In this document: one piece after another, positions 1-64,000 of the stretch | Numbering within the stretch: position 1 is the first letter of the stretch | Layout: each line of letters begins with the position of its first letter | Origin: an uncultured beta proteobacterium | GTDB lineage: Bacteria; Pseudomonadota; Gammaproteobacteria; Burkholderiales; Burkholderiaceae_F | Reading direction: 5' to 3' | Assembly: GCA_963780715.1 (NCBI GenBank) | Contig: CAWADK010000002.1 | Coordinates: 21,150-85,149, forward strand | Length of the DNA: 64,000 bases | Translations under genes and position numbers: made by a program | The notes under the pieces: model-generated | What the model was told of the DNA's origin: nothing | The model's database searches: none | What the model saw: only the letters and a program-made list of their open reading frames with translations

Positions 1-119
1 AGCAGCAGCGTTGGCCAGAGCAGGTCGATGAACTGCGCGGCCAGGAAGAGCGTGCCCAGCGACGTCTCCGGCGCCGCGCGCTTGGCAGCGAACCCCAGTG
101 CAAAGTGACCGATGAACAT
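1..119 (-). CDS. hypothetical membrane protein, N-terminal fragment (gene continues past left edge)
   Basis: Minus-strand ATG at 117-119, then MFIGHFALGFAAKRAAPETSLGTLFLAAQFIDLLWPTLLL, open to the window edge. Hydrophobic; resembles membrane-bound metal-dependent hydrolase (DUF457/YdjM-like) N-termini. Own translation; not in ORF track because truncated. Confidence 0.4.
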   Translation of the reverse strand, partial: MFIGHFALGFAAKRAAPETSLGTLFLAAQFIDLLWPTLL

Positions 120-140
120 GCAGCCTCCCGGCGCTGGCGG

Positions 141-1058
141 TCAGGATCGGACAGGCGACAGTGAGCGTGCCTCCTCACGGATCCGCTCGACGAGGCGCGC
201 GGCCTCGGTGCCCTGCATCTTCGCGATGTCGTCCTGGTATTTCAGCAGCACGCCCAGCGTGTTGTTGACGGTTTCGGGCTCGAGCGCGACCGCATCGAGC
301 GCCAGCAGCGCGCGCGTCCACTCGATCGTCTCCGCAATGCCGGGCAGCTTGTACAGCTCGATGCCGCGCAGCGACTGCACGAAGTCCACGACCTGGCGCG
401 ACAGCATCGCGCTCGCATCCGGAACCTTGCGCCGCAGGATCTCGAGTTCGCGCGCGGCCGACGGGTAGCCGACCCAGTGGTAGAGGCACCGCCGCTTGAC
501 CGCATCATGGATCTCGCGCGTGCGGTTGGACGTGATGATGACGATGGGCGGCGTGTCGGCCTTGACCGTCTTCCACTCGGGAATCGTGATCTGGAAGTCC
601 GACAGCACCTCGAGCAGGTACGCCTCGAACGGTTCATCCGTGCGGTCAAGCTCGTCGATCAGCAGCACCGGCGGACGCGGATGCGGCAGCAAAGCACGCA
701 GCAGCGCACGCTCGATCAGGAAGCGTTCGGAGTACAGGTCCGCCGCCAGCCGCTCGCGCGACTGCCCCGCGGACTCCGCCAGCCGGATCTCGACGAGCTG
801 GCGCGCGACATTCCACTCGTACGCGGCGGCGTTGATGTCGAGACCTTCGTAGCACTGCAGGCGTATGAGTTCGGCATCGAGCGCGGCGGCGAGAACCTTC
901 GCGATCTCGGTCTTGCCGGTGCCGGGCTCGCCTTCGACGAAGAGCGGCCGCTGCAGCTTGAGCGCCAGGAACACGGCCGTCGCCAGCTGCCGGTCGGCAA
1001 TGTAGTCGCGCGAGGCCAGCAGTTCGACGGTGGCGTCGATCGAGATCGGTGAATTCAT
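141..1058 (-). CDS. MoxR-family AAA+ ATPase
   Basis: 305-aa ORF with Walker A GEPGTGKT and Walker B LLIDELDR; MoxR/CoxD-like length and layout. Confidence 0.9.
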   Translation of the reverse strand: MNSPISIDATVELLASRDYIADRQLATAVFLALKLQRPLFVEGEPGTGKTEIAKVLAAALDAELIRLQCYEGLDINAAAYEWNVARQLVEIRLAESAGQSRERLAADLYSERFLIERALLRALLPHPRPPVLLIDELDRTDEPFEAYLLEVLSDFQITIPEWKTVKADTPPIVIITSNRTREIHDAVKRRCLYHWVGYPSAARELEILRRKVPDASAMLSRQVVDFVQSLRGIELYKLPGIAETIEWTRALLALDAVALEPETVNNTLGVLLKYQDDIAKMQGTEAARLVERIREEARSLSPVRS

Positions 1059-1112
1059 GTCGGGACCTTAGCCGAAGTGCGGTTGCGTCGCCAGCGCCGC
1101 AGCGCCTGCGGT

Positions 1113-2369
1113 TCAGTGGCCATAGCGCGCCAGCGACAGCCCGGCCAGGTCGATCTCGGGCGTGCGGCCGCTGAGCAGGTCGGCCACGACGCGCCCGGTG
1201 CCGGCGGCCATCGTCCAGCCGAGCGTGCCATGGCCGGTCGCCAGCCACAGGTTCGGATAGCGCGTCGGCCCGATGACCGGCGTGCCGTCCGGTGTCATCG
1301 GGCGCAGCCCGCACCAGAACGTCGCGCGGGCGAGGTCTCCGCCACCCGGGAAGAGATCCGTCACGACATGCTCGAGCGTCGCGCGGCGCGCCTCCCGCAG
1401 CTTCAGGCTGTAACCCGCCAGTTCCGCGGTACCGCCAACGCGGATGCGGCTGCCCAGGCGCGTCACCGCCACCTTGTGCGTTTCGTCCATGATGGTCGAT
1501 TCGGGCGAACGCGCGGCATCGACGATCGGCACCGTGATCGAGTAGCCCTTCACCGGATAGACGGGTAGCGTGATGCCGATCGGCGCCAGCGCAGACGTCG
1601 AGTAGCTGCCGAGCGCGCAGACGTAGGCATCGGCGCTCAGCTTGCCGTCGCCGACGCGGACGCCATCGATCCGCCCGCCTGCGACCTCGATCGCCTCGAT
1701 GCGCGTGCCAAAGCGAAATGTCACGCCAATCCCGCGGGCCATCTCGGCCAGCCGGTTGGTGAACAGGAAGCAGTCGCCGGTCTCGTCTCCGGGCAGCCTC
1801 AGCGCTCCGACGAACTTCTGCTGCGTGTGCGCGAGCGCAGGTTCGACGCGGCAGAAGCCAGCGCGATCGAGTACTTCGAACGGCACGCCATACTCCTTCA
1901 GGATCTCGATGTCCTTGCCGATGCCGTCGAGCTGCTTGCTGGTGCGGAACAGCTGCAGCGTGCCCTGCTCGCGTTCGTCGTAGGCGATGCCGGTCTCTGC
2001 GCGCAGCGCCTTGAGGCAGTCCCGGCTGTACTCCGCGATCGGCACCATGCGGCTCTTGTTCAGCCGGTAGGCGCGCTCGGTGCAGTTGGCGAGCATGCTC
2101 GCGCCGAAGCGCCACAGCGCCGGGTCGAGCAGCGGCCAGATGACCAGCGGGCTGTGCCGCATCAGCATCCACTTGATCGCCTTGACCGGAACGCCCGGCC
2201 CGGCCCACGGCGCCGAGTAGCCGGGCGAGACTTCGCCGGCATTCGCGAAGCTGGTTTCGAGCCCCGGTCCGGACTGACGATCGACCACGGTCACTTCGTG
2301 CCCGGCCTTCGCCGCGTACCAGGCGATGGTCGTGCCGATCACTCCGCTGCCGAGCACTGCGACGCGCAT
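1113..2369 (-). CDS. dadA: D-amino acid dehydrogenase, small subunit
   Basis: 418-aa ORF with N-terminal FAD dinucleotide fold [31 protein letters not shown]; colinear with DadA to the C-terminus. Confidence 0.9.
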
Positions 2370-2387
2370 TGGTCCTCCAGTGGAGAC

Positions 2388-3996
2388 TTATTGTCCGAGG
2401 GGCTCCGCGATGTAACGCGAAACCCGGGGCGGTTCTTCGCCAATGTGAAAAGCGTAACGCCGCTCGCGCAGGTCGGCGTCGGCCGCAGTGAAGCGGTCGA
2501 AGCGCCGCAGGTGATCGGCCCATGAATCATCGAGGAAGTACTCGATGTAATGCCCGGGCTTGTTCGTGTCGTGAAACAGTCCCCACGAAAGCGCGCCCTT
2601 CTGCAGGCGGTTCGCGCGGCTCTCACGCATGACGGCCGCGAACGCCTCGGCGCGCATCGGGTCGATCTGGTAGTCGACCGTGACCATGACCGGTCCCATC
2701 TGGTGCTCGACCGGAAAGGCCGGCACCGGTTCTGCCAGGATGCGTGCCGGGGTGAGGTCGACCTCGTTCTCCGGGTCGGAGTACAGGCGGCTCGCCAGGT
2801 AACCGGTGGCGAGGCCCGTCAACGCTGCGGCAAGGTAGGTCCAGGAGACGTCGATCCAGCTGGCGACCTGGCCCCAGAGTGCCGCGCTCGCCGACGCAGC
2901 GCCCATCATCACCATCATGTAGATCGACATGCCGCGCGCGCGCACCCAGTCGGGCAGCGAGAGCTGCGTGATGACGGTCAGGGTGTTGACCACCGCGAGC
3001 CATGCGCCGCCCGCCACCATCATGGCGGGTATCGCCGTCCACACATTCGGCGCGAACCCGAGACCGACCATCGCGGCCGCCTGCAGCAGCGTGCCGTCGC
3101 GCAGCAGTCGCTGGCGTGAGATCAGCACGCGCAGCCGCGGCAGCAGGAATGCGACGGTGACTGCGCCCACACCCGAGCGATGCCAGCAGCACTGTGTAGG
3201 TCCAGGCACCGCCGCCCGGCAGGCGCTTGGCCACCAGCGGCAGCAGCGCGAACACGGTGGTCGTCTGCAGGAAGAACACCGCGATGCGCACCAGCACCGA
3301 GCGCATCGCGGGTGACTGCGCCACGTACTGGAAGCCGACGCGCATCGCGCCGAAGAAGCGCTCGCCCGGCAGCACGCTCGGCTTGGGCTCCGAGCGCCAG
3401 CTCATGATCACGAACCCGGCGGCGAGCGACAGCACCGCATTGAGCAGGAAGACGTAGGCCGTACCCAGGCTCGCGATCAGCGCACCGGCCACCACCGGGC
3501 CGATCACGCGCGAGGTGTTCATCGCGATGCCGTTCAGCGCGACGGCGTTCGGCAGTTCGCGGCGCGTGACGAGTTCGGGAATGATCGCCGCGTAGACGGG
3601 CCAGCGCATTGCCAGGCCAATGCCGTTGCCGAAGGTCAGCGCCAGCAGCAGCGGCGCGCTCATCCAGCCGGCGAACATCGCCACGCTGAGCAGCACGGCG
3701 TTGGCCGCGACCCAGAACTGCGTGAACATGAACCAGCGCCGGCGATTGAGGATGTCCGCGAGCGCTCCACTCGGCAAGCCGAGCAGGAAGACCGGGAGCG
3801 TGGAGGCCGACTGCACCAGTGCGACCATGACCGGAGAGGTCGTCAACGTGGTCATCAGCCACGCGGCAGCGACATCGTTCATCCACATGCAGATGTTCGA
3901 TGTCAGCCAGGTGATCCACAGCAGCCGGAACACCGGGTTGGCAAGCGGCGACCACGGTGATGGCCTGACTGCGGAGTCCGTTCCGGCCTGCGTCAT
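2388..3996 (-). CDS. MFS transporter with C-terminal ABM-like (alpha+beta barrel) domain; frameshifted in this assembly
   Basis: ORF 2623..3996 carries TM1-~8 (NPVFRLLWITWLTSN...). It reads on in ORF 2388..3209 from GVGAVTVAFLLPRLR... through the remaining TMs and a soluble tail. The junction is an extra base in the CCC run at 3171-3173. Confidence 0.8.
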
Positions 3997-4065
3997 ACGG
4001 GCGATTGTAGGCAGGCAGTCGGAGCCCGAACCGACGTCGCGACACGCCGCCGGATGTCGGACGAC

Positions 4066-5499
4066 TCAGGGCAGGTCAGCCAGCAGTTCGCGCAGAGCAA
4101 GGAATTCGCGACGGGTTCGAGGCCCATAGGTCGCGAAGCTTGGCTGTGGATCGTTCAGGTAATCGTCGCGCGCCTTCTTCACGCGGTCCTTCGACACGCG
4201 CCGCCTGAGCACAGTCGCATCGAGGCCGTACACGCGCATCGCGTTCAGACCGAAGATCTTGCGCTTGATCGCCGGTGTCAGCGCCGGGTAACCGAATTTT
4301 TCCTGGAACTCACGGCTGATCTCGAAGGCGCGGAACGCCTGGATCTGGTCCTGCGGACTGCCGTACCAGATGGAGTCGGTGCCCCACAGGATGTTGTCCT
4401 CGCCGAAGGTGACGAGCAGCTTGCCCAACAGGTGCGCGGCCTGGTCGGGAGCACGCATGACGAAGCGCCAGGTGCTGCCCAGCTCCGCATAGACGTTCTT
4501 CGGCCGCCCGGCCTCGCGCATCGAGCGCACCAGCACATCGACGCCGGCTTTCGCCTGCGGGTCGTACGGGCCTTCCTTGACGCCGGTGTCGAAGCCCGAG
4601 TGATAGATCAGGAACGTCATGTCCGGGTAGCGCACCGCGGCCGGCCCGATATCGCGCGAGGTCGAGTACTCGTAGCCACGCTGTCCGAACGCAAGGCCCT
4701 TGTGCACGGCGATGTTGCGCACCTTCAACCTTCGTGCGCGCTCGATGAAAGGCGCGCCGTAGGTGTCGTCGTCGAGGAAGAAGCCCTCCGCCCCATCGCG
4801 GGGGCCGAACTGCGTGTAGGTCTTGAACGCGGCGACAGGGAAGCGCGCGACCTGCGCGTCCATGCCGTCGATCTCGCCGGGCAGCGTCGGCATGCAGCGG
4901 CCGTGCAGCAGCAGGCGCTCGGTGCCGTCGAGCGTGTTGGCGGCAACCCGCGTCGCCCCGGCGGCCTCGAAGTCGAGCGGATTCGTGTCGAGCCCGCCCG
5001 GTACATGCGACAGCACGCCCATCGCGGTGTCGCTGTCCATGAATACGTCCTTCAGCAGCGCGCCGCTGGAGAAGCACTCGACGTGGTCGGCCTGGCCGCA
5101 GGTGCTGTTTGGCATGCCCTTGAACGCATTCGGGCCGGCGGCCTTGCGCCACGCGCCCTGCGGATTCACGTGGTGCAACTGCACGTCGAAGATGAATTCG
5201 TCGCCGCCGACAGCGGCTTCGGCCGCTGCGAGTTCGAACGGCGCCTCGCGCGGCAACGCGTACTGTCCGCCGCGTTGTCCGGCGGCTGCGAACGCCCGGT
5301 TGAATGCCGCGAGCGTGGCCGCGGCGCCCAGCAGCGAAACGAGGTAGGCGCGCCGCGACAACCCGGTGCGGCGCGCGGCGTCATCCACCTGCTGCTGCGC
5401 CAGCCGCCGCGCGGCGAGGGCCGCGGCCGGCAGCGCTACCGGGGCGAATTCGCCGTTCGAGGTCGAGTCGAGCTTGATCGGCAGCCGCATGTCGATCAA
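4066..5499 (-). CDS. amidohydrolase-family protein with twin-arginine (Tat) signal
   Basis: 477-aa ORF with Tat motif LSRRAYLVSLLGAAATLAAF at residues ~46-65. An in-frame GTG at 5388 would place that motif at the N-terminus, so the true start is probably 5388. The C-terminal two thirds look like metal-dependent amidohydrolase fold proteins. Confidence 0.75.
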   Translation of the reverse strand: MIDMRLPIKLDSTSNGEFAPVALPAAALAARRLAQQQVDDAARRTGLSRRAYLVSLLGAAATLAAFNRAFAAAGQRGGQYALPREAPFELAAAEAAVGGDEFIFDVQLHHVNPQGAWRKAAGPNAFKGMPNSTCGQADHVECFSSGALLKDVFMDSDTAMGVLSHVPGGLDTNPLDFEAAGATRVAANTLDGTERLLLHGRCMPTLPGEIDGMDAQVARFPVAAFKTYTQFGPRDGAEGFFLDDDTYGAPFIERARRLKVRNIAVHKGLAFGQRGYEYSTSRDIGPAAVRYPDMTFLIYHSGFDTGVKEGPYDPQAKAGVDVLVRSMREAGRPKNVYAELGSTWRFVMRAPDQAAHLLGKLLVTFGEDNILWGTDSIWYGSPQDQIQAFRAFEISREFQEKFGYPALTPAIKRKIFGLNAMRVYGLDATVLRRRVSKDRVKKARDDYLNDPQPSFATYGPRTRREFLALRELLADLP

Positions 5500-5509
5500 C
5501 GCCTGCGGC

Positions 5510-5974
5510 CTACTTGAGGAACATTGCTTCCATGCGCTTCTGGCCCTCGGCCTCGCTGACGTCCTCGATGTGCGTTCCCATCGACCACTGGAAGCCGTAC
5601 GGGTCCTTCAGCGTTCCGGTGCGATCGCCGTAGAACTGATCCTCCACCGGCCGCACCTGCGTGCACCCGGCGGCGAGCGCACGCGCGAACGCCGTATCGA
5701 CGTCGGGCACGTAGAGCATGAAGGACACCGGCGAGCCGCCGAGCAGGGCCGGACTCTGGTTGCCCCACTCCGGGTTCTCCTCGGCCATCATGATGTGCGA
5801 GTCGCCGATCCTGATCTCGGCGTGGGCGTAGCGGCCGTCGGGCATCGTCAGCTTCATCACGAGTTCGGCGCCGAATGCGCGCCGATAGAACTCGACCGCC
5901 GCCACGGCGTCGCGGATCGCGAGGTACGGAGTCACCGAGTGGAATCCTGCGGGCGGGGTCGTGACCTTGGCCAT
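5510..5974 (-). CDS. VOC/glyoxalase-family protein
   Basis: Internal ATG (residue 56 of ORF 5510..6139) gives MAKVTTPPAGFHSVTPYLAIRDAVAAVEFYRRAFGAE..., typical of PhnB/glyoxalase-like VOC proteins. The upstream Arg-rich extension is implausible. Confidence 0.8.
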   Translation of the reverse strand: MAKVTTPPAGFHSVTPYLAIRDAVAAVEFYRRAFGAELVMKLTMPDGRYAHAEIRIGDSHIMMAEENPEWGNQSPALLGGSPVSFMLYVPDVDTAFARALAAGCTQVRPVEDQFYGDRTGTLKDPYGFQWSMGTHIEDVSEAEGQKRMEAMFLK

Positions 5975-6021
5975 GGCTGCCTCCGTGCCAGTAGAACCGT
6001 GGATCAGTGAATGCTGCGATG

Positions 6022-6822
6022 TCAGCCGGCGGCGGCCACTGCCCGCTTTGCCAGCACCGTGATCAGGTGCGCGCGATAGTCCGCCGACGCGTGCAGGTCC
6101 GTGTTGAGTCCTGCGGCCGGAACGCTGACGCCGTCGCACGACTCGGGTGCGAACTTCGCGCCGAGCTTGTCCTCGAGCGCCTTGACACGGAAGACGCCCG
6201 GCCCCGCCCCGGTGACCGCAACCCGCACGCCGCTTGCCGTCTTCGCGACGAACACACCGACCAGCGCGAAGCGCGAGGCCGGCTGCTTGAACTTCAGGTA
6301 GGCCGCCTTGGCGGGCACCGGGAAATGCACCGCCGTGATGATCTCGCCGGCGGCGAGCGCCGTCTCGTACAGACCCTTGAAGTAGTCGTCGGCGGCGATC
6401 TTGCGCCGGTCGGTCTGGATCGTGGCGCCCAGCCCGAGTACCGCGGCCGGATAGCAGGCGGCCGGATCGTTGTTCGCGAGCGAGCCGCCGATCGTTCCGC
6501 GGTTGCGCACCTGCCGGTCGCCGATGCCGCCCGCAAGCTGCGCCAGTGCCGGAATGCGCGACTGCACGTCCTTGGAGGCGGCAACCGCGGCATGCGTCGT
6601 CATCGCACCGATGACGACATTGTTGCCGTCGTTGCAGATGCCCTGCAGTTCGGTAATGCCCGCCAGGTCGATCCAGCCGGAAGGTGATAGCAGACCGAGC
6701 CGCATCGACGGCAGCGTCGACTGTCCGCCGGCCAGGATCTTGTCGTCGCCATGCTGGCCGGCGAGCTTGACAGCGTCGGCCACCGAGGCGGGGCGGTGAT
6801 AGTGCATTGCTTCCATCGTCAT
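6022..6822 (-). CDS. molybdo-hydroxylase FAD-binding (medium, CoxM-like) subunit
   Basis: 266-aa ORF containing ...ILAGGQSTLPSMRLGL...; located downstream of the large subunit. Confidence 0.85.
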   Translation of the reverse strand: MTMEAMHYHRPASVADAVKLAGQHGDDKILAGGQSTLPSMRLGLLSPSGWIDLAGITELQGICNDGNNVVIGAMTTHAAVAASKDVQSRIPALAQLAGGIGDRQVRNRGTIGGSLANNDPAACYPAAVLGLGATIQTDRRKIAADDYFKGLYETALAAGEIITAVHFPVPAKAAYLKFKQPASRFALVGVFVAKTASGVRVAVTGAGPGVFRVKALEDKLGAKFAPESCDGVSVPAAGLNTDLHASADYRAHLITVLAKRAVAAAG

Positions 6823-6835
6823 CTCCTCAGTGCCG

Positions 6836-9202
<2,367 letters not shown>

Positions 9203-9210
9203 CGCGCCTC

Positions 9211-9678
9211 CTACTTCATCGCCGCCGCGCCCTGCGCGACAGCCTTGACGATGTTCTGGTAGCCGGTGCAGCGGCACAGGTTGCCTTCCAGTCCCTCGCG
9301 GATCTGCGTGTCGGTCGCGTGCGGGTGATGCTGCACGAGATCGATCGCGCTCATCACCATGCCCGGCGTGCAGAAGCCGCACTGCAGCCCGTGGCAGGCC
9401 TTGAACGCGGCCTGCATCGGATGCATGCCTTCGGCCGGCGTGATGCCCTCGATCGTCGTGACCTCGGCGCCGGCCATCTGCAGCGCCAGCACGTTGCAGC
9501 TCTTGACTGCGCGGCCGTTGACATGAACGGTGCAGGCGCCGCACTGCGCCGTATCGCAGCCAACATGCGTGCCGGTCAGGCCAAGCTGCTCGCGCAGCAG
9601 CGTTACGAGTGAAGTTGATGGATCAACGTCGGCCGAAACGGCCTTGCCGTTGACCCGCAGCGAAAGCGGGACAGGCAT
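9211..9678 (-). CDS. (2Fe-2S)-binding small subunit (CoxS-like)
   Basis: 155-aa ORF with cysteine motifs [11 protein letters not shown] and CGFCTPGM; lies 8 nt upstream of the large subunit. Confidence 0.9.
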
Positions 9679-9886
9679 CCAAGTCTCCTTCGGAGGTTTT
9701 CTTATGCCGCCTTCTGCGGGTGGGCGGCCGAGCGTTGGACATTAACAGCAGCGAAAAGCCGGGCGCAACCGTCGTCGAGTGACATCGCGGCTTTCCGGCG
9801 GTATGGCGCGGCGCAGCACGCCTCGTCCTGGCGCAATAGAATGGAAGCTACTCAGTCTGCACACCGGCCAGGCGCCGGTCAGCCCC

Positions 9887-10885
9887 ATGGACAGCGTCGA
9901 CCTGCAGGTATTGAAGAAAGCCGACGAATGGCTGCGCGCCGGCCATGGTGCCGTCATGGGCACGGTGGTCAGGACCTGGGGTTCGGCCCCGCGGCCGGTC
10001 GGTTCGCTGGTCATCATCCGCGACGACGGGCTCGTTGTGGGTTCGGTCTCGGGCGGCTGCATCGAAGACGATCTCGTCGATCGCGTGCGCCGCCGCGCGG
10101 CAGCGGCAGTGGTCCCTGAGCGGGTCAAGTACGGCGTCACGGCCGACGAGGCCTTCAAGTTCGGCCTGCCCTGCGGCGGCACGATCGAACTCGTGCTCGA
10201 GCCGCTCGGCCCCGGCGCGCAGATCGATGTACTGCTGGAGAACGTCGCCGCCGGCCGGCACACTGTTCGCACGCTCGACCTGCGCAGTGGTGTCGTCACA
10301 CTCGCCGAAGGCGACGGTACCGATGTGCTCGACTGCAACGACGCGCGGCTCATCACCGCGTTCGGACCGCGCTGGCGACTGCTGGTGATCGGCGCCGGCC
10401 AGCTCACGCATTACGTCGCGCAGATGGCGCTGGCGCTCGACTACGCGGTGACGATCTGCGATCCACGCGAGGAGTACGCCGACGGCTGGCTCGTGCCCGG
10501 CACGCAGCTGGTGCGCACGATGCCCGACGACACCGTCACCGAATTCCGGCCCGACAAGCACACGGCGATCGTGGCCTTGACGCACGATCCGAAGCTCGAC
10601 GATCTTGCGCTGATGGAGGCACTGAAGTCCCAGGCCTTCTATGTCGGTGCGATCGGCTCGCAGAAGAACCAGGCCAAGCGCAAGGAGCGCCTGAAGGAGT
10701 TCGGCGTCAACGCCGAACAGCTCGAGCGCCTGCATGGCCCGGTCGGGCTCAAAAATGGCGCTCGCACGCCACCCGAGATCGCGGTGTCGATCCTCGCCGA
10801 GATGACGGCGACCAAGTACGGCTACCGCGTGCCGGCACCGGTGGCGCCCGGCCCGCGCTCGACGGTCGCCGGCTGCGTTTCGTGA
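9887..10885 (+). CDS. XdhC/CoxI-family Mo-cofactor insertion accessory protein
   Basis: From the ATG at 9887: MDSVDLQVLKKADEWLRAGHGAVMGTVVRTWGSAPRPVGS...SGGCIEDD. Divergent from the coxSLM-like operon. Confidence 0.85.
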   Translation: MDSVDLQVLKKADEWLRAGHGAVMGTVVRTWGSAPRPVGSLVIIRDDGLVVGSVSGGCIEDDLVDRVRRRAAAAVVPERVKYGVTADEAFKFGLPCGGTIELVLEPLGPGAQIDVLLENVAAGRHTVRTLDLRSGVVTLAEGDGTDVLDCNDARLITAFGPRWRLLVIGAGQLTHYVAQMALALDYAVTICDPREEYADGWLVPGTQLVRTMPDDTVTEFRPDKHTAIVALTHDPKLDDLALMEALKSQAFYVGAIGSQKNQAKRKERLKEFGVNAEQLERLHGPVGLKNGARTPPEIAVSILAEMTATKYGYRVPAPVAPGPRSTVAGCVS

Positions 10886-10892
10886 TTCACCT

Positions 10893-11814
10893 TCAGCCGC
10901 GGACGACGGCGACGACGTAAGCGACGTACAGCAGCAGCAACAGCAACCCGCGCCCGCGGCCGATATAGCCGGACTTGCCGGGCAGCGTCAGCATCACCGC
11001 GACCAGCCCGAACGCCAGGGCGACGCGTACCGACGCCGCGTCAAACACGATCGGGTGGATCAGCGCCGCCACGGCGACGATGAACAGTCCGTTGAAGATG
11101 TTGCTGCCCAGGACCGTGCCGAGTCCGACTTCATCGTGGCCGCGCAGCTTCGATATCAGCGCCGTGGCCAGTTCGGGCACCGAGGTGCCGACCGCGACGA
11201 CGGTCGCCCCGATGACGAACTCGCTGAGGCCAAAGGAGACCGCGATCGCCCGCGCGCCATCCACGATCAAGAGGCCGGCGCCCACCAGAAAACCCAGGCC
11301 GAGTGCCGCCGAAAGCAGCGCCGGCGCGAGGCGATGGGCCCCCAGCACTTCTTCCGCCGCGCTGCGCTGGCGCCGTGCCTCGATCACCGTCGCGATCATC
11401 CATGCCAGAAAGAGCCGACAGCATGACCAGGCCATCCAGCCGCGACAGTTCACCATCGGCAGCCAGCGCAGCCGTCAATGCCGGAACCAGGAACGCCACC
11501 GGGAAGTCGCGCCGGATGCTGTCGCGACTGCTCTGGATGCCGGAGATCAGCAGCGCCAGTGCGAGTATCAGCGCGATGTTGACGACGTTGCTGCCAAGCG
11601 CATCGCCGAGCGCAATCTGCGGAGTGCCGGCCAGTGCGGACGTGATCGACACCGACAGTTCCGGGCTCGACGTGGCAAACGCCGCCACCGTCGCTCCGAC
11701 GATTCCCGGGGCGACGCGCGCCCACGTCGCCAGGCTGACGGTCCCGCGCACGAAGAGTTCCCCGCCGATGCCGGCGCTCAGGACGCCCAGCGCGAGAGTC
11801 AGATAGGGGCTCAC
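10893..11814 (-). CDS. Ca2+/Na+ antiporter (CaCA/YrbG family); frameshifted in this assembly
   Basis: The N-terminal half (ORF 11131..11814) has the alpha-1 repeat GDALGSNVVNI. The C-terminal half (ORF 10893..11456) has the alpha-2 repeat GTVLGSNIFNG. Frames join near 11413. Confidence 0.8.
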
Positions 11815-11849
11815 GGATCAGTGCCTGGCGCGCACCCCGGGAAGGACAC

Positions 11850-12254
11850 TCAGGGCTTCACTTCGGACTTGGCAATCGACTTGTCGCTCGCGTCCGACGG
11901 GACGCTTTGCGCATAGCCGCCGCTGATGGCCTCCTTGCGCAGTTGAACCTGCGTCTCCTCGCGATAGGTCCGCGCATACGTCGGGCCAAAGAAGTTCGCA
12001 CCGGTCTGATGCGCCGGCGATCCCGGCGGAACCGGCACGCACTTCTGCGCGTAACCCCAGTCGTAGACACAGTCCTCGAGCTTGGCGTAGTGATCGCGGA
12101 AGAACGACGGCGGCGGCTTGGGCGGTGCCGGGAGAACCGGGGGCGGCTGCGTCTTGCCAGCGGGCGCCACCGCTGGCGTCGACTCCTTCTTGCTGCAAGC
12201 GACGGCAGACGCCGCGACACACGTGGCGAGGACAACGATGCGGACCAGAGTCAT
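11850..12254 (-). CDS. hypothetical lipoprotein
   Basis: 134-aa ORF with signal peptide and lipobox (VLATCVAASAVAC|SKK), followed by a Pro-rich linker. Confidence 0.6.
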   Translation of the reverse strand: MTLVRIVVLATCVAASAVACSKKESTPAVAPAGKTQPPPVLPAPPKPPPSFFRDHYAKLEDCVYDWGYAQKCVPVPPGSPAHQTGANFFGPTYARTYREETQVQLRKEAISGGYAQSVPSDASDKSIAKSEVKP

Positions 12255-12343
12255 TCGTATCAGCCTTGGGTCGGTGGCGGGTGGAGCGCGACTTTACGAC
12301 GCGCTCGCCTCACATCGGCGCTGCGCATGTCTGCCGCGATGGC

Positions 12344-12628
12344 TTAGGTTTGGTAGGCCGTGAGTACGACTTCGGCGCCCGCGTCACGCAGCGCGATCAA
12401 GGACTGATACTCCGGTGACTCGTGCCAGCGCATCAGCGCATCGAGGTCCGTGAACTCGGCGACGACGACCCGATCCCCGTGCGGCTGGCCCGCCAGTTCG
12501 CGAGCGAGCGCGCCGCGCAGCAGAACGCGGCCGCCATGGGGCGCGAACGTGGCCCCGACGCGCTGGACGTAGCCCTGCCACGCCTCGGCGTCGGTGACGC
12601 GGATCGTGCCTACGATGAAGGCCGGCAT
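12344..12628 (-). CDS. DUF1330-family protein
   Basis: The internal ATG at 12628 gives MPAFIVGTIRVTDAEAWQGYVQRVGATFAPHGGRVLLRG..., of typical DUF1330 length and sequence. Confidence 0.7.
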   Translation of the reverse strand: MPAFIVGTIRVTDAEAWQGYVQRVGATFAPHGGRVLLRGALARELAGQPHGDRVVVAEFTDLDALMRWHESPEYQSLIALRDAGAEVVLTAYQT

Positions 12629-12665
12629 CCGAACTTGGCGCGGGCAGGCGCTTCGGTGAAGGCCA

Positions 12666-13251
12666 TCAGTACAGCCCCGCCAGGTAATGGCCAAGGTCCT
12701 CGATGTCCTGATCGCTCAGCGTCTTCGCGACGCTCGCCATGTTGCCGGCATCATTGGTGCGTTGCCGGTCTTGAAGTCGCGCATCTGCTTGACGACGTAG
12801 TCGTACTGCTGGCCCGCCACCCGCGGGTATCTCGTTCTGGCCGAGGAAGCCACCCAGATGGCACATCGTGCACAGCGTCTCGTCGGCCTTCGACTTACCA
12901 CGCGCTGCACGCGCGGGATCGGGCTTGAACGCGGTCGCACGCGGCTTCTGCGCCGCGAAGTACGCCGCAATGTCGAACATGTCCTGCCGCGAGAGGTCCT
13001 TGAGGCAGGCGTCCATCTGTGGCTCAGAGCGGCGGCCCTCCTTGAAGTCCTTGATCTGCAGGTAGATGTAGCGCGCCGTTTGCCCCGCCAGGATCGGATA
13101 CTGCGACTGCACAGAGTTTCCATTTCGGCCCATGGCAGTCGACGCAGACTTCGGCCTTCTTGCGTCCGGCCGCAACGTCCTGCGCGCCGCAACCGGCGCG
13201 AGGGCGGCAACAACGACGACGGAGCGCGGCGTGACCCAAGTTGCGTTTCAT
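12666..13251 (-). CDS. di-haem cytochrome c (c4-like); multiply frameshifted, possibly a real pseudogene
   Basis: Two CxxCH sites (CVDCHG, CTMCHL) and c4-like segments are spread over all three minus frames (ORFs 13024..13251, 12666..13175, 12716..13408). Breaks lie near 13123, 12828 and 12768, with probably two more in the signal peptide. Confidence 0.7.
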
Positions 13252-13319
13252 AGCTTGCTATTCCGAGCAAAAAAAGGGCCGCCCGCGGGCGGCCCTTCGG
13301 AGCTTCGATGCAGATCGAT

Positions 13320-15040
13320 TCAGAGCGCAAACACGAACACGCTGTTGCCGCGCTTGAAGTCGAGCTGGGTATTGCCTCCGCAGCCCATCGCGATGTACTG
13401 CTTGCCATTGACCATGTAGGACACCGGCATCGCGTTGGCGCCGGCGCCGCAGTTGAAGTTCCAGAGCTTCTTGCCGGTGGCGGAATCCAGTGCGTTGAAG
13501 CTGCCGTTGCCCTCGCCGAAGAAGTACAGGCCGCCTGCCGTCGCCAGCCCGCCTCCGATCAGCGGCTGCTCGGTGTCGTGCTTCCACTTCACCTTGCCGG
13601 TGTCGACATCGACCGCGGCCACGCGGCCCCACTGCTTCTCGCTCGGGATCACCTTGAAGGCGCCGCCGAGCCAGAGCTTGCTGCCGCCGGGGTACTTCGC
13701 CGCCTCGACGTGATAGGTCATCGGCTGGTGCAGGTTGAGCGCAATCGCGAGCCGGGTCTTCGGGTCGAAGCTCATCGGTGACCATTCCACGCCACCATTG
13801 GCGCCCGGCAGCATGCGCGCGCCTTCAGCGGTCGGCAGCACCCACATGTTCTCCTGCGGGATCATCGCTTCCGAGAAGCGGATCAGGTTGCAGTTCGAGC
13901 GATCGTGCACGTAGACATGCCCGGTCTTGCCGCCGTGGAGCACGCCCGGAATCATCTTGCCGGACTTGTCCTTGACGTCGACCAGGATCGGCGGGCTCAC
14001 GGCGTCGAGGTCCCACACGTCGTGCGCGACATACTGCGAATGGCACTTGTAGGTGCCCTTGTCGAGATCGATCGCCACCAGCGAATCCGTGTACAGGTTG
14101 TCGCCGGGCCGCTCCGCGCCATACAGGTCAGGCGAGGGGTTACCGACGACGAACCACACCGTGCGGGTCTTCAGGTCGACCGACGGATTCATCCACACGC
14201 CGCCGCCGAGCGTCTGCCAGAACGAACTGTCCTTCGCGAATGCCGCCTTTTCCGCCGCGATGTCGCGCTTCATGTTGCGGCCGGTCAGGTCGTTCTGGGC
14301 CCAAACGCCCTCGTGACCCTTTTCGGGGATCGTGTAGAAGGTCCACAGCAGCTTGCCGTCGTCGGCGTTGTACGCCTTGACGAAGCCGCGGATGCCGTAT
14401 TCGCCACCGTTGGTACCGATCAGCACCTTGTTGTCGACCACGGTCGGCGCCATCGTCTCGCTGTAGCCCTTCTCCGGGTCGGCGATCTCGATGTTCCAGA
14501 GCACGTTGCCGGTCTTGGCATCGAGCGCAACGAGGCGCGCGTCGAGGGTGCCCATGAAGACCTTGCCGCCGGAGATCGCAACGCCGCGGTTATTGGGCCC
14601 GCAGCAGAAAGTCGTGACCGGCCCCATCTTGTGCTTGTAGTGCCAGAACTGCTTGCCGGTCACGGCGTCGATGGCATAGATGTGGTTATACGAAGTCGTC
14701 AGGTACATGACGCCATCGACGACGATGGGGGCCGTCTCCATCGATTCCACGACCTCGGTCTGGAACACGAAGGCCGGCCGCAGGTTCTTTACGTTGCCGG
14801 CGTTGATCTGGTTGCCGCCGTAGTAGCGCGTCTGCGCGTAGTCACCGTTGGTGTGCAGCCAGTTGGCCGTCTGCCCGCCAGCGCTGTTCAGCTGCGCCTG
14901 CGTGACATTGACTGCCTTCGGCACCCCGGCCGCCGCGGCGCCCTTCTGCCCCTGCACTTCCTGTGCGATCGCGCCGAGGTCGCGGCAACCGCCGCGACGC
15001 CCAGGACGAGTGTTCTGATGGAGAAAAATCTGCTCTGCAT
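13320..15040 (-). CDS. PQQ-dependent dehydrogenase, methanol/ethanol family (Asp-x-Asp, lanthanide-type signature)
   Basis: The mature part is in ORF 13320..15884: vicinal CC in [15 protein letters not shown] at 14004-14015, propeller W-motifs. The signal peptide [23 protein letters not shown] starts at the ATG at 15040 in another frame, with the break at ~14975-14990. Confidence 0.85.
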
Positions 15041-15278
15041 GCTGTCCCCCTGCCCTTTGTCTTATTGTGAAGCGCGATGATGCGACGCCGACCCTTGGCG
15101 ACGCGGGTGATGTCACCGCAACGCGCGGTGCAAAAATCTTGCAACCGCCACCCATACCCGGTGTTGGTAGTGTCCTTATCGCCGGGCCCGCAGATAATAG
15201 GCGGCGAATGGCGTCGGCGGAACAGCCACACCCCGAAAAGAGGGGACGCCGCGCTTGTGTAAGGGAGGAGATCGGTCC

Positions 15279-15929
15279 ATGAAACAGATTCGCTGCATTG
15301 CAGCAGCCCTTTTGCTGGTCGTGGGATCCACGTCGGCCCAGCAACGCAACATCAATTTCGACCTGCTGCAGGCGGCGCGGAGCGGGTCTGTCGCAACGAC
15401 CGCCGCGCTGCTCGATCAGGGCGCGAATCCGAACTCGCGCAACCGTCTTGGCGATACGCCGCTGAATACCGCCGCGCGCAACGGCAACATCGAACTGGTC
15501 AAGCTCCTGCTCGAACGGGGCGCCGACGTGAACCTGCCCAACCTGGCGCGCGTTACGCCGCTGATGAGCGCCGTGTACGGCGGCCATACCGATGTCGCGC
15601 GCACGCTGCTCGCCGCCAAAGCCAGTGTCGAGCCCAGCGACCGGATGGAGAAAACCGCGATGATCTACGCCGCCGGCAACGGCAACGCCGAGTGCGTCGC
15701 CGCACTGCTTGCCGCCGGCGTCGGCGTCAATCAGAAATACGCCAACGACGCGACCGCGCTGATGTGGGCAGCGGCCTACGGCAAGAACGACAGCGTGAAG
15801 CTGCTGCTCGAACGGGGCGCCGACGTTGCGGCGCGTGACAACCGGGGTGAATCTGCACTTTCGATCGCTGTCGCCGAGAAGCATGCCGAGGCGGCCGCGC
15901 TGTTGCGCGCCGCCGGCGCCGGGAAGTAG
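15279..15929 (+). CDS. secreted ankyrin-repeat protein
   Basis: [22 protein letters not shown] signal peptide, then ~5 ankyrin repeats ([28 protein letters not shown]...). Confidence 0.85.
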
Positions 15930-16003
15930 GACGTCTTGATCTTCTCTCAGCCAGGTCGCTTCAGTCTCTGCCGCAATCCGGGCGCCGTCGGCAGCGCGCT
16001 CTC

Positions 16004-16615
16004 ATGACACCGGCCGTACCGGAGTCCGGCATCGCCCCGACGCGATACGACAGGGTTGCGATGACCCTGCACTGGGCCGTTGCCATTGGCGTGATCGCCC
16101 AGATCGCGCTCGGCCTGTGGATGATCGATATTCCCAAGCAGCCGACCGGCGTGCGGGTTTACTGGTTCAACCTGCACAAGTCGATCGGGATGACACTGGG
16201 CGTCCTGATCGTGATGCGTCTTGCCTGGCGCTTCACGCATCGGCCGCCACCGCTGCCGTCGACGATGCCTCGCTGGCAGGCGCGCGCCGCCGGTGCCAGC
16301 CATGTGCTGCTCTACATCTGCATGATTACGATGCCGCTGGCGGGCTACCTGGGATCGGTCTTCTCCGGCTACCCCATCAAGTACTTCGGAGTGGTTGTTC
16401 CCGGCTGGGGCTGGAAGGACGAGGCACTGAAGGAAGTCTTCAGTACCGTGCACTTCGTTGCAGCAATGGCGTTCATTTCGCTGATCAAGCTGCACGTCCT
16501 GGCGGCGCTGAAGCACCTGTTGTACGACCGCGACGGCGTGTTTCACCGCATGCTTCCCCACCGCCGCGCGGCGGCCGTCGTGCGCGATACCGTCGCTCCG
16601 GGTCAGGGCGCGTAA
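16004..16615 (+). CDS. cytochrome b561-family protein
   Basis: 203 aa with four TM helices and conserved His residues (RVAMTLHWAVA..., LHKSIG..., SHVLLY..., VHFVAA...). Confidence 0.8.
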   Translation: MTPAVPESGIAPTRYDRVAMTLHWAVAIGVIAQIALGLWMIDIPKQPTGVRVYWFNLHKSIGMTLGVLIVMRLAWRFTHRPPPLPSTMPRWQARAAGASHVLLYICMITMPLAGYLGSVFSGYPIKYFGVVVPGWGWKDEALKEVFSTVHFVAAMAFISLIKLHVLAALKHLLYDRDGVFHRMLPHRRAAAVVRDTVAPGQGA

Positions 16616-17757
16616 CCGTCCGTCAACGTCTGCAGGAACGCGACGATGTCGTCGATTTCCTCGTCGTTCAGCGCCGGCCGCTGCGCCGGGCGGCGGTGAT
16701 ACGGCCGCGTCTCGACGTCGACGTTGACGCGCAGTGCCTGCGGCAGGTCGTCGAACTTCACGCCATCCGGATACCAGCGGTCGGGATGCGTGTCGCGGGT
16801 GGCATAGAACGCGACTGCCTCGCGCAGCGAGGCAAAGCGTCCGTTGTGCATGTACGGCGCCGTCTGCGCCACGTTGCGTAGCGTCGGCGTCTTGAACCAG
16901 CCGCACCAGTGCCCGTTGACCGCCGCGCCACCGGGCTGGGTCGTGCAGAAACCCAGATCAAACTGGCCGACCTGCGCAACGTCGGTGTTTCTCGGCACGC
17001 CAAGCGCGTGGAAGCCGAAGTCCGTGAACAGCGAGTCGCGCGGGTCGCGGCTGTCGGGCCTTAGCGTGTGGCACGCGGCACAGTTGCCCTTCTGCGCGAT
17101 GGTGAAAAGACTCTGACCGCGCTCCTCCTGCGGCGTGAAACGCGCCTGGCCACGCAGCACCGCATCGAACTTCGACGAAAATGGAGCAAAGGTCGGGCTC
17201 TGCTCGAACGCCGCCAGCGCGGACGCAATGGCTTCGAGTGCGCGGCCGGGACTGGCGAACACGTCGTCACCAAACGCCATTCGCAACCACGGCGCAGCGT
17301 CGGAAGACGCAACCCTGGCGACCAGTGCCGCCGCATCCTGGTTGTTCATTTCATGCGCGGCGAACAGCGGTCCGAGGGCCTGCTGGGCCAGCGTGGCGGC
17401 ACGCCCGTCCCAGAAGAATCCGCCGCTTGGAACCTTCTTGCCGTCTTTCTCGGAGAACCCCGGCCCCGGGCTGGATGCGAGGTACATCAACGTCGGAGCG
17501 TTGCGCGACCCCAGCATGCCCGTCCGGCTGCCGCGGGGCACGGCCCGCCCTGAACCGTTGTCGCCCGTGAACGCACGCGCCGGATCGTGGCAGGATGCGC
17601 ATGATGTGCCGGGCGGTTCGGACAGTTGCCCATCGAAGAACAGGCGCCGGCCGGCTTCGACGCCCGCCGGCGGCTGCTGCGTACCCGCCGGCTGCGGTGA
17701 CGCAGCAGTCATGCCGACGACCAAAAAGACAATGGACAAGCTGACAGCCCAGCGCAT
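16603..17757 (-). CDS. di-haem cytochrome c peroxidase (CcpA/MauG family)
   Basis: Start at MRWAVSLSIVFLVVGMTAAS (residue 44 of ORF 16603..17886). Two CxxCH motifs: CASCHD and CAACHT. Confidence 0.85.
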   Translation of the reverse strand: MRWAVSLSIVFLVVGMTAASPQPAGTQQPPAGVEAGRRLFFDGQLSEPPGTSCASCHDPARAFTGDNGSGRAVPRGSRTGMLGSRNAPTLMYLASSPGPGFSEKDGKKVPSGGFFWDGRAATLAQQALGPLFAAHEMNNQDAAALVARVASSDAAPWLRMAFGDDVFASPGRALEAIASALAAFEQSPTFAPFSSKFDAVLRGQARFTPQEERGQSLFTIAQKGNCAACHTLRPDSRDPRDSLFTDFGFHALGVPRNTDVAQVGQFDLGFCTTQPGGAAVNGHWCGWFKTPTLRNVAQTAPYMHNGRFASLREAVAFYATRDTHPDRWYPDGVKFDDLPQALRVNVDVETRPYHRRPAQRPALNDEEIDDIVAFLQTLTDGYAP

Positions 17758-17804
17758 GCAAGCCTCAGGAGAACCGGTGCGATCCACGCCGCGGATCATC
17801 GCAA

Positions 17805-18386
17805 ATGCCTTGCGCGCCTGCACGTTCAGCCTTGCCGTCGCCGCAAGCGGTGACGTACGCACAGGTGGACGCGGCACGCGCGGCATATGAACGCGAGGAC
17901 TACACCGCCGCGGCCGCGCTCTACGCGCCGCGCGCCGCCCAGGGCGAGGCCGAGGCGCAGTACCACATGGGCATGATGGCGCGCTTCGGCTGGGGCATGG
18001 ACAAGGACTCCGCTGCCGCAGTGCGCTGGCTCACCGAGGCCGCCCGGCAGAACAATCCCCAGGCGCAAGCGGAACTGGGGACCATGTATCGCCTGGGACG
18101 CGGCGTACCCGAGGACCCGAAGGAGGCCGCGCGCTGGCTGACGGCGGCCGCGAACTCGGGCGTGGGCATCGCGCAGTTGTCGATCGGTCGCATGTACCGC
18201 GACGGCGTCGGCGTCGAGCGCAACCTGGTGGAGGCCTATGCCTGGTTCACTGCGGCCGGAGCCAACAACGTCATGGATGGACTGGCCTATCGCGCCGAAA
18301 TCGCCAAGCAGATGAGCCCAGAGCAGATCGCCGAAGGCAAGCAACGCGCCGCATTGCTCAGCAAGAAAGAGACGGAGGCCAAATGA
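17805..18386 (+). CDS. Sel1-repeat (TPR-like) protein
   Basis: Repeated AEAQYHMGMMARFGWGMDKD / AQAELGTMYRLGRGVPED / AQLSIGRMYRDGVGVERN units. The N-terminus is uncertain: a signal-peptide-like stretch (IIANALRACTFSLAVAASG) lies in another frame just upstream. Confidence 0.75.
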   Translation: MPCAPARSALPSPQAVTYAQVDAARAAYEREDYTAAAALYAPRAAQGEAEAQYHMGMMARFGWGMDKDSAAAVRWLTEAARQNNPQAQAELGTMYRLGRGVPEDPKEAARWLTAAANSGVGIAQLSIGRMYRDGVGVERNLVEAYAWFTAAGANNVMDGLAYRAEIAKQMSPEQIAEGKQRAALLSKKETEAK

Positions 18387-19336
18387 GAAGCTGGATCATC
18401 GCCCTTTTCATCGCGAGTGCGTTGGGCGCGTCGATGGCTGCATCGGCGCAATTCGCCTACGCCTCCAATGAGAAAGACGGCACGATCTCCGTCATCGATA
18501 CGGCCAAAGACGAAGTCGTCGCCTCGATCAAGGCCGGAAAGACTCCGCGCGGCATGGCGGCGAGCGTCGATGGCAAGCGTCTGTACGTCAGCGACCAGAA
18601 GAGCAATGCGCTGCGCGTCATCGACCTGGCGACGCGGGCAGAGGCGGGCGTCATCGACCTGGGCGAATCGCCCGAAGGGGTCGGGCGCTCGCCTGACGGC
18701 AAGTGGGTCGTGGTCGCCATCGAGGAAGACCACCAGGTCTTCTTCGTTGACGTGGCAACCGGCAAGATCGCCTTCCGTGTCAAGGTGGAGGGCGAGAATC
18801 CGGAACATGCAGTCTTCAGTCCCGACAGCAAGTGGGTGTTCGTCAGTGCCGAAGAGTCGCAGGTCGTCGACGTCATCGACGTCGAGGCGCGGAAGCTGGC
18901 CGGATCCATCCGGGTGGGCAAGCGCCCTCGCGGCATCGGGTTCACGCCCGATGGCCAGCGCGCTTACGTCGCCTGCGAGATCGCGAATACCGTGTATGCG
19001 ATCGATGTGCCCAACCGCAAGGTTCTGGCGGCGATACCCGCGGGTGGTCGTTCGAATGGCATCAAGGTGCACCCGACCGGGCGCGAGGTCTATGTCTCCA
19101 ACGGCGCCGATGGCACGGTCATGGTCATCGACACCTCGACCAACACAGTCACGCAGACGATCAAGGTGGGCAATCGTCCCTGGAACATGGCGCTGACGAC
19201 CGACGGCGGCAAGCTCTACGTTGCAAACGGCCGCTCGAACACGGTCTCCGTGATCGACACCGCGACGAAGAAGGAAGTGAAGCAGATCAAGGTGGGCGAG
19301 CAACCGTGGGGTGTGCTGATGCCCGGCGGCCACTGA
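18383..19336 (+). CDS. YVTN-family beta-propeller repeat protein, secreted
   Basis: 317 aa with signal peptide MRSWIIALFIASALGASMAASA, then repeated ...P.G...SPDGK..YV.. units. ATGA overlap with the Sel1 gene. Confidence 0.85.
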   Translation: MRSWIIALFIASALGASMAASAQFAYASNEKDGTISVIDTAKDEVVASIKAGKTPRGMAASVDGKRLYVSDQKSNALRVIDLATRAEAGVIDLGESPEGVGRSPDGKWVVVAIEEDHQVFFVDVATGKIAFRVKVEGENPEHAVFSPDSKWVFVSAEESQVVDVIDVEARKLAGSIRVGKRPRGIGFTPDGQRAYVACEIANTVYAIDVPNRKVLAAIPAGGRSNGIKVHPTGREVYVSNGADGTVMVIDTSTNTVTQTIKVGNRPWNMALTTDGGKLYVANGRSNTVSVIDTATKKEVKQIKVGEQPWGVLMPGGH

Positions 19337-19417
19337 CGCCGGCGTGCGGTTTCAGCACTGCGGCGTGCCGACGGCTTCCTGATAGCGCCTGGGTACCGTC
19401 ATCGGTGTCCGAGCGCG

Positions 19418-20311
19418 TCAGTGAAACACGATCGTTCGGCCGTTGTGCACGATGATCTTGTTCTGCAGGTGGCTCCAGATGGCGCGCGAAAGAACGATCT
19501 TTTCGATATCGCGCCCGGAACGCACCAGGTCCTGCACCGTATCGCGGTGGGACACCCGCATCACGTCCTGCTCGATGATCGGCCCCGCGTCCAGCACCTC
19601 GGTCACGTAATGCGCGGTCGCACCGACCATCTTCACGCCACGAGCGTGCGCCGAGTGGTAGGGACGCGCGCCAGGAAACGCAGGCAGAAATGCATGGTGA
19701 ATATTGATGATCCGGTTTTCGTAGGCCCGCACAAAGCGGTCGGTGACAATCTGCATGTACTTCGCCAGCACCACCAGGTCGATCCGGTGTTCGGCAAGCA
19801 GCGCCAACTGCGCTTCCTCGACTTCGGCCTTGTTGTCGGCTGACATCGGCATGACGCGAAATGCGATGCCGAACCTGTCCGCAACCGGCTTCAGATCCGG
19901 GTGGTTGGCGACGATCAGCGGAACCTCGACGGGCCACTCGCCTGAGTAAGACCGCGCCAGGATGTCATACAGGCACCAGGGCTCCCTGGACACGAACACA
20001 GCCATGCGCTGTGGACGGTCGGACAGGCTCAGCGACCACTGGGCATCGCCGCCCCCCGCCAGCGTCGCCACGTGAGCGCCGATCTCGCCGTCGGCAACGG
20101 CGAAGTTCGCCAGGTCCCACTGCAGACGCGTGTAATAACGATGGACCTCATTGTCGACATAGTGGTCGTGGTAGACGATGCGACCACCGTTTGCCTGGAC
20201 AAGGCGCGTCAGATCGGCCGCCAGCCCCGCACGCAGTTCGCAATGGAGCAACAGCGTTGCCATGCGGCTGTCAGCGTCGCTACGCAACGGTTCCATCACG
20301 GGCCTCCGCAA
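19418..20311 (-). CDS. purU: formyltetrahydrofolate deformylase
   Basis: 297-aa ORF with N-terminal ACT-like part and a formyl-transferase core (NIHHAFLPAFPGARPYHSAH). The start may be the ATG at 20263. Confidence 0.9.
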   Translation of the reverse strand: MRRPVMEPLRSDADSRMATLLLHCELRAGLAADLTRLVQANGGRIVYHDHYVDNEVHRYYTRLQWDLANFAVADGEIGAHVATLAGGGDAQWSLSLSDRPQRMAVFVSREPWCLYDILARSYSGEWPVEVPLIVANHPDLKPVADRFGIAFRVMPMSADNKAEVEEAQLALLAEHRIDLVVLAKYMQIVTDRFVRAYENRIINIHHAFLPAFPGARPYHSAHARGVKMVGATAHYVTEVLDAGPIIEQDVMRVSHRDTVQDLVRSGRDIEKIVLSRAIWSHLQNKIIVHNGRTIVFH

Positions 20312-20555
20312 ACAACGTCAGGCTGATTTCCGGTTCCCGGCGATTCTGACTGGAGTTCGGCAGCTTCGCCAATAGCCGCTTGAAGACGCCCAGTCTCGTG
20401 GATGACAGGTTCCAACGTGGTTAGGGCAACGCGGCATCGCTGAATCCCCAGAGGCTGTTGTCGTGGTAATGGCAAGGCATTCCCACCTTGCGCCTTCAAG
20501 ATCTCCACCGGCCGCTGGTGACCTCGAGATCCACGTCAACGACGCCTGGCCTTGG

Positions 20556-21056
20556 TCAGCGGCAGTTGACCGGCAGCCAGTTCTTGGGGAGGTTGGTCTT
20601 GTTGGCCGCCATCACGGTCATCTTTTCGGGCACCGCGGCGAAACCACAGACCCAGGCCACGGGCACGATGGGAGCATCTTCGACCACCGCGGGTCGCAGG
20701 CTCAATGTCTTGCCTTGCAGTCCGCCATTGGCCTGGTTGCCAAACACCACGTGAATCGCACCCGCTTCGACGGTCAGTGACTTGACGTAGTTGCTGACCA
20801 CCTTATCGGGCGTCGGCAGGCCCGCCGCGGCGTTGTCTTCGGGGAACGCTTTGCTCGTCGCCCAAGCGACGGCGATGGGTCCCTTGGCGATGTCAGTCAG
20901 CCGCATCGCCTCGACGACCTGCTCCCGGATGAACTTGTCGTGATAGCTCGGAACAGCCATCAAGGCCAGGATCGCGATGATCGCGACAACCACCATCAGT
21001 TCGATCAGATTGAAGCCACGAGCTGGCGGCGTCGTATCCCTGCGGGGTTTGTTCAC
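20556..21056 (-). CDS. type IV pilin
   Basis: Class III signal ...ARG|FNLIELMVVVAIIAILALMAVPSY with Glu5, and a C-terminal Cys pair (VCGF...VNCR). Local G+C is lower than in the neighbours. Confidence 0.85.
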   Translation of the reverse strand: MNKPRRDTTPPARGFNLIELMVVVAIIAILALMAVPSYHDKFIREQVVEAMRLTDIAKGPIAVAWATSKAFPEDNAAAGLPTPDKVVSNYVKSLTVEAGAIHVVFGNQANGGLQGKTLSLRPAVVEDAPIVPVAWVCGFAAVPEKMTVMAANKTNLPKNWLPVNCR

Positions 21057-21214
21057 GTGAGTTGCTGGCTAAGGTAAGCAGGCTGGAGCACGGGTGCATT
21101 CTGCGGCATCCGCTGAAACGCTTTATTCAGCGGACGGCGCACGGGCGGTAAGGCGTTTGACCGGTCTTTGGCGCTTCGGTGTAGCGCCCTCTTGGCGCTT
21201 GGCCCGGCACTCCG

Positions 21215-22372
21215 ATGGCGACGCTTGCGGCCCCGCGGGCTGTGGTCAAATGGCAGCACGCCCCAGCCTGGAGACCACCAATTCTCCCCGATCTGGTCTT
21301 TCGCCAGCTGTTCGACGCCGCGTCGTCGACCTATACGTATCTGCTGGGCGACCCGCGCACGCGACAAGCGGTCCTCATCGACACGGTCTTCGAGCAGCAC
21401 CCGCGGGACTTTGCGTTGCTCGGCGAACTCGACCTCACGCTGGTTGCCGTGCTTGATACGCATTGCCACGCCGATCACGTGACCGGCGCCTGGCTGATGC
21501 AGCAGGCGACCGGCTGCCGCATCGGCATCTCGCGACGCTATCAACCGCCGATCCACGGCGCGGACCTTCCGCTTGATCACGGCGATCGCGTCGCCTTCGG
21601 CGGCCGGCACCTGGACGTGCGCGCCACACCCGGCCACACCGACGGCTGCCTGACGCTGGTGCTCGACGACCAGGTCATGGCCTTCACCGGCGACGCGCTG
21701 CTGATCCGCGGCACAGGCCGCTGCGATTTCCAGCATGGCAGCGCGCGCGAGCTGTATCGCTCGATCACGCGAGAGATTTTCTCGCTGCCCGACAGTTGCC
21801 TGTTGTTTCCAGGCCATGACTACAGCGGCCGCACGATGTCGTCGGTGGCCGAGGAAAGGACCTTCAACCCGCGTGTCGGCGGCGCGGCCGACGAGCGCGA
21901 CTTTGTCGGTCTCATGGACAACCTGAACCTGCCACACCCCAAACAGATCGATGTTGCCGTGCCTGCCAACCAGCGCTCCGGCCAGCCCGCCGACGGCAAG
22001 GTTCCGCGTCCCGCTGACTGGGGCCCGGTGCGCCAGAACTATGCTGGCCTGCTGGAAATCGAGCCAGAGTGGGTCGCCGAGCATCTCGACCAGGTGCACG
22101 TGCTCGACGTGCGCCAACCGGAGGAGGTACAGGAGTCACTCGGTAGCATCGCCAATGCTCAACTCATTCCGCTGAATGAACTCAAGGCACGGCTCGCCGA
22201 AGTGCCGACCGACAGGCCCGTGGTCGCGGTCTGCCACGCAGGTATGCGATCGGGACAGGCCACGGTCATCCTGCGCAATGGCGGACTGGCGCGCTGCGCC
22301 AACCTGCGCGGCGGCATGCTGTTGTGGTCGCAGATGGGTCTGCCCACCAGGCAGGGCCGTCGGGGCGCGTGA
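21215..22372 (+). CDS. persulfide dioxygenase-like MBL-fold hydrolase fused to rhodanese
   Basis: Has THCHADH (HxHxDH), an ETHE1-like core and C-terminal rhodanese with active-site loop CHAGMRSG. The start is uncertain; the conserved part begins at VFRQLFD. Confidence 0.8.
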   Translation: MATLAAPRAVVKWQHAPAWRPPILPDLVFRQLFDAASSTYTYLLGDPRTRQAVLIDTVFEQHPRDFALLGELDLTLVAVLDTHCHADHVTGAWLMQQATGCRIGISRRYQPPIHGADLPLDHGDRVAFGGRHLDVRATPGHTDGCLTLVLDDQVMAFTGDALLIRGTGRCDFQHGSARELYRSITREIFSLPDSCLLFPGHDYSGRTMSSVAEERTFNPRVGGAADERDFVGLMDNLNLPHPKQIDVAVPANQRSGQPADGKVPRPADWGPVRQNYAGLLEIEPEWVAEHLDQVHVLDVRQPEEVQESLGSIANAQLIPLNELKARLAEVPTDRPVVAVCHAGMRSGQATVILRNGGLARCANLRGGMLLWSQMGLPTRQGRRGA

Positions 22373-22416
22373 CCGGCCGGCCCAGTCGGCAAGGACGTCC
22401 CCGACGCGGGCAGCCG

Positions 22417-23502
22417 TCAGGTGTTCGACACCTTGATCGTCGGCATCTTGAGTGACATGTCCTTCGCTTTCTCGGCGATGCGCACGGCGACCTTGCGCGC
22501 GATGGCCTTGTAGGTCTGGGTGATGGCGCTGTCGGGCTCGGCGACGACGGTCGGGCGTCCCGAGTCCGCCTGCTCGCGGATGCGGATATCGAGCGGCAGG
22601 CTGCCGAGGTACTCGACGCCGTACTCCTCGGCCATCTTCCTGCCGCCGTCGGCGCCGAAGATGTGTTCGGCATGGCCGCATTTCGAGCAGATGTGCACGG
22701 CCATGTTCTCGACGATGCCGAGAATAGGGATGCTGACCTTCTCGAACATCTTGAGTCCCTTCTTGGCATCCATCAGCGCGATGTCCTGCGGCGTGGTCAC
22801 GATGACCGCACCGGTCACCGGCACCTGCTGCGCCAGAGTCAGCTGGATGTCCCCGGTGCCGGGCGGCATGTCGACGACGAGGTAGTCGAGGTCGTGCCAG
22901 TTGGTCTGCCCCAGCAGTTGCTGCAGCGCCTGCGTCACCATCGGTCCGCGCCAGACCATGGGCTGGTCGGCATCGATCATCAGGCCGATCGAACTCATCT
23001 GCAGGCCGTGATTTTCCATCGGCTCGATGGTCTGCCCGTCGGCCGACTCCGGCCGGCCCGAGATGCCCAGCATCGTGGGCTGGCTGGGACCGTAGATGTC
23101 GGCGTCGAGCACGCCGACGCGCGCACCCTCGGCAGCGAGCGCCAGCGCCAGGTTGGCAGCGACCGTGCTCTTGCCGACGCCGCCCTTGCCCGAGGCCACC
23201 GCAATGATGTTCTTGACGTTGGGCATGACCTTGAGGCCGCGCTGCACGGCATGCGCCACGATCTTCATCGTGACGTTGGCGCTGACGTTGGCCGCACCGG
23301 CGCCCTTCAGCGCTTCGATCACCGCGCGGCGCATCGGGGCGATCTGGCTCGCTGCCGGATAGCCGAGTTCGACGTCGACGCTCACATCGTCGCCCTCGAG
23401 GCGGATGTTGCGCGCCGAGCGGGAACTGACGAGGTCCTTGCCGGTATTGGGATCGATGATGCCCGCGAGCACCTGATTGACGCGGTCAGCGCTGATGGCC
23501 AT
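22417..23502 (-). CDS. apbC: Fe-S cluster carrier ATPase ApbC/Mrp
   Basis: 361 aa with an N-terminal DUF59-like domain, deviant Walker A ASGKGGVGKST and a CxxC motif (CSKCGH). Confidence 0.9.
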   Translation of the reverse strand: MAISADRVNQVLAGIIDPNTGKDLVSSRSARNIRLEGDDVSVDVELGYPAASQIAPMRRAVIEALKGAGAANVSANVTMKIVAHAVQRGLKVMPNVKNIIAVASGKGGVGKSTVAANLALALAAEGARVGVLDADIYGPSQPTMLGISGRPESADGQTIEPMENHGLQMSSIGLMIDADQPMVWRGPMVTQALQQLLGQTNWHDLDYLVVDMPPGTGDIQLTLAQQVPVTGAVIVTTPQDIALMDAKKGLKMFEKVSIPILGIVENMAVHICSKCGHAEHIFGADGGRKMAEEYGVEYLGSLPLDIRIREQADSGRPTVVAEPDSAITQTYKAIARKVAVRIAEKAKDMSLKMPTIKVSNT

Positions 23503-23755
23503 GGTGAAACGTCCTGGCTGTGCAATGAATCGAGCCGCTCAGTCTAATGGACCGCCTCGACTCAAGACCCCCTTGTTAGAATGCCTACTCATCGAACCTG
23601 CCCCGACATGACGAACACAACACGCCGGCCCCGCCTGCTGATTCCTCCGACCCTCGAGGTCGGGGGCCGCGTGCCCGCACGAATGTGCCCGCTGTCGTAC
23701 TGACAGCCCGCCGCGATTGCACTCGCGGCACGTCGCACATCGGAGCCTTGAAGCC

Positions 23756-25836
23756 ATGACCCGCCGCAGCCTCTTTGTCACCACCGCCCTGCCCTACGCC
23801 AACGGCCCGCTGCACGTCGGGCCACATCATGGAATACATCCAGGCCGACATCTGGGTGCGATTCCAGAAGATGCGCGGCCACGCCGTTCACTTCGTCGGC
23901 GCTGAAGACGCGCACGGCGCGCCGATCATGATTGCGGCCGAGCGGGCCGGAAAGACACCACAGCAGTTCATCGCCGATGTGCGCGCCACTCGGCCGCGTT
24001 ACCTCGACGGCTTCCACATCGGCTTCGACCACTGGCACACGACCGATTCGCCCGAGAACGTCGAGCTGTCGCAGTCGATTTACCGCGCCCTGAAGTCCGA
24101 CGGCCTCATCGATACGCGGACCATCGAGCAGTTCTACGATCCCGTGAAGGGCATGTTCCTGCCCGACCGCTACATCAAGGGCACTTGTCCCAAGTGTGGC
24201 GCGAAGGATCAGTACGGCGACAACTGCGAAGTGTGCGGCTCGACCTATGCGCCGACCGACCTGATCGAGCCCTATTCCGTGCTGACCGGTGCGCGACCGG
24301 AACTGCGCAGTTCAGAGCACTACTTCTTCCGCCTGGCGGATCCACGCTGTGTCGAGTTCCTGCGTGCATGGACCTCGGGCCGCAACCGGCACGGCGAGGC
24401 GCACCTGCAGCCGGAGGTCTATGCCAAGACGCAGGAGTGGCTGGGACCGGACGGCAAGGGTCTCGCGGACTGGGACATCTCGCGCGACGCGCCCTTTTTC
24501 GGCATCCCGATTCCGGACGCCGCCGACAAGTTCTTCTATGTCTGGTTCGACGCACCGATCGGCTACCTGGCGTCGCTCAAGGACTACTTCGCGAGCGGCA
24601 AGGCAAAGGCCAACGGCGAGCCGCGGAGCTTCGAGCGAATTCGTCACCGCCGCCGATGTCGAGCAGATCCACTTCGTCGGCAAGGACATCATTTATCACC
24701 ACACGCTGTTCTGGCCGGCGATGCTGCACTTCTCGGGCCGCAAGGTGCCGGACAACATCTACGTGCATGGATGGATCACTGTCAGCGGCGAGAAGATGAG
24801 CAAGAGCCGCGGCACCGGCATCGATCCGTTGCGTTATCTCGAACTCGGCATGAACCCCGAGTGGTTCCGCTACTACGTCGCCGCCAAGCTCAACGGACGC
24901 GTCGAGGACGTCGATTTCAACCCGGACGACTTCATGCAGCGGGTCAACAGCGACCTGATCGGCAAGTACGTCAACATCGCCAGCCGGGCGGCGAGCTTTT
25001 TGGTCCGCCAGTTCGATGGCCAGCTTGCACCGTCGGGTGATGCGTCCACTGGCAGCCTCGCGGTGGCGCTGGCCTCCGCCGACGACATCGCCATGCAACT
25101 CGACCAGCGCGAGTTCGGCAAGGCGCTGCGCGAAATCATGCGCATCGCCGACTACGCCAACGAGCACTTCGACCGCATGAAGCCATGGGAACTCGCCAAG
25201 GACCCGGCAAGCCGCGATCTGCTGCAGGGTGTCTGCAGCGATGTGCTGCGCTGCTTCCGCGTGCTGACGATCTACCTGACGCCGATCCTGCCCGCGACCT
25301 CCGAACGAGTCGCGCGCGAACTCTTCGGCATGAATCGGCCGTTCGCGTGGTCGGATCTCACCGCTGCTCCCGAACGCATCGCCCCTTACAAGCACCTGAT
25401 GACCCGCGTGGAAACCAAACAGATCGACGCCCTGTTCGAACCTCCCGCCGAGGCCGAGCCGGCCAAGCCCCTGCCGGGTGGCGCTGCCATTGCCGACACG
25501 ATCACGATCGACGACTTCGCCAAGCTCGACTTTCGCATCGCGAAGATCGTCACCGCATCGCACGTCGATGGCAGCGACAAGCTGCTCAAGCTGACGCTCG
25601 ACGCCGGCGAAGGGCGCGAGCGCACAGTCTTCTCGGGGATCAAGTCGGCCTACAAGCCGGAGGACCTGGTCGGGCGACTCACGGTGCTGGTCGCGAATCT
25701 CGCGCCGCGCAAGATGAAGTTCGGCGTCAGCGAAGGCATGGTGCTCGCCGCCAGCCACGCCGACGAAAAATCCAACCCCGGGATTTTTCTGCTCGATCCG
25801 CACCCGGGCGCGCAACCCGGCATGCGCGTCAAGTAG
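23756..25836 (+). CDS. metG: methionine--tRNA ligase; two frame breaks in this assembly
   Basis: ATG at 23756 gives [20 protein letters not shown]. It continues in ORF 23775..25040 (zinc knuckles CPKCG...CEVCG) and ORF 24289..25836 (KMSKS, C-terminal tRNA-binding domain). Breaks are at ~23819-23821 (GGG run) and ~24625-24640. Confidence 0.9.
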
Positions 25837-26093
25837 CGCTCTCCGCCTGACGCACGCCCCAGGCGCCTGCCGGGGGTAAAAGCGCCACCGCTCGAAACGG
25901 CCGGGCCGAGCACGTCTGCCCGATGGCCGCGCGTCAGCAGGCCTCCTAGGTTCCCGTGCAGGGCGATTGCCGCCGCGGCATCTGCCTCGTGCCCTGCCGC
26001 GGCTTGACCGCGATCAAACGCAGGTGCATCGCGCGGCAGTCATCGCCTTCAATTGCCAGTCGTTCGGCGACAATTCCGGCATTCGCTTTTGAT

Positions 26094-26116
26094 GCACATA
26101 TGATTAACATATGCGC
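26094..26116. promoter_or_regulatory. candidate operator: imperfect inverted repeat GCACATATG-ATTAA-CATATGCGC in an AT-rich patch
   Basis: 9-nt arms with 8/9 complementarity and a 5-nt spacer. It lies 26 nt upstream of the RHH gene start and is the only AT-rich stretch in the 305-nt metG/RHH intergenic region. Confidence 0.35.
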
Positions 26117-26141
26117 ACCTGACGATCGCTCATCAACCGCG

Positions 26142-26372
26142 ATGCCTGCCAAGACAGAGTCCAAGACTGCACGCCTGACGCTGCTGCTCGATCCGCGCAA
26201 GAAGGCGATGTTCGAGCAGATCTGCGCGGAGCACGACCTGACGCCGTCGCAGGTCGTGCGACAGCTGATCCGCGAGTACATCATCGAGCACTCGGGCAGC
26301 CGCCCACTGCCGCAGTGGCTGATCGTCGCGTCCAAACAGGCGAGCAACCGGCGCCGGACACACAAGCCGTGA
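26142..26372 (+). CDS. ribbon-helix-helix (CopG/Arc-like) small protein
   Basis: 76 aa from the internal ATG of ORF 25956..26372: MPAKTESKTARLTLLLDPRKKAMFEQICAEHDLTPSQVVRQLIREYI. This is a beta-strand followed by two helices. Its stop codon overlaps the GTG of the next gene. Confidence 0.65.
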   Translation: MPAKTESKTARLTLLLDPRKKAMFEQICAEHDLTPSQVVRQLIREYIIEHSGSRPLPQWLIVASKQASNRRRTHKP

Positions 26373-28388
26373 CTGCCCCGGCCGACTGGCTCGCCATCGA
26401 CTGGCTGCTGGCCGCGATCGCCGCGTGGATCGCCATCGGCGCGGCGGGCATGGTGCGGCCGCACGGCTTCTACGTCGTAGCGCGCATCCTTTTCCCGCTG
26501 GGCGCGCTGGTCAGCATCACCGTTGCCGTCTGCGCCGCGATCGCCGTGCGTCGGCACGCCTGAGACCGCCGTGCTGCCGCTGGGCCTGCCGGGCCTGCCG
26601 TTCCACCTTCGGCTCGACCCGCTGTCGGCTTTCTTTCTGCTGATCCTCGGCAGCGCCAGCGCCGGCGTCTCGGCCTTTGCTTCAGGCTACTTCCGCAAGG
26701 GCGAGGGCACGCCACCGGGGTTGCTGTGCCTGCTGTATCACCTGTTCCTCGCCAGCATGGCGATGGTGCTGCTGGCCGACGACGCCTATGTCTTCATGGT
26801 GATGTGGGAGCTGATGGCGCTGTCGTCGTTCTTCCTGGTGACAGCCAACCATGTGATTCCGGAAATCCGGCGCGCCGGCTACCTCTACCTGCTGATCGCG
26901 CACATCGGGGCGCTGGCGATCCTGCTCTGCTTCGGAGTGCTGCAAGCCAACACCGGGGACTACACCTTCGCCAACATGCGCGCGCAGGAGCTGACGCCGT
27001 TCTGGGCCTCGGTCGCATTCCTGCTGGCCTTCTTCGGCTTTGGTGCCAAGGCAGGCATCGTTCCGTTGCACATCTGGCTGCCCGAAGCGCACCCGGCGGC
27101 GCCCTCGCCGGTGTCGGCCCTGATGAGCGGAGTCATGCTGAAGACCGCCATCTATGGTCTGCTGCGCATCGGATTCGAAGTGCTGCAGACTCAACTCTGG
27201 TGGTGGGGCGTACTGGCACTGGCGATCGGGCTGGTGACGGCGCTCTTCGGCGTCGTCTTCGCCGCGATCCAGACGGACATGAAGCGCCTGCTGGCCTACT
27301 CATCGATCGAGAACATCGGGTTGCTCGTCGTCGGCATCGGACTGGCGATGCTCTTCGTCAGTTACGGCATGGCACCGATGGCGGCCCTCGCGCTCACCGC
27401 CGTGCTCTACCACGCGCTCAACCACGCGTTCTTCAAGAGCCTTCTCTTCCTCGGCACCGGCGCCGTGCTGCACGCCACGGGAGAGCGCAACCTCGGCAAG
27501 CTCGGCGGCCTGCTGCGCTTCATGCCGTGGGTCGGCTGGCTCTCGCTCGCAGGCGCGCTGGCCGCGGCCGGCCTGCCGCCGCTGAACGGCTTCGTGTCCG
27601 AGTGGCTGCTGCTGCAGAGTTTCCTCTTCACGCTCGGCCTCAAGAGCACGTTCGTCAACAACCTCGTGCCCGTCGTCGCGGCGGGTATTGCGCTGGTCGC
27701 CGCGATCGGCGGCTATGTGATGGTGAAATTCTTCGGTGTGATCTTCCTGGGACAGCCGCGCGAGGCGCGGCTCGCGGCTTCGCATGACGCCGTCTCGTGG
27801 GAGCGGGCCGGACTCGTGTGGCTGGCGATCGGCTGTGTCGCACTCGGCCTGTTCCCCGCCCAGGTCATTGCGCTGATCGACCCGGTCACACGGACTCTGG
27901 TCGGCGACGGCATCGGTCCGCAGGTTGCGGCCCACGGGTGGCTCATCCTCGCCCCGGTCGACCCGGACCGTGCCAGCTACAGCCCGTTGCTGTTCCTGCT
28001 GCTGATGGCGACGAGCTTCGCACTCGCGTTCGTGCTCGTGCGCTGGCTCTACCACGGTCGCGTGCGGCGCGCCGCGCCGTGGGACTGTGGCTACCCGCTG
28101 CAGACCGCGCGCATGCAGGACACCGCCGAGGGCTTCGGGCAGCCGATCCGCCAGGTGTTCGAACCTTTCTTCCGCATCGAGCGGCACCTGCCGACTCCCT
28201 TCGACAAGCAGCCCTACTACCACCTCGCCGCGGGCGATCACTTCTGGCACTGGCTGTATCTGCCGGTGGCGCGCCTGACGGAGGCGACGTCGCGCGTGGT
28301 CGGAATGCTGCAGCAAGGCCGGATCTCGACCTACCTGATGTACAGCTTCGTCACGCTGCTCGTGATGCTCGTGCTGGTGTTCCGATGA
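26369..28388 (+). CDS. hyfB: HyfB-like (NuoL-type) antiporter-like membrane subunit; one frame break
   Basis: GTG at 26369 (VTAPADWLAIDWLLAAIAAWIAIG...) joins ORF 26523..28388 near 26550. About 672 aa, the same as E. coli HyfB, with proton-translocating subunit motifs (WLPEAHPAAPSPVSALMSGVMLK). Confidence 0.85.
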
Positions 28389-29332
28389 CCGTCTACAACG
28401 TCATTGCCCAGGTGCTCGCGATCCTGCTCGCGGTGCTCGGCGCGCCCTTGCTCACCGGGTGGGTCAACCAGTGCCGCGCCTGGCTGCAGAACAAGAGCGC
28501 ACCGCCGCTGCTGCTGCCCTACCGGACGCTGCACAAGCTGTTCTGGAAGGAATCGGTCGTCGCCGAGAACGCGAGTCCGCTGTTCCGCATCGCGCCCTAC
28601 ATCATCTTCGGTGCGATGGTCCTCGCCTGCAGCATCGTACCCATCCTGTCGACGGATCTCCTGCTCGCTCCGGCCGCCGACGCGATCGCGCTGGTGGGAC
28701 TTTTCGCGCTGGCACGGGCCTTCATCGCGCTGGCCGCGATGGACATCGGCACCGCGTTCGGCACGCTCGGGGCGCGCCGCGAGATGCTGGTCGGCTTTCT
28801 TGCCGAACCAGCGCTGCTGATGGTGCTCTTCACCGCGGCGTTCCTGACACAGTCGACGTCGCTCGCCAACATCGTCGAAACGATCGCCAACCAGCCGTTC
28901 GCGATCTACCCGAGCCTGGCCTTCGCAGGGGTGGCCTTCACGATGGTGGCGCTGGCTGAAAACGCCCGCGTTCCGGTCGACAACCCGGCGACGCACCTCG
29001 AACTGACGATGATCCACGAGGCGATGATCCTCGAGTACTCCGGCCGCCACCTGGCACTCGTTGAGTGGGCCGCAAGCCTGAAACTCTTCGCCTACTCGAG
29101 CATCGGGCTTGCGATCTTCTTCCCATGGGGCATTGCGCACGGACACGATCCGCTCGGCATGCTGCTGGCAGCACCGGCCCTGATCCTGAAGCTCGCGGTC
29201 GGCGGCGCGGTGCTGGCGCTGATCGAGACCTTGTCCGCCAAGATGCGGATCTTCCGCGTACCCGAATTTCTCGCCGGCGCCTTCCTGCTGGCAGTGATCG
29301 GCATCCTCGTGCACTTCCTGCTCGGAGCCTAG
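28385..29332 (+). CDS. hyfC: HyfC/HycD-like (NuoH-type) membrane subunit
   Basis: 315 aa from MTVYNVIAQVLAILLAVLGAPLLTGWVNQ; contains ENARVPVDNPATHLELTMIHEAMILEYSG; ATGA overlap with the previous gene. Confidence 0.85.
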   Translation: MTVYNVIAQVLAILLAVLGAPLLTGWVNQCRAWLQNKSAPPLLLPYRTLHKLFWKESVVAENASPLFRIAPYIIFGAMVLACSIVPILSTDLLLAPAADAIALVGLFALARAFIALAAMDIGTAFGTLGARREMLVGFLAEPALLMVLFTAAFLTQSTSLANIVETIANQPFAIYPSLAFAGVAFTMVALAENARVPVDNPATHLELTMIHEAMILEYSGRHLALVEWAASLKLFAYSSIGLAIFFPWGIAHGHDPLGMLLAAPALILKLAVGGAVLALIETLSAKMRIFRVPEFLAGAFLLAVIGILVHFLLGA

Positions 29333-29338
29333 GTCACG

Positions 29339-29998
29339 ATGCCAAGTCTGGTTACGCAGCTGATCAACCTGTTCGCGGCGGTGCTGCTGCTGCTGTCGTT
29401 CGGGCTGCTGGCGCAGCGTCGCGTGCTGTCGCTGATTCATCTCTTCACGCTGCAGGGTCTCGTGCTGGCGGCGTCGACGACCACCATGGCCTACTTCACC
29501 GGCCAGCCGCACCTGTACTGGTCCGCCGCGATCACGCTCGTGCTGAAGGTCTTCCTGATGCCGTGGCTGCTGCACCGGATGATCGAGCGGCTGAATGTGC
29601 GCTGGGACGTCGAGACGCTGATCAACATCCCGACCACGATGCTGATCGGCATCGTGCTGGTCATCTTCTCCTTCAACCTCGCGCTGCCGATTTCCGGACT
29701 GTCGCAGTCGGTGGCGCGCGGCACGCTCGGCATCGCGCTCGCCTGCGTGCTGCTGTCGTTCCTGATGATGATCACGCGCACCAAGGCGATCCCGCAGGTG
29801 ATCGGCTTCCTCGCGATGGAAAACGCGCTGTTCTTCGCCGCGACCAGCGCCACCTACGGCATGCCCATGGTGGTCGAACTCGGCATCGCGCTCGACGTGC
29901 TGGTGGCGCTGATCATCCTCGGCGTGTTCATGTTCCAGATCCGCGAGCAGTTCGACAGCCTCGACATCCGGCATCTCGAGAAGCTGAAGGAAGAGTGA
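29339..29998 (+). CDS. hyfE: HyfE-like (NuoK/J-type) membrane subunit
   Basis: 219-aa polytopic ORF (E. coli HyfE has 216 aa). Its stop overlaps the next start. Confidence 0.8.
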   Translation: MPSLVTQLINLFAAVLLLLSFGLLAQRRVLSLIHLFTLQGLVLAASTTTMAYFTGQPHLYWSAAITLVLKVFLMPWLLHRMIERLNVRWDVETLINIPTTMLIGIVLVIFSFNLALPISGLSQSVARGTLGIALACVLLSFLMMITRTKAIPQVIGFLAMENALFFAATSATYGMPMVVELGIALDVLVALIILGVFMFQIREQFDSLDIRHLEKLKEE

Positions 29999-31456
29999 TG
30001 GAAGCGCTGCTCGCCATCCTCGGAATCCCGCTCGTCGGCGCCGCCGTCCTGGGCCTCATCGGCCACCAGGACCGTGCCTCGGAAGTCAACGTGGCCTTCA
30101 GCCTGGCCACCTTCATCGCCGCGGCGGTGCTGACGATCCAGATCATCGCCGACGGACCGATCCTCGTGCTGCACGAACAGTTCTTCGTCGACTCGCTGAA
30201 CGTCTTCCTGGTGGCGCTGACGGCGCTGGTTGCCTTCACCACGGCGCTCTTCGCACGCCCCTACATGCGCATCGAGCGCGACCACGGCAAGATGACCCCG
30301 CCGCGCATGCGGCTCTTCCACAGCATGTACCAGCTCTTCAGCTTCACGATGCTGCTGGCGCTGACGACCAACAACATGGGGCTGCTGTGGGTCGCGATGG
30401 AGGCGGCCACGCTGGCCACCGTGCTGCTGGTGGCCGTCTACCGCACGCCGGCCAGCCTCGAGGCCGCCTGGAAGTACTTCATCCTGTGCGGCGTCGGCAT
30501 CGCGCAGGCGCTGTTCGGCACGATCCTGCTTTACCTCGCGGCCGAACGCGTCATCGGCGCCGAGGGCCGCGGCCTGCTCTGGACCTATCTCGATGTGGCG
30601 AAAGGGCAACTCGAACCCACGGTGATCTCGCTGGCGTTCGTGTTCCTGCTGGTGGGATACGGCACCAAGGTCGGCCTCGCGCCGCTGCACAACTGGCTGC
30701 CCGATGCGCACGCAGAAGGCCCGACGCCGATTTCTGCCGTTCTCTCTGGCCTGCTGCTGAACGTCGCGCTCTACGCCGTACTGCGTTGCAAGGTGCTGAC
30801 CGACGGTGCACTCGGCACCCGCTTCGCCGGCGACCTGATGATGGGCTTCGGCCTGCTCTCGGTGGTGCTGGCGGCGTTCTTCATCTCGCGCCAGCGCGAC
30901 ATCAAGCGCATGTTCGCGTACTCGTCGATCGAGCACATGGGACTGATCACCTTCGCCTTCGGCATGGGCGGCCCGATCGCGAGCTTCGCCGGGCTGTTGC
31001 ACATGACCGTGCATTCGCTGGTGAAGTCCGCCATCTTCTTCGCGGTCGGCCACGCAGCGCAGAAGGCCGGCACGCAGGTGATGGACCAGATCCGCGGCTT
31101 GATCCGCGTGAATCCCACCGTCGGCTGGGGCCTGATGGTGGGCACGCTGGCGATCCTCGGCATGCCGCCCTTTGGCGTGTTCGCCAGCGAGTTCCTGATC
31201 CTGACCACGGCGATGCGCGAGTTCCCGTGGACCACGCCGTTCCTTCTGCTGGCACTTGGCGTTGCCTTTGCGGCAGTGCTGTCGAAGGTGCAGCCGATGG
31301 TCTTCGGCGAAACCACCGTGAAGCCGCTGGCGCATCCGCCGGCGCTGGTGCCGGTCTTCGTGCACCTCGGCCTGGCGCTGTCTGCTGGGCCTGTACATCC
31401 CGCCGTATCTCGAAGGCTGGTATCAGCAGGCGGCTCGCCTGGTCGCCGGAGGCTGA
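29998..31456 (+). CDS. hyfF: HyfF-like (NuoN/M-type) antiporter-like subunit; one frame break near the 3' end
   Basis: MEALLAILGIPLVGAAVLG... lies within ORF 29065..32130. After ~31380 the sensible C-terminus (LLGLYIPPYLEGWYQQAARLVAGG*) is in another frame and ends at the TGA at 31454-31456. Confidence 0.85.
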
Positions 31457-31459
31457 ACG

Positions 31460-33019
31460 ATGACCCGGCTGCAGACCGAATCCGGCGAACTCACGTTCGA
31501 GCACATCCGCGGTGCCGCGCCGGTCGGCTGGACAACCGTGGACACCGCGCAGTGGCGCGCGGCCGCGCAGGCGCTGGCGCGCGAGGGTGCCACGCTCGTT
31601 TCGCTGTGGGGCTCGGACCGGCACGATCTGGGCGATGGCCTGGCCATCATGGCGGCGTACTCGCGCGGCGACCGGTTGCTGTGCGCGCGCCTGCTGCTCC
31701 GTGCGAGTCCCTACGAATTTCCCTCGATCAGCGACGAGTTCCCGGCCGCCAATCGAATGCAGCGTGCACTTTACGACCTGCTCGGCGCCCGCGCACTGGG
31801 CGATGGCGACGAGCGCACGTGGCTGCGCCAAGGCGCCTGGCCGGCGGACTTCTTCCCACTGAGGCGCGACGCCGATGGCGCCCGTTCCTTCGCGTCGGAG
31901 CAGGAACACTACGCATTCGTTCCGGTGACCGGCGACGGCGTGCACGAGATCCCGGTCGGTCCGGTACATGCCGGCATCATCGAGCCGGGTCACTTCCGCT
32001 TCTCCGTGGTCGGCGAAAAGGTGCTGCGACTCGAGGAGCGCCTGGGTTTCGTGCACAAGGGCATCGACAAGCGCTTCGAGGGCATGCCACTGGACGACGC
32101 GGTCCGCCTCGCGGGGCGCGTGTCGGGTGACTCGACGGTCGCTTATGCCTGGGCGTATTCGATGGCGGTGGAGTCTGCCGCTGGCGTGACCGTCCCCGCG
32201 CGCGCGGCCTGGCTGCGGGCGCTATTGCTGGAACGCGAGCGCGTCGGCAACCATCTCGGTGATCTCGGCGCACTCGGCAACGACGCGGCGCTCGCCGTCG
32301 GGCTCGCTCACTTTTCGAGGTTGCGCGAACGGTGGCTGCGGGCCAATGACGAAGCCTTCGGCCATCGCCTGATGATGGATTGCATCATCCCCGGCGGCAT
32401 ACGGTCCGACCCCGACGCCGGCGGGCTCGAGCAGCTACGGCGTCAGTGCAGCGAACTCGCCGCCGAGGTGATGACGTTGCGCACGATCTACGACGAGCAC
32501 CCCGGACTGCAGGATCGCTTCCTGAACACCGGCGTGGTCACACCGGAACTCGCGGCGCAACTCGGTCTGCGTGGTCTCGCCGGACGCGCCAGCGGCCAGG
32601 CGCGCGATGTGCGCGTCGATGCGCGACCGGCACCTTACGATGCACTCGACGTCAAGGCCGCGGCGGACCGACGTGGCGACGTCGCGGCCCGCGTAGCGGT
32701 CCGCTTCGATGAAATATTCGAGTCGCTGCGGCTGATCGAGATCATCGTGCAAAGGCTCCCGGCGGGCGATGTGCACTGTGCGATTCCGCCAGTGGCCAGC
32801 GACGGCGTGCTCGGCGTCGGCTGGGTGGAAGGCTGGCGCGGCGACGTACTGGCCGCGGTGGAGGTGGCGACGGACGGACGCCTGCGGCGCTGCCATTGCC
32901 ACGATCCGTCCTGGCAGAACTGGCCGGTGCTCGAACACGCGGTGATCGGCAACATCGTTCCCGACTTTCCGCTGATCAACAAATCCTTCAACCTGAGCTA
33001 CTCCGGAGTGGACCGCTGA
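31460..33019 (+). CDS. NuoC-NuoD fusion / group-4 [NiFe]-hydrogenase large-subunit homologue lacking all Ni-Fe cysteine ligands (Ehr-type)
   Basis: 519 aa, colinear with HycE/HyfG. The L1 motif RxCGxCxxxH reads RVSGDSTVAY (32117-32146). The L2 motif DPCxxCxxR reads NLSYSGVDR (32990-33016), and the protein ends at that Arg. Confidence 0.9.
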   Translation: MTRLQTESGELTFEHIRGAAPVGWTTVDTAQWRAAAQALAREGATLVSLWGSDRHDLGDGLAIMAAYSRGDRLLCARLLLRASPYEFPSISDEFPAANRMQRALYDLLGARALGDGDERTWLRQGAWPADFFPLRRDADGARSFASEQEHYAFVPVTGDGVHEIPVGPVHAGIIEPGHFRFSVVGEKVLRLEERLGFVHKGIDKRFEGMPLDDAVRLAGRVSGDSTVAYAWAYSMAVESAAGVTVPARAAWLRALLLERERVGNHLGDLGALGNDAALAVGLAHFSRLRERWLRANDEAFGHRLMMDCIIPGGIRSDPDAGGLEQLRRQCSELAAEVMTLRTIYDEHPGLQDRFLNTGVVTPELAAQLGLRGLAGRASGQARDVRVDARPAPYDALDVKAAADRRGDVAARVAVRFDEIFESLRLIEIIVQRLPAGDVHCAIPPVASDGVLGVGWVEGWRGDVLAAVEVATDGRLRRCHCHDPSWQNWPVLEHAVIGNIVPDFPLINKSFNLSYSGVDR

Positions 33020-33534
33020 TGCTGCTGCTGGCCCGACAGATACTCAGGACGGGCATCTGCACCGAGCCGTCGCCCGAGCCAAACGACGACTGGCGCGTGG
33101 CCGGCGAGCGGATCCAGGCCGACGTCCTGGCGCTGCTGGGCCGCGCGCTGGCGATCCGGCAGGTCGATGCCGGGTCGTGCAACGGCTGTGAACTCGAAAT
33201 CCATGCGCTCAACAATCCCTACTACAACCTTGAAGGCCGCGGGCTGCACTTCGTGGCGAGTCCACGTCACGCCGACATGCTGCTGGTCACCGGCCCGGTG
33301 GCGCGCAACATGCGGGTCGCGCTGGAGCGCACCTACGAGGCCGTGCCCGAGCCGAAGCTGGTCGTGGCGATCGGTGACTGCGGCTGCAACGGCGGCATCT
33401 TTGGCGAGAGTTATGCCAGTTGCGGCAAGGTTGCCAATGTCATTCCGGTCGATGTCGCCGTACCCGGGTGTCCGCCGCGGCCACTGGAAATTCTGCGCGG
33501 CATCCTGACTGCCGTGCATCGCCTGAAGGCTTGA
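33019..33534 (+). CDS. NuoB/HycG-type small subunit with [4Fe-4S] ligands retained
   Basis: 171 aa from MLLLARQ (residue 42 of ORF 32896..33534). Cysteine motifs are GSCNGCE, GDCGCNGG and PGCPP. ATGA-type overlap with the large subunit. Confidence 0.85.
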   Translation: MLLLARQILRTGICTEPSPEPNDDWRVAGERIQADVLALLGRALAIRQVDAGSCNGCELEIHALNNPYYNLEGRGLHFVASPRHADMLLVTGPVARNMRVALERTYEAVPEPKLVVAIGDCGCNGGIFGESYASCGKVANVIPVDVAVPGCPPRPLEILRGILTAVHRLKA

Positions 33535-33565
33535 GCCGGACGCCGCCCCCCGTTTTGCACGCGTC

Positions 33566-34075
33566 TCAGCGGCCACCGGTGCGACGTGGATCTTCCTCGA
33601 TCGCCGTCGACACCACCTGCCCCGCGGCGTTGAACATCACGACGAACATGCGCGTCTCGGCTCCGTCGTTGAAGCGCCATTCCCAGGCGGTCTCCTGCTT
33701 GAGCTTGTACTCCTGCTCGCGGCCCGGACGGCCGATGACCGCCAGCACATCCGCCTGGCGCTGCCCGGGCTGGATACGGCCGAAGTTCTGGCGCGTCAGC
33801 AGGTCCTCGCGGCCCTGGTACTTGCCGTCGGCACCGATCCTGATCAGCAGCGTGTGTGCGCCCTCGGGGCCGAGCGGATAGACAAGACCCTTGCCGCCGC
33901 CGACCGTGCGCTCGGATTCCGGCGCTCCGAACAGCTTGCGCACGTCCTGCTCGGTTGACTCGCCCGGTTTCAGCCGCGCCAGGCGCAGATCCTCGTAGAC
34001 CTGTCCGCTCGGATCGCAGGCCGACAAGCTGAGCAGCGCCCCGGCTGCCGCCAACGCACGTGCCATCCATCCCAT
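33566..34075 (-). CDS. BamE/SmpA-OmlA-like lipoprotein
   Basis: Start at MGWMARALAAAGALLSLSAC (lipobox LSAC), followed by two OmlA-like segments (...GESTEQDVRKLFGAPE..., ...QPGQRQADVLAVIGRPG...). Confidence 0.6.
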   Translation of the reverse strand: MGWMARALAAAGALLSLSACDPSGQVYEDLRLARLKPGESTEQDVRKLFGAPESERTVGGGKGLVYPLGPEGAHTLLIRIGADGKYQGREDLLTRQNFGRIQPGQRQADVLAVIGRPGREQEYKLKQETAWEWRFNDGAETRMFVVMFNAAGQVVSTAIEEDPRRTGGR

Positions 34076-34139
34076 TGCCGTTCTCCCGCTCGCGTAAACT
34101 TCGGCGCTCGAAGAATACACACGGAATTTCGCTCCTCGC

Positions 34140-34334
34140 ATGGCAGGCAACTACGAGTCGGAGATCACCCGCTTCCTGCGGGATCTCAAGCGCCAGGACC
34201 CGGCGATCGAGCCGGGCCAGCATGAAGGGCGGGCGATCTGGTGGGACAAGTTTCTCGATCCCGACCTGTACCGGCGGTTTCGCGAGTCCCGCGTCCCGCA
34301 GCCCGCATACGTCTATCAGACTAAGGTCAAGTAG
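34140..34334 (+). CDS. DUF3460-family small protein
   Basis: 64 aa: MAGNYESEITRFLRDLKRQDPAIEPGQHEGRAIWWDK... A conserved small gene preceding scpA in beta-proteobacteria (recollection, not searched). Confidence 0.6.
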   Translation: MAGNYESEITRFLRDLKRQDPAIEPGQHEGRAIWWDKFLDPDLYRRFRESRVPQPAYVYQTKVK

Positions 34335-34401
34335 TTGAACCGGACTGCCCAGCACACGGCGGGCCAGGCGCACACCGGTCGATGGCGAGGCCGCGCTGGC
34401 G

Positions 34402-35217
34402 GTGGCCACACCCGACTCGACTCCCGACGTGGTCGACGGCGTGGCCTTCGCCAAGCTTTATGGCGAGCCGCTCTTCAAGCTCCCGGAGGACCTTTACATC
34501 CCGCCGGACGCGCTCGAAGTGTTCCTCGAGGCCTTCGAGGGGCCGCTCGACCTGCTGCTCTACCTGATCCGCAAGCAGCACTTCAACGTGCTCGACATCC
34601 CGATGGCGCCGCTGACGGTGCAGTACCTGGCGTACATCGACCAGATCCGCGAGAAGAACCTCGAGCTCGCCGGCGAATACCTGCTGATGGCTGCGCTGCT
34701 GATCGAGATCAAGTCGCGCATGCTGCTGCCGCTGCGCAAGGCCGACACCGGCGAAGAGGTCGAGGACCCGCGCGCCGAACTCGTGCGGCGTCTGCTCGAG
34801 TACGAACGCATCAAGCTCGCAGCACAGCAGCTCGACGCGCTGCCGCGCGTCGGCCGCGACTTCGTCCGCGCCGTCGTCACCATCGAGCAGACACTCGAGA
34901 AGCGCTTCCCCGACGTCAATGTCATCGAACTGCGCCAGGCCTGGGCGGACGTCATCACGCGCGCCCGGCTGCACGCACACCACCGCATCGCGCGCGAGGA
35001 ACTCTCGGTACGCGAGCACATGAGCTTCATCCTGCGTCGCCTGCAGAACACCCGCTTCGTCGAGTTCGCCGACCTGTTCGATGCCACGCGCGGACCGCAG
35101 GTGGCGATCGTCCACTTCCTCGCCCTGCTGGAACTTGCGCGCGAAGCGCTGATCGAAATCACGCAGGCAACGCCATTTGCGCCGATCTACGTCCGACTCG
35201 CCTACACGCCGAGCTGA
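34402..35217 (+). CDS. scpA: segregation and condensation protein A
   Basis: 271 aa containing FEGPLDLLLYLIRKQHFNVLDIPMAPLTVQYL and ELAGEYLLMAALLIEIKSRMLLP. Confidence 0.9.
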   Translation: MATPDSTPDVVDGVAFAKLYGEPLFKLPEDLYIPPDALEVFLEAFEGPLDLLLYLIRKQHFNVLDIPMAPLTVQYLAYIDQIREKNLELAGEYLLMAALLIEIKSRMLLPLRKADTGEEVEDPRAELVRRLLEYERIKLAAQQLDALPRVGRDFVRAVVTIEQTLEKRFPDVNVIELRQAWADVITRARLHAHHRIAREELSVREHMSFILRRLQNTRFVEFADLFDATRGPQVAIVHFLALLELAREALIEITQATPFAPIYVRLAYTPS

Positions 35218-35251
35218 CCTGCGCCCACCTGACATCGTTTTCGGGAATCTG

Positions 35252-35758
35252 ATGAAACTACGCTCCACCGTCGTCCTCGTTTCACTCCTCGCGGCTGGCG
35301 CCGCGCAGGGGCAGCTGAAGCCTCCCGCCGAGCCCAAGGCGGCACCGGCAGCGCCGACCGTGCCGGCAGCACCGACCGCTCCCTTGCCCCCGCCGTCCGA
35401 CCCCGTGGCCGACGCCAAGAAGGAGGCTGCCTCCCGGATTGCAGCGGAGTGGCTCAAGCTGATCGACAACGCCGACTATGGCAAGGCATGGGACGAGTGC
35501 TCGCCACTGTTCCGCGAGAAGGTCTCACGCCAGCAGTGGGTCGACGGCGTTCCGAAGAATCGTGCCGAATTCGGCAAATTGAAGGCGCGCAATCTGTTCG
35601 GCGCCGTCTACCGCAAGACAATGCCTGGCGCACCGGACGGTGACTACGTCACCGTGCGCTTCCTGAGCGACTTCGAGAAGAACCCCGCCGCGGAAGAACT
35701 GGTGACGTTGACCTACCAGGGCGGTGCGTGGCGCCCCCTGGGGTACATGCTGCGCTGA
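35252..35758 (+). CDS. DUF4019-like secreted protein
   Basis: MKLRSTVVLVSLLAAGAAQG signal peptide, an Ala/Pro linker, then ...AAEWLKLIDNADYGKAWDECSPLFREKVSRQQW... Confidence 0.6.
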   Translation: MKLRSTVVLVSLLAAGAAQGQLKPPAEPKAAPAAPTVPAAPTAPLPPPSDPVADAKKEAASRIAAEWLKLIDNADYGKAWDECSPLFREKVSRQQWVDGVPKNRAEFGKLKARNLFGAVYRKTMPGAPDGDYVTVRFLSDFEKNPAAEELVTLTYQGGAWRPLGYMLR

Positions 35759-35923
35759 CGCGGCCTGCTCCCTCGGTTGCCGATCTGCCGATCGGCGCTC
35801 GACCGCCCGTGCGCGGGCGTCCCTGCTGGATCAACCGCCCCGACGCTTCGACGGGTTGACGATCGGGACGCTTGAATCTTGCCCGGTGAAACCGCGCGCA
35901 GGTTTTGTGGGCAGTCCGGCCGC

Positions 35924-37030
35924 TCAGGCCCGCTGCCGATGCCGGACCGGCATGATGTGGATTCCTTCGTTGTCCAACGCGAGGAACACGCGCGTTCCCG
36001 GTTCGACTGGCCGGTTGCGCATCGCCTGGGTCGGCAAGGTGACCACCACGCGCGCGCGGGGTGGAGCGACGAGTTCAGCCGCGCACTGAGTGACGTCACC
36101 GAGGGTGACAGACTCGACCAGCGTCGCTTCGAACCCGTTGCCCTCGCCACTTCGATCCCACGACAGCGAAACGCATTCGCCGGGCACGATCCACGTGACC
36201 GGCACGCCGTCGTCGATCCGGCGCTTGTCGAGGACGGGCAGCTGCGGTCCGCCGACGGCGCGCCCCCAGGTCAGCAGGCCCCGCTGCCCTCCCGACGGCG
36301 CGCAGTGAAAGATGCCCTCAAAGTGGTTATGCAGGCCCAGCAGGTTCGCGACCCGCGCGTTGCGCGGATGTGCCAGCACGTGCGCAGGCGTGCCTGACTG
36401 CAGTGTCGCGCCGGCGTCGAGTATCACGATGCGATCCGCCAGACGTTGCGCTTCGGGCAGATCGTGGGTCACGAGCAGGATCGGGACCGAGAGCGTCCGA
36501 CGCAATGCCGCCAGTTCGACGTAAAGATCCTGGCGTGTGACCTGATCCACGGCGGAAAAGGGTTCGTCGAGCAGCAGAATCTGCGGCTCGCGCGCCAGCG
36601 CACGTGCGAGGGCTACGCGCTGCTGCTGGCCGCCGGACAGCTGGGCCGGCCGCCTCTGTGCAAAGCCTTCGAGGCGCACGCTTTGCAGCAGTTGCGCAGC
36701 ATGGGCATCGGCATCGGCACGACTGCTCGCCAGCGCGACATTGCGCGCTGCGCTGAGGTGGGGAAAGAGCGCGTAGTGCTGGAACACGAGCCCGACACGC
36801 CGCTGCTGCGGCGGACGGTTGACCCGATGCTCGGTATCGAGCCAGACGTCTTCGCCGACGGCAATGCGTCCGGACGCGCAGCGTGCCAGTCCGGCAATCA
36901 TGCGCAGGATCGTCGTCTTGCCGCTGCCCGACGGACCGACGAGCGCCACCAGTTCACCGGCCTCGCAGGTGAACTCGGCGTCCAGCGAAATCGGTGCCGC
37001 CTGCTGCAGCCGAACCGAGATCCCGGGCAT
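35924..37030 (-). CDS. modC: molybdate ABC transporter ATP-binding protein
   Basis: Start at [10 protein letters not shown] (residue 149 of ORF 35924..37474). Has Walker [10 protein letters not shown], signature LSGGQQQRV and a C-terminal Mop/TOBE-like domain. ATGA overlap with modB. Confidence 0.85.
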
Positions 37031-37704
37031 CAGCGCTCCAGCAGCGCGCGCTTGCTGCGCTGGCCGGTGGCAAAGACGATCGACAGCGCCACCAGCGTGA
37101 ACGCCACCAGCAGCAGCGACATCAGGTTGGCACCCGCGTTGTCGAACGCCTGCACGCGGTCGTAGATCGCGATGGACAGCGTGCGCGTCTCGCCGGCGAT
37201 GCTGCCGCCGACCATCAGTACGACGCCGAATTCGCCCAGCGTATGCGCAAAGGTCAGCGCGAGTCCGCCAAGGATGCCGGGCCACGCGAGCGGCAGCTCG
37301 ATGCGCCACAGCGTCTGCCACCGACTCAGCCCCGACACCCACGCCGCTTCGCGCAGACTGTTGGGGATGGCCGCGAAGGCGCGCTGCACCGGCTGCACCA
37401 TGAAGGGGAGGTTCACCAGCAGGCTCGCAGCAAGCAGGCCCTCGAAGGTGAACACCAGCCGCAGGCCCGCCCACTGGTCGAGCCAGCGCCCCAGCGGCGA
37501 AGCCCCGCCGAAGGCGAGCAGCAGGTAGAAACCGATGACCGTCGGCGGCAGGAGCAGCGGCAGCATCACTGCCGCTTCGACCAGGGGCTTGAAGCGACCC
37601 TCACCGATGGCGAGTCGGCGCCCGAGCCAGAGCGCGAACGGCAACAACAAGACGCAGGTGGCTGTTGCCAGCCACAGCGAAATCCGCGTTGCGTCCCAGT
37701 CCAC
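37030..37704 (-). CDS. modB: molybdate ABC transporter permease
   Basis: 224 aa with the EAA loop region (...SLREAAWVSGLSRWQTLWRIELPLAWPGI...). GTG start abuts the modA stop. Confidence 0.85.
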   Translation of the reverse strand: MDWDATRISLWLATATCVLLLPFALWLGRRLAIGEGRFKPLVEAAVMLPLLLPPTVIGFYLLLAFGGASPLGRWLDQWAGLRLVFTFEGLLAASLLVNLPFMVQPVQRAFAAIPNSLREAAWVSGLSRWQTLWRIELPLAWPGILGGLALTFAHTLGEFGVVLMVGGSIAGETRTLSIAIYDRVQAFDNAGANLMSLLLVAFTLVALSIVFATGQRSKRALLER

Positions 37705-38475
37705 TCATTCCCCTGGCAGCACGAAGCCGTACCGGCGCAGGATGCCACGCGCCGGCGCGGACTGCAGATAGCGGTAAAACAGCGTGGCCGTAGCACCGGC
37801 ACGGCGTGTAAGGACCATGCGCTGCCGCAGCGGCTGATGCAGCGACTCGGCAAGCAGCACGTGCTGCCCCTGCCGCGCGACCTCGGGAGCCAGGGCCAGC
37901 GAGAGCGCGATGACGCCCGCCTCCGCGCTGCCTGACGTGACGAACTGCGCTGTCTGCGCGATGTTCTCCCCGAGCACGAGCTTCGGCTGGACAAGCTGCC
38001 ACAGGCCCAGCGATTGCAGCGCCTGCTGCGCAGCGCGGCCGTACGGAGCATGTTCCGGATTGGCGATCGCGAACTTGCGCACACCACTCCATCCGGCACG
38101 CAGACCCTGCAGGTCCGAATCCAGTTTCAGGGTTGAGCCGCGCGGCGTGAACAGCACGATGCGGCCGATGCCGTACAGGGTGCCGCGATCGCGCGTCAGC
38201 CCGGCGTCAGCCAGCTTGAACACGAAGTCCTCGTCGGCCGACATGAAGAGTTCGAACGGCGCACCTTGCTGTATCTGGCGGGCAAAGTTGCCGGACGAAC
38301 CAAAATTGAGCGCGACGCGGTGGCCGGTATCGGCCTCGAACCGGGCCGCAACAGCATCGAGCGCGAACTTGAGGTCGCTGGCGGCGGCGATGACCGGCGC
38401 CTTGTCCTCAGCGCGCGCAGCGCCGCCCACGACTACGGCGAGGCCGAGCGCGCCGACGAGAGTCCGCCGGATCAT
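37705..38475 (-). CDS. modA: molybdate ABC transporter substrate-binding protein
   Basis: Start at MIRRTLVGALGLAVVVGGAARA (residue 24 of ORF 37705..38544); ModA-like mature part (...FGSSGNFARQIQQGAPFELFMSAD...). Confidence 0.85.
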   Translation of the reverse strand: MIRRTLVGALGLAVVVGGAARAEDKAPVIAAASDLKFALDAVAARFEADTGHRVALNFGSSGNFARQIQQGAPFELFMSADEDFVFKLADAGLTRDRGTLYGIGRIVLFTPRGSTLKLDSDLQGLRAGWSGVRKFAIANPEHAPYGRAAQQALQSLGLWQLVQPKLVLGENIAQTAQFVTSGSAEAGVIALSLALAPEVARQGQHVLLAESLHQPLRQRMVLTRRAGATATLFYRYLQSAPARGILRRYGFVLPGE

Positions 38476-38547
38476 GCAAACCACGGGTCGGGATCGCATC
38501 GCACGTCGCCGCGACTGCGCGGTGCCTCGCGCCGTCCGCGCCATGGC

Positions 38548-41265
38548 TCAGTGGGCCTGGTCCCAGTTGTCGCCGACGCCGACGTCGGCGACCAGCGGCA
38601 CGCGCAGTTGCGCGACGCCCGCCATCAGAGCCGGCACGCGCTCCTTCACGAGGGCGACTTCCGCGTCCGGCACTTCGAGCACGAGTTCGTCGTGCACCTG
38701 CATGACGAGCCGCGTGCCCAGCGCCTCGCCGGCGATCCAGCGCGCGACCGCGATCATCGCGAGCTTGATCAGGTCCGCCGCCGTGCCCTGCATCGGCGCA
38801 TTGATTGCCGCTCGTTCCGCCGCGCCGCGCCGCGGTCCGTTCGGCGAGTTGATCTCCGGCAGCCACAGCCGCCGGCCGAAGACTGTCTCGACGTAGCCCT
38901 GCCGCTTGGCAAGCGCCCGCGTGTGCTCCATGTACTTCGCCACCCCGGGGTAGCGCATGAAGTAGCGATCGATGTAGCTCCTGGCGGCCTCGCGCTCGAT
39001 GCCGAGATTGCCCGCCAGGCCGAACGCGCTCATGCCGTAGATCAGGCCGAAGTTGATGACCTTGGCGTAGCGCCGCTGCTCGCTCGTGACCTCCGCCACC
39101 GGCACGCCGAAGACCTCCGACGCCGTGGCGCGGTGGATGTCCTCGCCCTTCGAGAACGCGTCGAGCAGCCCGGCATCCTCCGAGATGTGCGCCATGATCC
39201 GCAGCTCGATCTGCGAGTAATCGGCGGACACGATCCGGTGGCCCGGCGGCGCGATGAACGCCTCGCGGATGCGGCGGCCCTCGGCGGTGCGGATCGGGAT
39301 GTTCTGCAGGTTCGGATCCGACGACGACAGTCGCCCCGTGACGGCGATCGCCTGGCCATACGTGGTGTGCACGCGCCCGTTGGCATCGGCACTCGCCGGC
39401 AGCTTGTCGCAGTACGTCGACTTCAGCTTCGCCAGCCCGCGGTGCTCCAGCAGCACCTTGGGCAACGGGTAGTCCTCGGCAAGCTTTTCGAGCACTTCCT
39501 CGTCGGTCGACGGCGCGCCGCTCGCCGTCTTCTTGACGACCGGCAGCTTCAGTTGCCCGAACAGGATCTCGCCGATCTGCTTCGGGCTGCCGAGGTTGAA
39601 GGGCTGCCCCGCCAGTTCGGCGGCCTGCCGTTCGAGTTCGGCAATGCGCCGGGCGAGTTCGGCGCTCTGCGCTTCCAGCTTCGCGCGGTCGATCAGCACG
39701 CCGGTGCGCTCCATTTCGAACAGCACCTGTGCGACCGGCAGTTCGATGTCCTGGTAGATCGAGCGCAGCTTCTCGTTCGGCTCGATGTGCGGCCACAGCG
39801 CGTGATGCAGCGCCAGCGTGACCTCGGCATCCTCGGCGGCGTACTCGGTGGCGCGATCGAGCGCGACCTCGTCGAACCGCAGCTGGTTCGCACCCTTGCC
39901 GCACACCTCGGCGAACGTGATGGTCTTGCGTCCGAGGTGGCGTTCCGCCAGCGAGTCCATGTCGTGGCTGCGATGCGCCTCGATGACGTAGGACTCGAGC
40001 AGCGTGTCGTGCGCCACGCCGGCGAGCTTCAGCCCATGGTTGGCGAACACATGCATGTCGTACTTCAGGTGCTGCCCCACCTTGCGGTGGTGCGGGCTCT
40101 CCAGCCAGGGACGCAGCGCCGCGAGCGTCGCCTCGAACGGCAGCTGTTCCGGTACGCCGGCGTAGCTGTGTGCCAGCGGGATATAACAGGCCCGCAGCGG
40201 CTCGATCGACAGCGACAGGCCCACCAGGCGCGCCGCCATCGGATCGAGCGACGTCGTCTCGGTGTCGACGCAGGTCAGCTCGGCGGCGCCGATGCGCTGC
40301 AGCCAGGCATCGAGCTGTTCGCGCGTCAGGACGGTTTCGTACTCGGGCCGAGGTGCGTCCGCGTCCGGAAGACTCGCTTGCGCGGTCGCCGCAGGCGGAT
40401 CGGCAGCGGCGGTCTGGCCGACTTCACGCAACCACGACTTGAACTCGTAACGGCCGTAGAGTTCCCGCAACTGGCCCGGGTCCTCCTCGCGCATGGCAAG
40501 TGCGGCAAGGTCCGGCACGTGCGGCGCGAGATCACAGTCGGTCTTGACGGTGACAAGTGTGCGGGCGGTCGGCAGCCACGGCAGTGCCTTGCGCAGGTTG
40601 TCACCCACGACGCCGCCGATCTCGCCGGCCCGTTCGACGACCGCATCGAGCGAGCCGTAGGCCTGTAGCCACTTGGCCGCCGTCTTGGGCCCGACTTTCT
40701 CTACTCCGGGCACGTTGTCGACGCTGTCTCCGACCAAGGTCAGGTAATCGACGATGCGCGTCGGCGGCACGCCGAACTTGGCTTCCACGCCCGGCACGTC
40801 GAGCGTTTCGCCGCTCATCGTGTTGACGAGCGTCGTGTGCTCGTCGACCAGCTGCGCAAGGTCCTTGTCACCGGTCGAGATGACCGTGCGCAGTCCGTGC
40901 TGCGCCGCGTAGCGCGCCAGGGTGCCGATGACGTCGTCAGCCTCGATACCCTCGATCTCGATGACCGGCCAGCCGAGCGCGCGCGTCGCCGCATGGATCG
41001 GAGCAATCTGTGCTACCAGATCCTCCGGCATGGCGGCCCGATTTGCCTTGTATTCGGCGTAAAGGTCGTCGCGAAAGGTCTTACCCTTGGCATCGAAGAC
41101 GCACGCGAGGTAGTCGGCCGGAACCTGCTGCCGCAGCGTGCGGAGCATCGATATGAAGCCGCGCAGCGCCCCCGTCGGCTCACCCGCCGCTGTGCGCAGG
41201 TCGGGGAGCGCGTGATAGGCGCGGTACAGATAGCTCGATCCGTCGAGCAGCAACAGCGTTTTCAT
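38548..41265 (-). CDS. polA: DNA polymerase I
   Basis: 905 aa comprising a 5'-nuclease domain, a 3'-5' exonuclease domain and a polymerase domain (RRYAKVINFGLIYGMSAFGL; QVHDELVLEV). Confidence 0.95.
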   Translation of the reverse strand: MKTLLLLDGSSYLYRAYHALPDLRTAAGEPTGALRGFISMLRTLRQQVPADYLACVFDAKGKTFRDDLYAEYKANRAAMPEDLVAQIAPIHAATRALGWPVIEIEGIEADDVIGTLARYAAQHGLRTVISTGDKDLAQLVDEHTTLVNTMSGETLDVPGVEAKFGVPPTRIVDYLTLVGDSVDNVPGVEKVGPKTAAKWLQAYGSLDAVVERAGEIGGVVGDNLRKALPWLPTARTLVTVKTDCDLAPHVPDLAALAMREEDPGQLRELYGRYEFKSWLREVGQTAAADPPAATAQASLPDADAPRPEYETVLTREQLDAWLQRIGAAELTCVDTETTSLDPMAARLVGLSLSIEPLRACYIPLAHSYAGVPEQLPFEATLAALRPWLESPHHRKVGQHLKYDMHVFANHGLKLAGVAHDTLLESYVIEAHRSHDMDSLAERHLGRKTITFAEVCGKGANQLRFDEVALDRATEYAAEDAEVTLALHHALWPHIEPNEKLRSIYQDIELPVAQVLFEMERTGVLIDRAKLEAQSAELARRIAELERQAAELAGQPFNLGSPKQIGEILFGQLKLPVVKKTASGAPSTDEEVLEKLAEDYPLPKVLLEHRGLAKLKSTYCDKLPASADANGRVHTTYGQAIAVTGRLSSSDPNLQNIPIRTAEGRRIREAFIAPPGHRIVSADYSQIELRIMAHISEDAGLLDAFSKGEDIHRATASEVFGVPVAEVTSEQRRYAKVINFGLIYGMSAFGLAGNLGIEREAARSYIDRYFMRYPGVAKYMEHTRALAKRQGYVETVFGRRLWLPEINSPNGPRRGAAERAAINAPMQGTAADLIKLAMIAVARWIAGEALGTRLVMQVHDELVLEVPDAEVALVKERVPALMAGVAQLRVPLVADVGVGDNWDQAH

Positions 41266-41322
41266 GGAGGTTTAAGAGTGCTCGACCACCGCAAGAACAT
41301 ACCCAGCCTGCGCGCAGTCACG

Positions 41323-42015
41323 ATGCCCGAGCGCGCCACCAGCCAGAAGGCACGGGAGTCATGGCAGCTTTGGGGGATTATTTCAGAGTTCGTCGAGGCG
41401 ACCGAGCGCCTGTCGGAGATCCGCCCGGCCGTATCGATCTTCGGCAGCGCACGCACGCGTCCCGGCACGCCGCAGTACGAACTGACGGTCGAAATCGCGC
41501 GCAAGCTGTCGGATGCCGGATTCGCGGTCATCAGTGGCGGCGGCCCGGGCATCATGGAGGCCGCGAACAAGGGAGCGTTCGAAGGCGCGTCGCCCTCGGT
41601 CGGGCTGAACATCGAACTTCCGTTCGAACAGTCCGGCAACGCCTACCAGGACATCTCGCTGCGCTTCCGGCACTTCTTTGCGCGCAAGGTGGCGTTCGTC
41701 AAGTACGCCGCGGCGTATGTCGTGATGCCGGGTGGCTTCGGAACGCTCGACGAACTCAGCGAGGCGCTGACGCTGATGCAGACCGGGAAAGGCCGGAAGA
41801 TGCCGGTCGTGCTCGTCGGTTCCGCGTTCTGGAGTGGCCTGCTCGCCTGGATGCGGGAGACGCTCGCGGCCGAAGGCATGATCAACGACACCGACCTCGA
41901 GATGATGCGTGTCGTCGACGACAGCGACTCCGTCGTCAACGCGCTGTTCGACTTCTACGATGCGCGCGGCTTTGCGCAGACGGCGAGCGAACGCGAGCAG
42001 TTGCTGTATCTGTGA
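41323..42015 (+). CDS. LOG-family (TIGR00730) Rossmann-fold nucleotide-binding protein
   Basis: MPERATS... (residue 163 of ORF 40837..42015) with motifs GGGPGIMEA and PGGFGTLDE. An alternative GTG start lies at 41278. Confidence 0.85.
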   Translation: MPERATSQKARESWQLWGIISEFVEATERLSEIRPAVSIFGSARTRPGTPQYELTVEIARKLSDAGFAVISGGGPGIMEAANKGAFEGASPSVGLNIELPFEQSGNAYQDISLRFRHFFARKVAFVKYAAAYVVMPGGFGTLDELSEALTLMQTGKGRKMPVVLVGSAFWSGLLAWMRETLAAEGMINDTDLEMMRVVDDSDSVVNALFDFYDARGFAQTASEREQLLYL

Positions 42016-42093
42016 TGGCGAGACCCAAGGGCGATGAGATGCCAGCCCTTCGGCGACGAAAGCCGCTACTGGCCGCGCGGGTAAACTTCAGAC

Positions 42094-42645
42094 ATGCGTG
42101 AGATGAAAGAGATGACTCGCAACCGCTGCGGCCTGGGGCTCGCCTGTGCGCTCCTGGTGGTGGGCGTGCCCGTGGCGGCCCATGCGCAGGCCGCTCAAAG
42201 GCCGTCGACGCCGGCCGCGACCGGCGCCACCACGGCGCAGCCGGCTCCGGCCACTGCCGCGCCGCGGACACGTATCGAGTTGTCGCCGGCCGAACGGCAG
42301 GCCCTGGACGGCACCGCTACGTCGTCGCCGTCGACCACACCTACCCGTGATGAGTTGCTGCCGACGGCGGACGATGCCCATGCACTCCAGCCCGCGGAAG
42401 AAAGGCAGACCGTCATCGAGCAGGTGCGCACACCGAACCGCACGACCGAGATCCGCGTCACGCCCGCGCTGACGGGCCGCACTTATACGATGACCACCCG
42501 CGAGGGACGCCAGCCGCTGTCGGCCACGGGCACTTCGCCGGGTCTTTCGGTGCCCAAGTTCTTCACCTTCGAATTCGGGGGGCCGGACGAACGCCCGGCG
42601 CCGACGTTGCCGCCACCCCCGCCCTCGTCCGCGACGCCGCGCTAG
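42094..42645 (+). CDS. secreted Pro/Ala/Thr-rich protein (DUF2782-like position between polA and thrB)
   Basis: Signal peptide ...CGLGLACALLVVGVPVAAHA, a low-complexity region, then a conserved-looking core IEQVRTPNRTTEIRVTPALTGRTYTM. The family assignment is from memory of synteny only. Confidence 0.5.
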   Translation: MREMKEMTRNRCGLGLACALLVVGVPVAAHAQAAQRPSTPAATGATTAQPAPATAAPRTRIELSPAERQALDGTATSSPSTTPTRDELLPTADDAHALQPAEERQTVIEQVRTPNRTTEIRVTPALTGRTYTMTTREGRQPLSATGTSPGLSVPKFFTFEFGGPDERPAPTLPPPPPSSATPR

Positions 42646-42664
42646 GTCGCCGGCCTCTCCATCG

Positions 42665-43645
42665 ATGGCCGTATTCACCGCGCTGACACGCGCTGAAGCC
42701 GCGAGCTTCCTGACTCAGTTCACCCTCGGAGAACTCGTTGACCTGCAGGGGATCGCCTCCGGCATCGAGAACACGAACTATTTTCTGACGACGAGCCAGG
42801 GCCGGTATGTCCTGACCGTCTTCGAGCGACTGAACTTCAAGCAGCTGCCGTTCTATCTGGAGCTGATGCGGCACCTCGCGCGCCGCGGGCTTCCGGTCCC
42901 GGCGCCGCAGGAAAACCGCAGTGGTGCGTTGCTGTCGGAAGTGAGGGGCAAGCCCGCCGCCATCGTCACCCGGCTCGACGGCCAGGCCGTGGTCCAGCCG
43001 ACGCCGGCCCACTGCGCGCTGGTCGGCGACGTGCTGGCGCGTATGCACAAGGCCGGGGCGGACTTCCCGCTCTTCCAGCCGCACCTGCGCGGCATCGGCT
43101 GGTGGAAGGAGTCGGTGCCCAAGCTCGAGCCGCACATCCCCGACGATATCTTCCATCGACTGGCCGACGAGCTGATCTACCAGGACAGCTTCTTTCGCAG
43201 CACGCGCTTCGAGCGCCTGCCGTCTGGGCCGATCCACGCCGATCTTTTCCGCGACAACGTGCTGATCGTCAACGGCGGCGCCGGCGATGCCATCGGCGGA
43301 TTGATCGACTTCTACTTCGCGGGTTGCTCCATCTGGCTATTCGATCTCGCGGTCACGATGAACGACTGGTGCATCGACCTCGCCACCGGCGCCTTCGATG
43401 CTCCGCGCGCGCAGGCGTTGATCGAGGCCTATCACGCGGTGCGGCCACTGACCGAAGAAGAGCATGAGTGCTGGCGCACCGTGCTGCGCGCCGCGGCACT
43501 GCGGTTCTGGATTTCGCGCCTGTACGACTATTACCTGCCGCGTCCGGCCGAAGTGCTGACGCCGCATGACCCCACCCACTTCGAACGCATCCTCGCGCAC
43601 CGGATCGGGGACGCTGCGCTTCCCTGGGTCAGTACGGCGGCATGA
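42665..43645 (+). CDS. thrB: homoserine kinase (Pseudomonas/APH-type)
   Basis: 326 aa: MAVFTALTRAEAASFLTQFTLGELVDLQGIASGIENTNYFLTT...; kinase catalytic loop IHADLFRDNVL. Confidence 0.9.
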   Translation: MAVFTALTRAEAASFLTQFTLGELVDLQGIASGIENTNYFLTTSQGRYVLTVFERLNFKQLPFYLELMRHLARRGLPVPAPQENRSGALLSEVRGKPAAIVTRLDGQAVVQPTPAHCALVGDVLARMHKAGADFPLFQPHLRGIGWWKESVPKLEPHIPDDIFHRLADELIYQDSFFRSTRFERLPSGPIHADLFRDNVLIVNGGAGDAIGGLIDFYFAGCSIWLFDLAVTMNDWCIDLATGAFDAPRAQALIEAYHAVRPLTEEEHECWRTVLRAAALRFWISRLYDYYLPRPAEVLTPHDPTHFERILAHRIGDAALPWVSTAA

Positions 43646-43668
43646 TCGCTCGCCGATAGAATCGGACC

Positions 43669-44436
43669 ATGCAAGTGAGAACACTGTCGGCCGCCGCCGG
43701 CTGGGCCTGGTTGCGTGAGGGGTTGCAAATCCTGCGGCGGCAGGCCTTCGCGTTCACGGCGCTGATCATCCTGTACTCGATGGTCCTGATGGTCGTCGCG
43801 AACATACCGCTGGTGGGACTGCCGCTCGCGGCCATCCTCGTCCCGTTCGGCACGCTAGGCATCACCGCGGCCGGGCGCGACGCCGATCGCAACGTGATGC
43901 CGCTGCCGTCATTGCTGATCGATGGCTTCAAGGGTCCTCAGCGCAACGCGCTGCTGAAGCTGGGCGCGGTCCACGCCGGCCTGATCCTTGTGCTGGTGGT
44001 GGTCACGACGCTCTTCGCACGCGATGAGCTGGCGAACTGGAAGATCGTCGAAGGACAGGTCGACTCGGCAACGGTTGCAGCGAACGTGCCGTGGGACGCG
44101 ATCTCCGTAGCCGCACTGGTCTACCTGCCGATCCTGATGCTGACCTGGTTCGCGCCGCAGCTCGTGGCCTGGCACCGACAGCCGGTCGCGAAGGCCCTGT
44201 TCTTTTCGCTCTTCGCCTGCTGGCGCAACCGCTGGCCGTTTCTCGTGCTCGGGCTGGCCTTCACCGCCCTGGTCGTTGCCGTATCCTGGCTCTTCTCGAT
44301 GCTGATGAGCCTGCTGGGCGTTTCACCGCAACTCGGGTCAATGCTGCTCGCGCCGATCGCGCTGCTGCTGACGAGCGTCGCTTACTCGACGCAATACCCG
44401 ATCTATCGGGCGGTGCTGGAGCCACCCCCACTTTAG
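43669..44436 (+). CDS. conserved polytopic membrane protein of unknown function
   Basis: 255-aa ORF with ~6 hydrophobic helices and coding-like composition. No recognisable motifs. Confidence 0.55.
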   Translation: MQVRTLSAAAGWAWLREGLQILRRQAFAFTALIILYSMVLMVVANIPLVGLPLAAILVPFGTLGITAAGRDADRNVMPLPSLLIDGFKGPQRNALLKLGAVHAGLILVLVVVTTLFARDELANWKIVEGQVDSATVAANVPWDAISVAALVYLPILMLTWFAPQLVAWHRQPVAKALFFSLFACWRNRWPFLVLGLAFTALVVAVSWLFSMLMSLLGVSPQLGSMLLAPIALLLTSVAYSTQYPIYRAVLEPPPL

Positions 44437-44446
44437 CGCCTCGGGT

Positions 44447-44823
44447 GTACGCAACGCGCTACGCGCGTTGCACGTGCACCCTTGGCGGCACGCGCACTGC
44501 GTGCACGCTCAAGACTGATCAGTCGGCTGTGCTCCGGAGCGGCCGCGCGCTCCGCCGACTCACAACTGCACGGCACTCTCCCTGACCCTCTCGCCGTGCG
44601 AGAGGGATTGGGGCACTCCTCCCTGCACCCTCCTCGCTTGGCGAGGAGGGAAAGAAATTTCTGGCACTGCGGGGTGCGTCGCGGGATGGAGTGCCCGCCC
44701 TTGTACTTCGGCGGAGCTCGCGGCCGCTCCGGAGCGCAGCCGACTAACTGGTCCTGAGCGGTTCGCGCAACGCGCGAACCGTGCCGCCGCGAGCGCACGT
44801 GCGACCGCGCAGCGGTCGCGTAC
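44447..44823. repeat. large nested imperfect palindrome (REP/MITE-like) filling a convergent intergenic region
   Basis: Core 37-nt arms at 44521-44557 and 44709-44745 are complementary at 35/37 positions. The outer arms still align (GTACGC...GCACGTGC...GGCGGCACG...CGCTCA). Internal hairpins lie at 44586-44606 and 44628-44650, with GAAATTTC at 44654-44661. Confidence 0.7.
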
Positions 44824-44838
44824 GCGAGCGGCGCTTGA

Positions 44839-49752
<4,914 letters not shown>

Positions 49753-49753
<1 letters not shown>

Positions 49754-50247
49754 TGCGGCGCCGCCTGCTGCTCGCTCTTGCGGGCGCGCCCGTCCTGGCG
49801 GCCTGCGGTTTCAAGCTGCGCGGCTCGCAGACGCTTCCCATCGAGAAGATCTACCTTGCCTTGCCGGTCAACTCCCCGATGGGCGCCGAGATGTCGCGGC
49901 TGCTGCGCTCCTCGACCAATGCCCAGGTCGTCACCGACCGCAACGAAGCGCAGGCCGTCTTCGAGCTGCTGAGCGAGAGTCGCGAGCGCGAAGTGCTGGC
50001 GATCAACGCCCAGGGCCGCGCGACGGAGTACCAGTTGCGCCTGCGCGTGCGCTTCCGGGTGACCGACAAGAACGCGGGCGAACTGCTGGGGCCAACGGAC
50101 CTCATCGCGCGGCGGGACATCACCTTCAATGAATCCGACCTGCTCGCCAAGGAATCGGAGGAGAGCCTGCTTTATCGCGACATGCAGAGCGATCTGGTGC
50201 GGCAGATGGTGAACCGGCTTGCCGCGGTTCGACCCGAGGCCGGCTGA
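49753..50247 (+). CDS. lptE: LPS-assembly lipoprotein LptE
   Basis: 164 aa with lipobox LAAC|GFKLRG. Position after leuS is conserved; ATGA-type overlap with the leuS stop. Confidence 0.85.
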
Positions 50248-50301
50248 AGTGAATCCCAGGCTCACTGCGTACGCTGGATCACGACGGAGCTCTCAGTCGG
50301 C

Positions 50302-51408
50302 TTGGGAGCGGCCCGGCGCCATGAATTGACCCCCACGCTCGCCAGGCTGATCAAGGCCGAGGGCCTGCGGGCCAGCCCGCGCAGGTGCGCTGAGGCGGCC
50401 GACTGCCTGCAGTCTGGCGCGTGCCGAGCGGAGCGTCGCATGCCAGCGCTCATCACGGTCGCCAGCGACGAGGCGCTGCTCGCGCAGGAGGCACAGGATG
50501 CGATCCGCGCGACGGCGCGCACGGTCGGCTACAGCGAGCGCGAAGTGCTGCAGGCCGATGCCCGCTTCGACTGGTCGCGGCTGGCACAAGCCACACAGGG
50601 ACTGTCGCTCTTTGCCGAGCGCCGCATCGTCGATCTGCGCCTGCCGACCGGCAAGCCCGGCCTCGCCGGTGCGGCAGCCCTCGAGGCGCTCGCACAGAAT
50701 CTCGCCGACGACACGCTGATGATGATTGCGCTGCCGCGCCTGGACCGCAGGGCGCGCGAGACGCGCTGGGTGAGTGCGCTGGAACGGGCGGGCATACTGC
50801 TCGAGCTTGACTCCGTGGACCGTGCGCGGTTGCCGCGCTGGATCGGCGAGCGACTCGCCCGCCAGCAGCAGTCGGCCGCTGAAGATGCGCTGGTGTTCAT
50901 CGCCGAGCGCGTGGAAGGCAACCTGCTGGCAGCCCACCAGGAGATCGCCAAGCTCGGGCTGCTCTATCCGGCCGGTGAGCTGACGCTGGCGCAGGTGGCC
51001 GACAGCGTGCTGAACGTGGCGCGCTTCGACGTCTTTCAGTTGCCATTGGCCATGCTGGCCGGCGACGCGCCACGCGTCCAGAAGACGATGGCCGGCCTGC
51101 GTGCCGAGGGCGAGGCGATTCCGCTCGTGCTGTGGGCGATCACCGAAGAGCTGCGCATGCTGATCCGGGTGAAGTCACAGGTCGATGCGGGACGCCCTTT
51201 TGCGATGGCCGCCCGCGAGAACCGCCTCTGGGGGCCACGCGAAAGGCTGGTCGAACGCGCGCTCGGACGCATCGATGTCGGCCGCCTTGGACGGGCGGTC
51301 GCGCGAGCCGCCACGGTCGACCGCCTTGCCAAGGGGCTGCGCGCCCCGCGTGCCGACAGCGACCCGTGGCTAGAATTGACCGATCTTGCACTCGAACTGG
51401 CGCACTGA
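50302..51408 (+). CDS. holA: DNA polymerase III delta subunit
   Basis: The conserved part starts around ...[26 protein letters not shown]... and includes ...[19 protein letters not shown]... The first ~45 codons are Arg/Cys-rich, so the real start is uncertain. Confidence 0.8.
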
Positions 51409-51424
51409 TCGGTCGCCTGCCACC

Positions 51425-52759
51425 ATGGCCGTGAACGCCCCCAACGACACTTCGCCCGGTCCACGCGACCGCGTGGCAGCCGAGTTCGCCGGCGACCTTG
51501 GCGCCTATATGCGGCAGGTCGGTCGCACGGCGCGCGAAGTCTCGGCAGCGATGGCGGTGTCCAGCACGGCCCAGCGCAACGGTGCGCTCACCGACCTCGC
51601 GCATCGCCTGCGCGCCGGGCTCGACGAACTGCTCGCCGCCAACGGGCGCGACGTCGCGCGAGCCCGCGGCCATGGGCTCGCGGCCGCCATGATCGATCGC
51701 CTGACGATGAGCGCGAAGTCGGTCGAGCAGATGGCCGCCGGCGTGGAGCAGGTCGCCCAATTGCCCGATCCGATCGGCGAAATCATCGACGTCCGCCCGC
51801 AGCCCAGCGGCATCCATGTGGGCCGCATGCGCGTGCCGCTGGGTGTGATCGGCATCATCTACGAGAGTCGGCCCAACGTGACGGTCGACGCCGCGACGCT
51901 GTGCCTCAAGAGCGGCAACGCGACGATCCTGCGCGGCGGTTCGGAAGCGATCGAGAGCAATCGCCTGCTGGCGCGGCTGATCGGCGAAGCGCTCGCCGCC
52001 GCCGGCCTGCCCGCCGCGGCGGTGCAGCTGATCGACACCACCGACCGCGCCGCCGTCGGGCTGTTGGTCACGATGCCGGAGAACGTCGACATCATCGTCC
52101 CGCGCGGCGGCAAGGGCCTGATCGAGCGCCTGATGCTCGAGAGCAAGGTGCCGATGATCAAGCACCTCGACGGTATCTGCCACGTTTACATCGACGCTGC
52201 GGCCGACCCGACGATGGCGGTTCGCATCGCCGACAACGCCAAGACGCAGCGCTACGGCACCTGCAACACGATGGAGACGCTGCTGGTGGCAGAGGCGATC
52301 GCGTCGCGGGTGCTGCCGGAACTCGGCCGGATCTATGCCGACAAGGGTGTCGAGCTGAGAGGTGACGCGGCCAGCCGCGCGGCTCTGCACAGTGCAGGCC
52401 TGGAGTGCAGCGAAGCCACCGAGGACGACTGGCTCACCGAGTACCTGGCCCCGATCCTTTCGATCCGCGTCGTCGCCGGACTCGACGCGGCGATCGCGCA
52501 CATCAATCGCTACGGCAGCAAGCACACCGATGCGATCGTCACGGACGACTACGGCGCCGCCATGCGCTTCCTGCGTGAAGTGGACTCGGCCTCGGTCATG
52601 GTCAACGCGTCGACCCGCTTCGCCGATGGCTTCGAGTACGGGCTGGGCGCGGAGATCGGCATCAGCAACGACAAGCTGCATGCCCGCGGGCCGGTCGGGC
52701 TCGAAGGCCTGACATCACTGAAGTATGTCGTCTTCGGCCACGGCGAAGTACGCGCCTGA
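51425..52759 (+). CDS. proA: glutamate-5-semialdehyde dehydrogenase
   Basis: Start at [10 protein letters not shown] (residue 14 of ORF 51386..52759). Contains [13 protein letters not shown]..., catalytic Cys in [14 protein letters not shown], and C-terminal ...[15 protein letters not shown]. Confidence 0.9.
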
Positions 52760-53112
52760 TCGCCGCGCTGTGCTCGCGTCGCGGGCCGCTTGCGGCACTG
52801 GCCACCGGCTTGCAATGCCGGGCGAATCACCGCCTCTTATGTTTTTCCAGCACCGGGCTTACCCGCGATCGGGGCCGGGCAGATGTTGTGGCATGGCGAC
52901 GGAGTGGGCCCGAATGCGGGCGGATGAGGTCCCGGCCGGTTCGGCTGCTTGGCGTTGTGGTCCAGCGCGCCTACTGTGCCATGCTGTACCTGCGCATCGC
53001 GGGCAGCGCAACACGCGTTTGCATGCCCGGTTCCGCGGTTGCAATGAAAATCCGGCGCTGATGTCGAACGCGAACGCTGCACCCGTGTCCGACCAGCCCT
53101 ACTGAGCGAGCC

Positions 53113-53718
53113 ATGCCTGCCACCGTCGACTACTACATGAACCCCGTGTCCCCGTTCACCTACATGGGGCACGACCGGTTCCGCCAGATCTGCCGCCAGC
53201 ACGGCGCGCAGATCAACCTGCGCGTGATGGACCTGGGCAAGGTGTTTCCCGTGTCCGGAGGCCTGCCACTGAAGGACCGACCGCCCCAACGCCGCGCCTA
53301 CCGGATGACCGAGCTCAAGCGCTGGCGTGAGTATCTCGGCATCCCGCTCAATCTGGAACCGAAGTTCTTCCCGGTGCCGTCGGAGCCCGCAGCCACGTTG
53401 ATCCTGTCGGTGCTCGCTCGCCTCGGGGTCGAGCCGGCACTTGACATTGCCGGCGACTGCCTGCGCGCCGTGTGGGCGGAGGACCGCGACATTTCCGCGC
53501 CGGCCACGCTGCGCGAATTGCTCGCGGCCCGCTCGCTCGATGTCGAGGCGCTGATGACGCACGCGGCCTCGGCCGAAGTCGCAGCGCTCTACATCATGCA
53601 CTCGCAGGAGGCGATTTCCCGCGGGGTCTTCGGCGCACCCACCTACGTCCTGAACGACGAACTGTTCTGGGGCCAGGATCGTCTCGACTTCCTCGACCGG
53701 GCGCTCGCCCGCGCCTGA
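53113..53718 (+). CDS. 2-hydroxychromene-2-carboxylate isomerase-family (DsbA-like) protein
   Basis: 201 aa with ...VDYYMNPVSPFTYMG... and the C-terminal GVFGAPTYVLNDELFWGQDRLDFL signature of the HCCA isomerase/DsbA-like family. Confidence 0.8.
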   Translation: MPATVDYYMNPVSPFTYMGHDRFRQICRQHGAQINLRVMDLGKVFPVSGGLPLKDRPPQRRAYRMTELKRWREYLGIPLNLEPKFFPVPSEPAATLILSVLARLGVEPALDIAGDCLRAVWAEDRDISAPATLRELLAARSLDVEALMTHAASAEVAALYIMHSQEAISRGVFGAPTYVLNDELFWGQDRLDFLDRALARA

Positions 53719-53760
53719 CGCGCGGCCGGGTCATACCCGCCGACCCGACCTCCGCCGCAC

Positions 53761-54960
53761 ATGACTTCGCGCCTGCAGCCCTATTTCGCGGTTTGCCCCG
53801 GCGGGCTCGAAGCGGCGCTGGCCGATGAACTGGACGCACTCGGCGCCCGCGAAGTCCGCGAGGAAGGCGGTGGCGTGGCCTTCAGCGGGTCGCGCGAGCT
53901 CGGTTACGCCGTCAACCTGCACTCCCGTATCGCCAGCCGCGTCCTGTGGCAGGTCGGTCGCCGCGGATACACCAACGAGCAGCACCTGTACGACGCCACG
54001 CAGGAAGTGCGCTGGCAGGACCTGATGTCGGCGCAGCAGACGCTGCGCGTCGACGTGACCGCCTCGCGCTCGCCACTGAAGAGCCTGGAGTTCGCGATGC
54101 TGCGGATCAAGGACGGCATCGTCGACCGGCTCCGCACGCTGAGCGGCGCGCGCCCGTCGATCGACCGGCAGGACCCGGACGTGCGTGTGTTCGCCTACCT
54201 CGACGGGCGCACGGTGACGCTCTATGTCGATCTCTCCGGCGAGCCGCTCTTCAAGCGCGGCTGGCGCGCCGACAAGGGCGAAGCGCCGCTGAAGGAGAAC
54301 CTCGCGGCGGGATTGCTCGCGCTCGCCGGCTGGACACCGGCGGTGCCCCTGCTCGACCCCTTCTGCGGCAGCGGCACGATCGCAATCGAAGCGGCCACGA
54401 TCGCGACCCGGCGCGCACCCGGACTGAATCGCTCGTTTGCATTCGAGCGCCTGGCCAACTTCGACCGCGCCGCGTGGCGTCGCCTGAAGGACCGTGCCAT
54501 GGCGGCCGTCGACGACACCGCGACAGCGCTGATCGTCGGCTCCGACATCTCGACGCGCGTCGTCGAGCAGGCGCGCACCAACGCTGGCCTCGCCGGTCTC
54601 GATGCCCTGTTGAGCGACGGCCGTCTGCGGCTGGAAGCGGGCGACGCCCGCACCGTGGAAGCACCGGCCGAGCACGGCATGATCATCTCCAATCCCCCGT
54701 ACGGCGAACAGAGCGCCCCGCGTTCGTCCACCGTGCCAAAGATGATGGGCGAAGTCGGCGACCGGCTGAAAGCAGCCTTCCCCGGCTGGCACGCCTGGTT
54801 CCTGACCTCCGACCGCCAGCTGCCGCGCCAGATGCGCCTGTCAGAAACCCGCAAGCCGGTGCTCTACAACGGGGCGCTGGAGTGCCGGTTCTTCCGGTTC
54901 GAGCTGGTGGGGGGGCGGTACCGGCCGCGCGGCGCGCAACCACCCATAGCCTCCGACTGA
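53761..54960 (+). CDS. THUMP-domain class I SAM-dependent RNA methyltransferase
   Basis: 399 aa with an N-terminal THUMP-like part, SAM motif LDPFCGSGTIAIEA and catalytic NPPYG. Confidence 0.85.
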   Translation: MTSRLQPYFAVCPGGLEAALADELDALGAREVREEGGGVAFSGSRELGYAVNLHSRIASRVLWQVGRRGYTNEQHLYDATQEVRWQDLMSAQQTLRVDVTASRSPLKSLEFAMLRIKDGIVDRLRTLSGARPSIDRQDPDVRVFAYLDGRTVTLYVDLSGEPLFKRGWRADKGEAPLKENLAAGLLALAGWTPAVPLLDPFCGSGTIAIEAATIATRRAPGLNRSFAFERLANFDRAAWRRLKDRAMAAVDDTATALIVGSDISTRVVEQARTNAGLAGLDALLSDGRLRLEAGDARTVEAPAEHGMIISNPPYGEQSAPRSSTVPKMMGEVGDRLKAAFPGWHAWFLTSDRQLPRQMRLSETRKPVLYNGALECRFFRFELVGGRYRPRGAQPPIASD

Positions 54961-55213
54961 AGTCGGCAGTGCGCGTCTACCGAAGTTCCCATACACGTCT
55001 TGTGTGAATTTGCCGGCGGTGCAATGCTGCGTATGCAGTCGGCGTTTGCGAATATCCACTATCGGCAGTGCTCCGAGCGAGACTGAGAATCGAAGATCTG
55101 ACTTCGTCGGGGGAATGCCGTGCTGCTGGCGACATTGCCGGTCACGACCGAGGGATCGGCCCTCGAGGACCGACGTCTCGGCTGAAACTCGAACCGGCGA
55201 GAGTCCGAATGTG

Positions 55214-57011
55214 ATGACGGGGAAGATTGCTGCCCCCAGTTCAGGCTTGAGTTGCCGAGTCGTGCACGCAGCCGTGCTGGTCGTCGATCTCGTCGAGTCG
55301 GTCCGACTCATGGGACTGACGAGTGAGACACGGTGTCAGCGCTGGCAGCACGTTTGTCGAATCACGTCCAGCATGAGGTTCTTCCCGGACCGCCGGGCGC
55401 CTCGTGAAGAGCCTCGGGGACGGGCTGATGGTCGAGTTTGCAAAGGCGCCGCAGGCGGTCCAGGCGGCGGCCTCGATGCACAACTGGATGTCGCAGCACT
55501 GCGAACCGTTGTCTGACGGCAGCAGAATGGCGCTGCGCGCGGGAATCCATGCTTCCAAGATCTTCGACGCTAAACACGACATTCTCGGAGTCGGAGTCAA
55601 TCTCGCTGCGCGGGTCGCGACCCTTGCCGAGGGGGGAGAAACCGTTGCCACGGTCGATGCCCGCGATCTACTGAGCGACTCGCTTGACGCCGATGTCGAA
55701 GACCTGGGCGAATGTCACCTCAAGCACGTTGATCACACGGTAAGGGTCTATCGACTCGGGCCAGCGCAGCAGCGGGAGAGCCTTCCGCCTCGGGAGAGCT
55801 ATTCGACCGAGATTTGCGTTCCGCTGGCTGTCATTCCTTTCTCCGACCGGCTCTCGGTGGATGCCACTGGCGGCATGGGAGACATCATTGCCGACGGCAT
55901 CATCGGCCAGCTTTCCCAATCGCCGGGTCTCCATGTCGTTTCCCGACTCTCCACCGCGTGCCTGAGAGACAGAAACCTTCCGTTGAGCGAAATCGCGACG
56001 CGTCTCGGTGTCCGTTACGTTGTGTCCGGCACCTTCACGCTCGTTGGGGGACAACTTTCGATCGCTTCCGAGCTCTGTGACACGAGCAGCGGGCATGTCG
56101 TTTGGTCGGGCAGGACGGGAGGCGACTGGAGGGATCTGCTTTCGGTCGACAGCCAGCTTGTGCACGAGATTGCCGACACGATACATCGCAAGGTTCTTGA
56201 GACTGCCGCTTCGAGGGCGGTGGTCCGCCCGCTACCAACCCTGGAAAGCTACGAACTCTTTCTCGGCGGTATCGCCATGATGCATCGCGCCAGCCGGGAT
56301 GAGTTCGAGATGAGTCGGAGACTGCTGGAGTCTTTGACGGAACGCCACAGGCGCATCGCCCTTCCCTATGCGTGGTTAGGCAAGTGGTACGTACTTCAGT
56401 CAATTCAAGGTGCAGCCGCCAGCACGCCCCACGCTGCATCTCTGGCTCTCGAGCGGACTGGACGGGCACTCGATCTCGAGCCTTCCAGCGCGCTGGCGCT
56501 CGCCATTGAAGGATTCGTCTACTGTCACCTCAAGAAGGATCTCGATACTGCAGACCTTCGACTTCGCGAGGCATGCAGCTTGAATCCGAGTGAAGGATTT
56601 GCGTGGCTGTTTCTCGCAGTCCAGCTGGCCTTCAAAGGCGAGTCAAGTGAAGCCCTGGAAGCCGCGCAAAGGGCACTGTCCCTCTCGCCTCTGGATCCCC
56701 TGCGTTACTACTACGAGTCGCTGATGGGGTCTTGCGAATTCAGCGCCGGCCACTATGAAGAGGCAATTCGCTGGTGCGAAGCCTCGCGCCGGCGCAATCG
56801 ACAGCACTTGTCGACTTTGCGGGTGCTGATTGCTGCAAACGTCGCCCTGGGCCGTGAAGAGCAGGCTCGACGCGTAGCTTCGGACTTGACGAGGTTGCGC
56901 CCGGACTACAGCGTCGCTGCGTACGAGGCGCACTCTGTGGCAGCGCTATATCCGTTTGGAAAGCAGATTGCGAGCGCAATGCGGGAGGCCGGTATCCCGA
57001 CGATTCGTTGA
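55214..57011 (+). CDS. class III adenylate/guanylate cyclase fused to TolB-N-like and TPR domains; two frame breaks near the 5' end
   Basis: MTGKIAAPSSGLSCRVVHAAVLVVDLVESVRLMG (ORF 55004..55516) contains the first metal Asp. The sequence passes through a third frame (VSNHVQHEVLPG) into ORF 55404..57011. That ORF carries KSLGDGLMVEF, RAGIHASKIF and GVGVNLAARV, then LAVIPFSD...GVRYVVSGT and TPR repeats. Confidence 0.8.
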
Positions 57012-57060
57012 AGCGGAAAGTAAATAGCCGGAACAACGATTACCAAGCGCGGAGGACGAG

Positions 57061-58173
57061 ATGGCGGCACTGGGAGGTTCTGCACTAGGCGGTTCGACGT
57101 TGGGCGGATCCGGGGGATCGGGGGGATCCGGTGGTTCGGGCGGATCCGGTGGGTCCGGAGGATCGGGCGGGTCCGGCACGTTGATGGACGAGTGGGCCAA
57201 CCCGATGGTTGTCAGCGCGCTGTGGTCCAGTCGCGACGGCACCATGGACCGCAACGACCACGAGAGTTTCCTCAAGGGCGGAGGCCAGCCGCCTACTCTC
57301 GATAGCGCTCTGGCGCTCAAGCGCTGGGACCCGTGGGTGAGGATCAATCTGGGCGTTACTGAACTTACTCGGCTCATTGACTACCAAGCCATTGCGCCAG
57401 ATACCTTTGCTGTACTGAATCGAAGCGGCCCGCAGAACCTCGTCAAGATAACAAGACCGGGCATCACATTCTTCGAGAAGCAACTGCCGTTCGTGCAAAG
57501 TTGGGCCGAGTTACGCGATGAGCGTGCGCTCGAAATCCTCGCGCAGATCGACAACCAGTTCGCATTCATCGCGTCGGTCACGGGCCTGAACGTGAGCCGG
57601 AAACGCTGGACCATGGAGTGGCTGACCATCGTCATCCAGTTCGCGATTGCGGTGGAGTCGCGAATCAAGCATGCGTTCGCGTGCTATCGACCCGTGGACT
57701 TGTCACCGCAGGTTCAGCCCATCATCACGACCCCGGGTCATAGCAGCTACCCAATGGGACATGCTGCACAGGCCTTCGCAACGATGGTTGCGCTATGCGG
57801 GCTACTGAAGATCAAGAGCGGATCAAAGGTATACACGCAGCTCTATCGGCAGGCCAGGCGCATCAGTGTCAACCGCACCGTCGCCGGGGTGCACTTCCCG
57901 ATCGACGCGGCCGCAGGACAAGCGCTGGGATACTCGCTGGGTGAGTTCGTCCTTTGTGCCAGTTCAGTAAAGGATGGCACCGTCAATCCTAAGTGTTTCG
58001 ATAGAACATTCGTACCCGTCGGCAACGGAGACGACCCGGCGAATGACTACATGGGCGAAGGACCAGAAAAGCCTCACGGCTGCACAACGGGTACGACGCC
58101 GTTGCCTGTCACGAAGTCTGACATTCTGGAGAAGCTGGCAGCGCTGGCGCGAGAAGAATGGGATCTGCCGTGA
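57061..58173 (+). CDS. soluble PAP2 / vanadium-haloperoxidase-superfamily protein with N-terminal Gly-Ser tail
   Basis: 370 aa with GGAGGA 6 nt upstream of the ATG. Motifs are K203-x6-RP (KHAFACYRP), PMGH (231-234) and R272-x5-H-x3-D (RTVAGVHFPID). There is no signal peptide and no set of TM helices. Confidence 0.7.
   Translation: MAALGGSALGGSTLGGSGGSGGSGGSGGSGGSGGSGGSGTLMDEWANPMVVSALWSSRDGTMDRNDHESFLKGGGQPPTLDSALALKRWDPWVRINLGVTELTRLIDYQAIAPDTFAVLNRSGPQNLVKITRPGITFFEKQLPFVQSWAELRDERALEILAQIDNQFAFIASVTGLNVSRKRWTMEWLTIVIQFAIAVESRIKHAFACYRPVDLSPQVQPIITTPGHSSYPMGHAAQAFATMVALCGLLKIKSGSKVYTQLYRQARRISVNRTVAGVHFPIDAAAGQALGYSLGEFVLCASSVKDGTVNPKCFDRTFVPVGNGDDPANDYMGEGPEKPHGCTTGTTPLPVTKSDILEKLAALAREEWDLP
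57073..57177 (+). repeat. coding (GGS)n low-complexity tract: GGSALGGSTLGG + (SGG)8
   Basis: 9-nt/3-codon periodicity. Codons vary synonymously (GGC/GGA/GGG/GGT and TCC/TCG), so the repeat is kept at peptide level rather than as a perfect DNA microsatellite. Confidence 0.9.
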
Positions 58174-60008
58174 AGCGAAATTTGCGAGAAGTACCTCAAG
58201 GTCGGCACGACGCCTATCTCGATTGGGCGCTGGCAACGGAGTTTCGATTCTTCCAGGCCGATGGTCAGATTGGAATCCTGATCGAGTGGCGCTCCCTGGA
58301 GGCCGCACGGAGAGGGCTCGAGATTGCAAGAAGGTTCGAACTCGAAGTGCCGTCCGTTTATGGAGGTGGCGACAAAGCCAAACCGCGCCGAGTCTGGGCG
58401 ATTTCTGTCCCCGTCGACCTCATCGTCGAATTCGTCTCGACAGCAGGCGACCTGATCGAGCAGCTTGAACTGGCGCTACCAGTCTCTGGTGACGGCACCC
58501 TTCCGAGTGAGGCACGACGACACGTCCAGTCCGACAGGGAAGTCCTAGTCGGTGTGCTCGACGACGGTTGTGCATTCGCAAACACTTTGTTTCAGTTTTC
58601 CGCCAACGACACCCGCGTGCTGTGGCTTTGGAACCAGGACAAGCACGCTGCCGGTTTTCCGCTCGACCCTTCGTCGGGCCCGACTTCGCTCTGCAACTTC
58701 GGCTACGGCGGCCAGTGGTCTGTCGCCGACCTCAATGACATACTTGTCGAAGAGGTCGACGGACAGGCGCCAGCCTACGCGCGGGCCGGGCTGCAGGGCC
58801 TGCGACGAAGCGCCGCACACGGGCCGCACGTCATGGATCTTCTGTGCGGCAAGCGGGAACCCGGAGACTTGATCAATGATGCAGACGTCGTGTTCATTCA
58901 GTTCCCCCAGAAGGCTATTGCTGACCCTTCTGGCCGATGGCTGGCACGGTACGCCCTGGATGGACTGCACTACATAATTGAGTGCGCCGGACCCGGCACT
59001 GGCTGCATTGCCGTCAATTTGAGCTGGGGTCCTCAGACCGGACCCCACGACGGCAGCTCCGTCCTGGAGCGTGCCATCGATGAACTGGTGAATGAACAAT
59101 TCGACGAAGGCCGCTGCCTCATCGTTGCACTGCCGGCGGGCAATTCGTACGGATCGCGAGCGCATGCACAGGTTCGCTACGCGGAGGGTGGCAAACTGAA
59201 TTGGGTCGTACCGCCGGATGGCCATACCCCGGCGTTCTTCGAGGTATGGTGGCCAAGTGGCGTCTCGCCATCCCAAGCATTTCTCCGACTTACTCCGCCG
59301 AGCGGGACGAGCGTGCAAATCGATCCGAACAAACCCTGGACCGAATTGAAGTGGTACGCAAAGTTGAAGACGGTCGGCTCTTCGACCATGGCACTGGTTG
59401 TGGTGCACCCGACTGAGTACAAGGACCCCCAGCGGCGCGGACAACATGGCGTGTGGACTATCGAGTTTGCCCCGGGAGCACCAAGCACCGCCGGGTTGAT
59501 TCACGTTTACGCGGCACGTGCTGACCACAACATGGGTGCACGGCGTCGCGCCAAGGCGAACTACCTTACCGATGCAATGCTCGAGAAGTCACGATTCGCG
59601 GCTCCCAAAGACCGTCACTCAGATGTGGCCGGTTCCGCGATCCAGCGCGCGGGGACGATGAACGGGATTGCCACCGGCGACTATACGGTCGTTGCCTCCG
59701 GTTATCGACACGCTGATGCCACAGCCGCCGCATACTCTTCGTCAGGCCCAACACGCGGACAACGCACCGGGCCGGACTATGCGTTTGTTACGGAAACCTC
59801 ACCTGCGATAGCCGGCATCCGTGCAACAGGTGTACGGAGTGGCACCAGGGTTCGCTTGAGCGGTACCAGTATGGCCTCTCCGCAATTCGCGCGACAGCTT
59901 GTGACAGGACTTCGCGGCACTGTGCCAGCGCCGAATCCTCCGAACGCGACCGAGCGGTTCGGAAACGGACGTATTAAACCCGACCCTGACCTTATCCATC
60001 ACCGTTAG
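58158..60008 (+). CDS. S8 (subtilisin-like) serine peptidase without signal peptide
   Basis: 616 aa with triad contexts VGVLDDGCAF (Asp135/136), AAHGPHVMD (His221) and SGTSMASPQF (Ser571). The ~125-aa N-terminal alpha/beta region is prodomain-like. GTG at 58170 overlaps the upstream stop (GTGA), so the start is 58158 or 58170. Confidence 0.85.
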   Translation: MGSAVKRNLREVPQGRHDAYLDWALATEFRFFQADGQIGILIEWRSLEAARRGLEIARRFELEVPSVYGGGDKAKPRRVWAISVPVDLIVEFVSTAGDLIEQLELALPVSGDGTLPSEARRHVQSDREVLVGVLDDGCAFANTLFQFSANDTRVLWLWNQDKHAAGFPLDPSSGPTSLCNFGYGGQWSVADLNDILVEEVDGQAPAYARAGLQGLRRSAAHGPHVMDLLCGKREPGDLINDADVVFIQFPQKAIADPSGRWLARYALDGLHYIIECAGPGTGCIAVNLSWGPQTGPHDGSSVLERAIDELVNEQFDEGRCLIVALPAGNSYGSRAHAQVRYAEGGKLNWVVPPDGHTPAFFEVWWPSGVSPSQAFLRLTPPSGTSVQIDPNKPWTELKWYAKLKTVGSSTMALVVVHPTEYKDPQRRGQHGVWTIEFAPGAPSTAGLIHVYAARADHNMGARRRAKANYLTDAMLEKSRFAAPKDRHSDVAGSAIQRAGTMNGIATGDYTVVASGYRHADATAAAYSSSGPTRGQRTGPDYAFVTETSPAIAGIRATGVRSGTRVRLSGTSMASPQFARQLVTGLRGTVPAPNPPNATERFGNGRIKPDPDLIHHR

Positions 60009-60059
60009 CGGAGGACAGAGCACGGCGACCGGGTTCCAGCAATCACAACCGACGCGAAT

Positions 60060-60545
60060 TCAGTCGGCCAGTGCTTTCCTGATGTCGGCTTCCAGATCCT
60101 CCGGCTTCGTCGTCGGCGCGTAGCGCTCGATGACGCTGCCGTCCTTGCCCACCAGGAACTTGGTGAAGTTCCACTTGATCGCCTCGCTGCCCAGCAGGCC
60201 TTTCTTGGTGCTCGTCAGGTACTTGAAGAGCGGATGCGCGGCGTCGCCGTTGACGTCGATCTTCGAGAAGAGCGGAAAGGTGACGCCGAAATTCATCTCG
60301 CAGAACTCGGCGATCTCGCTTTCGGGGCCGGGCTCCTGCGCACCGAACTGGTTGCTCGGGAAGCCGAGCACAACGAGGCCCTTGTCCTTGTACTTCTTGT
60401 ACAGGGCCTCGAGACCCTTGTACTGCGGCGTGAAGCCGCACTTGCTGGCGGTGTTGACGACCAGCAGCACCTTGCCCTTGTAGTCAGCAAGCTTGCGCGG
60501 CTTGCCATCGATGGTGGTGGCGCTGAAGTCGTAGACAGTGGTCAT
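60060..60545 (-). CDS. glutathione peroxidase (Cys-type)
   Basis: Start at MTTVYDFSATTIDGKPRKLADYKGKVLLVVNTASKCGFT (residue 19 of ORF 60060..60599); contains FPSNQFGAQEP and WNFTKFLV. Confidence 0.9.
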   Translation of the reverse strand: MTTVYDFSATTIDGKPRKLADYKGKVLLVVNTASKCGFTPQYKGLEALYKKYKDKGLVVLGFPSNQFGAQEPGPESEIAEFCEMNFGVTFPLFSKIDVNGDAAHPLFKYLTSTKKGLLGSEAIKWNFTKFLVGKDGSVIERYAPTTKPEDLEADIRKALAD

Positions 60546-60646
60546 GGCCGGCTCTCCGAAACGGAATGCAGGCAGTGTAGCGGCGGGCTCTGCGCCCAAT
60601 GAAAACGGGACGCCGCGCGCCCCGTTGCATGAGCTCGCGACCGGAC

Positions 60647-61789
60647 CTAACCGGCCAGCCCGAGGTGCTCGATACCCTTATGGATTCCGGCCACCCCGCC
60701 TGAGAGCTTGCTGTTGAGCTTGATCTGCAGCCGCAGGTCGTTCACGGAGTCCGCATTGCGCAGTGCGTCTTCGTAGGAGATCTGCTCGCGCTCGTGCAGG
60801 TCGAACAGCGACTGGTCGAAGGTCTGCATGCCCTGCTCGCGCGCCCGCTTCATCACTTCCTTGATCTCGTGCACCTCGCCCTTGAACACGAGGTCGGCAA
60901 TCAGCGGGTTGTTGATCATGATCTCGACCGCCGGGATGCGGCCCTTGCGGTCCTTGAACGGGATCAGGCGCTGCGACATCATCGCGCGCAGGTTAAGCGA
61001 GAGATCCATCAGCAGCTGCTGGCGCTTCTCTTCGGGGAAGAAGTTGATGATGCGGTCGAGCGCCTGGTTGGTCGAATTGGCGTGCAGCGTGCACATCACC
61101 AGGTGACCGGTTTCGGCGAACGCGATCGCGTGTTCCATCGTCTCGCGCTCGCGCACCTCGCCGATCAGGATGACGTCAGGCGCCTGGCGCAGCGTGTTCT
61201 TCAGCGCGATCTGCCAGCTTTCGCAGTCCACGCCGACTTCGCGCTGCGTGATGATGCAGTTCTTGTGCGGGTGAACATACTCGATCGGGTCTTCGATCGT
61301 GATGATGTGGCCGTTGGAATTCTCGTTGCGGTAGCCGACCATCGCCGCGAGCGATGTCGACTTGCCGGAGCCCGTTGCACCGACCACGATGATGATGCCG
61401 CGCTTGGCCATCGCCAGGTCGTTGATCAGGTGCGGCAGGTTGAGTTCGTCGGTGGTCGGAATGTGGTCCGCGATCGTCCGGAAGACGATGCCGACCTTGC
61501 CCTGCTGCACGAAGGCGGAGACGCGGAAGCGCCCGATGCCGGTCGGGTTGATCGCGAAGTTGCACTCCTTGGTCTTCTCGAACTCCGCCGCCTGGCGGTC
61601 GTTCATGATTGCGCGCACCAGCTCGCCCGTGTGCTGCGACGTCAGCGGCTGGTTCGACACCGGCAGTACGCGCCCGTCGATCTTGAAGGCGGGCGGAAAG
61701 TCGGCGGTTAGGAAGAGGTCGGAGCCCTTCTTGCTGTGCAGAAGCCGCAGCAAGTCGTGGACAAATCGTGTGGCCTGGTCGCGTTCCAT
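60647..61789 (-). CDS. pilU: type IV pilus retraction ATPase PilU
   Basis: 380 aa with Walker A GATGSGKST, and PilT-family Asp and His boxes. Sits immediately downstream of pilT. Confidence 0.9.
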   Translation of the reverse strand: MERDQATRFVHDLLRLLHSKKGSDLFLTADFPPAFKIDGRVLPVSNQPLTSQHTGELVRAIMNDRQAAEFEKTKECNFAINPTGIGRFRVSAFVQQGKVGIVFRTIADHIPTTDELNLPHLINDLAMAKRGIIIVVGATGSGKSTSLAAMVGYRNENSNGHIITIEDPIEYVHPHKNCIITQREVGVDCESWQIALKNTLRQAPDVILIGEVRERETMEHAIAFAETGHLVMCTLHANSTNQALDRIINFFPEEKRQQLLMDLSLNLRAMMSQRLIPFKDRKGRIPAVEIMINNPLIADLVFKGEVHEIKEVMKRAREQGMQTFDQSLFDLHEREQISYEDALRNADSVNDLRLQIKLNSKLSGGVAGIHKGIEHLGLAG

Positions 61790-61818
61790 GGTTTACCGCC
61801 CTTTACTGCCTTTGTGAT

Positions 61819-61890
61819 GAAAAAAATCGTCTGGCTCCGCCAGCGATTTTTTCCGTTCGACCGCGCAAAAGTAGGTTTGCACTTTTGCGC
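61819..61890 (-). terminator. tandem hairpins between pilT and pilU; the distal one is a rho-independent terminator
   Basis: GCGCAAAAG-N10-CTTTTGCGC (61862-61889) lies directly after the pilT stop. It is followed by a bulged stem ATCGTCTGGC-tcc-GCCAGCGAT flanked by A7/T6 (61819-61851), which gives a U-run on the minus strand. Confidence 0.6.
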
Positions 61891-61891
61891 G

Positions 61892-62935
61892 CTAACCCAC
61901 GAAGGACTCGGGAGTCTTCGCGTACTGACGCGCTTCGGCGATCGACACCACGTTGCGGCGAACCAGTTCGAGCAGCGTCTGGTCGAGCGTCTGCATGCCG
62001 AACTGCTGGCCGGTCTGGATCATCGAGTACATCTGCGCCACCTTGTTCTCGCGGATCAGGTTGCGGATGGCCGGCGTGCCGACCATGATCTCGTGCGCCG
62101 CCACGCGGCCATTGCCGTCCTTGACCTTCAGCAGCGTCTGCGAGATCACCGCGACCACCGACTCCGACAGCATCGCGCGCACCATTTCCTTTTCCGCCGC
62201 GGGGAACACGTCGACCACGCGGTCGATCGTCTTGGCGGCCGATGAGGTGTGCAGCGTGCCGAACACCAGGTGGCCCGTCTCGGCGGCCGTCAGCGCCAGG
62301 CGGATCGTCTCGAGGTCGCGCAGCTCGCCGACCAGCACCACGTCCGGGTCCTCGCGCAACGCCGAGCGCAGGGCATTCGAAAACGACAGCGTGTGCGGCC
62401 CGACCTCGCGCTGGTTGATGACCGACTTGCGGCTCTCGTGCACGAACTCGATCGGGTCCTCGATCGTCAGGATGTGGCCGTACAGGTTGTTGTTGACATG
62501 GTCGACCATCGCCGCCAGCGTCGTCGACTTGCCGGAGCCGGTCGGACCGGTCACCAGCACCAGTCCGCGCGGCTTCAGCGAAAAGTCCGCAAACTGCCGC
62601 GGGCACTGCAGTTCTTCCAGCGACAGCACGCGCGAAGGAATCGTCCGCAGTACCGCGGCCGCACCACGGTCCTGGTTGAAGGCATTGACCCGGAAACGCG
62701 CCAGGCCCGGCAGGTCGAACGAGAAGTCGGTTTCCAGGTTCTCGTCGTACTGCTTGCGCTGTGCGTCGTTCATGATGTCGTAGATCATGCCGTGCACGTC
62801 CTTGTGCTCCAGCGGCGGCAGGTTGATGCGCCGCACGTCGCCGTGCACCCGGATCATTGGCGGCAGACCGGCAGAGAGGTGCAGGTCCGAGGCCTTATTC
62901 TTGACGGAAAATGCGAGCAGTTCTGAGATATCCAT
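61892..62935 (-). CDS. pilT: type IV pilus twitching-motility ATPase PilT
   Basis: 347 aa: MDISELLAFSVKNKASDLHLSAGLPPMIRVHGDVRRI..., with Walker A GPTGSGKST. Confidence 0.95.
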   Translation of the reverse strand: MDISELLAFSVKNKASDLHLSAGLPPMIRVHGDVRRINLPPLEHKDVHGMIYDIMNDAQRKQYDENLETDFSFDLPGLARFRVNAFNQDRGAAAVLRTIPSRVLSLEELQCPRQFADFSLKPRGLVLVTGPTGSGKSTTLAAMVDHVNNNLYGHILTIEDPIEFVHESRKSVINQREVGPHTLSFSNALRSALREDPDVVLVGELRDLETIRLALTAAETGHLVFGTLHTSSAAKTIDRVVDVFPAAEKEMVRAMLSESVVAVISQTLLKVKDGNGRVAAHEIMVGTPAIRNLIRENKVAQMYSMIQTGQQFGMQTLDQTLLELVRRNVVSIAEARQYAKTPESFVG

Positions 62936-63081
62936 GGCGGAACGCGTGTGCTCCTGGGCGTACGTCGGCGAGGGCCCGAAGTGGGCACGGGCTTCAAAGA
63001 GGCTAGCGTAGGCTGGGCCAGCGCTGGCGGAACAACAAAAAAGCCTGTGAAAATAAGTCTCTAGCAGCTTTGAAGTCCATT

Positions 63082-63801
63082 ATGTCCAGTTTGCAAGAGG
63101 CCGTGCAAGCCAATTTGCGGGCGGTTAACGAGCGCATTACCCAAGCTGCGCGAGCCGCCGGACGCCCGCCGCAGGGCATCGCGCTGGTCGCGGTCAGCAA
63201 GACCTTCCCCGCCGAAGCGGTGATCGCCGCGGCCGCCGGCGGGCAGGTCGACTTCGGCGAGAACTACGTGCAGGAGGCCGTCGCCAAGATCGCGCGTGTG
63301 CGGGAGCTGGCACCGCACCTGGCACTGCACTGGCACTTCATCGGGCCGATCCAGAGCAACAAGACGCGCGACATCGCGGAGCATTTCGAGTGGGTGCAGT
63401 CGGTCGATCGCCTGAAAGTCGCGCAGCGGCTGTCACAGCAGCGCCCCGCGGGGCGCGGGCCGTTGAACGTGCTGCTGCAGGTCAACATCAGCGGCGAGGC
63501 GACCAAAAGCGGCGTCGCACCGGACGACATACCGGCACTTGCGTCCGCGGTGGCGGCACTGCCCAACCTCGCGCTGCGGGGGTTGATGGCAATCCCCGAG
63601 CCGGCTGCCGGGGGCGAGCCGCCGGCACAGTCGCTGCGCGAGATGAGGCATCTGTTCGATGCGCTCAGACAGCAGCACCCGCTGTGCGACACGCTTTCGC
63701 TGGGCATGACCGCGGATCTCGAGGCGGCGGTGGCGGCCGGGTCGACGATGGTGCGCGTCGGCACCGCAATTTTTGGCGAACGTGAAAGAACGGCAGCATG
63801 A
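63082..63801 (+). CDS. yggS: YggS-family pyridoxal-phosphate homeostasis protein
   Basis: MSSLQEAVQANLRAVNERI..., PLP lysine context VAVSKTF, FGENYVQE, and ...LSLGMTADLEAAVAAGSTMVRVGTAIFG. Confidence 0.9.
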   Translation: MSSLQEAVQANLRAVNERITQAARAAGRPPQGIALVAVSKTFPAEAVIAAAAGGQVDFGENYVQEAVAKIARVRELAPHLALHWHFIGPIQSNKTRDIAEHFEWVQSVDRLKVAQRLSQQRPAGRGPLNVLLQVNISGEATKSGVAPDDIPALASAVAALPNLALRGLMAIPEPAAGGEPPAQSLREMRHLFDALRQQHPLCDTLSLGMTADLEAAVAAGSTMVRVGTAIFGERERTAA

Positions 63802-63838
63802 GCGCCGCACGGCCGCTCCGAAGGGAAGCGGGGGCAAC

Positions 63839-64000
63839 ATGAACGTCGCGTTCATCGGTGGCGGCAACATGGCCCGGGCGATGCTCGGCGGGATGGGTGC
63901 GAGTGGCCTGCAGACTGAGTCAGTGCGGGTGCTGGAACCGGATGCCGACAAGCGCACCGAGCTTGCGCGCGACTTCGGCGTCACCGCGCACGAGACGCCC
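63839..64000 (+). CDS. proC: pyrroline-5-carboxylate reductase, 5' fragment (runs off right edge)
   Basis: Own translation from the ATG at 63839: MNVAFIGGGNMARAMLGGMGASGLQTESVRVLEPDADKRTELARDFGVTAHETP. It has the NADP-binding GxGxMA fold and sits in the yggS-proC synteny. Confidence 0.75.
   Translation, partial: MNVAFIGGGNMARAMLGGMGASGLQTESVRVLEPDADKRTELARDFGVTAHETP

Follow-up and report, generated by a model that had tools for sequence, protein, structure and literature searches.

A further operon assigned to the Ehr/Hyq family of group-4-hydrogenase relatives in an uncultured beta proteobacterium

A stretch of 64,000 nucleotides from an uncultured beta proteobacterium (contig CAWADK010000002.1; hereafter the window) carries, at 26142-33534 of the forward strand, seven chained genes in the order RHH_9-ehrA-ehrB-ehrC-ehrD-ehrL-ehrS, six of which encode structural subunits of the NuoL, NuoH, HyfE, NuoN/M, NuoCD and NuoB types. 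Comparative evidence supports placing this operon in the Ehr/Hyq family of group-4-hydrogenase relatives without an Ni-Fe site. Our main reading, to which we give a probability of about 0.5, is that the operon is functional and that its products would carry out redox-driven or redox-driving ion translocation, probably with quinone, and would not form a canonical [NiFe]-hydrogenase. The architecture has already been described, and the window is a further example of it, not a new kind. The features are as follows.

26093..26117, no strand: AT-rich operator-like element TGCACATATGATTAACATATGCGCA, an inverted repeat 25 nt 5' of the RHH_9 start codon
26142..26372, + strand: RHH_9 gene, 76-aa ribbon-helix-helix protein (PF19839, E 1.5e-29); its stop overlaps the ehrA start (GTGA)
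26369..28388, + strand: ehrA, hyfB/NuoL-like antiporter-type subunit, 672 aa after repair (Pfam and NCBIfam matches)
28385..29332, + strand: ehrB, hyfC/NuoH-like, 315 aa (PF00146, E 1e-32)
29339..29998, + strand: ehrC, hyfE-like membrane subunit, 219 aa (NCBIfam match below its cut-off)
29998..31456, + strand: ehrD, hyfF/NuoN-M-like antiporter-type subunit, 485 aa after repair (Pfam and NCBIfam matches)
31460..33019, + strand: ehrL, hyfG-like fused NuoC-NuoD large subunit, 519 aa (PF00329 and PF00346; HycE match)
33019..33534, + strand: ehrS, hyfI/NuoB-like small subunit, 171 aa (PF01058, E 3e-31)

Read from the sequence, the junctions are, in order, GTGA, ATGA, a 6-nt gap, TGATG, a 3-nt gap and TGATG. 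Together with the family matches they confirm the tight chaining of NuoL-, NuoH-, HyfE-, NuoN/M-, NuoCD- and NuoB-type genes described in an earlier note on this DNA, whose junction list holds for the first five but not for the last, given there as ATGA-type. The note's six subunits also stand. The ORF beginning at 26142 was rejected as hyfB and is the separate RHH_9 gene, and hyfB starts at GTG 26369, overlapping the RHH_9 stop codon. The order A-B-C-D-L-S is unchanged in all 80 related genome loci, and the operon is surrounded in the window by housekeeping genes (metG, apbC and scpA).

Assignment to the Ehr group, as the note had proposed, is supported by the homology of the subunits to core subunits of group-4 hydrogenases and complex I, by the replacement of all four Ni-Fe cysteine ligands in EhrL, and by retention of the NuoB-type cluster ligands in EhrS. 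The closest solved structure for EhrL is HycE (7z0s_E, E 2e-63); in the alignment RVSGDS of EhrL stands opposite RVCGIC, and NLSYSGVDR opposite DPCYSCTDR. EhrL ends at the Arg aligned with the HycE processing-site Arg and has no C-terminal extension. Its best genome match is only 80% identical. Across 80 sequences (the window and 79 orthologues) there is no variation at the G and D of its SGD motif or in most of DFPLINKSFNLsYsG, and the invariant pocket motifs comprise GD, EPGH, HDPSWQNWP and DFPLINKSFN. The quinone-ligand Tyr of complex I (Nqo4 Tyr87) aligns to a Gly, which suggests that quinone binding, if any, would not be complex-I-like in detail and counts against our main reading. In EhrS, the four cysteines for one [4Fe-4S] cluster, located in CNGC, GDC and GCPP, show no substitution in any of 77 sequences (the window and 76 orthologues). 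NCBIfam NuoD and NuoB scores of the window subunits fall under their cut-offs.

The membrane subunits retain the residues associated with ion translocation. EhrA (PF00361, E 5e-49) and EhrD (PF00361, E 4e-53) score 879 and 852 bits against NCBIfam cut-offs of 667 for 'hydrogenase 4 subunit B' and 543 for 'hydrogenase 4 subunit F', respectively. The TM5 Glu, TM7 Lys, TM11 Lys and TM12 Glu are invariant in both of these antiporter-like subunits; in EhrA (57 sequences) the invariant residues include the Lys of FFK and the Glu of GFxSEW, and in EhrD (73 sequences) the key Glu and Lys residues are likewise unchanged. Alignments also show the EhrB loop HLELTMIHEA..LEYS and two membrane glutamates of EhrC to be invariant. 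EhrC, matched to the NCBIfam 'hydrogenase 4 membrane subunit' with E 3e-25, is 84-96% identical to its orthologues in related loci L001, L002, L003 and L009.

By homology, the six subunits would assemble into a minimal complex-I-like machine, in which EhrL and EhrS, with a single [4Fe-4S] cluster, would form a small cytoplasmic head seated on EhrB and EhrC, followed in the membrane by the antiporter-type EhrD and EhrA. The cluster may connect a cytoplasmic partner by electron transfer with a substrate, probably membrane quinone, held in a remodelled pocket at the EhrL/EhrS/EhrB interface. Because there is no NuoI-type connecting subunit, the partner, a candidate for which is a ferredoxin or flavodoxin, would dock directly. 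The redox step would drive, or be driven by, proton or sodium translocation via EhrB/C, EhrD and EhrA. Such a complex would not be a canonical [NiFe]-hydrogenase.

The 76-aa RHH_9 protein, in which 34 residues are invariant among 26 homologues, probably regulates the ehr operon, as a DNA-binding protein that would act at the GATTAACAT element. Its gene adjoins ehrA in 64 of 80 metagenome loci that had been retrieved with the RHH_9 alignment. The inverted repeat TGCACATATGATTAACATATGCGCA is operator-like and a putative binding site; its core, ATTAACAT, is found again 5' of RHH_9 in related loci, and ATTAACA/TGTTAAT occurs 41 times in 1.32 Mb of loci. The 1 kb upstream of ehrA accounts for 18 of these occurrences, where about 2 would be expected. 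The dN/dS of the RHH_9 gene is 0.29-0.38. Betaproteobacterial RHH_9 genes, with the GATTAACAT motif in front of them, adjoin ehr, a SulP anion transporter, or both. The RHH_9/GATTAACAT association with ehr and SulP is a new observation, and the SulP link hints at a role connected with anion transport, which would not be expected from a plain respiratory model.

A secondary anion transporter would use an ion gradient, and its linkage to the operon is one of several points that fit a possible, though unlikely, alternative: that the complex is a redox-independent, Mrp-like cation/proton transporter, whose head, no longer a catalytic module, would be a remnant with a structural or regulatory role, for example as a redox sensor. 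The catalytic metal site is gone, and conservation is highest in the membrane subunits: EhrC and EhrD share 93-96% identity with their counterparts in L001 and L002, EhrL 71-80%. EhrL also changes faster, its dN exceeding that of the membrane subunits two- to five-fold, a difference that would also fit a mainly structural head. Nevertheless, the head is kept in every family member, EhrS shows no change at any of its four cluster cysteines, and EhrL, with its invariant pocket motifs, is under purifying selection, at a dN/dS of 0.23-0.27. Compared with three relatives, dN/dS is 0.08-0.27 for all six ehr genes, and constraint on the membrane subunits is at least as strong as that on metG.

The statement of the note that no physiological function has been shown for Ehr is incomplete, as H2 and diazotrophic phenotypes have been reported for the homologue Hyq. 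Operon-dependent H2 turnover, which the note took as evidence against its reading, has been claimed for this Azorhizobium caulinodans system in vivo, never biochemically. Hyq is described as a reversible H2:ubiquinone oxidoreductase whose large subunit has a catalytic site of a non-canonical type (PMC2650096, PMC3357923), and a true H2-metabolizing 'endo-hydrogenase' of this kind is a distinctly unlikely reading of the window operon. In its favor, hyqRBCEFGI is a 7.4-kb operon of seven genes, with a small regulator gene first, followed by six structural genes that match those of the window in kind and order (PMC2650096), and operons of this type occur in other diazotrophic Alphaproteobacteria (PMC2650096, PMC3357923). 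Both CxxC motifs are missing from HyqG too, and HyqI has the four cluster cysteines (PMC2650096, PMC3357923). The operon is reported to be NifA-induced, to help diazotrophic growth and to account for in vivo H2 uptake and evolution, both of which are altered in the deletion mutant, which also grows more slowly under diazotrophic conditions (PMC2650096, PMC3357923). Between Azospirillum orthologues and the window proteins identity is 42-64%, and the R-I-S-G-D/SGD motif is shared. These in vivo H2 phenotypes (PMC3357923) weigh against our main reading. However, Hyq activity was deduced from whole-cell phenotypes only, and its own authors called an Ni-Fe site in Hyq 'uncertain, if not unlikely'. 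In EhrL the Ni-Fe ligands are all gone, the chain stops at the aligned processing-site Arg, and Cys258, Cys491 and Cys497 of HyqG, reported as fully conserved, correspond to Gly273, Ile506 and Leu512, the latter two invariant in the betaproteobacterial clade. Moreover, catalytic-subunit sequences of Acidithiobacillus ferrooxidans hyfBCEFGI are classed as non-hydrogenase by HydDB (PMC7735108). Unlike hyq, the window operon has no nif context, and neither a NifA box nor a sigma-54 promoter was found upstream of it; the sampled alphaproteobacterial loci contained no RHH_9 or SulP genes.

As to gene content, Pfam and NCBIfam scans of 54 window ORFs picked as coding-like bore out the absences listed in the note: they detected no HyfA/HyfH-type 4Fe-4S (NuoI-like) ferredoxin or HyfD, no FdhF or FocA/B, and no Hyp or HycI. 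The sole other iron-sulfur/molybdenum genes in the window form a xanthine-dehydrogenase/CoxL-type cluster 16 kb upstream. In orthologous loci, where the note had suggested looking for adjacent partners, NuoI-like, FdhF and Hyp genes are not recurrent neighbors (80 related genome loci). On this gene content, the Ehr complex of the window is apparently self-contained. Were it instead the membrane module of a formate-linked complex (FDH-Ehr or FHL-like), the formate dehydrogenase and connecting ferredoxin subunits would have to be encoded elsewhere. Such an arrangement, slightly less likely still than an endo-hydrogenase, is suggested by the peak abundance of Geobacter sulfurreducens Ehr subunits on formate (PMC7894505), by an FDH-Ehr complex proposed for Riflemargulisbacteria and Saganbacteria (PMC6349859), and by formate oxidation suggested for the A. 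ferrooxidans cluster (PMC7735108). Against it, neither the scanned window ORFs nor the recurrent neighbors in the 80 loci include fdh, NuoI-like or HycB-like genes, and the operon lies among housekeeping genes.

In the sequence as given, one additional base near 26548-26554 shifts the frame of ehrA, and an extra T at 31381 that of ehrD. Taking out one base per site gives products of 672 and 485 aa, which agree with the gene calls of three close relatives that are intact (672, 315, 219, 485, 518 and 171 aa for A-B-C-D-L-S). The ehrA extra base is missing in five relatives, four of them 92-94% identical to the window in DNA, and that of ehrD in four more distant orthologues. Because metG (at about 24636) and leuS (at two sites) are broken by +1 shifts of the same kind and close relatives are intact, the breaks are most likely sequencing errors. 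A decaying pseudogene cluster, for which the two interrupted genes of six and the treatment of Geobacter Ehr as non-functional in one recent paper (PMC13194489) might be cited, is very improbable, as the same shifts occur in the essential metG and leuS, ehrA and ehrD are each broken by one added base in sequence that is otherwise conserved, the repaired ehrA and ehrD have no further stop codons, and dN/dS is well under 1. Low dN/dS, a gene order kept in 80 loci, three intact relatives and the like shifts in metG and leuS together indicate that the ehr operon is functional.

Among known systems, a six-gene hyfBCEFGI cluster with the gene content and order of the window is described for Cupriavidus metallidurans CH34 (Rmet_4666-4671) and C. 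necator H16 (H16_A2196-2201) (PMC2864759), and for A. ferrooxidans (PMC7735108). The Cupriavidus clusters are betaproteobacterial like the window, which comes from an uncultured Burkholderiales lineage. Like the window, these clusters lack hyfA, hyfD, hyfH and maturation genes, and they were judged improbable hydrogenases by their authors (PMC2864759, PMC7735108). The name Ehr was coined for Geobacter, going by its citation in PMC7894505; G. sulfurreducens GSU0739-0745 (EhrA-1, A-2, B, C, D, L and S) has, by description, the same subunit types, with two EhrA copies, and its large subunit also lacks the Ni-Fe cysteines; the window operon has the RHH_9 gene in addition (PMC7894505, PMC13194489, PMC10284858). 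Ehr complexes are described as being of unknown function (PMC6349859, PMC10284858, PMC10432482), and the literature searched yielded no expression or biochemical studies of betaproteobacterial members. E. coli Hyf and FHL-1 (Hyc; 7Z0S) provide the closest solved large subunit and the family models that EhrA and EhrD pass; unlike them, the window EhrL has neither the Ni-Fe ligands nor the C-terminal extension for HycI/HyfK processing, and the window lacks the HyfA/HyfH/HycB/HycF ferredoxin subunits, HyfD, FdhF, FocB and HyfR. Unlike complex I (NuoA-N), the window has no NuoE, F, G or I and no separate NuoA/J/K genes, and the NuoD quinone-ligand Tyr aligns with Gly; common to both are homologues of NuoB, C, D, H, L and M/N, the site of an N2-type cluster and the conserved ion-translocation residues.

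Seven chained genes, all on the + strand, are read from the sequence of the window (66% G+C) between 26142 and 33534:

26142-26372, + strand: RHH_9 gene, 76 aa (PF19839, E 1.5e-29), whose TGA overlaps the GTG at 26369 (GTGA)
26369-28388, + strand: hyfB/NuoL-like gene (ehrA); PF00361, and NCBIfam 'hydrogenase 4 subunit B' at 879 bits against a cut-off of 667
28385-29332, + strand: NuoH/HyfC-like gene (ehrB), in ATGA overlap with the preceding gene
29339-29998, + strand: HyfE-like gene (ehrC), after a 6-nt gap
29998-31456, + strand: HyfF/NuoN-M-like gene (ehrD), joined to the preceding gene by TGATG
31460-33019, + strand: gene for a fused NuoC-NuoD/HyfG-like large subunit (ehrL), after a 3-nt gap
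33019-33534, + strand: gene for a NuoB/HyfI-like small subunit (ehrS), joined to the preceding gene by TGATG

The earlier note had described a minimal six-subunit hyfBCEFGI-like operon beginning at 26142. The operon is real, but its gene boundaries required correction: 26142 is the start of the small RHH gene and not of hyfB, and the six junctions listed in that note therefore describe seven genes.

All six ehr products match the NuoB-, NuoD-, NuoH- and NuoL/M/N-type core of group-4 hydrogenases and complex I (Pfam, NCBIfam and PDB). The nearest solved structure to EhrL is HycE of the E. coli formate hydrogenlyase (7z0s_E, E 2e-63), whose RVCGICGFAH and DPCYSCTDR segments face RVSGDSTVAY and NLSYSGVDR in EhrL, the four Ni-Fe ligand positions being Ser, Ser, Ser and Gly. 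The former Ni-Fe pocket of EhrL comprises Ser222, Asp224, Ser225, Asn511, Ser513 and adjoining residues. The same replacement of cysteines is found in 79 aligned betaproteobacterial orthologues and in most related cluster representatives. The last residue of EhrL is an arginine that corresponds, in the alignment, to position 549 of HycE (581 residues), the point at which HycI cleaves during HycE maturation; EhrL therefore has neither the cofactor ligand set nor a processing extension. In a phmmer alignment, RMDY of Thermus Nqo4 (2fug_4) falls on RVSG of EhrL, and the position of the quinone-ligand Tyr87 is occupied by Gly. Homologues of EhrL number in the thousands, with 1,050 representatives of 50%-identity clusters matching at E<=1e-30; of the full-length representatives nearest to EhrL, most have R(V/I)SGD(S/T) and NLSY(S/A)G, and a minority keep CGxC and CxxC and are true hydrogenases.

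The four cysteines of EhrS (in CNGC, GDC and GCPP) are invariant in 77 aligned sequences and, as expected of an Ehr small subunit, would enable it to bind a proximal [4Fe-4S] cluster. In both antiporter-like subunits the TM5 Glu, the TM7 Lys, the FFK/VKS Lys and the Glu of GFxSE(W/F) are invariant, as are the EhrB loop HLELTMIHEA..LEYS, two glutamates of EhrC, and the EhrL motifs VGPxHAGxIEPGHxRFS, GD, HDPSWQNWP and DFPLINKSFN. Assignment of the locus to the Ehr group, which the earlier note had made from the architecture, is borne out by the core homologues, the replaced Ni-Fe cysteines and the retained cluster cysteines.

The Ehr complex is under strong purifying selection, with its cluster site and ion-translocation residues intact. 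Against three relatives with intact genes, dN/dS was 0.08-0.19 for EhrA, EhrB and EhrD, 0.08-0.22 for EhrC, 0.11-0.24 for EhrS and 0.23-0.27 for EhrL, compared with 0.13-0.33 for metG in the same relatives; the membrane arm is thus constrained at least as much as a tRNA synthetase.

From the parts list and the conservation pattern, both read directly from the sequence, we infer a redox-coupled ion pump with a direct soluble partner and a substrate held in a pocket, and assign this reading a probability of about 0.5. The single N2-type cluster in the small head, with no NuoI-type wire, would exchange electrons directly with the soluble partner; electrons would pass to or from a substrate, most plausibly quinone, in a remodelled pocket at the EhrL/EhrS/EhrB interface; and this redox step would be coupled to ion translocation by the two antiporter-like modules. 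A transporter that works independently of redox chemistry, its head vestigial or sensory, is an unlikely alternative, and is to be weighed with the finding that EhrL is the fastest-evolving subunit (in the related locus L002 it is 71% identical, and the membrane subunits are 86-93% identical) and is still under purifying selection. Less probable than this is a Hyq-type hydrogenase. Operon-dependent H2 uptake and evolution in vivo have been reported solely for Azorhizobium caulinodans (PMC3357923), and the betaproteobacterial clade lacks the cysteines that were put forward as an alternative catalytic site in Hyq.

A formate-linked module with partners encoded elsewhere ranks a little lower again, and the gene neighbourhoods bear on it. 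The 80 genome loci fetched are nearly all labelled Betaproteobacteria (including Aromatoleum, Azoarcus, Ramlibacter, Rhodoferax, Accumulibacter, Sulfuricella, Sulfuritalea, Thiobacillus, Gallionellales and Caballeronia), and the order A-B-C-D-L-S is kept in all 80, as far as the contigs reach. Unbiased clustering of flanking ORFs recovered metG (22 loci), RHH_9 (19), scpA (14) and apbC (14) as recurrent neighbours, together with a histidine-kinase family and a SulP transporter. Ferredoxin-like, formate dehydrogenase and Hyp families are not among the recurrent neighbours in these loci, and the partner genes that the earlier note had found lacking in the window (NuoI-like, FdhF, Hyp) likewise do not recur beside the orthologous operons. 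Neither the window nor the set of recurrent neighbours of the 80 loci includes polyferredoxin subunits of the NuoI or HycB/HyfA type or a linked formate dehydrogenase; NuoE, NuoF, NuoG and NuoI are found neither there nor in the operon itself, and hyp and hycI are missing from the 54 window ORFs scanned with Pfam and NCBIfam.

Just upstream of the operon, a gene for an apbC/Mrp (NUBPL-type) Fe-S carrier (22417-23538, - strand) diverges from metG (23775-25836, + strand). This divergent pair is common in Proteobacteria, and only some 22 of the 80 genome loci (about a quarter) have it beside ehr, on either side; on both counts the reading of ApbC as a dedicated assembly factor was set aside, and the proximity probably reflects inherited synteny rather than a functional link.

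Two of the ehr genes are not continuous ORFs as given: the N-terminal 59 codons of hyfB lie in another frame than the remainder, and the final 24 codons of hyfF are frame-shifted. Alignment with orthologous DNA places one extra base at about 26548-26554 in hyfB and at T31381 in hyfF, and removal of one base per site restores proteins of 672 and 485 aa. Exactly these lengths are called at loci L081-L083, three relatives that have intact genes and share the seven-gene layout. Similar +1 shifts break metG near 24636 and leuS twice (about 48650 and about 49100), both essential genes encoding aminoacyl-tRNA synthetases. Each of these five shifts in long conserved genes fits one extra base, and those in ehrA and ehrD are probably sequencing errors of the assembly and not signs of pseudogenisation; the assembly appears to contain systematic single-base insertion errors, and any interpretation of ORFs in other parts of the window should take this into account. 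That the operon is a pseudogene cluster is very improbable, and was rejected because metG and leuS carry like breaks and the relatives are intact.

The small gene that opens the operon matches PF19839 at 102 bits (gathering cut-off 23.4) over model positions 2-63 of 65. An RHH_9 alignment was used to fetch 80 metagenome loci, and in 64 of them ehrA immediately adjoins RHH_9: downstream on the same strand in 38, divergently in 22, and with only the N-terminus of ehrA seen in 4. The presence of the RHH_9 gene beside ehr is not incidental. An AT-rich element, (G)ATTAACAT / ATGTTAAT, is conserved upstream of RHH_9 in the ehr arrangement and also where RHH_9 adjoins a SulP gene; in the window it lies at 26093-26117, inside an inverted repeat, and at times it is present in two or three direct copies (Aromatoleum, L020). 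The loci, 1.32 Mb in all, contain 41 copies of its 7-mer core, 18 of them no more than 1 kb upstream of ehrA. We regard the element as a candidate RHH_9 operator. It is AT-rich in genomes of 60-70% G+C, against which it stands out. Those sequences in which it precedes RHH_9 are:

the window, and related loci L001-L010, L014, L016, L020, L021, L024, L046, L067, L069 and L077: (G)ATTAACAT/ATGTTAAT upstream of RHH_9

No promoter was found in a sigma-70 scan, terminator-like matches inside genes were about as frequent as expected from shuffling, and Rfam returned nothing in the window.

The exceptions to the RHH_9-ehrA pairing point to a second partner. Nine of the 12 informative ones among the metagenome loci have a SulP-family transporter gene (PF00916 plus STAS) adjoining RHH_9, and in several of them one SulP/STAS gene (about 575-620 aa) replaces the six ehr genes in the slot metG - RHH_9 - X - bamE-like - scpA, with RHH_9 and the GATTAACAT motif upstream of RHH_9 retained. 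In nine genome loci a SulP gene also immediately precedes ehrA on the same strand (at about 2.6-4.9 kb in each); they come from Sulfuricella, Sulfuritalea, Thiobacillus, Gallionellales, a Rhodocyclaceae MAG and four other MAGs, and the Rhodocyclaceae locus has RHH_9 in divergent orientation to SulP-ehrABCDLS. A beta-carbonic-anhydrase-like protein of 352 aa, with zinc motifs of that type (CMDGR...HRGC), scores 30.9 bits against PF20686, the CsoSCA catalytic domain (cut-off 21.5), and is encoded near three clusters. In two Sulfuricella loci its gene adjoins the cluster and converges on ehrS, and in one Thiobacillus locus it lies 2.4 kb downstream. These arrangements are located as follows:

L094, L099, L100, L116, L120, L125 and L126, related Burkholderiaceae-type contigs: SulP in place of ehr in the slot
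L020, L027, L045, L062, L064, L068, L070, L071 and L079, genome loci of sulfur- and iron-oxidising and Rhodocyclaceae lineages: SulP directly upstream of ehrA
L045:12187-13245, - strand: beta-carbonic-anhydrase-like gene
L037:2951-4009, - strand: beta-carbonic-anhydrase-like gene
L062:14404-15450, - strand: beta-carbonic-anhydrase-like gene

At least three SulP subfamilies are involved in the linkage to ehr. Their best NCBIfam matches, DauA and BicA, fall below the cut-offs, and the only NCBIfam model reached, by four of five SulP proteins, is that of a generic 'sulfate permease' subfamily. Two tandem SulP genes are present at L062 and L068, and divergent histidine-kinase genes lie upstream at L045, L027 and L064. 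Neither RHH_9 nor SulP was seen in four alphaproteobacterial Hyq-type loci (L084, L166-L168). A limited literature search found no mention of an ehr/RHH_9/SulP linkage, and no functional data for the Cupriavidus loci, for betaproteobacterial hyfB or for SulP with hyf.

Gene neighbourhood suggests that betaproteobacterial Ehr may work with, or instead of, an anion transporter under one regulator. A more specific proposal, tentative and with the odds against it, is that Ehr and the SulP transporter form one regulon controlled by RHH_9 through the GATTAACAT operator; it draws on the pairing of RHH_9 with ehr, that of RHH_9 with SulP in the same metG-to-scpA slot, that of SulP with ehr, and the carbonic-anhydrase-like gene nearby in three autotroph loci. 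Were this so, Ehr would be an ion pump or vectorial converter, either powering the uptake of an anion (bicarbonate, sulfate or a C4-dicarboxylate) or taking its place, and not a respiratory enzyme in the usual sense.

The remaining genes of the window are housekeeping in character (apbC, metG, a BamE-like lipoprotein gene, scpA, modAB, polA, uvrD, leuS, lptE, holA and pilT/U), with a PQQ dehydrogenase and the following cluster also upstream:

6022-10885: xanthine-dehydrogenase/CoxL-type cluster, comprising a FAD-binding subunit, a MoCoBD large subunit, a [2Fe-2S] small subunit (9211-9738) and a divergent XdhC-like gene

The ORFs for its small and large subunits have about 400 nt in common, and a further frame error may be the cause. 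Between 56000 and 62000 the G+C content is about 0.60, against 0.66-0.68 elsewhere. This stretch may be an island or may simply differ in gene content; it carries genes for a TPR protein, a PAP2 protein, a subtilase-like protein, glutathione peroxidase and pilT/pilU-type ATPases.

Ehr/Hyq complexes are widespread and stand at the evolutionary junction of membrane hydrogenases and complex I. Strong purifying selection, together with the intact cluster site and ion-translocation residues, makes the complex worth studying; the small regulator with its recognisable DNA motif and the recurrent SulP partner suggest testable conditions, for which anion or inorganic-carbon limitation are candidates and Cupriavidus, Aromatoleum and Ramlibacter are culturable carriers.

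Among known systems, group 4a [NiFe]-hydrogenases (Hyf/FHL) differ from the window operon in possessing Ni-Fe ligands, a C-terminal extension that a HycI/HyfK-type protease removes, hyp maturation genes, polyferredoxin subunits and a linked formate dehydrogenase, and respiratory complex I in possessing the NADH-oxidising module (NuoE, F, G), NuoI and the quinone-ligand Tyr of NuoD. A closer comparison is with hyqRBCEFGI of A. caulinodans, seven genes in 7.4 kb with six structural subunits, in which HyqG is without either CxxC motif and HyqI contains four cysteines for a cluster; hyq is induced by NifA, a hyq deletion led to slower diazotrophic growth and to changes in H2 recycling and evolution, and the authors proposed a reversible H2:ubiquinone oxidoreductase while judging a Ni-Fe site 'uncertain, if not unlikely' (PMC2650096, PMC3357923). 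The earlier statement that no physiological function had been shown for Ehr overlooked this work. The only physiological claim for Ehr/Hyq (Hyq as a hydrogenase) is contested, and no biochemical function has been established.

The two operons are alike in size (7.4 kb) and in layout, a small gene followed by B, C, E, F, G and I. Azospirillum orthologues stand in for A. caulinodans Hyq in the alphaproteobacterial clade recovered here; the proteins of that locus are 42-64% identical to those of the window, and the SGD motif is common to both. In one alphaproteobacterial locus the upstream gene is of the XRE-type HTH family and not RHH_9, and one Hyq-type operon (L166:4310-6530) is split between F and G by an McrB-like AAA_5 gene on the opposite strand. 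Three cysteines reported to be fully conserved in HyqG (Cys258, Cys491 and Cys497 of A. caulinodans) correspond to Gly273, Ile506 and Leu512 in EhrL, the latter two invariant in the betaproteobacterial clade; the neighbours of the window operon are housekeeping genes, and the 305 nt upstream contain no TGT-N10-ACA NifA box and no good GG-N10-GC sigma-54 promoter. Because of these missing cysteines and regulatory signatures, the operon is placed as a sister of Hyq, outside the nif-linked Hyq group as defined.

Ehr itself was named in Geobacter, as EhrA-1, A-2, B, C, D, L and S (PMC7894505, PMC13194489), and genome papers treat it as a group-4-hydrogenase relative without Ni-Fe motifs, assigning no function (PMC6349859, PMC4378227, PMC10284858, PMC10432482, PMC4758237); in Acidithiobacillus ferrooxidans, the catalytic subunit of the cluster was classed by HydDB as a non-hydrogenase (PMC7735108). 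The six-gene 'hyfBCEFGI' cluster of Cupriavidus metallidurans CH34 and C. necator H16, for which a role in lithotrophy was judged unlikely (PMC2864759), has the very same six-gene architecture as the window operon. The locus is thus Ehr-type, of a kind already described in the same bacterial class among others, and its architecture is a known one.

Follow-up and report, generated by a model that had tools for sequence, protein, structure and literature searches.

[quoted passage not shown] The Hyq "endo-hydrogenase" of Azorhizobium caulinodans is encoded by hyqRBCEFGI (Ng et al. 2009, PMC2650096; Sprecher et al. 2012, PMC3357923), and the lack of both CxxC motifs in its large subunit HyqG was published in 2012, together with three cysteines that the authors found to be invariant (258, 491, and 497) (PMC3357923). 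The Ehr complexes, for example that of Geobacter sulfurreducens (ehrA-D, ehrL, and ehrS; GSU0739-45), owe their definition to Coppi (2005) and Marreiros et al. (2013), as cited in PMC6349859, PMC7894505, PMC10284858, and PMC4378227. Likewise, an "incomplete hydrogenase-4" (hyfBCEFGI) was described in Cupriavidus metallidurans CH34 (Rmet_4666-4671) and C. necator H16 (H16_A2196-A2201), and the genome authors judged a role in lithotrophic growth unlikely (PMC2864759). Searching the literature by locus tag (H16_A2196-2201 and Rmet_4670) retrieved the CH34 genome paper only. No established function of the Ehr/Hyq class was found in the literature searched, recent papers on Ehr function and structure included, and no structure of the class was present in the PDB copies searched by phmmer and Foldseek.

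The locus analyzed here lies within a window of 64 kb, that is, the whole stretch of DNA of 64,000 nucleotides from an uncultured beta proteobacterium. We are confident that its large subunit belongs to a six-subunit Ehr/Hyq complex without Ni-Fe chemistry. The features discussed below are the following:

26082..26351, + strand: small ribbon-helix-helix protein (RHH_9-like) inside ORF 25956-26372, located by tblastn just upstream of the operon
26369..28388, + strand: EhrA / HyqB / HyfB-like antiporter-like subunit of the NuoL type (PF00361 Proton_antipo_M, E = 4.7e-49)
28385..29332, + strand: EhrB / HyqC / HyfC-like subunit of the NuoH type (PF00146 NADHdh, E = 4.7e-32)
29339..29998, + strand: EhrC / HyqE / HyfE-like small membrane subunit (NuoK/J-like), 219 aa, assigned by position and identity
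29998..31456, + strand: EhrD / HyqF / HyfF-like antiporter-like subunit of the NuoM/N type (PF00361, E = 1.3e-52)
31460..33019, + strand: large subunit, an EhrL / HyqG-like NuoC-NuoD fusion without Ni-Fe ligands (PF00329 and PF00346)
32117..32146, + strand: former L1 motif, R220-V-S-G-D-S-T-V-A-Y229, in place of R-x-C-G-x-C-x-x-x-H
32282..32284, + strand: Asp275, a family-specific Asp aligned with Asp139 of Thermus thermophilus Nqo4 (ungapped phmmer alignment, offset 136)
32990..33016, + strand: former L2 motif, N511-L-S-Y-S-G-V-D-R519, in place of D-P-C-x-x-C-x-x-R/H and followed by the stop codon
33019..33534, + strand: EhrS / HyqI-like small subunit of the NuoB type with [4Fe-4S] ligands (PF01058)

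The six structural genes follow the order antiporter-like, NuoH-like, HyfE-like, antiporter-like, NuoCD-like, and NuoB-like. The 80 related loci, which come from Beta-, Gamma-, and Alphaproteobacteria, Acidobacteriota, and Nitrospirota, all share this order (A-B-C-D-L-S), and it matches the published hyqBCEFGI arrangement without hyfA, hyfD, and hyfH (PMC2650096). The two antiporter-like, one NuoH-like, and one HyfE-like membrane subunits that define Ehr are encoded by ehrA-D. Of 57 EhrA homologues, 93% or more share each of the residues E144, K224, K255, K353, and E408 (numbered after isolate genome L019). In this assembly ehrA carries a single-base frameshift near 26520-26550 that puts the N-terminal ~55 aa in another frame; from 26556 to 28349 the reading frame is uninterrupted when compared with a Paraburkholderia reference. 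Using locus L002 as the reference implied two frameshifts, both of which were revealed by L019 to be errors of L002. The ATG of ehrB overlaps the stop codon of ehrA, and its product is 69-89% identical to the references, with many Glu, Asp, and Arg residues invariant across 64 homologues. EhrC had no Pfam match, shares 71-95% identity with its positional counterparts in the references, and conserves K70, E161, and E180. EhrD is 96.6% identical to its counterpart from locus L003 over aa 1-468, after which a single-base frameshift of this assembly (near 31380-31400) moves the final 25 aa into another frame. Its closest solved structures are MbsH (the best match), MbhH, and NuoM. Residues E135, K224, K343, and E398 are conserved in EhrD, but Asn stands where other antiporter-like subunits have the Lys of TM8, making its competence for pumping uncertain.

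The operon adjoins apbC and metG in Burkholderiales. Clustering the ORFs that flank 80 loci revealed no universal partner (Fdh, ferredoxin, hyp, or nif), the recurrent neighbors being metG/apbC in Burkholderiales, the RHH_9 protein, and response regulators, and in seven loci the gene immediately upstream, in the same orientation, encodes a SulP-family transporter. No hyp, Ni-handling, or nif genes turned up among the ORFs that were scanned in the window. The ribbon-helix-helix protein is 67% identical by tblastn to an L002 gene bearing PF19839 (RHH_9), and at least ten loci have a homologue beside the cluster, encoded on one strand or the other; it is a possible regulator.

The large subunit gene is an open reading frame from 31460 to 33019 on the + strand that encodes 519 aa, and its stop codon (TGA, 33017-33019) overlaps the ATG of the next gene (33019). 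The motif readings of the initial annotation, R-V-S-G-D-S-T-V-A-Y and N-L-S-Y-S-G-V-D-R, were reproduced with their coordinates by direct reading of the codons, and neither agrees with the ligand motifs of group 4 [NiFe]-hydrogenases (R-x-C-G-x-C-x-x-x-H at the N-terminal and D-P-C-x-x-C-x-x-H/R at the C-terminal site). Specifically, S222 and S225 are both encoded by TCG (32123-32125 and 32132-32134) and are accompanied by R220, V221, G223, D224, T226, V227, A228, and Y229, while the second motif reads N511 (32990), L512, S513 (AGC), Y514, S515, G516 (GGA), V517, D518, and R519 (CGC, ending at 33016). In the phmmer alignment to Escherichia coli HycE (7z0s_E; E = 1.9e-63, query 76-519 versus chain 102-549), S222/S225 lie opposite the cysteines of C-G-I-C and S513/G516 opposite those of C-Y-S-C, which bears out the claim that all four Ni-Fe cysteine ligands are absent. 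The assignment as a HycE/HyfG-like NuoC-NuoD fusion colinear with HycE also agrees with the fold (Foldseek TM-score of 0.82 to 7z0s_E), HycE being the best solved relative by both fold and sequence. The best NuoD was a weaker phmmer match (9e-28), and MbsL was a distant one (E = 2e-24). PF00374 (NiFeSe_Hases) scored 19.9 bits, below its gathering cut-off of 25.8, and the top NCBIfam match, NuoD NF004739, reached 192 bits against a cut-off of 360; likewise, TIGR01962 scored 140 against 459. The AlphaFold2 monomer had a good overall fold (pTM 0.84), but pLDDT was below 50 at 147-199, 274-277, and 489-519, the former active-site and subunit-interface segments, and the model is therefore unreliable at the pocket.

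The same substitutions were present in at least 598 species-level genome loci and 119 protein clusters. Across 80 species-level loci, R220, G223, D224, D275, and N511 were invariant, S222 was found in 71, Ser or Thr at 225 in 78, S513 in 72, and G516 in 78, and position 229 was occupied by Tyr (50), Phe (19), or His (11). Such a pattern goes far past what chance would give. Single-base frameshifts do occur within the window, in metG, ehrA, and ehrD, and the one that hits the essential metG suggests assembly indels and not gene decay. The large subunit gene, however, keeps a single reading frame from start to end, and its dN/dS is 0.13-0.14 relative to two close relatives. These values and the conservation of the replacement residues indicate that the protein is not decaying, and the loss of cysteines is no indel artefact, as had been claimed. 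It is also reasonable to call the pocket repurposed, because selection holds the new set of residues. A substitute Cys-based metal site, C478-H-C480-H, was considered and rejected for the family, as it is invariant in close relatives only (Cys at 478 in 51 of the 80 loci and at 480 in 16).

In a neighbor-joining distance tree of 94 sequences, built without support values, the window protein was sister to the alphaproteobacterial Hyq clade within a Cys-less clade, which was itself nested among Cys-containing relatives without a C-terminal extension. The window protein is placed among Cys-less sequences that stand beside what is probably group 4f, as expected for Ehr. By this tree, the four cysteine replacements, initially described as independent, were co-inherited from a single old lineage. 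The ORF does stop directly after R519, the residue aligned with the maturation-cleavage Arg, but the special meaning attached to this ending was lost in the comparison, as all 15 cluster representatives of the nearest relatives with cysteines end at the same D-R without extension. R519 matches the last aligned Arg of HycE, beyond which the deposited chain continues for 32 residues, the length of the HycE propeptide. Among 80 species-level family members the terminal residue was Leu in 72 and Arg in none, so the missing propeptide is ancestral and the Arg a local state.

The small subunit keeps its [4Fe-4S] ligands, as the initial annotation held, and thereby resembles the NuoB-like small subunit of Ehr. 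Its C54 (33178), C57 (33187), C121 (33379), and C151 (33469) align with the ligands of MbhJ (E = 5e-37) and HycG (E = 2e-34), and they are conserved in 77/77 (C54, C57, and C121 each) and 75/77 (C151) homologues. A Fer4 module, either separate or fused to the small subunit, was present in all three of the nearest Cys-containing relatives, whereas no ORF with two CxxCxxCxxxC motifs was detected within the fetched flanks of 84 family loci. Alignment with fused Fer4-NuoB proteins showed that EhrS retains only the ~20-aa N-terminus of this module and that the core is deleted. Taken with the tree, these comparisons indicate that the Cys-less lineage arose within group 4 hydrogenases that already lacked the C-terminal propeptide, exchanged the four Cys ligands for Ser-Gly-Asp-Ser/Thr and Ser-Tyr-Ser-Gly, and deleted the 2x[4Fe-4S] NuoI/HyfH-like core of its nearest [NiFe] relatives. 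It kept the ligands of the N2-type [4Fe-4S] cluster and the Glu/Lys chain of the antiporter-like and NuoH-like subunits, and the pocket, the cluster, and the charge chain all bear the marks of purifying selection.

The former Ni-Fe pocket has gained the invariant acidic residues D224, D275, and D482. Position 275 is Asp in 86% of the Cys-less cluster representatives and Gly in 87% of the Cys-containing ones, and D224 and D275 together separate the two classes. In complex I, Asp139 of Nqo4 pairs with His38 at the quinone site beside cluster N2 (PMC5552823), and D275 occupies the place of this ion-pair partner. In the same ungapped alignment, G223 and I174 stand where Nqo4 has its quinone ligands, Tyr87 and His38, respectively. 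The analogy initially drawn with the quinone site of NuoD therefore stands for the invariant Asp and falls for the two ligands, in whose absence a quinone in the Ehr/Hyq pocket would need to be bound differently.

Judged by its genes, then, the Ehr/Hyq complex is a complex-I-like membrane machine derived from group 4 hydrogenases and not a [NiFe]-hydrogenase; most likely, it would act as a single-cluster, redox-coupled ion translocator. The single cluster of EhrS may be reduced or oxidized by a partner that docks directly at the NuoI site, the likeliest candidate being ferredoxin, flavodoxin, or another soluble carrier of low potential. The cluster would in turn exchange electrons with a substrate, most likely a membrane quinone, in the remodelled acidic and oxygen-lined pocket at the interface of the large, small, and NuoH-like subunits. 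A redox-linked change in protonation of this pocket could then drive ion translocation through the membrane subunits, or the reverse, in a manner comparable to complex I. Points against this account are the missing equivalents of Tyr87 and His38, the Asn of EhrD, the absence of a consistent partner among the flanking genes, and the A. caulinodans deletions, the only experiments on an orthologous operon, from which their authors concluded that the complex itself turns over H2. As a whole, this account of the six-subunit complex, its lineage history, and an ion-coupled mechanism is the best explanation at hand, and we lean slightly towards it; the specific carrier-to-quinone, ion-coupled mechanism is more tentative and, taken by itself, somewhat doubtful.

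The same architecture could also be run backwards, driven by the proton motive force: quinol would be oxidized at the pocket and the membrane potential would push electrons uphill, by way of the single cluster, onto ferredoxin or flavodoxin. If so, the complex would supply aerobes with a low-potential reductant, for instance for nitrogenase in diazotrophs. The hosts are respiring aerobes and microaerophiles, and the A. caulinodans operon is NifA-dependent, with a NifA box and sigma-54 elements upstream. Moreover, hyq-dependent H2 evolution occurs when the quinone pool is highly reduced, which we would expect from more electrons reaching nitrogenase. However, the Burkholderiales operon lies beside apbC/metG with no nif context, ferredoxin docking and quinol oxidation are both suppositions, and a direction is not legible in sequence, so that we regard this operation in reverse as unlikely.

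Equally to be weighed is a redox-independent role, in which the complex is a cation/proton antiporter or ion-handling module resembling Mrp, and the L/S cap and its cluster are structural or regulatory only. In its favor, neither the catalytic metal site nor the NuoI-like electron wire has survived, no functional feature is better conserved than the charge chain in the membrane, and the SulP transporter upstream in seven loci could hint at ion or solute coupling. On the other hand, Mrp antiporters function without any NuoB/NuoD-like module. A purely structural cap is hard to explain when the cluster ligands are invariant in 77 homologues and the pocket beside the cluster has invariant, family-specific residues, and we consider such a module improbable.

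Another reading, found in the published work, is that of a true if unconventional hydrogenase. Deletion of hyqRBCEFGI in A. caulinodans alters H2 recycling and microaerobic H2 evolution, the operon depends on NifA, and the authors conclude from the phenotypes that the complex itself takes up and evolves H2 (PMC2650096, PMC3357923), which would make it an H2:quinone oxidoreductase with a thiolate-free or otherwise unorthodox site. The window protein falls in the clade that contains Hyq, its operon order is identical, and its pocket is conserved rather than degenerate. Against this, all four Ni-Fe ligands are absent, PF00374 remains below its cut-off, and the Hyq authors themselves call the Ni-Fe site of HyqG "uncertain, if not unlikely". 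Many hosts are also ordinary aerobes, such as the Burkholderia cepacia complex, and the H2 phenotypes could be indirect, as we read them, because the cells were nitrogenase-active and nitrogenase makes H2.

Nor does the family share a set of thiolates. Alphaproteobacterial members end in ...PLCNKSFNCSYSGHDL, with Cys at -13 and -7 of the 504-aa protein, positions that coincide exactly with the published Cys-491 and Cys-497 of HyqG (PMC3357923); the link to A. caulinodans HyqG was made through the published residue numbers, with these homologues as a stand-in. [quoted passage not shown] Altogether, a hydrogenase of this kind is very unlikely. Its most novel form, in which a Cys-free, O- and N-lined acidic pocket (S222, D224, S/T225, D275, H479/H481, D482, and S513, with the [4Fe-4S] cluster adjoining) holds a non-thiolate metal or cofactor that truly activates H2, has the published genetics as its sole support, and we deem it highly improbable. 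Were it true, the hydrogen phenotypes of Azorhizobium Hyq would be direct, and Hyq/Ehr would constitute a new class of Cys-free, O2-compatible, ion-coupled hydrogenases common in aerobes.

Two further explanations are refuted. A sequencing artefact or decaying hydrogenase pseudogene in an error-rich assembly, to which the frameshifts in metG, ehrA, and ehrD might point, is incompatible with the intact frame, the dN/dS, and the conservation of the substitutions. Likewise, the NuoCD of an alternative respiratory complex I, suggested by the NuoD NF004739 match, by PF00346 and PF00329, and by the many homologue entries named "NADH-quinone oxidoreductase subunit C", is dismissed by the family cut-offs, by the far closer match to HycE than to any NuoD, by the lack of Tyr87 and His38, and by a six-gene operon with no equivalent of NuoA, E, F, G, or I.

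The novelty implied in the initial annotation does not hold, as Cys-less large subunits had already been published for HyqG (PMC3357923) and for Ehr (PMC4378227, PMC6349859, PMC10284858). The class is known and widespread, its occurrence here is ordinary, and the locus adds one more Burkholderiales genome to the published Ehr/Hyq/"incomplete Hyf" class, which changes little. The class is, nevertheless, very common in aerobic bacteria of soil and water, among them culturable Burkholderia, Paraburkholderia, and Cupriavidus. With at least 598 loci and no structure or function found, it represents a sizeable blind spot of bioenergetics. In databases, the names given to homologues range from "hydrogenase large subunit" and "Hydrogenase-3 subunit E" to "NADH-quinone oxidoreductase subunit C" and even "HypE", and H2 metabolism deduced from such labels in metagenomes will be wrong. 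Experimental handles are available in the gained Asp224, Asp275, and Asp482, in the match to Nqo4 D139, in the excision of the ferredoxin core, with just one cluster left behind, and in the fact that the "Hyq-invariant" cysteines are missing beyond the alphaproteobacterial clade.

Among known systems, the Q-module of complex I (NuoB/NuoCD; Nqo6/Nqo4) likewise lost the Ni-Fe site and kept an N2-type cluster, and it has in common with the window complex the Asp that is D139 in Nqo4 and a conserved charge chain in NuoH-like and antiporter-like subunits. It differs in that the operon here is without NuoI, A, J, E, F, and G and in the proximal-cluster motif, which is a hydrogenase-like CxxC here and a tandem CC in NuoB. 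The MBS/Mbx sulfane reductase of Pyrococcus (PDB 6U8Y) is another group 4 descendant that no longer makes H2; it has about 13 subunits, a NuoI-like one included, and although MbsH is the best solved match of EhrD, MbsL is only distantly related to the large subunit. The Hyc/Hyf complexes of E. coli (FHL, PDB 7Z0S) have the same fold and A-B-C-D-L order, HycE carrying the 32-residue propeptide besides. The extension-less relatives L085, L086, and L087, which we take to be probably HydDB group 4f, agree with the window complex in fold, in A-B-C-D-L order, in ending at ...D-R without propeptide, and in the flanking context LINKSF-x-L-x-Y-x-x-x-D. However, they retain the four cysteines (ER.CG.C..SH and ELCY[SA]C.DR) and possess the 2x[4Fe-4S] ferredoxin module, while Asp is missing at 224 and position 275 is Gly.

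The strongest likeness is to the Ehr/Hyq class itself. Ehr complexes combine a group 4-like large subunit without the Ni-Fe Cys motifs, as here, with a [4Fe-4S] small subunit and NuoL-like, NuoH-like, and HyfE-like membrane subunits; the Geobacter operon is likened to ours by its published composition, and the label "Ehr" is broad, covering also clades with Glu/Asn at the second ligand position and clades with a ferredoxin domain. The Cupriavidus hyfBCEFGI loci, also of Burkholderiales, have the same six-gene BCEFGI composition by genome annotation. Hyq differs in several details: its members are ~44-48% identical to the window protein, the alphaproteobacterial clade has His and not Tyr at position 229, the terminal residue is Leu and not Arg, and the window operon adjoins apbC/metG with no nif-linked context. 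Both systems nonetheless consist of six structural genes in the order hyqBCEFGI, with no HyfA, HyfD, or HyfH, and in both a NuoC::NuoD fusion without either CxxC motif (~504 aa in HyqG) is paired with a small subunit bearing four Cys for an N2-type cluster (HyqI and EhrS).

The operon that encodes the large subunit comprises six structural genes preceded by a small ribbon-helix-helix protein, as assigned by Pfam and by tblastn against three reference loci.

Layout of the Ehr operon in the window (Pfam and tblastn)
26082-26351, in ORF 25956-26372: RHH_9-like ribbon-helix-helix protein; stop appears to overlap the likely ehrA start
~26369-28388: antiporter-like subunit, NuoL type (EhrA)
28385-29332: NuoH-like subunit (EhrB)
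29339-29998: HyfE-like subunit (EhrC)
29998-31456: antiporter-like subunit, NuoM/N type (EhrD)
31460-33019, +: large subunit (EhrL), 519 residues
33019-33534: NuoB-like small subunit (EhrS)

At three of the five gene junctions the stop codon overlaps the next start codon; the other two have spacers of 3-6 bases. The six-gene order was identical in 80/80 fetched loci. The hosts include Burkholderiaceae, Paraburkholderia, Burkholderia, Gallionella, Thiobacillus, Methylibium, Steroidobacter, Lysobacteraceae, Methylococcales, Acidithiobacillus, Granulicella, Nitrospirota, Rhodoblastus, and Hyphomicrobiaceae, and within Burkholderiales the operon consistently adjoins apbC and metG. The other ORFs scanned in the 64-kb window were housekeeping genes (polA, uvrD, scpA, bamE, holA, and a mod-type ABC transporter), with no hyp, nif, or fdh genes among them. 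An aerobic-type molybdenum hydroxylase cluster (large MoCo-binding subunit, FAD-binding subunit, and XdhC-like maturation factor) and a PQQ-dependent dehydrogenase lie at 6022-10885 and 13320-16001, more than 10 kb from the operon, on the opposite strand except for the XdhC-like gene, and have no apparent link to it. Homologues of the RHH_9-type protein adjoin the cluster in many loci, on either strand, and by analogy with hyqR it may be the operon regulator. In seven loci (L011, L026, L057, L058, L075, L078, and L080, the last with two copies) a SulP-family anion transporter (~540-710 aa) immediately precedes ehrA in the same orientation. These are Thiobacillus, Rhodocyclaceae, and Methylococcales genomes; the gene is absent from the window. 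This neighbor could hint at a link to anion/bicarbonate transport or ion coupling.

The large subunit is certainly not a conventional hydrogenase. It combines a NuoC-like domain (PF00329, residues 26-140) with a NuoD-like domain (PF00346), scores below the cut-off of the nickel-hydrogenase model PF00374 (19.9 versus 25.8 bits), and falls far under the cut-offs of all NCBIfam NuoD and hydrogenase models. Its best solved relative is the E. coli hydrogenase subunit HycE (7z0s_E, E = 1.9e-63, residues 76-519 against 102-549), while MbhL (1e-29) and T. thermophilus Nqo4 (9e-28) gave much weaker matches. In the HycE alignment R-V-S-G-D-S-T-V-A-Y stands opposite R-V-C-G-I-C-G-F-A-H, and N-L-S-Y-S-G-V-D-R opposite D-P-C-Y-S-C-T-D-R. 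The DNA reads TCG for both S222 (32123-32125) and S225 (32132-32134), and places N511-R519 at 32990-33016, followed by a TGA (33017-33019) that overlaps the ATG of the next gene. Alignment and codons thus agree with the initial annotation on colinearity with HycE, the loss of all four Cys ligands, the motif coordinates, and the stop directly after Arg. The deposited HycE chain continues for 32 residues beyond the last aligned Arg, in agreement with its 32-residue propeptide.

Several neighboring genes carry single-base frameshifts: metG (23775-25836) near 24635, the N-terminus of ehrA near 26530 (~26520-26550), and ehrD at ~31380-31400, where an extra base relative to the reference locus L003 affects the last 25 codons. 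Since metG is essential and nevertheless frameshifted, these breaks fit long-read assembly indels rather than pseudogenes. Comparable breaks occur in other genes of the ENA metagenome contigs L001 and L002, and a 261-aa ORF at 48968-49753, limited to a class I tRNA ligase anticodon-binding domain, is probably another gene split in this way. The large-subunit gene itself is in one frame against every reference compared, with dN/dS of 0.13 and 0.14 against relatives at 93% and 86% protein identity. The Cys replacements recur in all of the best 120 protein clusters and in at least 598 confirmed loci of species-representative genomes (at least 600 matches to two conserved peptides). Sequencing error or decay is therefore ruled out, as the initial annotation had held for indels, and an artefact can practically be dismissed. 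Among 80 of these species-representative loci, E175, R220, G223, D224, D275, D482, and N511 were each present in 80, Y514 in 79, G516 and S/T225 in 78, S513 in 72, and S222 in 71, which indicates that the replacement residues are themselves under selection.

Less weight can be placed on the terminal Arg. All 15 representatives of 50%-identity clusters that keep the four Cys (ER.CG.C..SH ... ELCY[SA]C.DR) end at the same D-R with no extension, so the propeptide was already absent before the metal site was lost. Of 80 species-level loci in the Cys-less family, 72 have Leu and none has Arg as the C-terminal residue; Arg was found in 22/119 close protein clusters. Position 229 holds Tyr in 50, Phe in 19, and His in 11 of the 80 loci, and mostly His in farther Cys-less representatives; Tyr229, like the terminal Arg, is a local state.

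A 2x[4Fe-4S] ferredoxin module was present in all three nearest Cys-containing relatives with fetched loci, in L085 as a 114-aa gene of its own lying between L and S, in L086 and L087 as a fusion to the small-subunit N-terminus. No ORF with two CxxCxxCxxxC motifs was found in 84 family loci with their fetched flanks. The window small subunit retains ~20 N-terminal residues (MLLLARQILRTGICTEPSPEP) that align with the N-terminus of the module (MWRLLFKTLRTGVVTERTPAP in L085) and lacks the ~90-column cluster-binding core. This is suggestive of the scar of an internal deletion, if not proof, because the match is short. The four [4Fe-4S] cysteines, as previously noted, are kept (77/77, 77/77, 77/77, and 75/77 homologues). 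In the membrane arm, EhrA retains E144, K224, K255, K353, and E408, EhrD retains E135, K224, K343, and E398, and the NuoH-like and HyfE-like subunits hold many invariant carboxylates. The central TM8 Lys of MbhH, MbsH, and NdhD is replaced by Asn at EhrD residue 255 (30760-30762) and retained in EhrA.

Comparison of 73 Cys-less with 15 Cys-containing representatives revealed a remodeled pocket. Position 224 is Asp in 90% versus 0%, position 275 is Asp in 86% of the former and Gly in 87% of the latter, and position 516 is Gly in 93% of the former and Cys in 100% of the latter; D482 is invariant in the Hyq-type clade and Ser in Cys-containing sequences. In complex I, Tyr87 and the His38/Asp139 pair of Nqo4 are proton donors at the quinone site beside cluster N2 (PMC5552823). 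The Nqo4 alignment, ungapped over residues 164-445 (offset 136), places these at G223, I174, and D275, respectively. The pocket has thus gained the complex-I Asp and turned markedly acidic (E175, D224, D275, D482, and D518). The proposed repurposing is reasonable in view of the selected residues, and its analogy with NuoD is partial: D275 agrees with it, but the replacement of Tyr87 and His38 shows no convergence on the quinone ligands of complex I. A C478-H-C-H481 motif (32891-32902) lies on the strand whose Arg is conserved in hydrogenases and NuoD; H481 aligns with this Arg. It is invariant in close relatives and variable in the wider family (e.g., RVHPHD, RYYPRD), which rules it out as a family-wide metal site. 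An AlphaFold2 model (49 homologues, pTM 0.84) matched HycE first in Foldseek (TM 0.82), followed by NuoCD chains, and is unreliable at 147-199, 274-277, and 489-519, the segments forming the pocket and interfaces. With top matches just 17-29% identical among those listed, the searched PDB copies yielded no solved structure of this class.

Taken from the genes, these results depict a selected, assembled-looking six-subunit complex with one predicted Fe-S cluster, an apparently intact ion-translocation charge chain, and a remodeled acidic pocket beside the cluster, with neither Ni-Fe ligands nor relay clusters. The EhrS cluster would trade electrons with a partner reaching the face normally covered by NuoI, most simply a soluble ferredoxin or flavodoxin, and on its other side with a substrate in the pocket where the L, S, and NuoH-like subunits meet. 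Since the hosts respire aerobically with quinones and the complex-I Asp is present in the pocket, membrane quinone would be the most economical guess for this substrate. Coupling to the membrane arm would run through redox-linked protonation of the acidic residues, and the reaction could go in either direction. We propose this carrier-to-quinone, ion-coupled mechanism tentatively. A reverse machine, driving electrons from quinol to ferredoxin with the pmf, would fit NifA-dependent hyq expression and, we infer, could account for published hyq H2 phenotypes via nitrogenase electron supply; we consider it unlikely, as we do a redox-independent antiporter. A genuine unorthodox hydrogenase, all four ligands being lost, is improbable, and an alternative complex I scarcely merits consideration.

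The Cys-less complex is already published and widespread, and its novelty is therefore low; the remaining interest lies in what this very common relative of complex I does and in a contested claim of H2 handling. In the databases, family members (in the clusters of P0137 and P0121) go under conflicting and in part incorrect names ("hydrogenase expression protein HypE", "Hydrogenase-3 subunit E", "NADH-quinone oxidoreductase subunit C", "hydrogenase large subunit"). A second, divergent Cys-less Ehr-like cluster, with a large subunit of 33-38% identity, directly precedes the main one in Methylibium, Aquabacterium, and a Nitrospirota genome (L015 684-2884, L047 1384-3551, and L076 227-4365); in L015 and L047 a ferredoxin-like domain is still fused to the N-terminus of its small subunit, and its large subunit ends FDLSYCGNDL. 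In a HycE-rooted neighbor-joining tree (distances, no support values) the Cys-containing sequences formed a basal grade and the Cys-less sequences one large nested clade, with the window protein sister to the alphaproteobacterial (Hyq) clade. This speaks against four independent replacements; that point and the terminal Arg apart, the initial interpretation was largely sound.

Group-4-like complexes whose large subunits lack CxxC motifs are known as Ehr (PMC4378227, PMC6349859, PMC10284858, PMC7894505), and "incomplete" hyfBCEFGI operons occur in Cupriavidus metallidurans CH34 and C. necator H16 (PMC2864759). The Azorhizobium caulinodans hyqRBCEFGI "endo-hydrogenase" comprises six structural subunits, homologues of NuoL, H, J, M, C::D, and B, with both CxxC motifs missing from HyqG and four Cys in HyqI for an N2-type cluster (Sprecher et al. 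2012, PMC3357923). Likeness to its HyqG was judged via alphaproteobacterial homologues (L077, L079, and the 504-aa L083), which terminate in PLCNKSFNCSYSGHDL, putting Cys exactly at 491 and 497 of 504 residues, and have a third Cys (about 258) at the column of window G273. From this Cys spacing and the tree placement, the window protein is very probably an Ehr-class, Hyq-type large subunit and not that of a [NiFe]-hydrogenase.

Follow-up and report, generated by a model that had tools for sequence, protein, structure and literature searches.

Several described systems resemble parts of the locus reported here. The periplasm is the usual location of class A acid phosphatases, short peptides are the typical ligands of TPR receptors, and subtilisin-family enzymes process multi-copy pheromone precursors (Kex2) and remove tripeptides (TPPII). 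Among the Csp subtilases, CspB keeps its prodomain bound, blocking the active site, and is stabilised by a jellyroll insert, and Csp activity cleaves pro-SleC (PMC3567191). STAND-fused cNMP cyclases have been predicted to be immune (bioRxiv 10.64898/2026.08.12.744502). The locus lies in the window, the whole 64,000-nucleotide stretch of DNA that was analysed, and comprises genes for a cyclase-TPR protein, a PAP2 phosphatase and an S8 subtilase (Table 1). The interval 54961-60059 is very probably a real islet, a ~5.1-kb horizontally acquired cassette of a three-gene operon family, placed between two convergent core genes at a lineage-specific hotspot. Taking cassette, mechanism and role together, our best explanation, to which we give a probability of roughly 0.4, is a mobile cassette with a possible role in conflict, and our best guess for its function is a protease-gated phosphatase under cNMP/TPR control.

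Table 1. Features of the cassette and its flanks, in window coordinates
Feature	Position	Strand	Basis or remark
THUMP/RlmL-like RNA methyltransferase, core gene, left flank	53761..54960	+	Pfam RlmL_1st/THUMP/UPF0020; GC3 0.87
Left copy of proposed direct repeat, AGTCGGCAGTG	54961..54971	+	immediately 3' of THUMP stop
Conserved non-coding element 5' of cyclase gene	54980..55062 (core 55000-55030, TTGTGTGAATTTGCCGGCGGTGCAATGCTGC)	+	single occurrence in window
Cyclase gene, 5' fragment, frame 2	55214..55516	+	three-frame translation; alignment with sibling L001
Cyclase gene, remainder, frame 0	55377..57011	+	ORF list; after TGA 55374-76, first start GTG 55404
Shine-Dalgarno GGAGGA of PAP2 gene	57051..57056	+	inside 49-nt gap 57012-57060
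Soluble PAP2 / class-A-acid-phosphatase-like enzyme, 370 aa	57061..58173	+	Pfam PAP2 2e-10
Tandem 9-bp repeats, (Gly-Gly-Ser)x8	57103..57177	+	TRF; PAP2 residues 15-39 in tail 1-45
Cytoplasmic Csp-like subtilase S8 (predicted), 616 aa	58158..60008	+	Pfam S8
Glutathione peroxidase (gpx), core gene, right flank	60060..60599	-	Pfam GSHPx; GC3 0.87
Right copy of proposed direct repeat, AGTCGGCCAGTG	60062-60073		within final gpx codons

G+C between the THUMP methyltransferase stop (54958-54960) and the gpx stop (60060-60062) is ~0.60, and 0.68-0.70 on the left side. The low-G+C islet described in the initial annotation therefore stands as a segment, but its right border is unmarked by overall G+C, which is also 0.61-0.64 in gpx, pilU and pilT, and the line of 47% that had been quoted is a local extreme. 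GC3 alone sets the islet apart on the right; at 0.68, 0.70 and 0.64 in the cyclase, PAP2 and S8 genes, it separates all three from all of their neighbours (THUMP, gpx, pilU, pilT, yggS, proA and dsbA; 0.82-0.90). The co-orientation of the genes, the gap with its ribosome-binding site and the PAP2/S8 overlap (S8 starting at ATG 58158, or at GTG 58170 in GTGA) are all present as first described, and no tRNA, integrase or transposase was found, again in agreement. Both copies of the direct repeat said to bracket the segment exist and are the sole two matches in the whole window, but as an insertion signature the repeat was rejected: the longest exact word common to the two copies is 7 nt (shuffle p ~0.25), the right copy is gpx coding sequence, at least 60 comparable short repeat families occur inside the same 5.4 kb, and nothing comparable is seen at 8 other occupied loci.

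An insertion between two core genes is supported by the comparison of empty and occupied sites. Empty sites, with 12-230 bp from THUMP stop to gpx stop, were found in at least 26 related species of Burkholderiaceae, and occupied sites are confined to the closest clade (THUMP at least 79% identical), where the trio sits at the same position in 8 of the 8 closest species-level relatives. The three genes are thus not a fixture of all relatives with native composition, as these empty sites and the GC3 values show. The occupying versions are very divergent and their distribution is incongruent with the flanks, cassette proteins being 27-30% identical within flanks that are 93-99% identical; L007 and L010, for example, have a THUMP protein 93% identical to that of the window and an S8 protein 27-29% identical, and the corresponding values for L009 are 86% and 57%. 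Other cargo is found at the same hotspot, namely a cyclase-AAA16-TPR (cyclase-STAND-TPR) gene with DyP/patatin proteins in L012 and L008, and an Opp-like peptide ABC importer that adjoins the trio in L013 and is also present at this site in L008.

Co-occurrence of the trio is complete among the informative metagenome loci, those with sufficient upstream DNA: the order cyclase-TPR, PAP2, S8 is kept in 57/57, which on sequence grounds marks the trio as a true co-inherited module. The operon family appears to be very widespread, the S8 family alone forming ~3,500 clusters at 50% identity, and the trio is also found in Variovorax, in Paraburkholderia and on a Bosea plasmid; its genomic settings are unrelated and include plasmids. 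The conserved non-coding element 5' of the cyclase gene is probably the promoter/operator region of the cassette. Nearly every clade locus that has it, in both cassette types, places it 268-283 nt 5' of the codon for the catalytic Asp (at -413 in L001, owing to an additional 135-bp duplication). It accompanies the trio in L013, and where cassette proteins share 30-40% identity the element itself is conserved at 87-97%; neither a sigma-70 nor an Rfam match to it was found.

The PAP2 protein is predicted to fold like a class A acid phosphatase (AF2 pLDDT 84), its best Foldseek matches being the P. aeruginosa, PhoC, PhoN and E. blattae enzymes, with a TM score to target of 0.6-0.67 over the core. 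It shares with them all three signature motifs (KX6RP, PxGH and RX5HX3D), in which K203, R210, H234, R272, H278 and D282 are invariant. Unlike the usual enzymes of this class it has neither a signal peptide nor a transmembrane segment, and it differs further in ~150 extra N-terminal residues, the repeat tail among them, a small beta subdomain, a C-terminal extension, and a fixed genomic context shared with protease and TPR-protein genes. Residues 1-45 (pLDDT <50) are modelled as a disordered N-terminal tail. This tail, absent from the initial annotation, is a general feature, as nearly all PAP2 homologues start with a tripeptide repeated in tandem 5-13 times, the unit being uniform within one protein and different between homologues (~18 units seen). 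A Shine-Dalgarno sequence and start codon lie 5' of the repeat array in 46/48 homologues and the repeat spacing in the window is 9 (D1 family); judged from the sequences, the arrays are translated, with a constraint to period 3. The segment after the tail carries a conserved AL..RDG motif.

The S8 protein is a predicted Csp-like subtilase of the cytoplasm, made up of a prodomain (~1-115), a catalytic domain (Asp135, His221, Asn287 and Ser571) and a jellyroll insert. Its predicted structure (AF2 pLDDT 93) matches CspC, CspA and CspB in Foldseek (E 1e-24 to 1e-20, TM 0.6-0.7), and a PDB profile search against Csp gave E 1e-15. As in the Csp subtilases the N-terminal prodomain is retained, like CspB the protein keeps its Asp/His/Ser triad intact and is not secreted, and, as with Csp and pro-SleC, its gene adjoins that of a hydrolase, here the putative zymogen substrate. 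It differs in sharing only 13-16% sequence identity with Csp, in being found in Gram-negative, non-sporulating Proteobacteria, and in its partners, a PAP2 enzyme with a tripeptide-repeat tail in place of a cortex lytic enzyme, and a linked cyclase-TPR gene. The catalytic residues are invariant in 14 and in 82 homologues. The Csp-like nature of S8 had not been remarked on in the initial annotation; its description of the hydrolases as cytoplasmic agrees with our predictions, in which all three proteins are soluble and cytoplasmic with catalytic residues conserved per family, and from these invariant residues the enzymes are predicted to be active.

The first gene, previously annotated as a single cyclase-TPR gene, is split between two frames in the window. 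The 5' fragment (ATG 55214) encodes MTGKIAAP...VLVVDLVESVRLMG, which includes the first metal-binding Asp (family consensus vLvvD.VESVRlm); its homology to intact relatives ends at ~55350, and from there to the stop at 55514-16 it is out of frame. The remainder encodes the rest of the class III cyclase domain (GRLVKSLGDG...VNLAAR), a TolB/FlgO-like domain in the middle and TPR repeats at the C-terminus (Pfam TPR_2/TPR_14, FlgO weak; NCBIfam LipJ cyclase region, 4e-8). The family conserves K, D, N and R, with the adenylate-type K/D specificity pair, and the intact sibling cyclase matches the PDB 3mr7 and Ma1120 cyclases. Since the frame is broken, the window copy must be explained by degeneration at the sensor end or by mis-assembly across ~500 bp. 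We put at even odds that the cassette here is a decaying remnant, with a true cyclase pseudogene and a module that no longer works as a unit. The frame is intact in a 99.9%-identical sibling contig (L001) and in independent short-read contigs (X1, X2, X3 and X6), which follow the intact form and differ from the window. At least 3 indels and dense substitutions relative to L001 are limited to 54900-55420, the rest of the shared 15.6 kb being 99.7-99.96% identical; relative to L001 and the contigs of runs X1/X2, two indels near 55239/55263 compensate each other, and in 55319-55387 the window has 69 nt where they have 68. Against decay, PAP2 and S8 are intact (S8 100% identical to that of the sibling), the PAP2-S8 pair can, by gene linkage, function with other partners elsewhere, and the divergent stretch is a structurally heterogeneous spot, carrying a 135-bp tandem duplication in L001 that is missing from the window. 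At such places a consensus built from long metagenomic reads can go wrong.

Our working scheme for the module, tentative when all its steps are taken jointly, has the PAP2-S8 pair as its core, working in a zymogen-type manner by analogy with CspB and pro-SleC. The pair has been seen with an XRE-type HTH regulator replacing the cyclase (Variovorax sp. J22P271) and with a TPR protein lacking a cyclase domain (Bosea). The prodomain would hold S8 inactive; once freed, S8 may cut the repeat tail or the segment after it with the AL..RDG motif, as gene linkage and the Csp analogy suggest, and the cut would activate or release the phosphatase to act on cytoplasmic phosphomonoesters. The TPR protein may be the sensor/regulator, binding a cue that could be a protein or a peptide, perhaps even the repeat tail, and the adenylate-type cyclase domain would make a cNMP, which in many genomes would be read by CRP-/LuxR-type cNMP-binding regulators encoded beside the operon. 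Such CRP and/or LuxR regulators adjoin the trio in 23/51 loci (45%) and are absent from the neighbourhood in the window's clade; a cNMP_binding+GerE fusion occurs in Paraburkholderia sp. C35. In this the trio resembles large cyclase/ATPase/TPR/LuxR-type regulators and cAMP-CRP circuits, which likewise combine an adenylate-type domain with a TPR sensor; it differs in that its regulator domains are on separate proteins and that PAP2-S8 always comes next wherever its cyclase gene occurs, a pair that those circuits lack. A link between the cyclase and either hydrolase is conjectural, because neither S8 nor PAP2 has a recognisable cNMP-binding domain.

For the role of the cassette, a conflict function (abortive-infection-like or anti-mobile-element) is the best, though tentative, fit because the cassettes are diversifying, patchy and replaceable; strain-specific peptide signalling comes second. 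A conflict role agrees with their fast, incongruent evolution, with the cyclase-STAND-TPR and patatin genes carried elsewhere at the hotspot, and with a HEPN_AbiU2 neighbour of the trio in Variovorax dokdonensis; it is at odds with the missing cNMP-binding domains, with nearby cNMP readers that are transcription factors, and with the absence of enrichment of defence or mobile-element genes among the 109 nearest neighbours. Read strictly, the model of the initial annotation becomes a Pycsar/CBASS-like anti-phage system in which the nucleotide directly activates both hydrolases to kill or arrest the infected cell; in that form the role appears unlikely. The same observations bear on it. As in Pycsar/Pucsar and the STAND-/TPR-fused 'immune clade' cyclases, a class III cyclase stands beside candidate effector enzymes, here two cytoplasmic hydrolases with intact active sites, in a horizontally mobile cassette, and the intact sibling cyclase has a match in PADLOC, albeit only a weak one to PycC (E 6.5e-5). 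Unlike their effectors, PAP2 and S8 are neither TIR nor transmembrane proteins and lack SAVED or CARF-like domains, and the pair also occurs with non-cyclase partners. PADLOC gave 0 matches for the three window ORFs at E<=0.01, and the defence-island screens that PADLOC-DB v2 represents did not bring up this abundant family; PHROGs held no match to these ORFs, the trio was not found in phages, and no matching system was found in the literature, in keeping with the earlier statement that none had been described.

Somewhat less probable still is strain-specific peptide signalling of an RRNPP- or pheromone-like kind, in which the subtilase would trim the repeats and release a single tripeptide in multiple copies, or short oligomers, the TPR protein would sense them, cNMP would drive CRP/LuxR, and the repeat units would serve as 'pherotypes'. 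A TPR protein, a subtilase and a tandem short peptide that differs between strains recall RRNPP systems and multi-copy pheromone precursors. The strict period of 3, the regulators adjoining 45% of loci, the Opp-like importer and the allelic cassette types, which share a locus but depart from the phylogeny in the manner of pherotype loci, all fit. The repeats of the trio, however, are fused to a cytoplasmic enzyme with neither a secretion signal nor an exporter of its own (the commonest neighbour families do not include ABC or MFS), S8 is like the Csp endoproteases and unlike TPPII, a phosphatase domain of 300 aa with its catalytic residues intact would make a strange 'carrier', and tripeptides such as GGS hold little information.

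An ordinary vertical operon, its composition set by amino-acid content or expression level, would agree with the shared position in the closest relatives and the native look of the upstream element, but is contradicted by the empty sites of more distant relatives and is most improbable given a GC3 0.2 below that of every neighbour, the divergence of cassettes inside conserved flanks, and the trio's presence in unrelated contexts and on plasmids. At the left border, the THUMP methyltransferase is 399 aa long in the window and 395 aa in relatives, the sibling contig included, because small indels in the 3' end of its gene (54938 and 54947, window versus short-read contigs) alter the final codons.

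The trio found between the THUMP methyltransferase gene and the glutathione peroxidase gene (gpx), which encodes a cyclase-TPR protein, a PAP2 protein and an S8 protease, is tightly co-inherited. More than 140 close to moderate homologues of the S8 protein were recovered, and a profile search of 1.84 billion representatives gave 3,487 clusters at E<=1e-30, i.e. about 3,500 clusters at 50% identity for S8 alone. Co-occurrence of the three genes in other genomes, which the initial annotation had proposed as a check, was seen in 57 of the 80 metagenome loci with an S8 alignment (annotated by iteratively built HMMs), always on one strand and in the order cyclase-TPR, PAP2, S8; the remaining 23 are too short upstream, and the first gene is present in every locus with enough DNA. 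The full trio is also carried by the cultured Variovorax dokdonensis, V. ginsengisoli and Paraburkholderia sp. C35, and both chromosomes and megaplasmids of Beta- and Alphaproteobacteria carry the operon with gene-for-gene conservation. Homologues occur on 11 large plasmids, and none was found in the phage genomes searched. An XRE-type HTH gene replaces the cyclase gene in Variovorax sp. J22P271, and a Bosea plasmid carries a TPR protein without a cyclase domain together with a divergent LuxR gene; since these variants swap only the partner, the PAP2-S8 pair is the constant core and the TPR/cyclase protein its usual partner. Judged by their conserved residues, the catalytic sites are intact across each of the three families.

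The THUMP protein was searched against one genome per GTDB species, giving 73 loci from Burkholderiaceae metagenome-assembled genomes, which were sorted by tblastn with the window proteins. The site is empty in at least 26 species (THUMP 65-78% identity), where the stops of THUMP and gpx either overlap or are separated by 12-230 bp, whereas in the closest clade (THUMP 79-95% identity) it is occupied by a trio of 5.1-5.8 kb with a G+C always below that of the flank, which bears out the proposed insertion between two core genes. Two cassette versions, type A and type B, occur at this site (see table) and are distributed incongruently with their flanks; pilU and pilT are 95-99% identical across all type A and type B loci tabulated. 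To judge from these identities, the pattern is one of cassette replacement, or of an old polymorphism shuffled by recombination, and not of vertical divergence. The cassette is thus foreign and replaceable, and sits in a hotspot that is empty in relatives. Other cargo at the same junction includes, in the homologous locus L012, a 1058-aa cyclase-AAA16(STAND)-TPR protein, a 670-aa protein without a family match and a 1070-aa protein with patatin and Dyp_perox_C matches, and in L008 a 1172-aa protein with DyP_N and patatin matches; against PADLOC, only the L012 cyclase gave a match (PycC, 4e-10). Genes for an Opp-like ABC importer of oligopeptides (SBP_bac_5, an ATPase and two permeases) lie between THUMP and the upstream element of the trio in L013 and recur in L008, L069 holds a radical-SAM cluster, and L006, L059 and L071 hold remnants. 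The THUMP|gpx junction is a useful natural hotspot in which to find more accessory modules in this Burkholderiaceae clade. In a relative with a 57%-identical S8 protein (L002/L065), the gpx match spans 72% of its length and is not called as a gene, so that gpx is possibly decaying there.

The islet had been described as compositionally distinct, and this holds for third-codon-position G+C (GC3), which is 0.68, 0.70 and 0.64 in its three genes against 0.82-0.90 in THUMP, gpx, pilU, pilT, yggS, proA and dsbA. Total G+C falls from 0.68-0.70 to about 0.60 in the islet but misses its right border, since islet-like values also occur in gpx, pilU and pilT (see table); that border is set by GC3. A plain G+C profile would overextend the islet by 3 kb. 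The three co-oriented reading frames, the gap and ribosome-binding site before the PAP2 gene and the PAP2/S8 gene overlap are as initially annotated, and the islet contains no tRNA and no integrase or transposase ORF. The marks of an integrative genomic island (integrase/recombinase, tRNA or gene-3'-end target, att repeats) were not found at the islet. Both sequences of the direct repeat said to bracket it, AGTCGGCAGTG and AGTCGGCCAGTG, are present and are the sole two matches to the repeat pattern in the window, but we reject the repeat as an insertion scar, since its pattern was derived from the data themselves, no exact word longer than 7 nt is common to both copies (not significant, a length reached by a quarter of shuffles), the right copy is the last gpx codons, and no comparable junction repeat was found at eight other occupied loci.

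Features of the islet, its flanks and homologous loci (L numbers, loci of other genomes; unprefixed positions, window)
Feature	Position	Remarks
Stretch diverged from sibling contig L001	54900-55420	aligned to L001:6630-7263
THUMP stop	54958-60	TGA
Upstream element	54980-55062	83 nt; core 55000-55030
Cyclase domain start	from ATG 55214	frame 2
Cyclase continuation	from 55377	frame 0, behind TGA 55374-76
PAP2 start	ATG 57061	preceded by 49-nt gap with GGAGGA
9-bp tandem repeats in PAP2 gene	57103-57177	encode (Gly-Gly-Ser)x8
gpx stop	60060-62	minus strand
gpx, pilU, pilT	60060-62935	total G+C 0.61-0.64; GC3 0.87-0.90
STAND-cyclase/patatin cargo	L012:11203-20847	THUMP|gpx site
DyP_N/patatin cargo	L008:17474-20992	THUMP|gpx site
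Opp-like importer	L013:11304-17401	between THUMP and upstream element
Opp-like importer	L008:11264-16903	THUMP|gpx site
gpx match	L002/L065:12015-12404	not called as gene
PAP2 calls beginning after repeats	L158:6114-7004; L160:6186-7004
Regulators beside trio	L151:9911-11292; L145:8552-9944; L159:1601-2647	CRP = cNMP_binding + HTH_Crp_2
HEPN_AbiU2 and UDG-family genes	L158:1376-2035	V. dokdonensis
Type A, L005		THUMP 95%; cyc/PAP2/S8 identity to window 80/81/70%
Type A, L009, L065		THUMP 86%; cyc/PAP2/S8 identity to window 76/75/57%
Type B, L007, L010		THUMP 93%; cyc/PAP2/S8 36-39 / 32-41 / 27-30% (range across all type B)
Type B, L042		THUMP 86%; within all-type-B range
Type B, L011, L014		THUMP 79-81%; within all-type-B range

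The conserved non-coding element upstream of the cyclase gene shows 87-97% identity when cassettes of types A and B are compared, and lies 268-283 nt 5' of the catalytic Asp codon in nearly all type A and type B loci (at -413 in L001, which has an extra duplication). It travels with the trio in L013 and is probably a local promoter/operator. As a CRP site it was rejected, with only a TGTGA half-site present and no TGTGA-N6-TCACA palindrome consistently found upstream of any cassette, and scans of the islet for sigma-70 promoters, terminators and Rfam families gave nothing above background.

The catalytic triad of the S8 protease (Asp135/His221/Ser571) is invariant, and the oxyanion Asn287 is invariant or nearly so, in sets of 14 and 82 homologues. 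Its AF2 model (pLDDT 93) has its best Foldseek matches in the clostridial germination subtilases CspC, CspA and CspB, over 530-646 alignment columns, and in the predicted structure the protein superposes on all three along its whole length, N-terminal prodomain and jellyroll insert included. The modelled fold is thus that of a Csp with retained prodomain and jellyroll insertion, a feature defined in PMC3567191; in CspB the prodomain remains attached, closing off the active site, and the enzyme activates the zymogen pro-SleC (PMC3567191). Unlike the Csp proteins, which act with SleC in spore germination, the S8 family has its hosts in Burkholderiales and Alphaproteobacteria, with no SleC-like gene nearby.

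The PAP2 protein contains the motifs KX6RP, PSGH and SRX5HX3D (Pfam PAP2, 2e-10, above the gathering score), and K203, R210, (P211), H234, R272, H278 and D282 are invariant in 33 homologues. Modelled with AlphaFold (pLDDT 84), it resembles class A non-specific acid phosphatases, and the fold of the model is that of an acid phosphatase. Whereas class A acid phosphatases and the PAP2 superfamily are normally secreted, periplasmic or membrane-integral, the window protein appears to be neither, having no signal peptide and no hydrophobic or transmembrane segment (maximum KD19 1.27). Residues 1-45 are disordered and hold the Gly-Gly-Ser repeats of the window. Tandem tripeptides, 5-13 in number, occur at the extreme N-terminus in 46 of 48 distinct PAP2 homologues (L002-L162), the unit being uniform inside one protein and different between proteins (GGS, GGT, GGA, GGV, GGL, GGI, GGF, GGY, MGG, SGH, SGI, SGW, SGY, NGI, AGF, AGL, EGM and DAN were seen). 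A Shine-Dalgarno sequence and start codon lie a few codons, usually four, 5' of the repeat, the Bosea protein is annotated with a (GGI)8 tail in RefSeq, and the tail is translated. The closely related cassettes L002 and L009 are one repeat unit apart, and short-read contigs break inside the repeat. The strict three-residue period, kept while the unit itself varies freely, points to a constraint at the protein level. Many public PAP2 gene calls (JGI; PGAP for Variovorax) begin after the repeats (P0121-P0162 and the calls in the table), so that the tail is hidden from many protein-database entries and about 300 nt are left 'intergenic'.

The cyclase consensus (vLvvD.VES...VKslGDG...DiyG.gVNLaAR) is kept in 43 full-length homologues and includes two metal-binding Asp, the Lys/Asp specificity pair and the transition-state Asn and Arg, so that the family has the residues of class III adenylyl/guanylyl cyclases (PF00211); the Lys/Asp pair suggests a purine (ATP) substrate, where Pycsar (pyrimidine cyclase anti-phage) systems have cCMP/cUMP as product. 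A TolB/FlgO-like domain and then TPR repeats follow C-terminal to the cyclase domain. The nearest solved structures to the intact cyclase of L001, a sibling contig near-identical to the window, are the bacterial class III cyclases 3mr7 (2e-15) and Ma1120 (4e-13), and its match to PADLOC PDLC02367 PycC (E 6.5e-5, 20.5 bits) is generic class III homology. The NCBIfam model TIGR04510 ('peptide modification system cyclase') was discarded, as its score (28 bits against a cut-off of 400) reflects generic TolB/TPR similarity only.

The families found most often among 109 nearest neighbours of the trio at about 38 loci are cNMP_binding with a Crp-type HTH, and LuxR/GerE. Directly after S8, on the opposite strand, 23 of the 51 loci with enough downstream DNA carry CRP-like genes (15 loci), LuxR-like genes (18 loci) or both, and in Paraburkholderia sp. 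C35 a cNMP_binding-GerE fusion lies upstream of the trio. Regulators that bind cNMP often adjoin the trio; no such regulator stands at the site in the clade of the window. Integrases, transposases and defence genes were not enriched among these neighbours, and their PADLOC matches were generic (cNMP-binding regulators and Ser/Thr kinases). The sole defence-gene exception is V. dokdonensis, in which the trio lies about 2 kb from an HEPN_AbiU2 gene and a UDG-family gene.

Taken together, our data are compatible with a new type of module in which the cytoplasmic Csp-like subtilase acts on the tripeptide tail of the acid-phosphatase-fold enzyme, a reading to which we give a probability of roughly 0.2. 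From the CspB/SleC analogy and the invariant gene pairing, the subtilase would be held as a prodomain-inhibited zymogen and its target would be the tail or pro-region of the neighbouring phosphatase; the TPR protein would serve as sensor, and the cyclase output would be read mainly by transcription factors. The tail may be a proteolytic 'fuse' that arms a toxic phosphatase, or a strain-specific tripeptide may be freed in many copies, read by the TPR-cyclase and relayed by cNMP to the CRP/LuxR regulators. The best single guess for the biological role is conflict, because the pattern is patchy, incongruent and fast-evolving, with S8 diverging fastest, and because a cyclase-STAND-TPR and patatin module replaces the trio in sister species; for STAND-fused cNMP cyclases, an immune role has been predicted (bioRxiv 10.64898/2026.08.12.744502). 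A categorically new mechanism is unlikely; the component families are known, and the logic (cyclase with hydrolases, protease with zymogen) resembles known kinds, so that what is new is the combination and the tripeptide-repeat tail. As the initial annotation had supposed, no description of such an operon was found in the searchable literature, in defence-database models (PADLOC), or in curated families (PHROGs, NCBIfam), and the three window proteins gave no PADLOC match (E<=0.01), no PHROGs match and no specific NCBIfam family. The module unites three parts that are understood one by one but are not known to have been seen together, namely a nucleotide cyclase that has a TPR sensor, a zymogen protease of the spore-germination type whose hosts here do not sporulate, and a cytoplasmic enzyme of acid-phosphatase fold with a hypervariable tripeptide-repeat tail. 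A conflict system of this kind would have a new effector logic, a protease-gated phosphatase, and a signalling system would be a new peptide/cNMP circuit.

Pherotype-like peptide signalling through the tripeptide tail, the TPR domain and the cNMP regulators would explain the three-residue period, the diversity of units, the TPR domain and the regulators, and would, if true, give Proteobacteria their first RRNPP-like peptide system that forms pherotypes, but it lacks an export route. RRNPP systems fuse TPR to an HTH or phosphatase output and use a small secreted pro-peptide, whereas the TPR of the trio is fused to a cyclase and the repeats sit in a 370-aa cytoplasmic PAP2 protein without a signal peptide. 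A strict Pycsar-like model is not supported, as the defence neighbourhood is missing and so are the nucleotide-binding effectors, which in Pycsar are cNMP-binding domains fused to TIR or TM helices, whereas PAP2 and S8 show acid-phosphatase and Csp folds only (Pfam cNMP_binding/TIR, TM and structure searches), and no PADLOC or Pfam CD-NTase (SMODS) or Cap match pointing to CBASS was found in the three genes.

The subtilase-phosphatase module just proposed includes a cyclase gene whose reading frame is broken in the window. Three-frame translation places the domain start (MTGKIAAP...VLVVDLVESVRLMG) and its continuation (GRLVKSLGDGLMVEF...) in different frames, no uninterrupted catalytic domain was found in the window, and Pfam Guanylate_cyc is absent from both fragments. 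L001 (ENA ERZ25039503 contig_44904, 1.01 Mb), a contig distinct from the window that encodes an identical S8 protein, has an uninterrupted cyclase-TPR gene (605 aa). The two are 99.7-99.96% identical over 15.6 kb, except in the diverged stretch, where about 70 substitutions and 50 gap positions separate them and where L001 contains an additional tandem unit, about 135 bp long, that combines a second, diverged THUMP 3' end with the upstream element. The L001-type sequence is supported against the window by Logan contigs from four unrelated freshwater and sediment metagenomes, which differ from the window by compensated indel pairs near 55239/55263 and at 54938/54947 (the last THUMP codons) and have 68 nt where the window has 69 nt at 55319-55387. 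Because L001 and the Logan contigs agree against it, the window version of the cyclase start is private. The diverged stretch looks like a chimera of the two L001 copies, and the break reflects true pseudogenisation or, alternatively, a poor long-read consensus where the structure is heterogeneous. In short-read contigs from three metagenomes, 54971 is followed immediately by the 'copy 2' continuation. The small indels at 54938 and 54947 also account for the end of the THUMP methyltransferase (54930-54960), which reads ...PRGAQPPIASD* (399 aa) in the window and ...PRAGNLP* (395 aa) in relatives.
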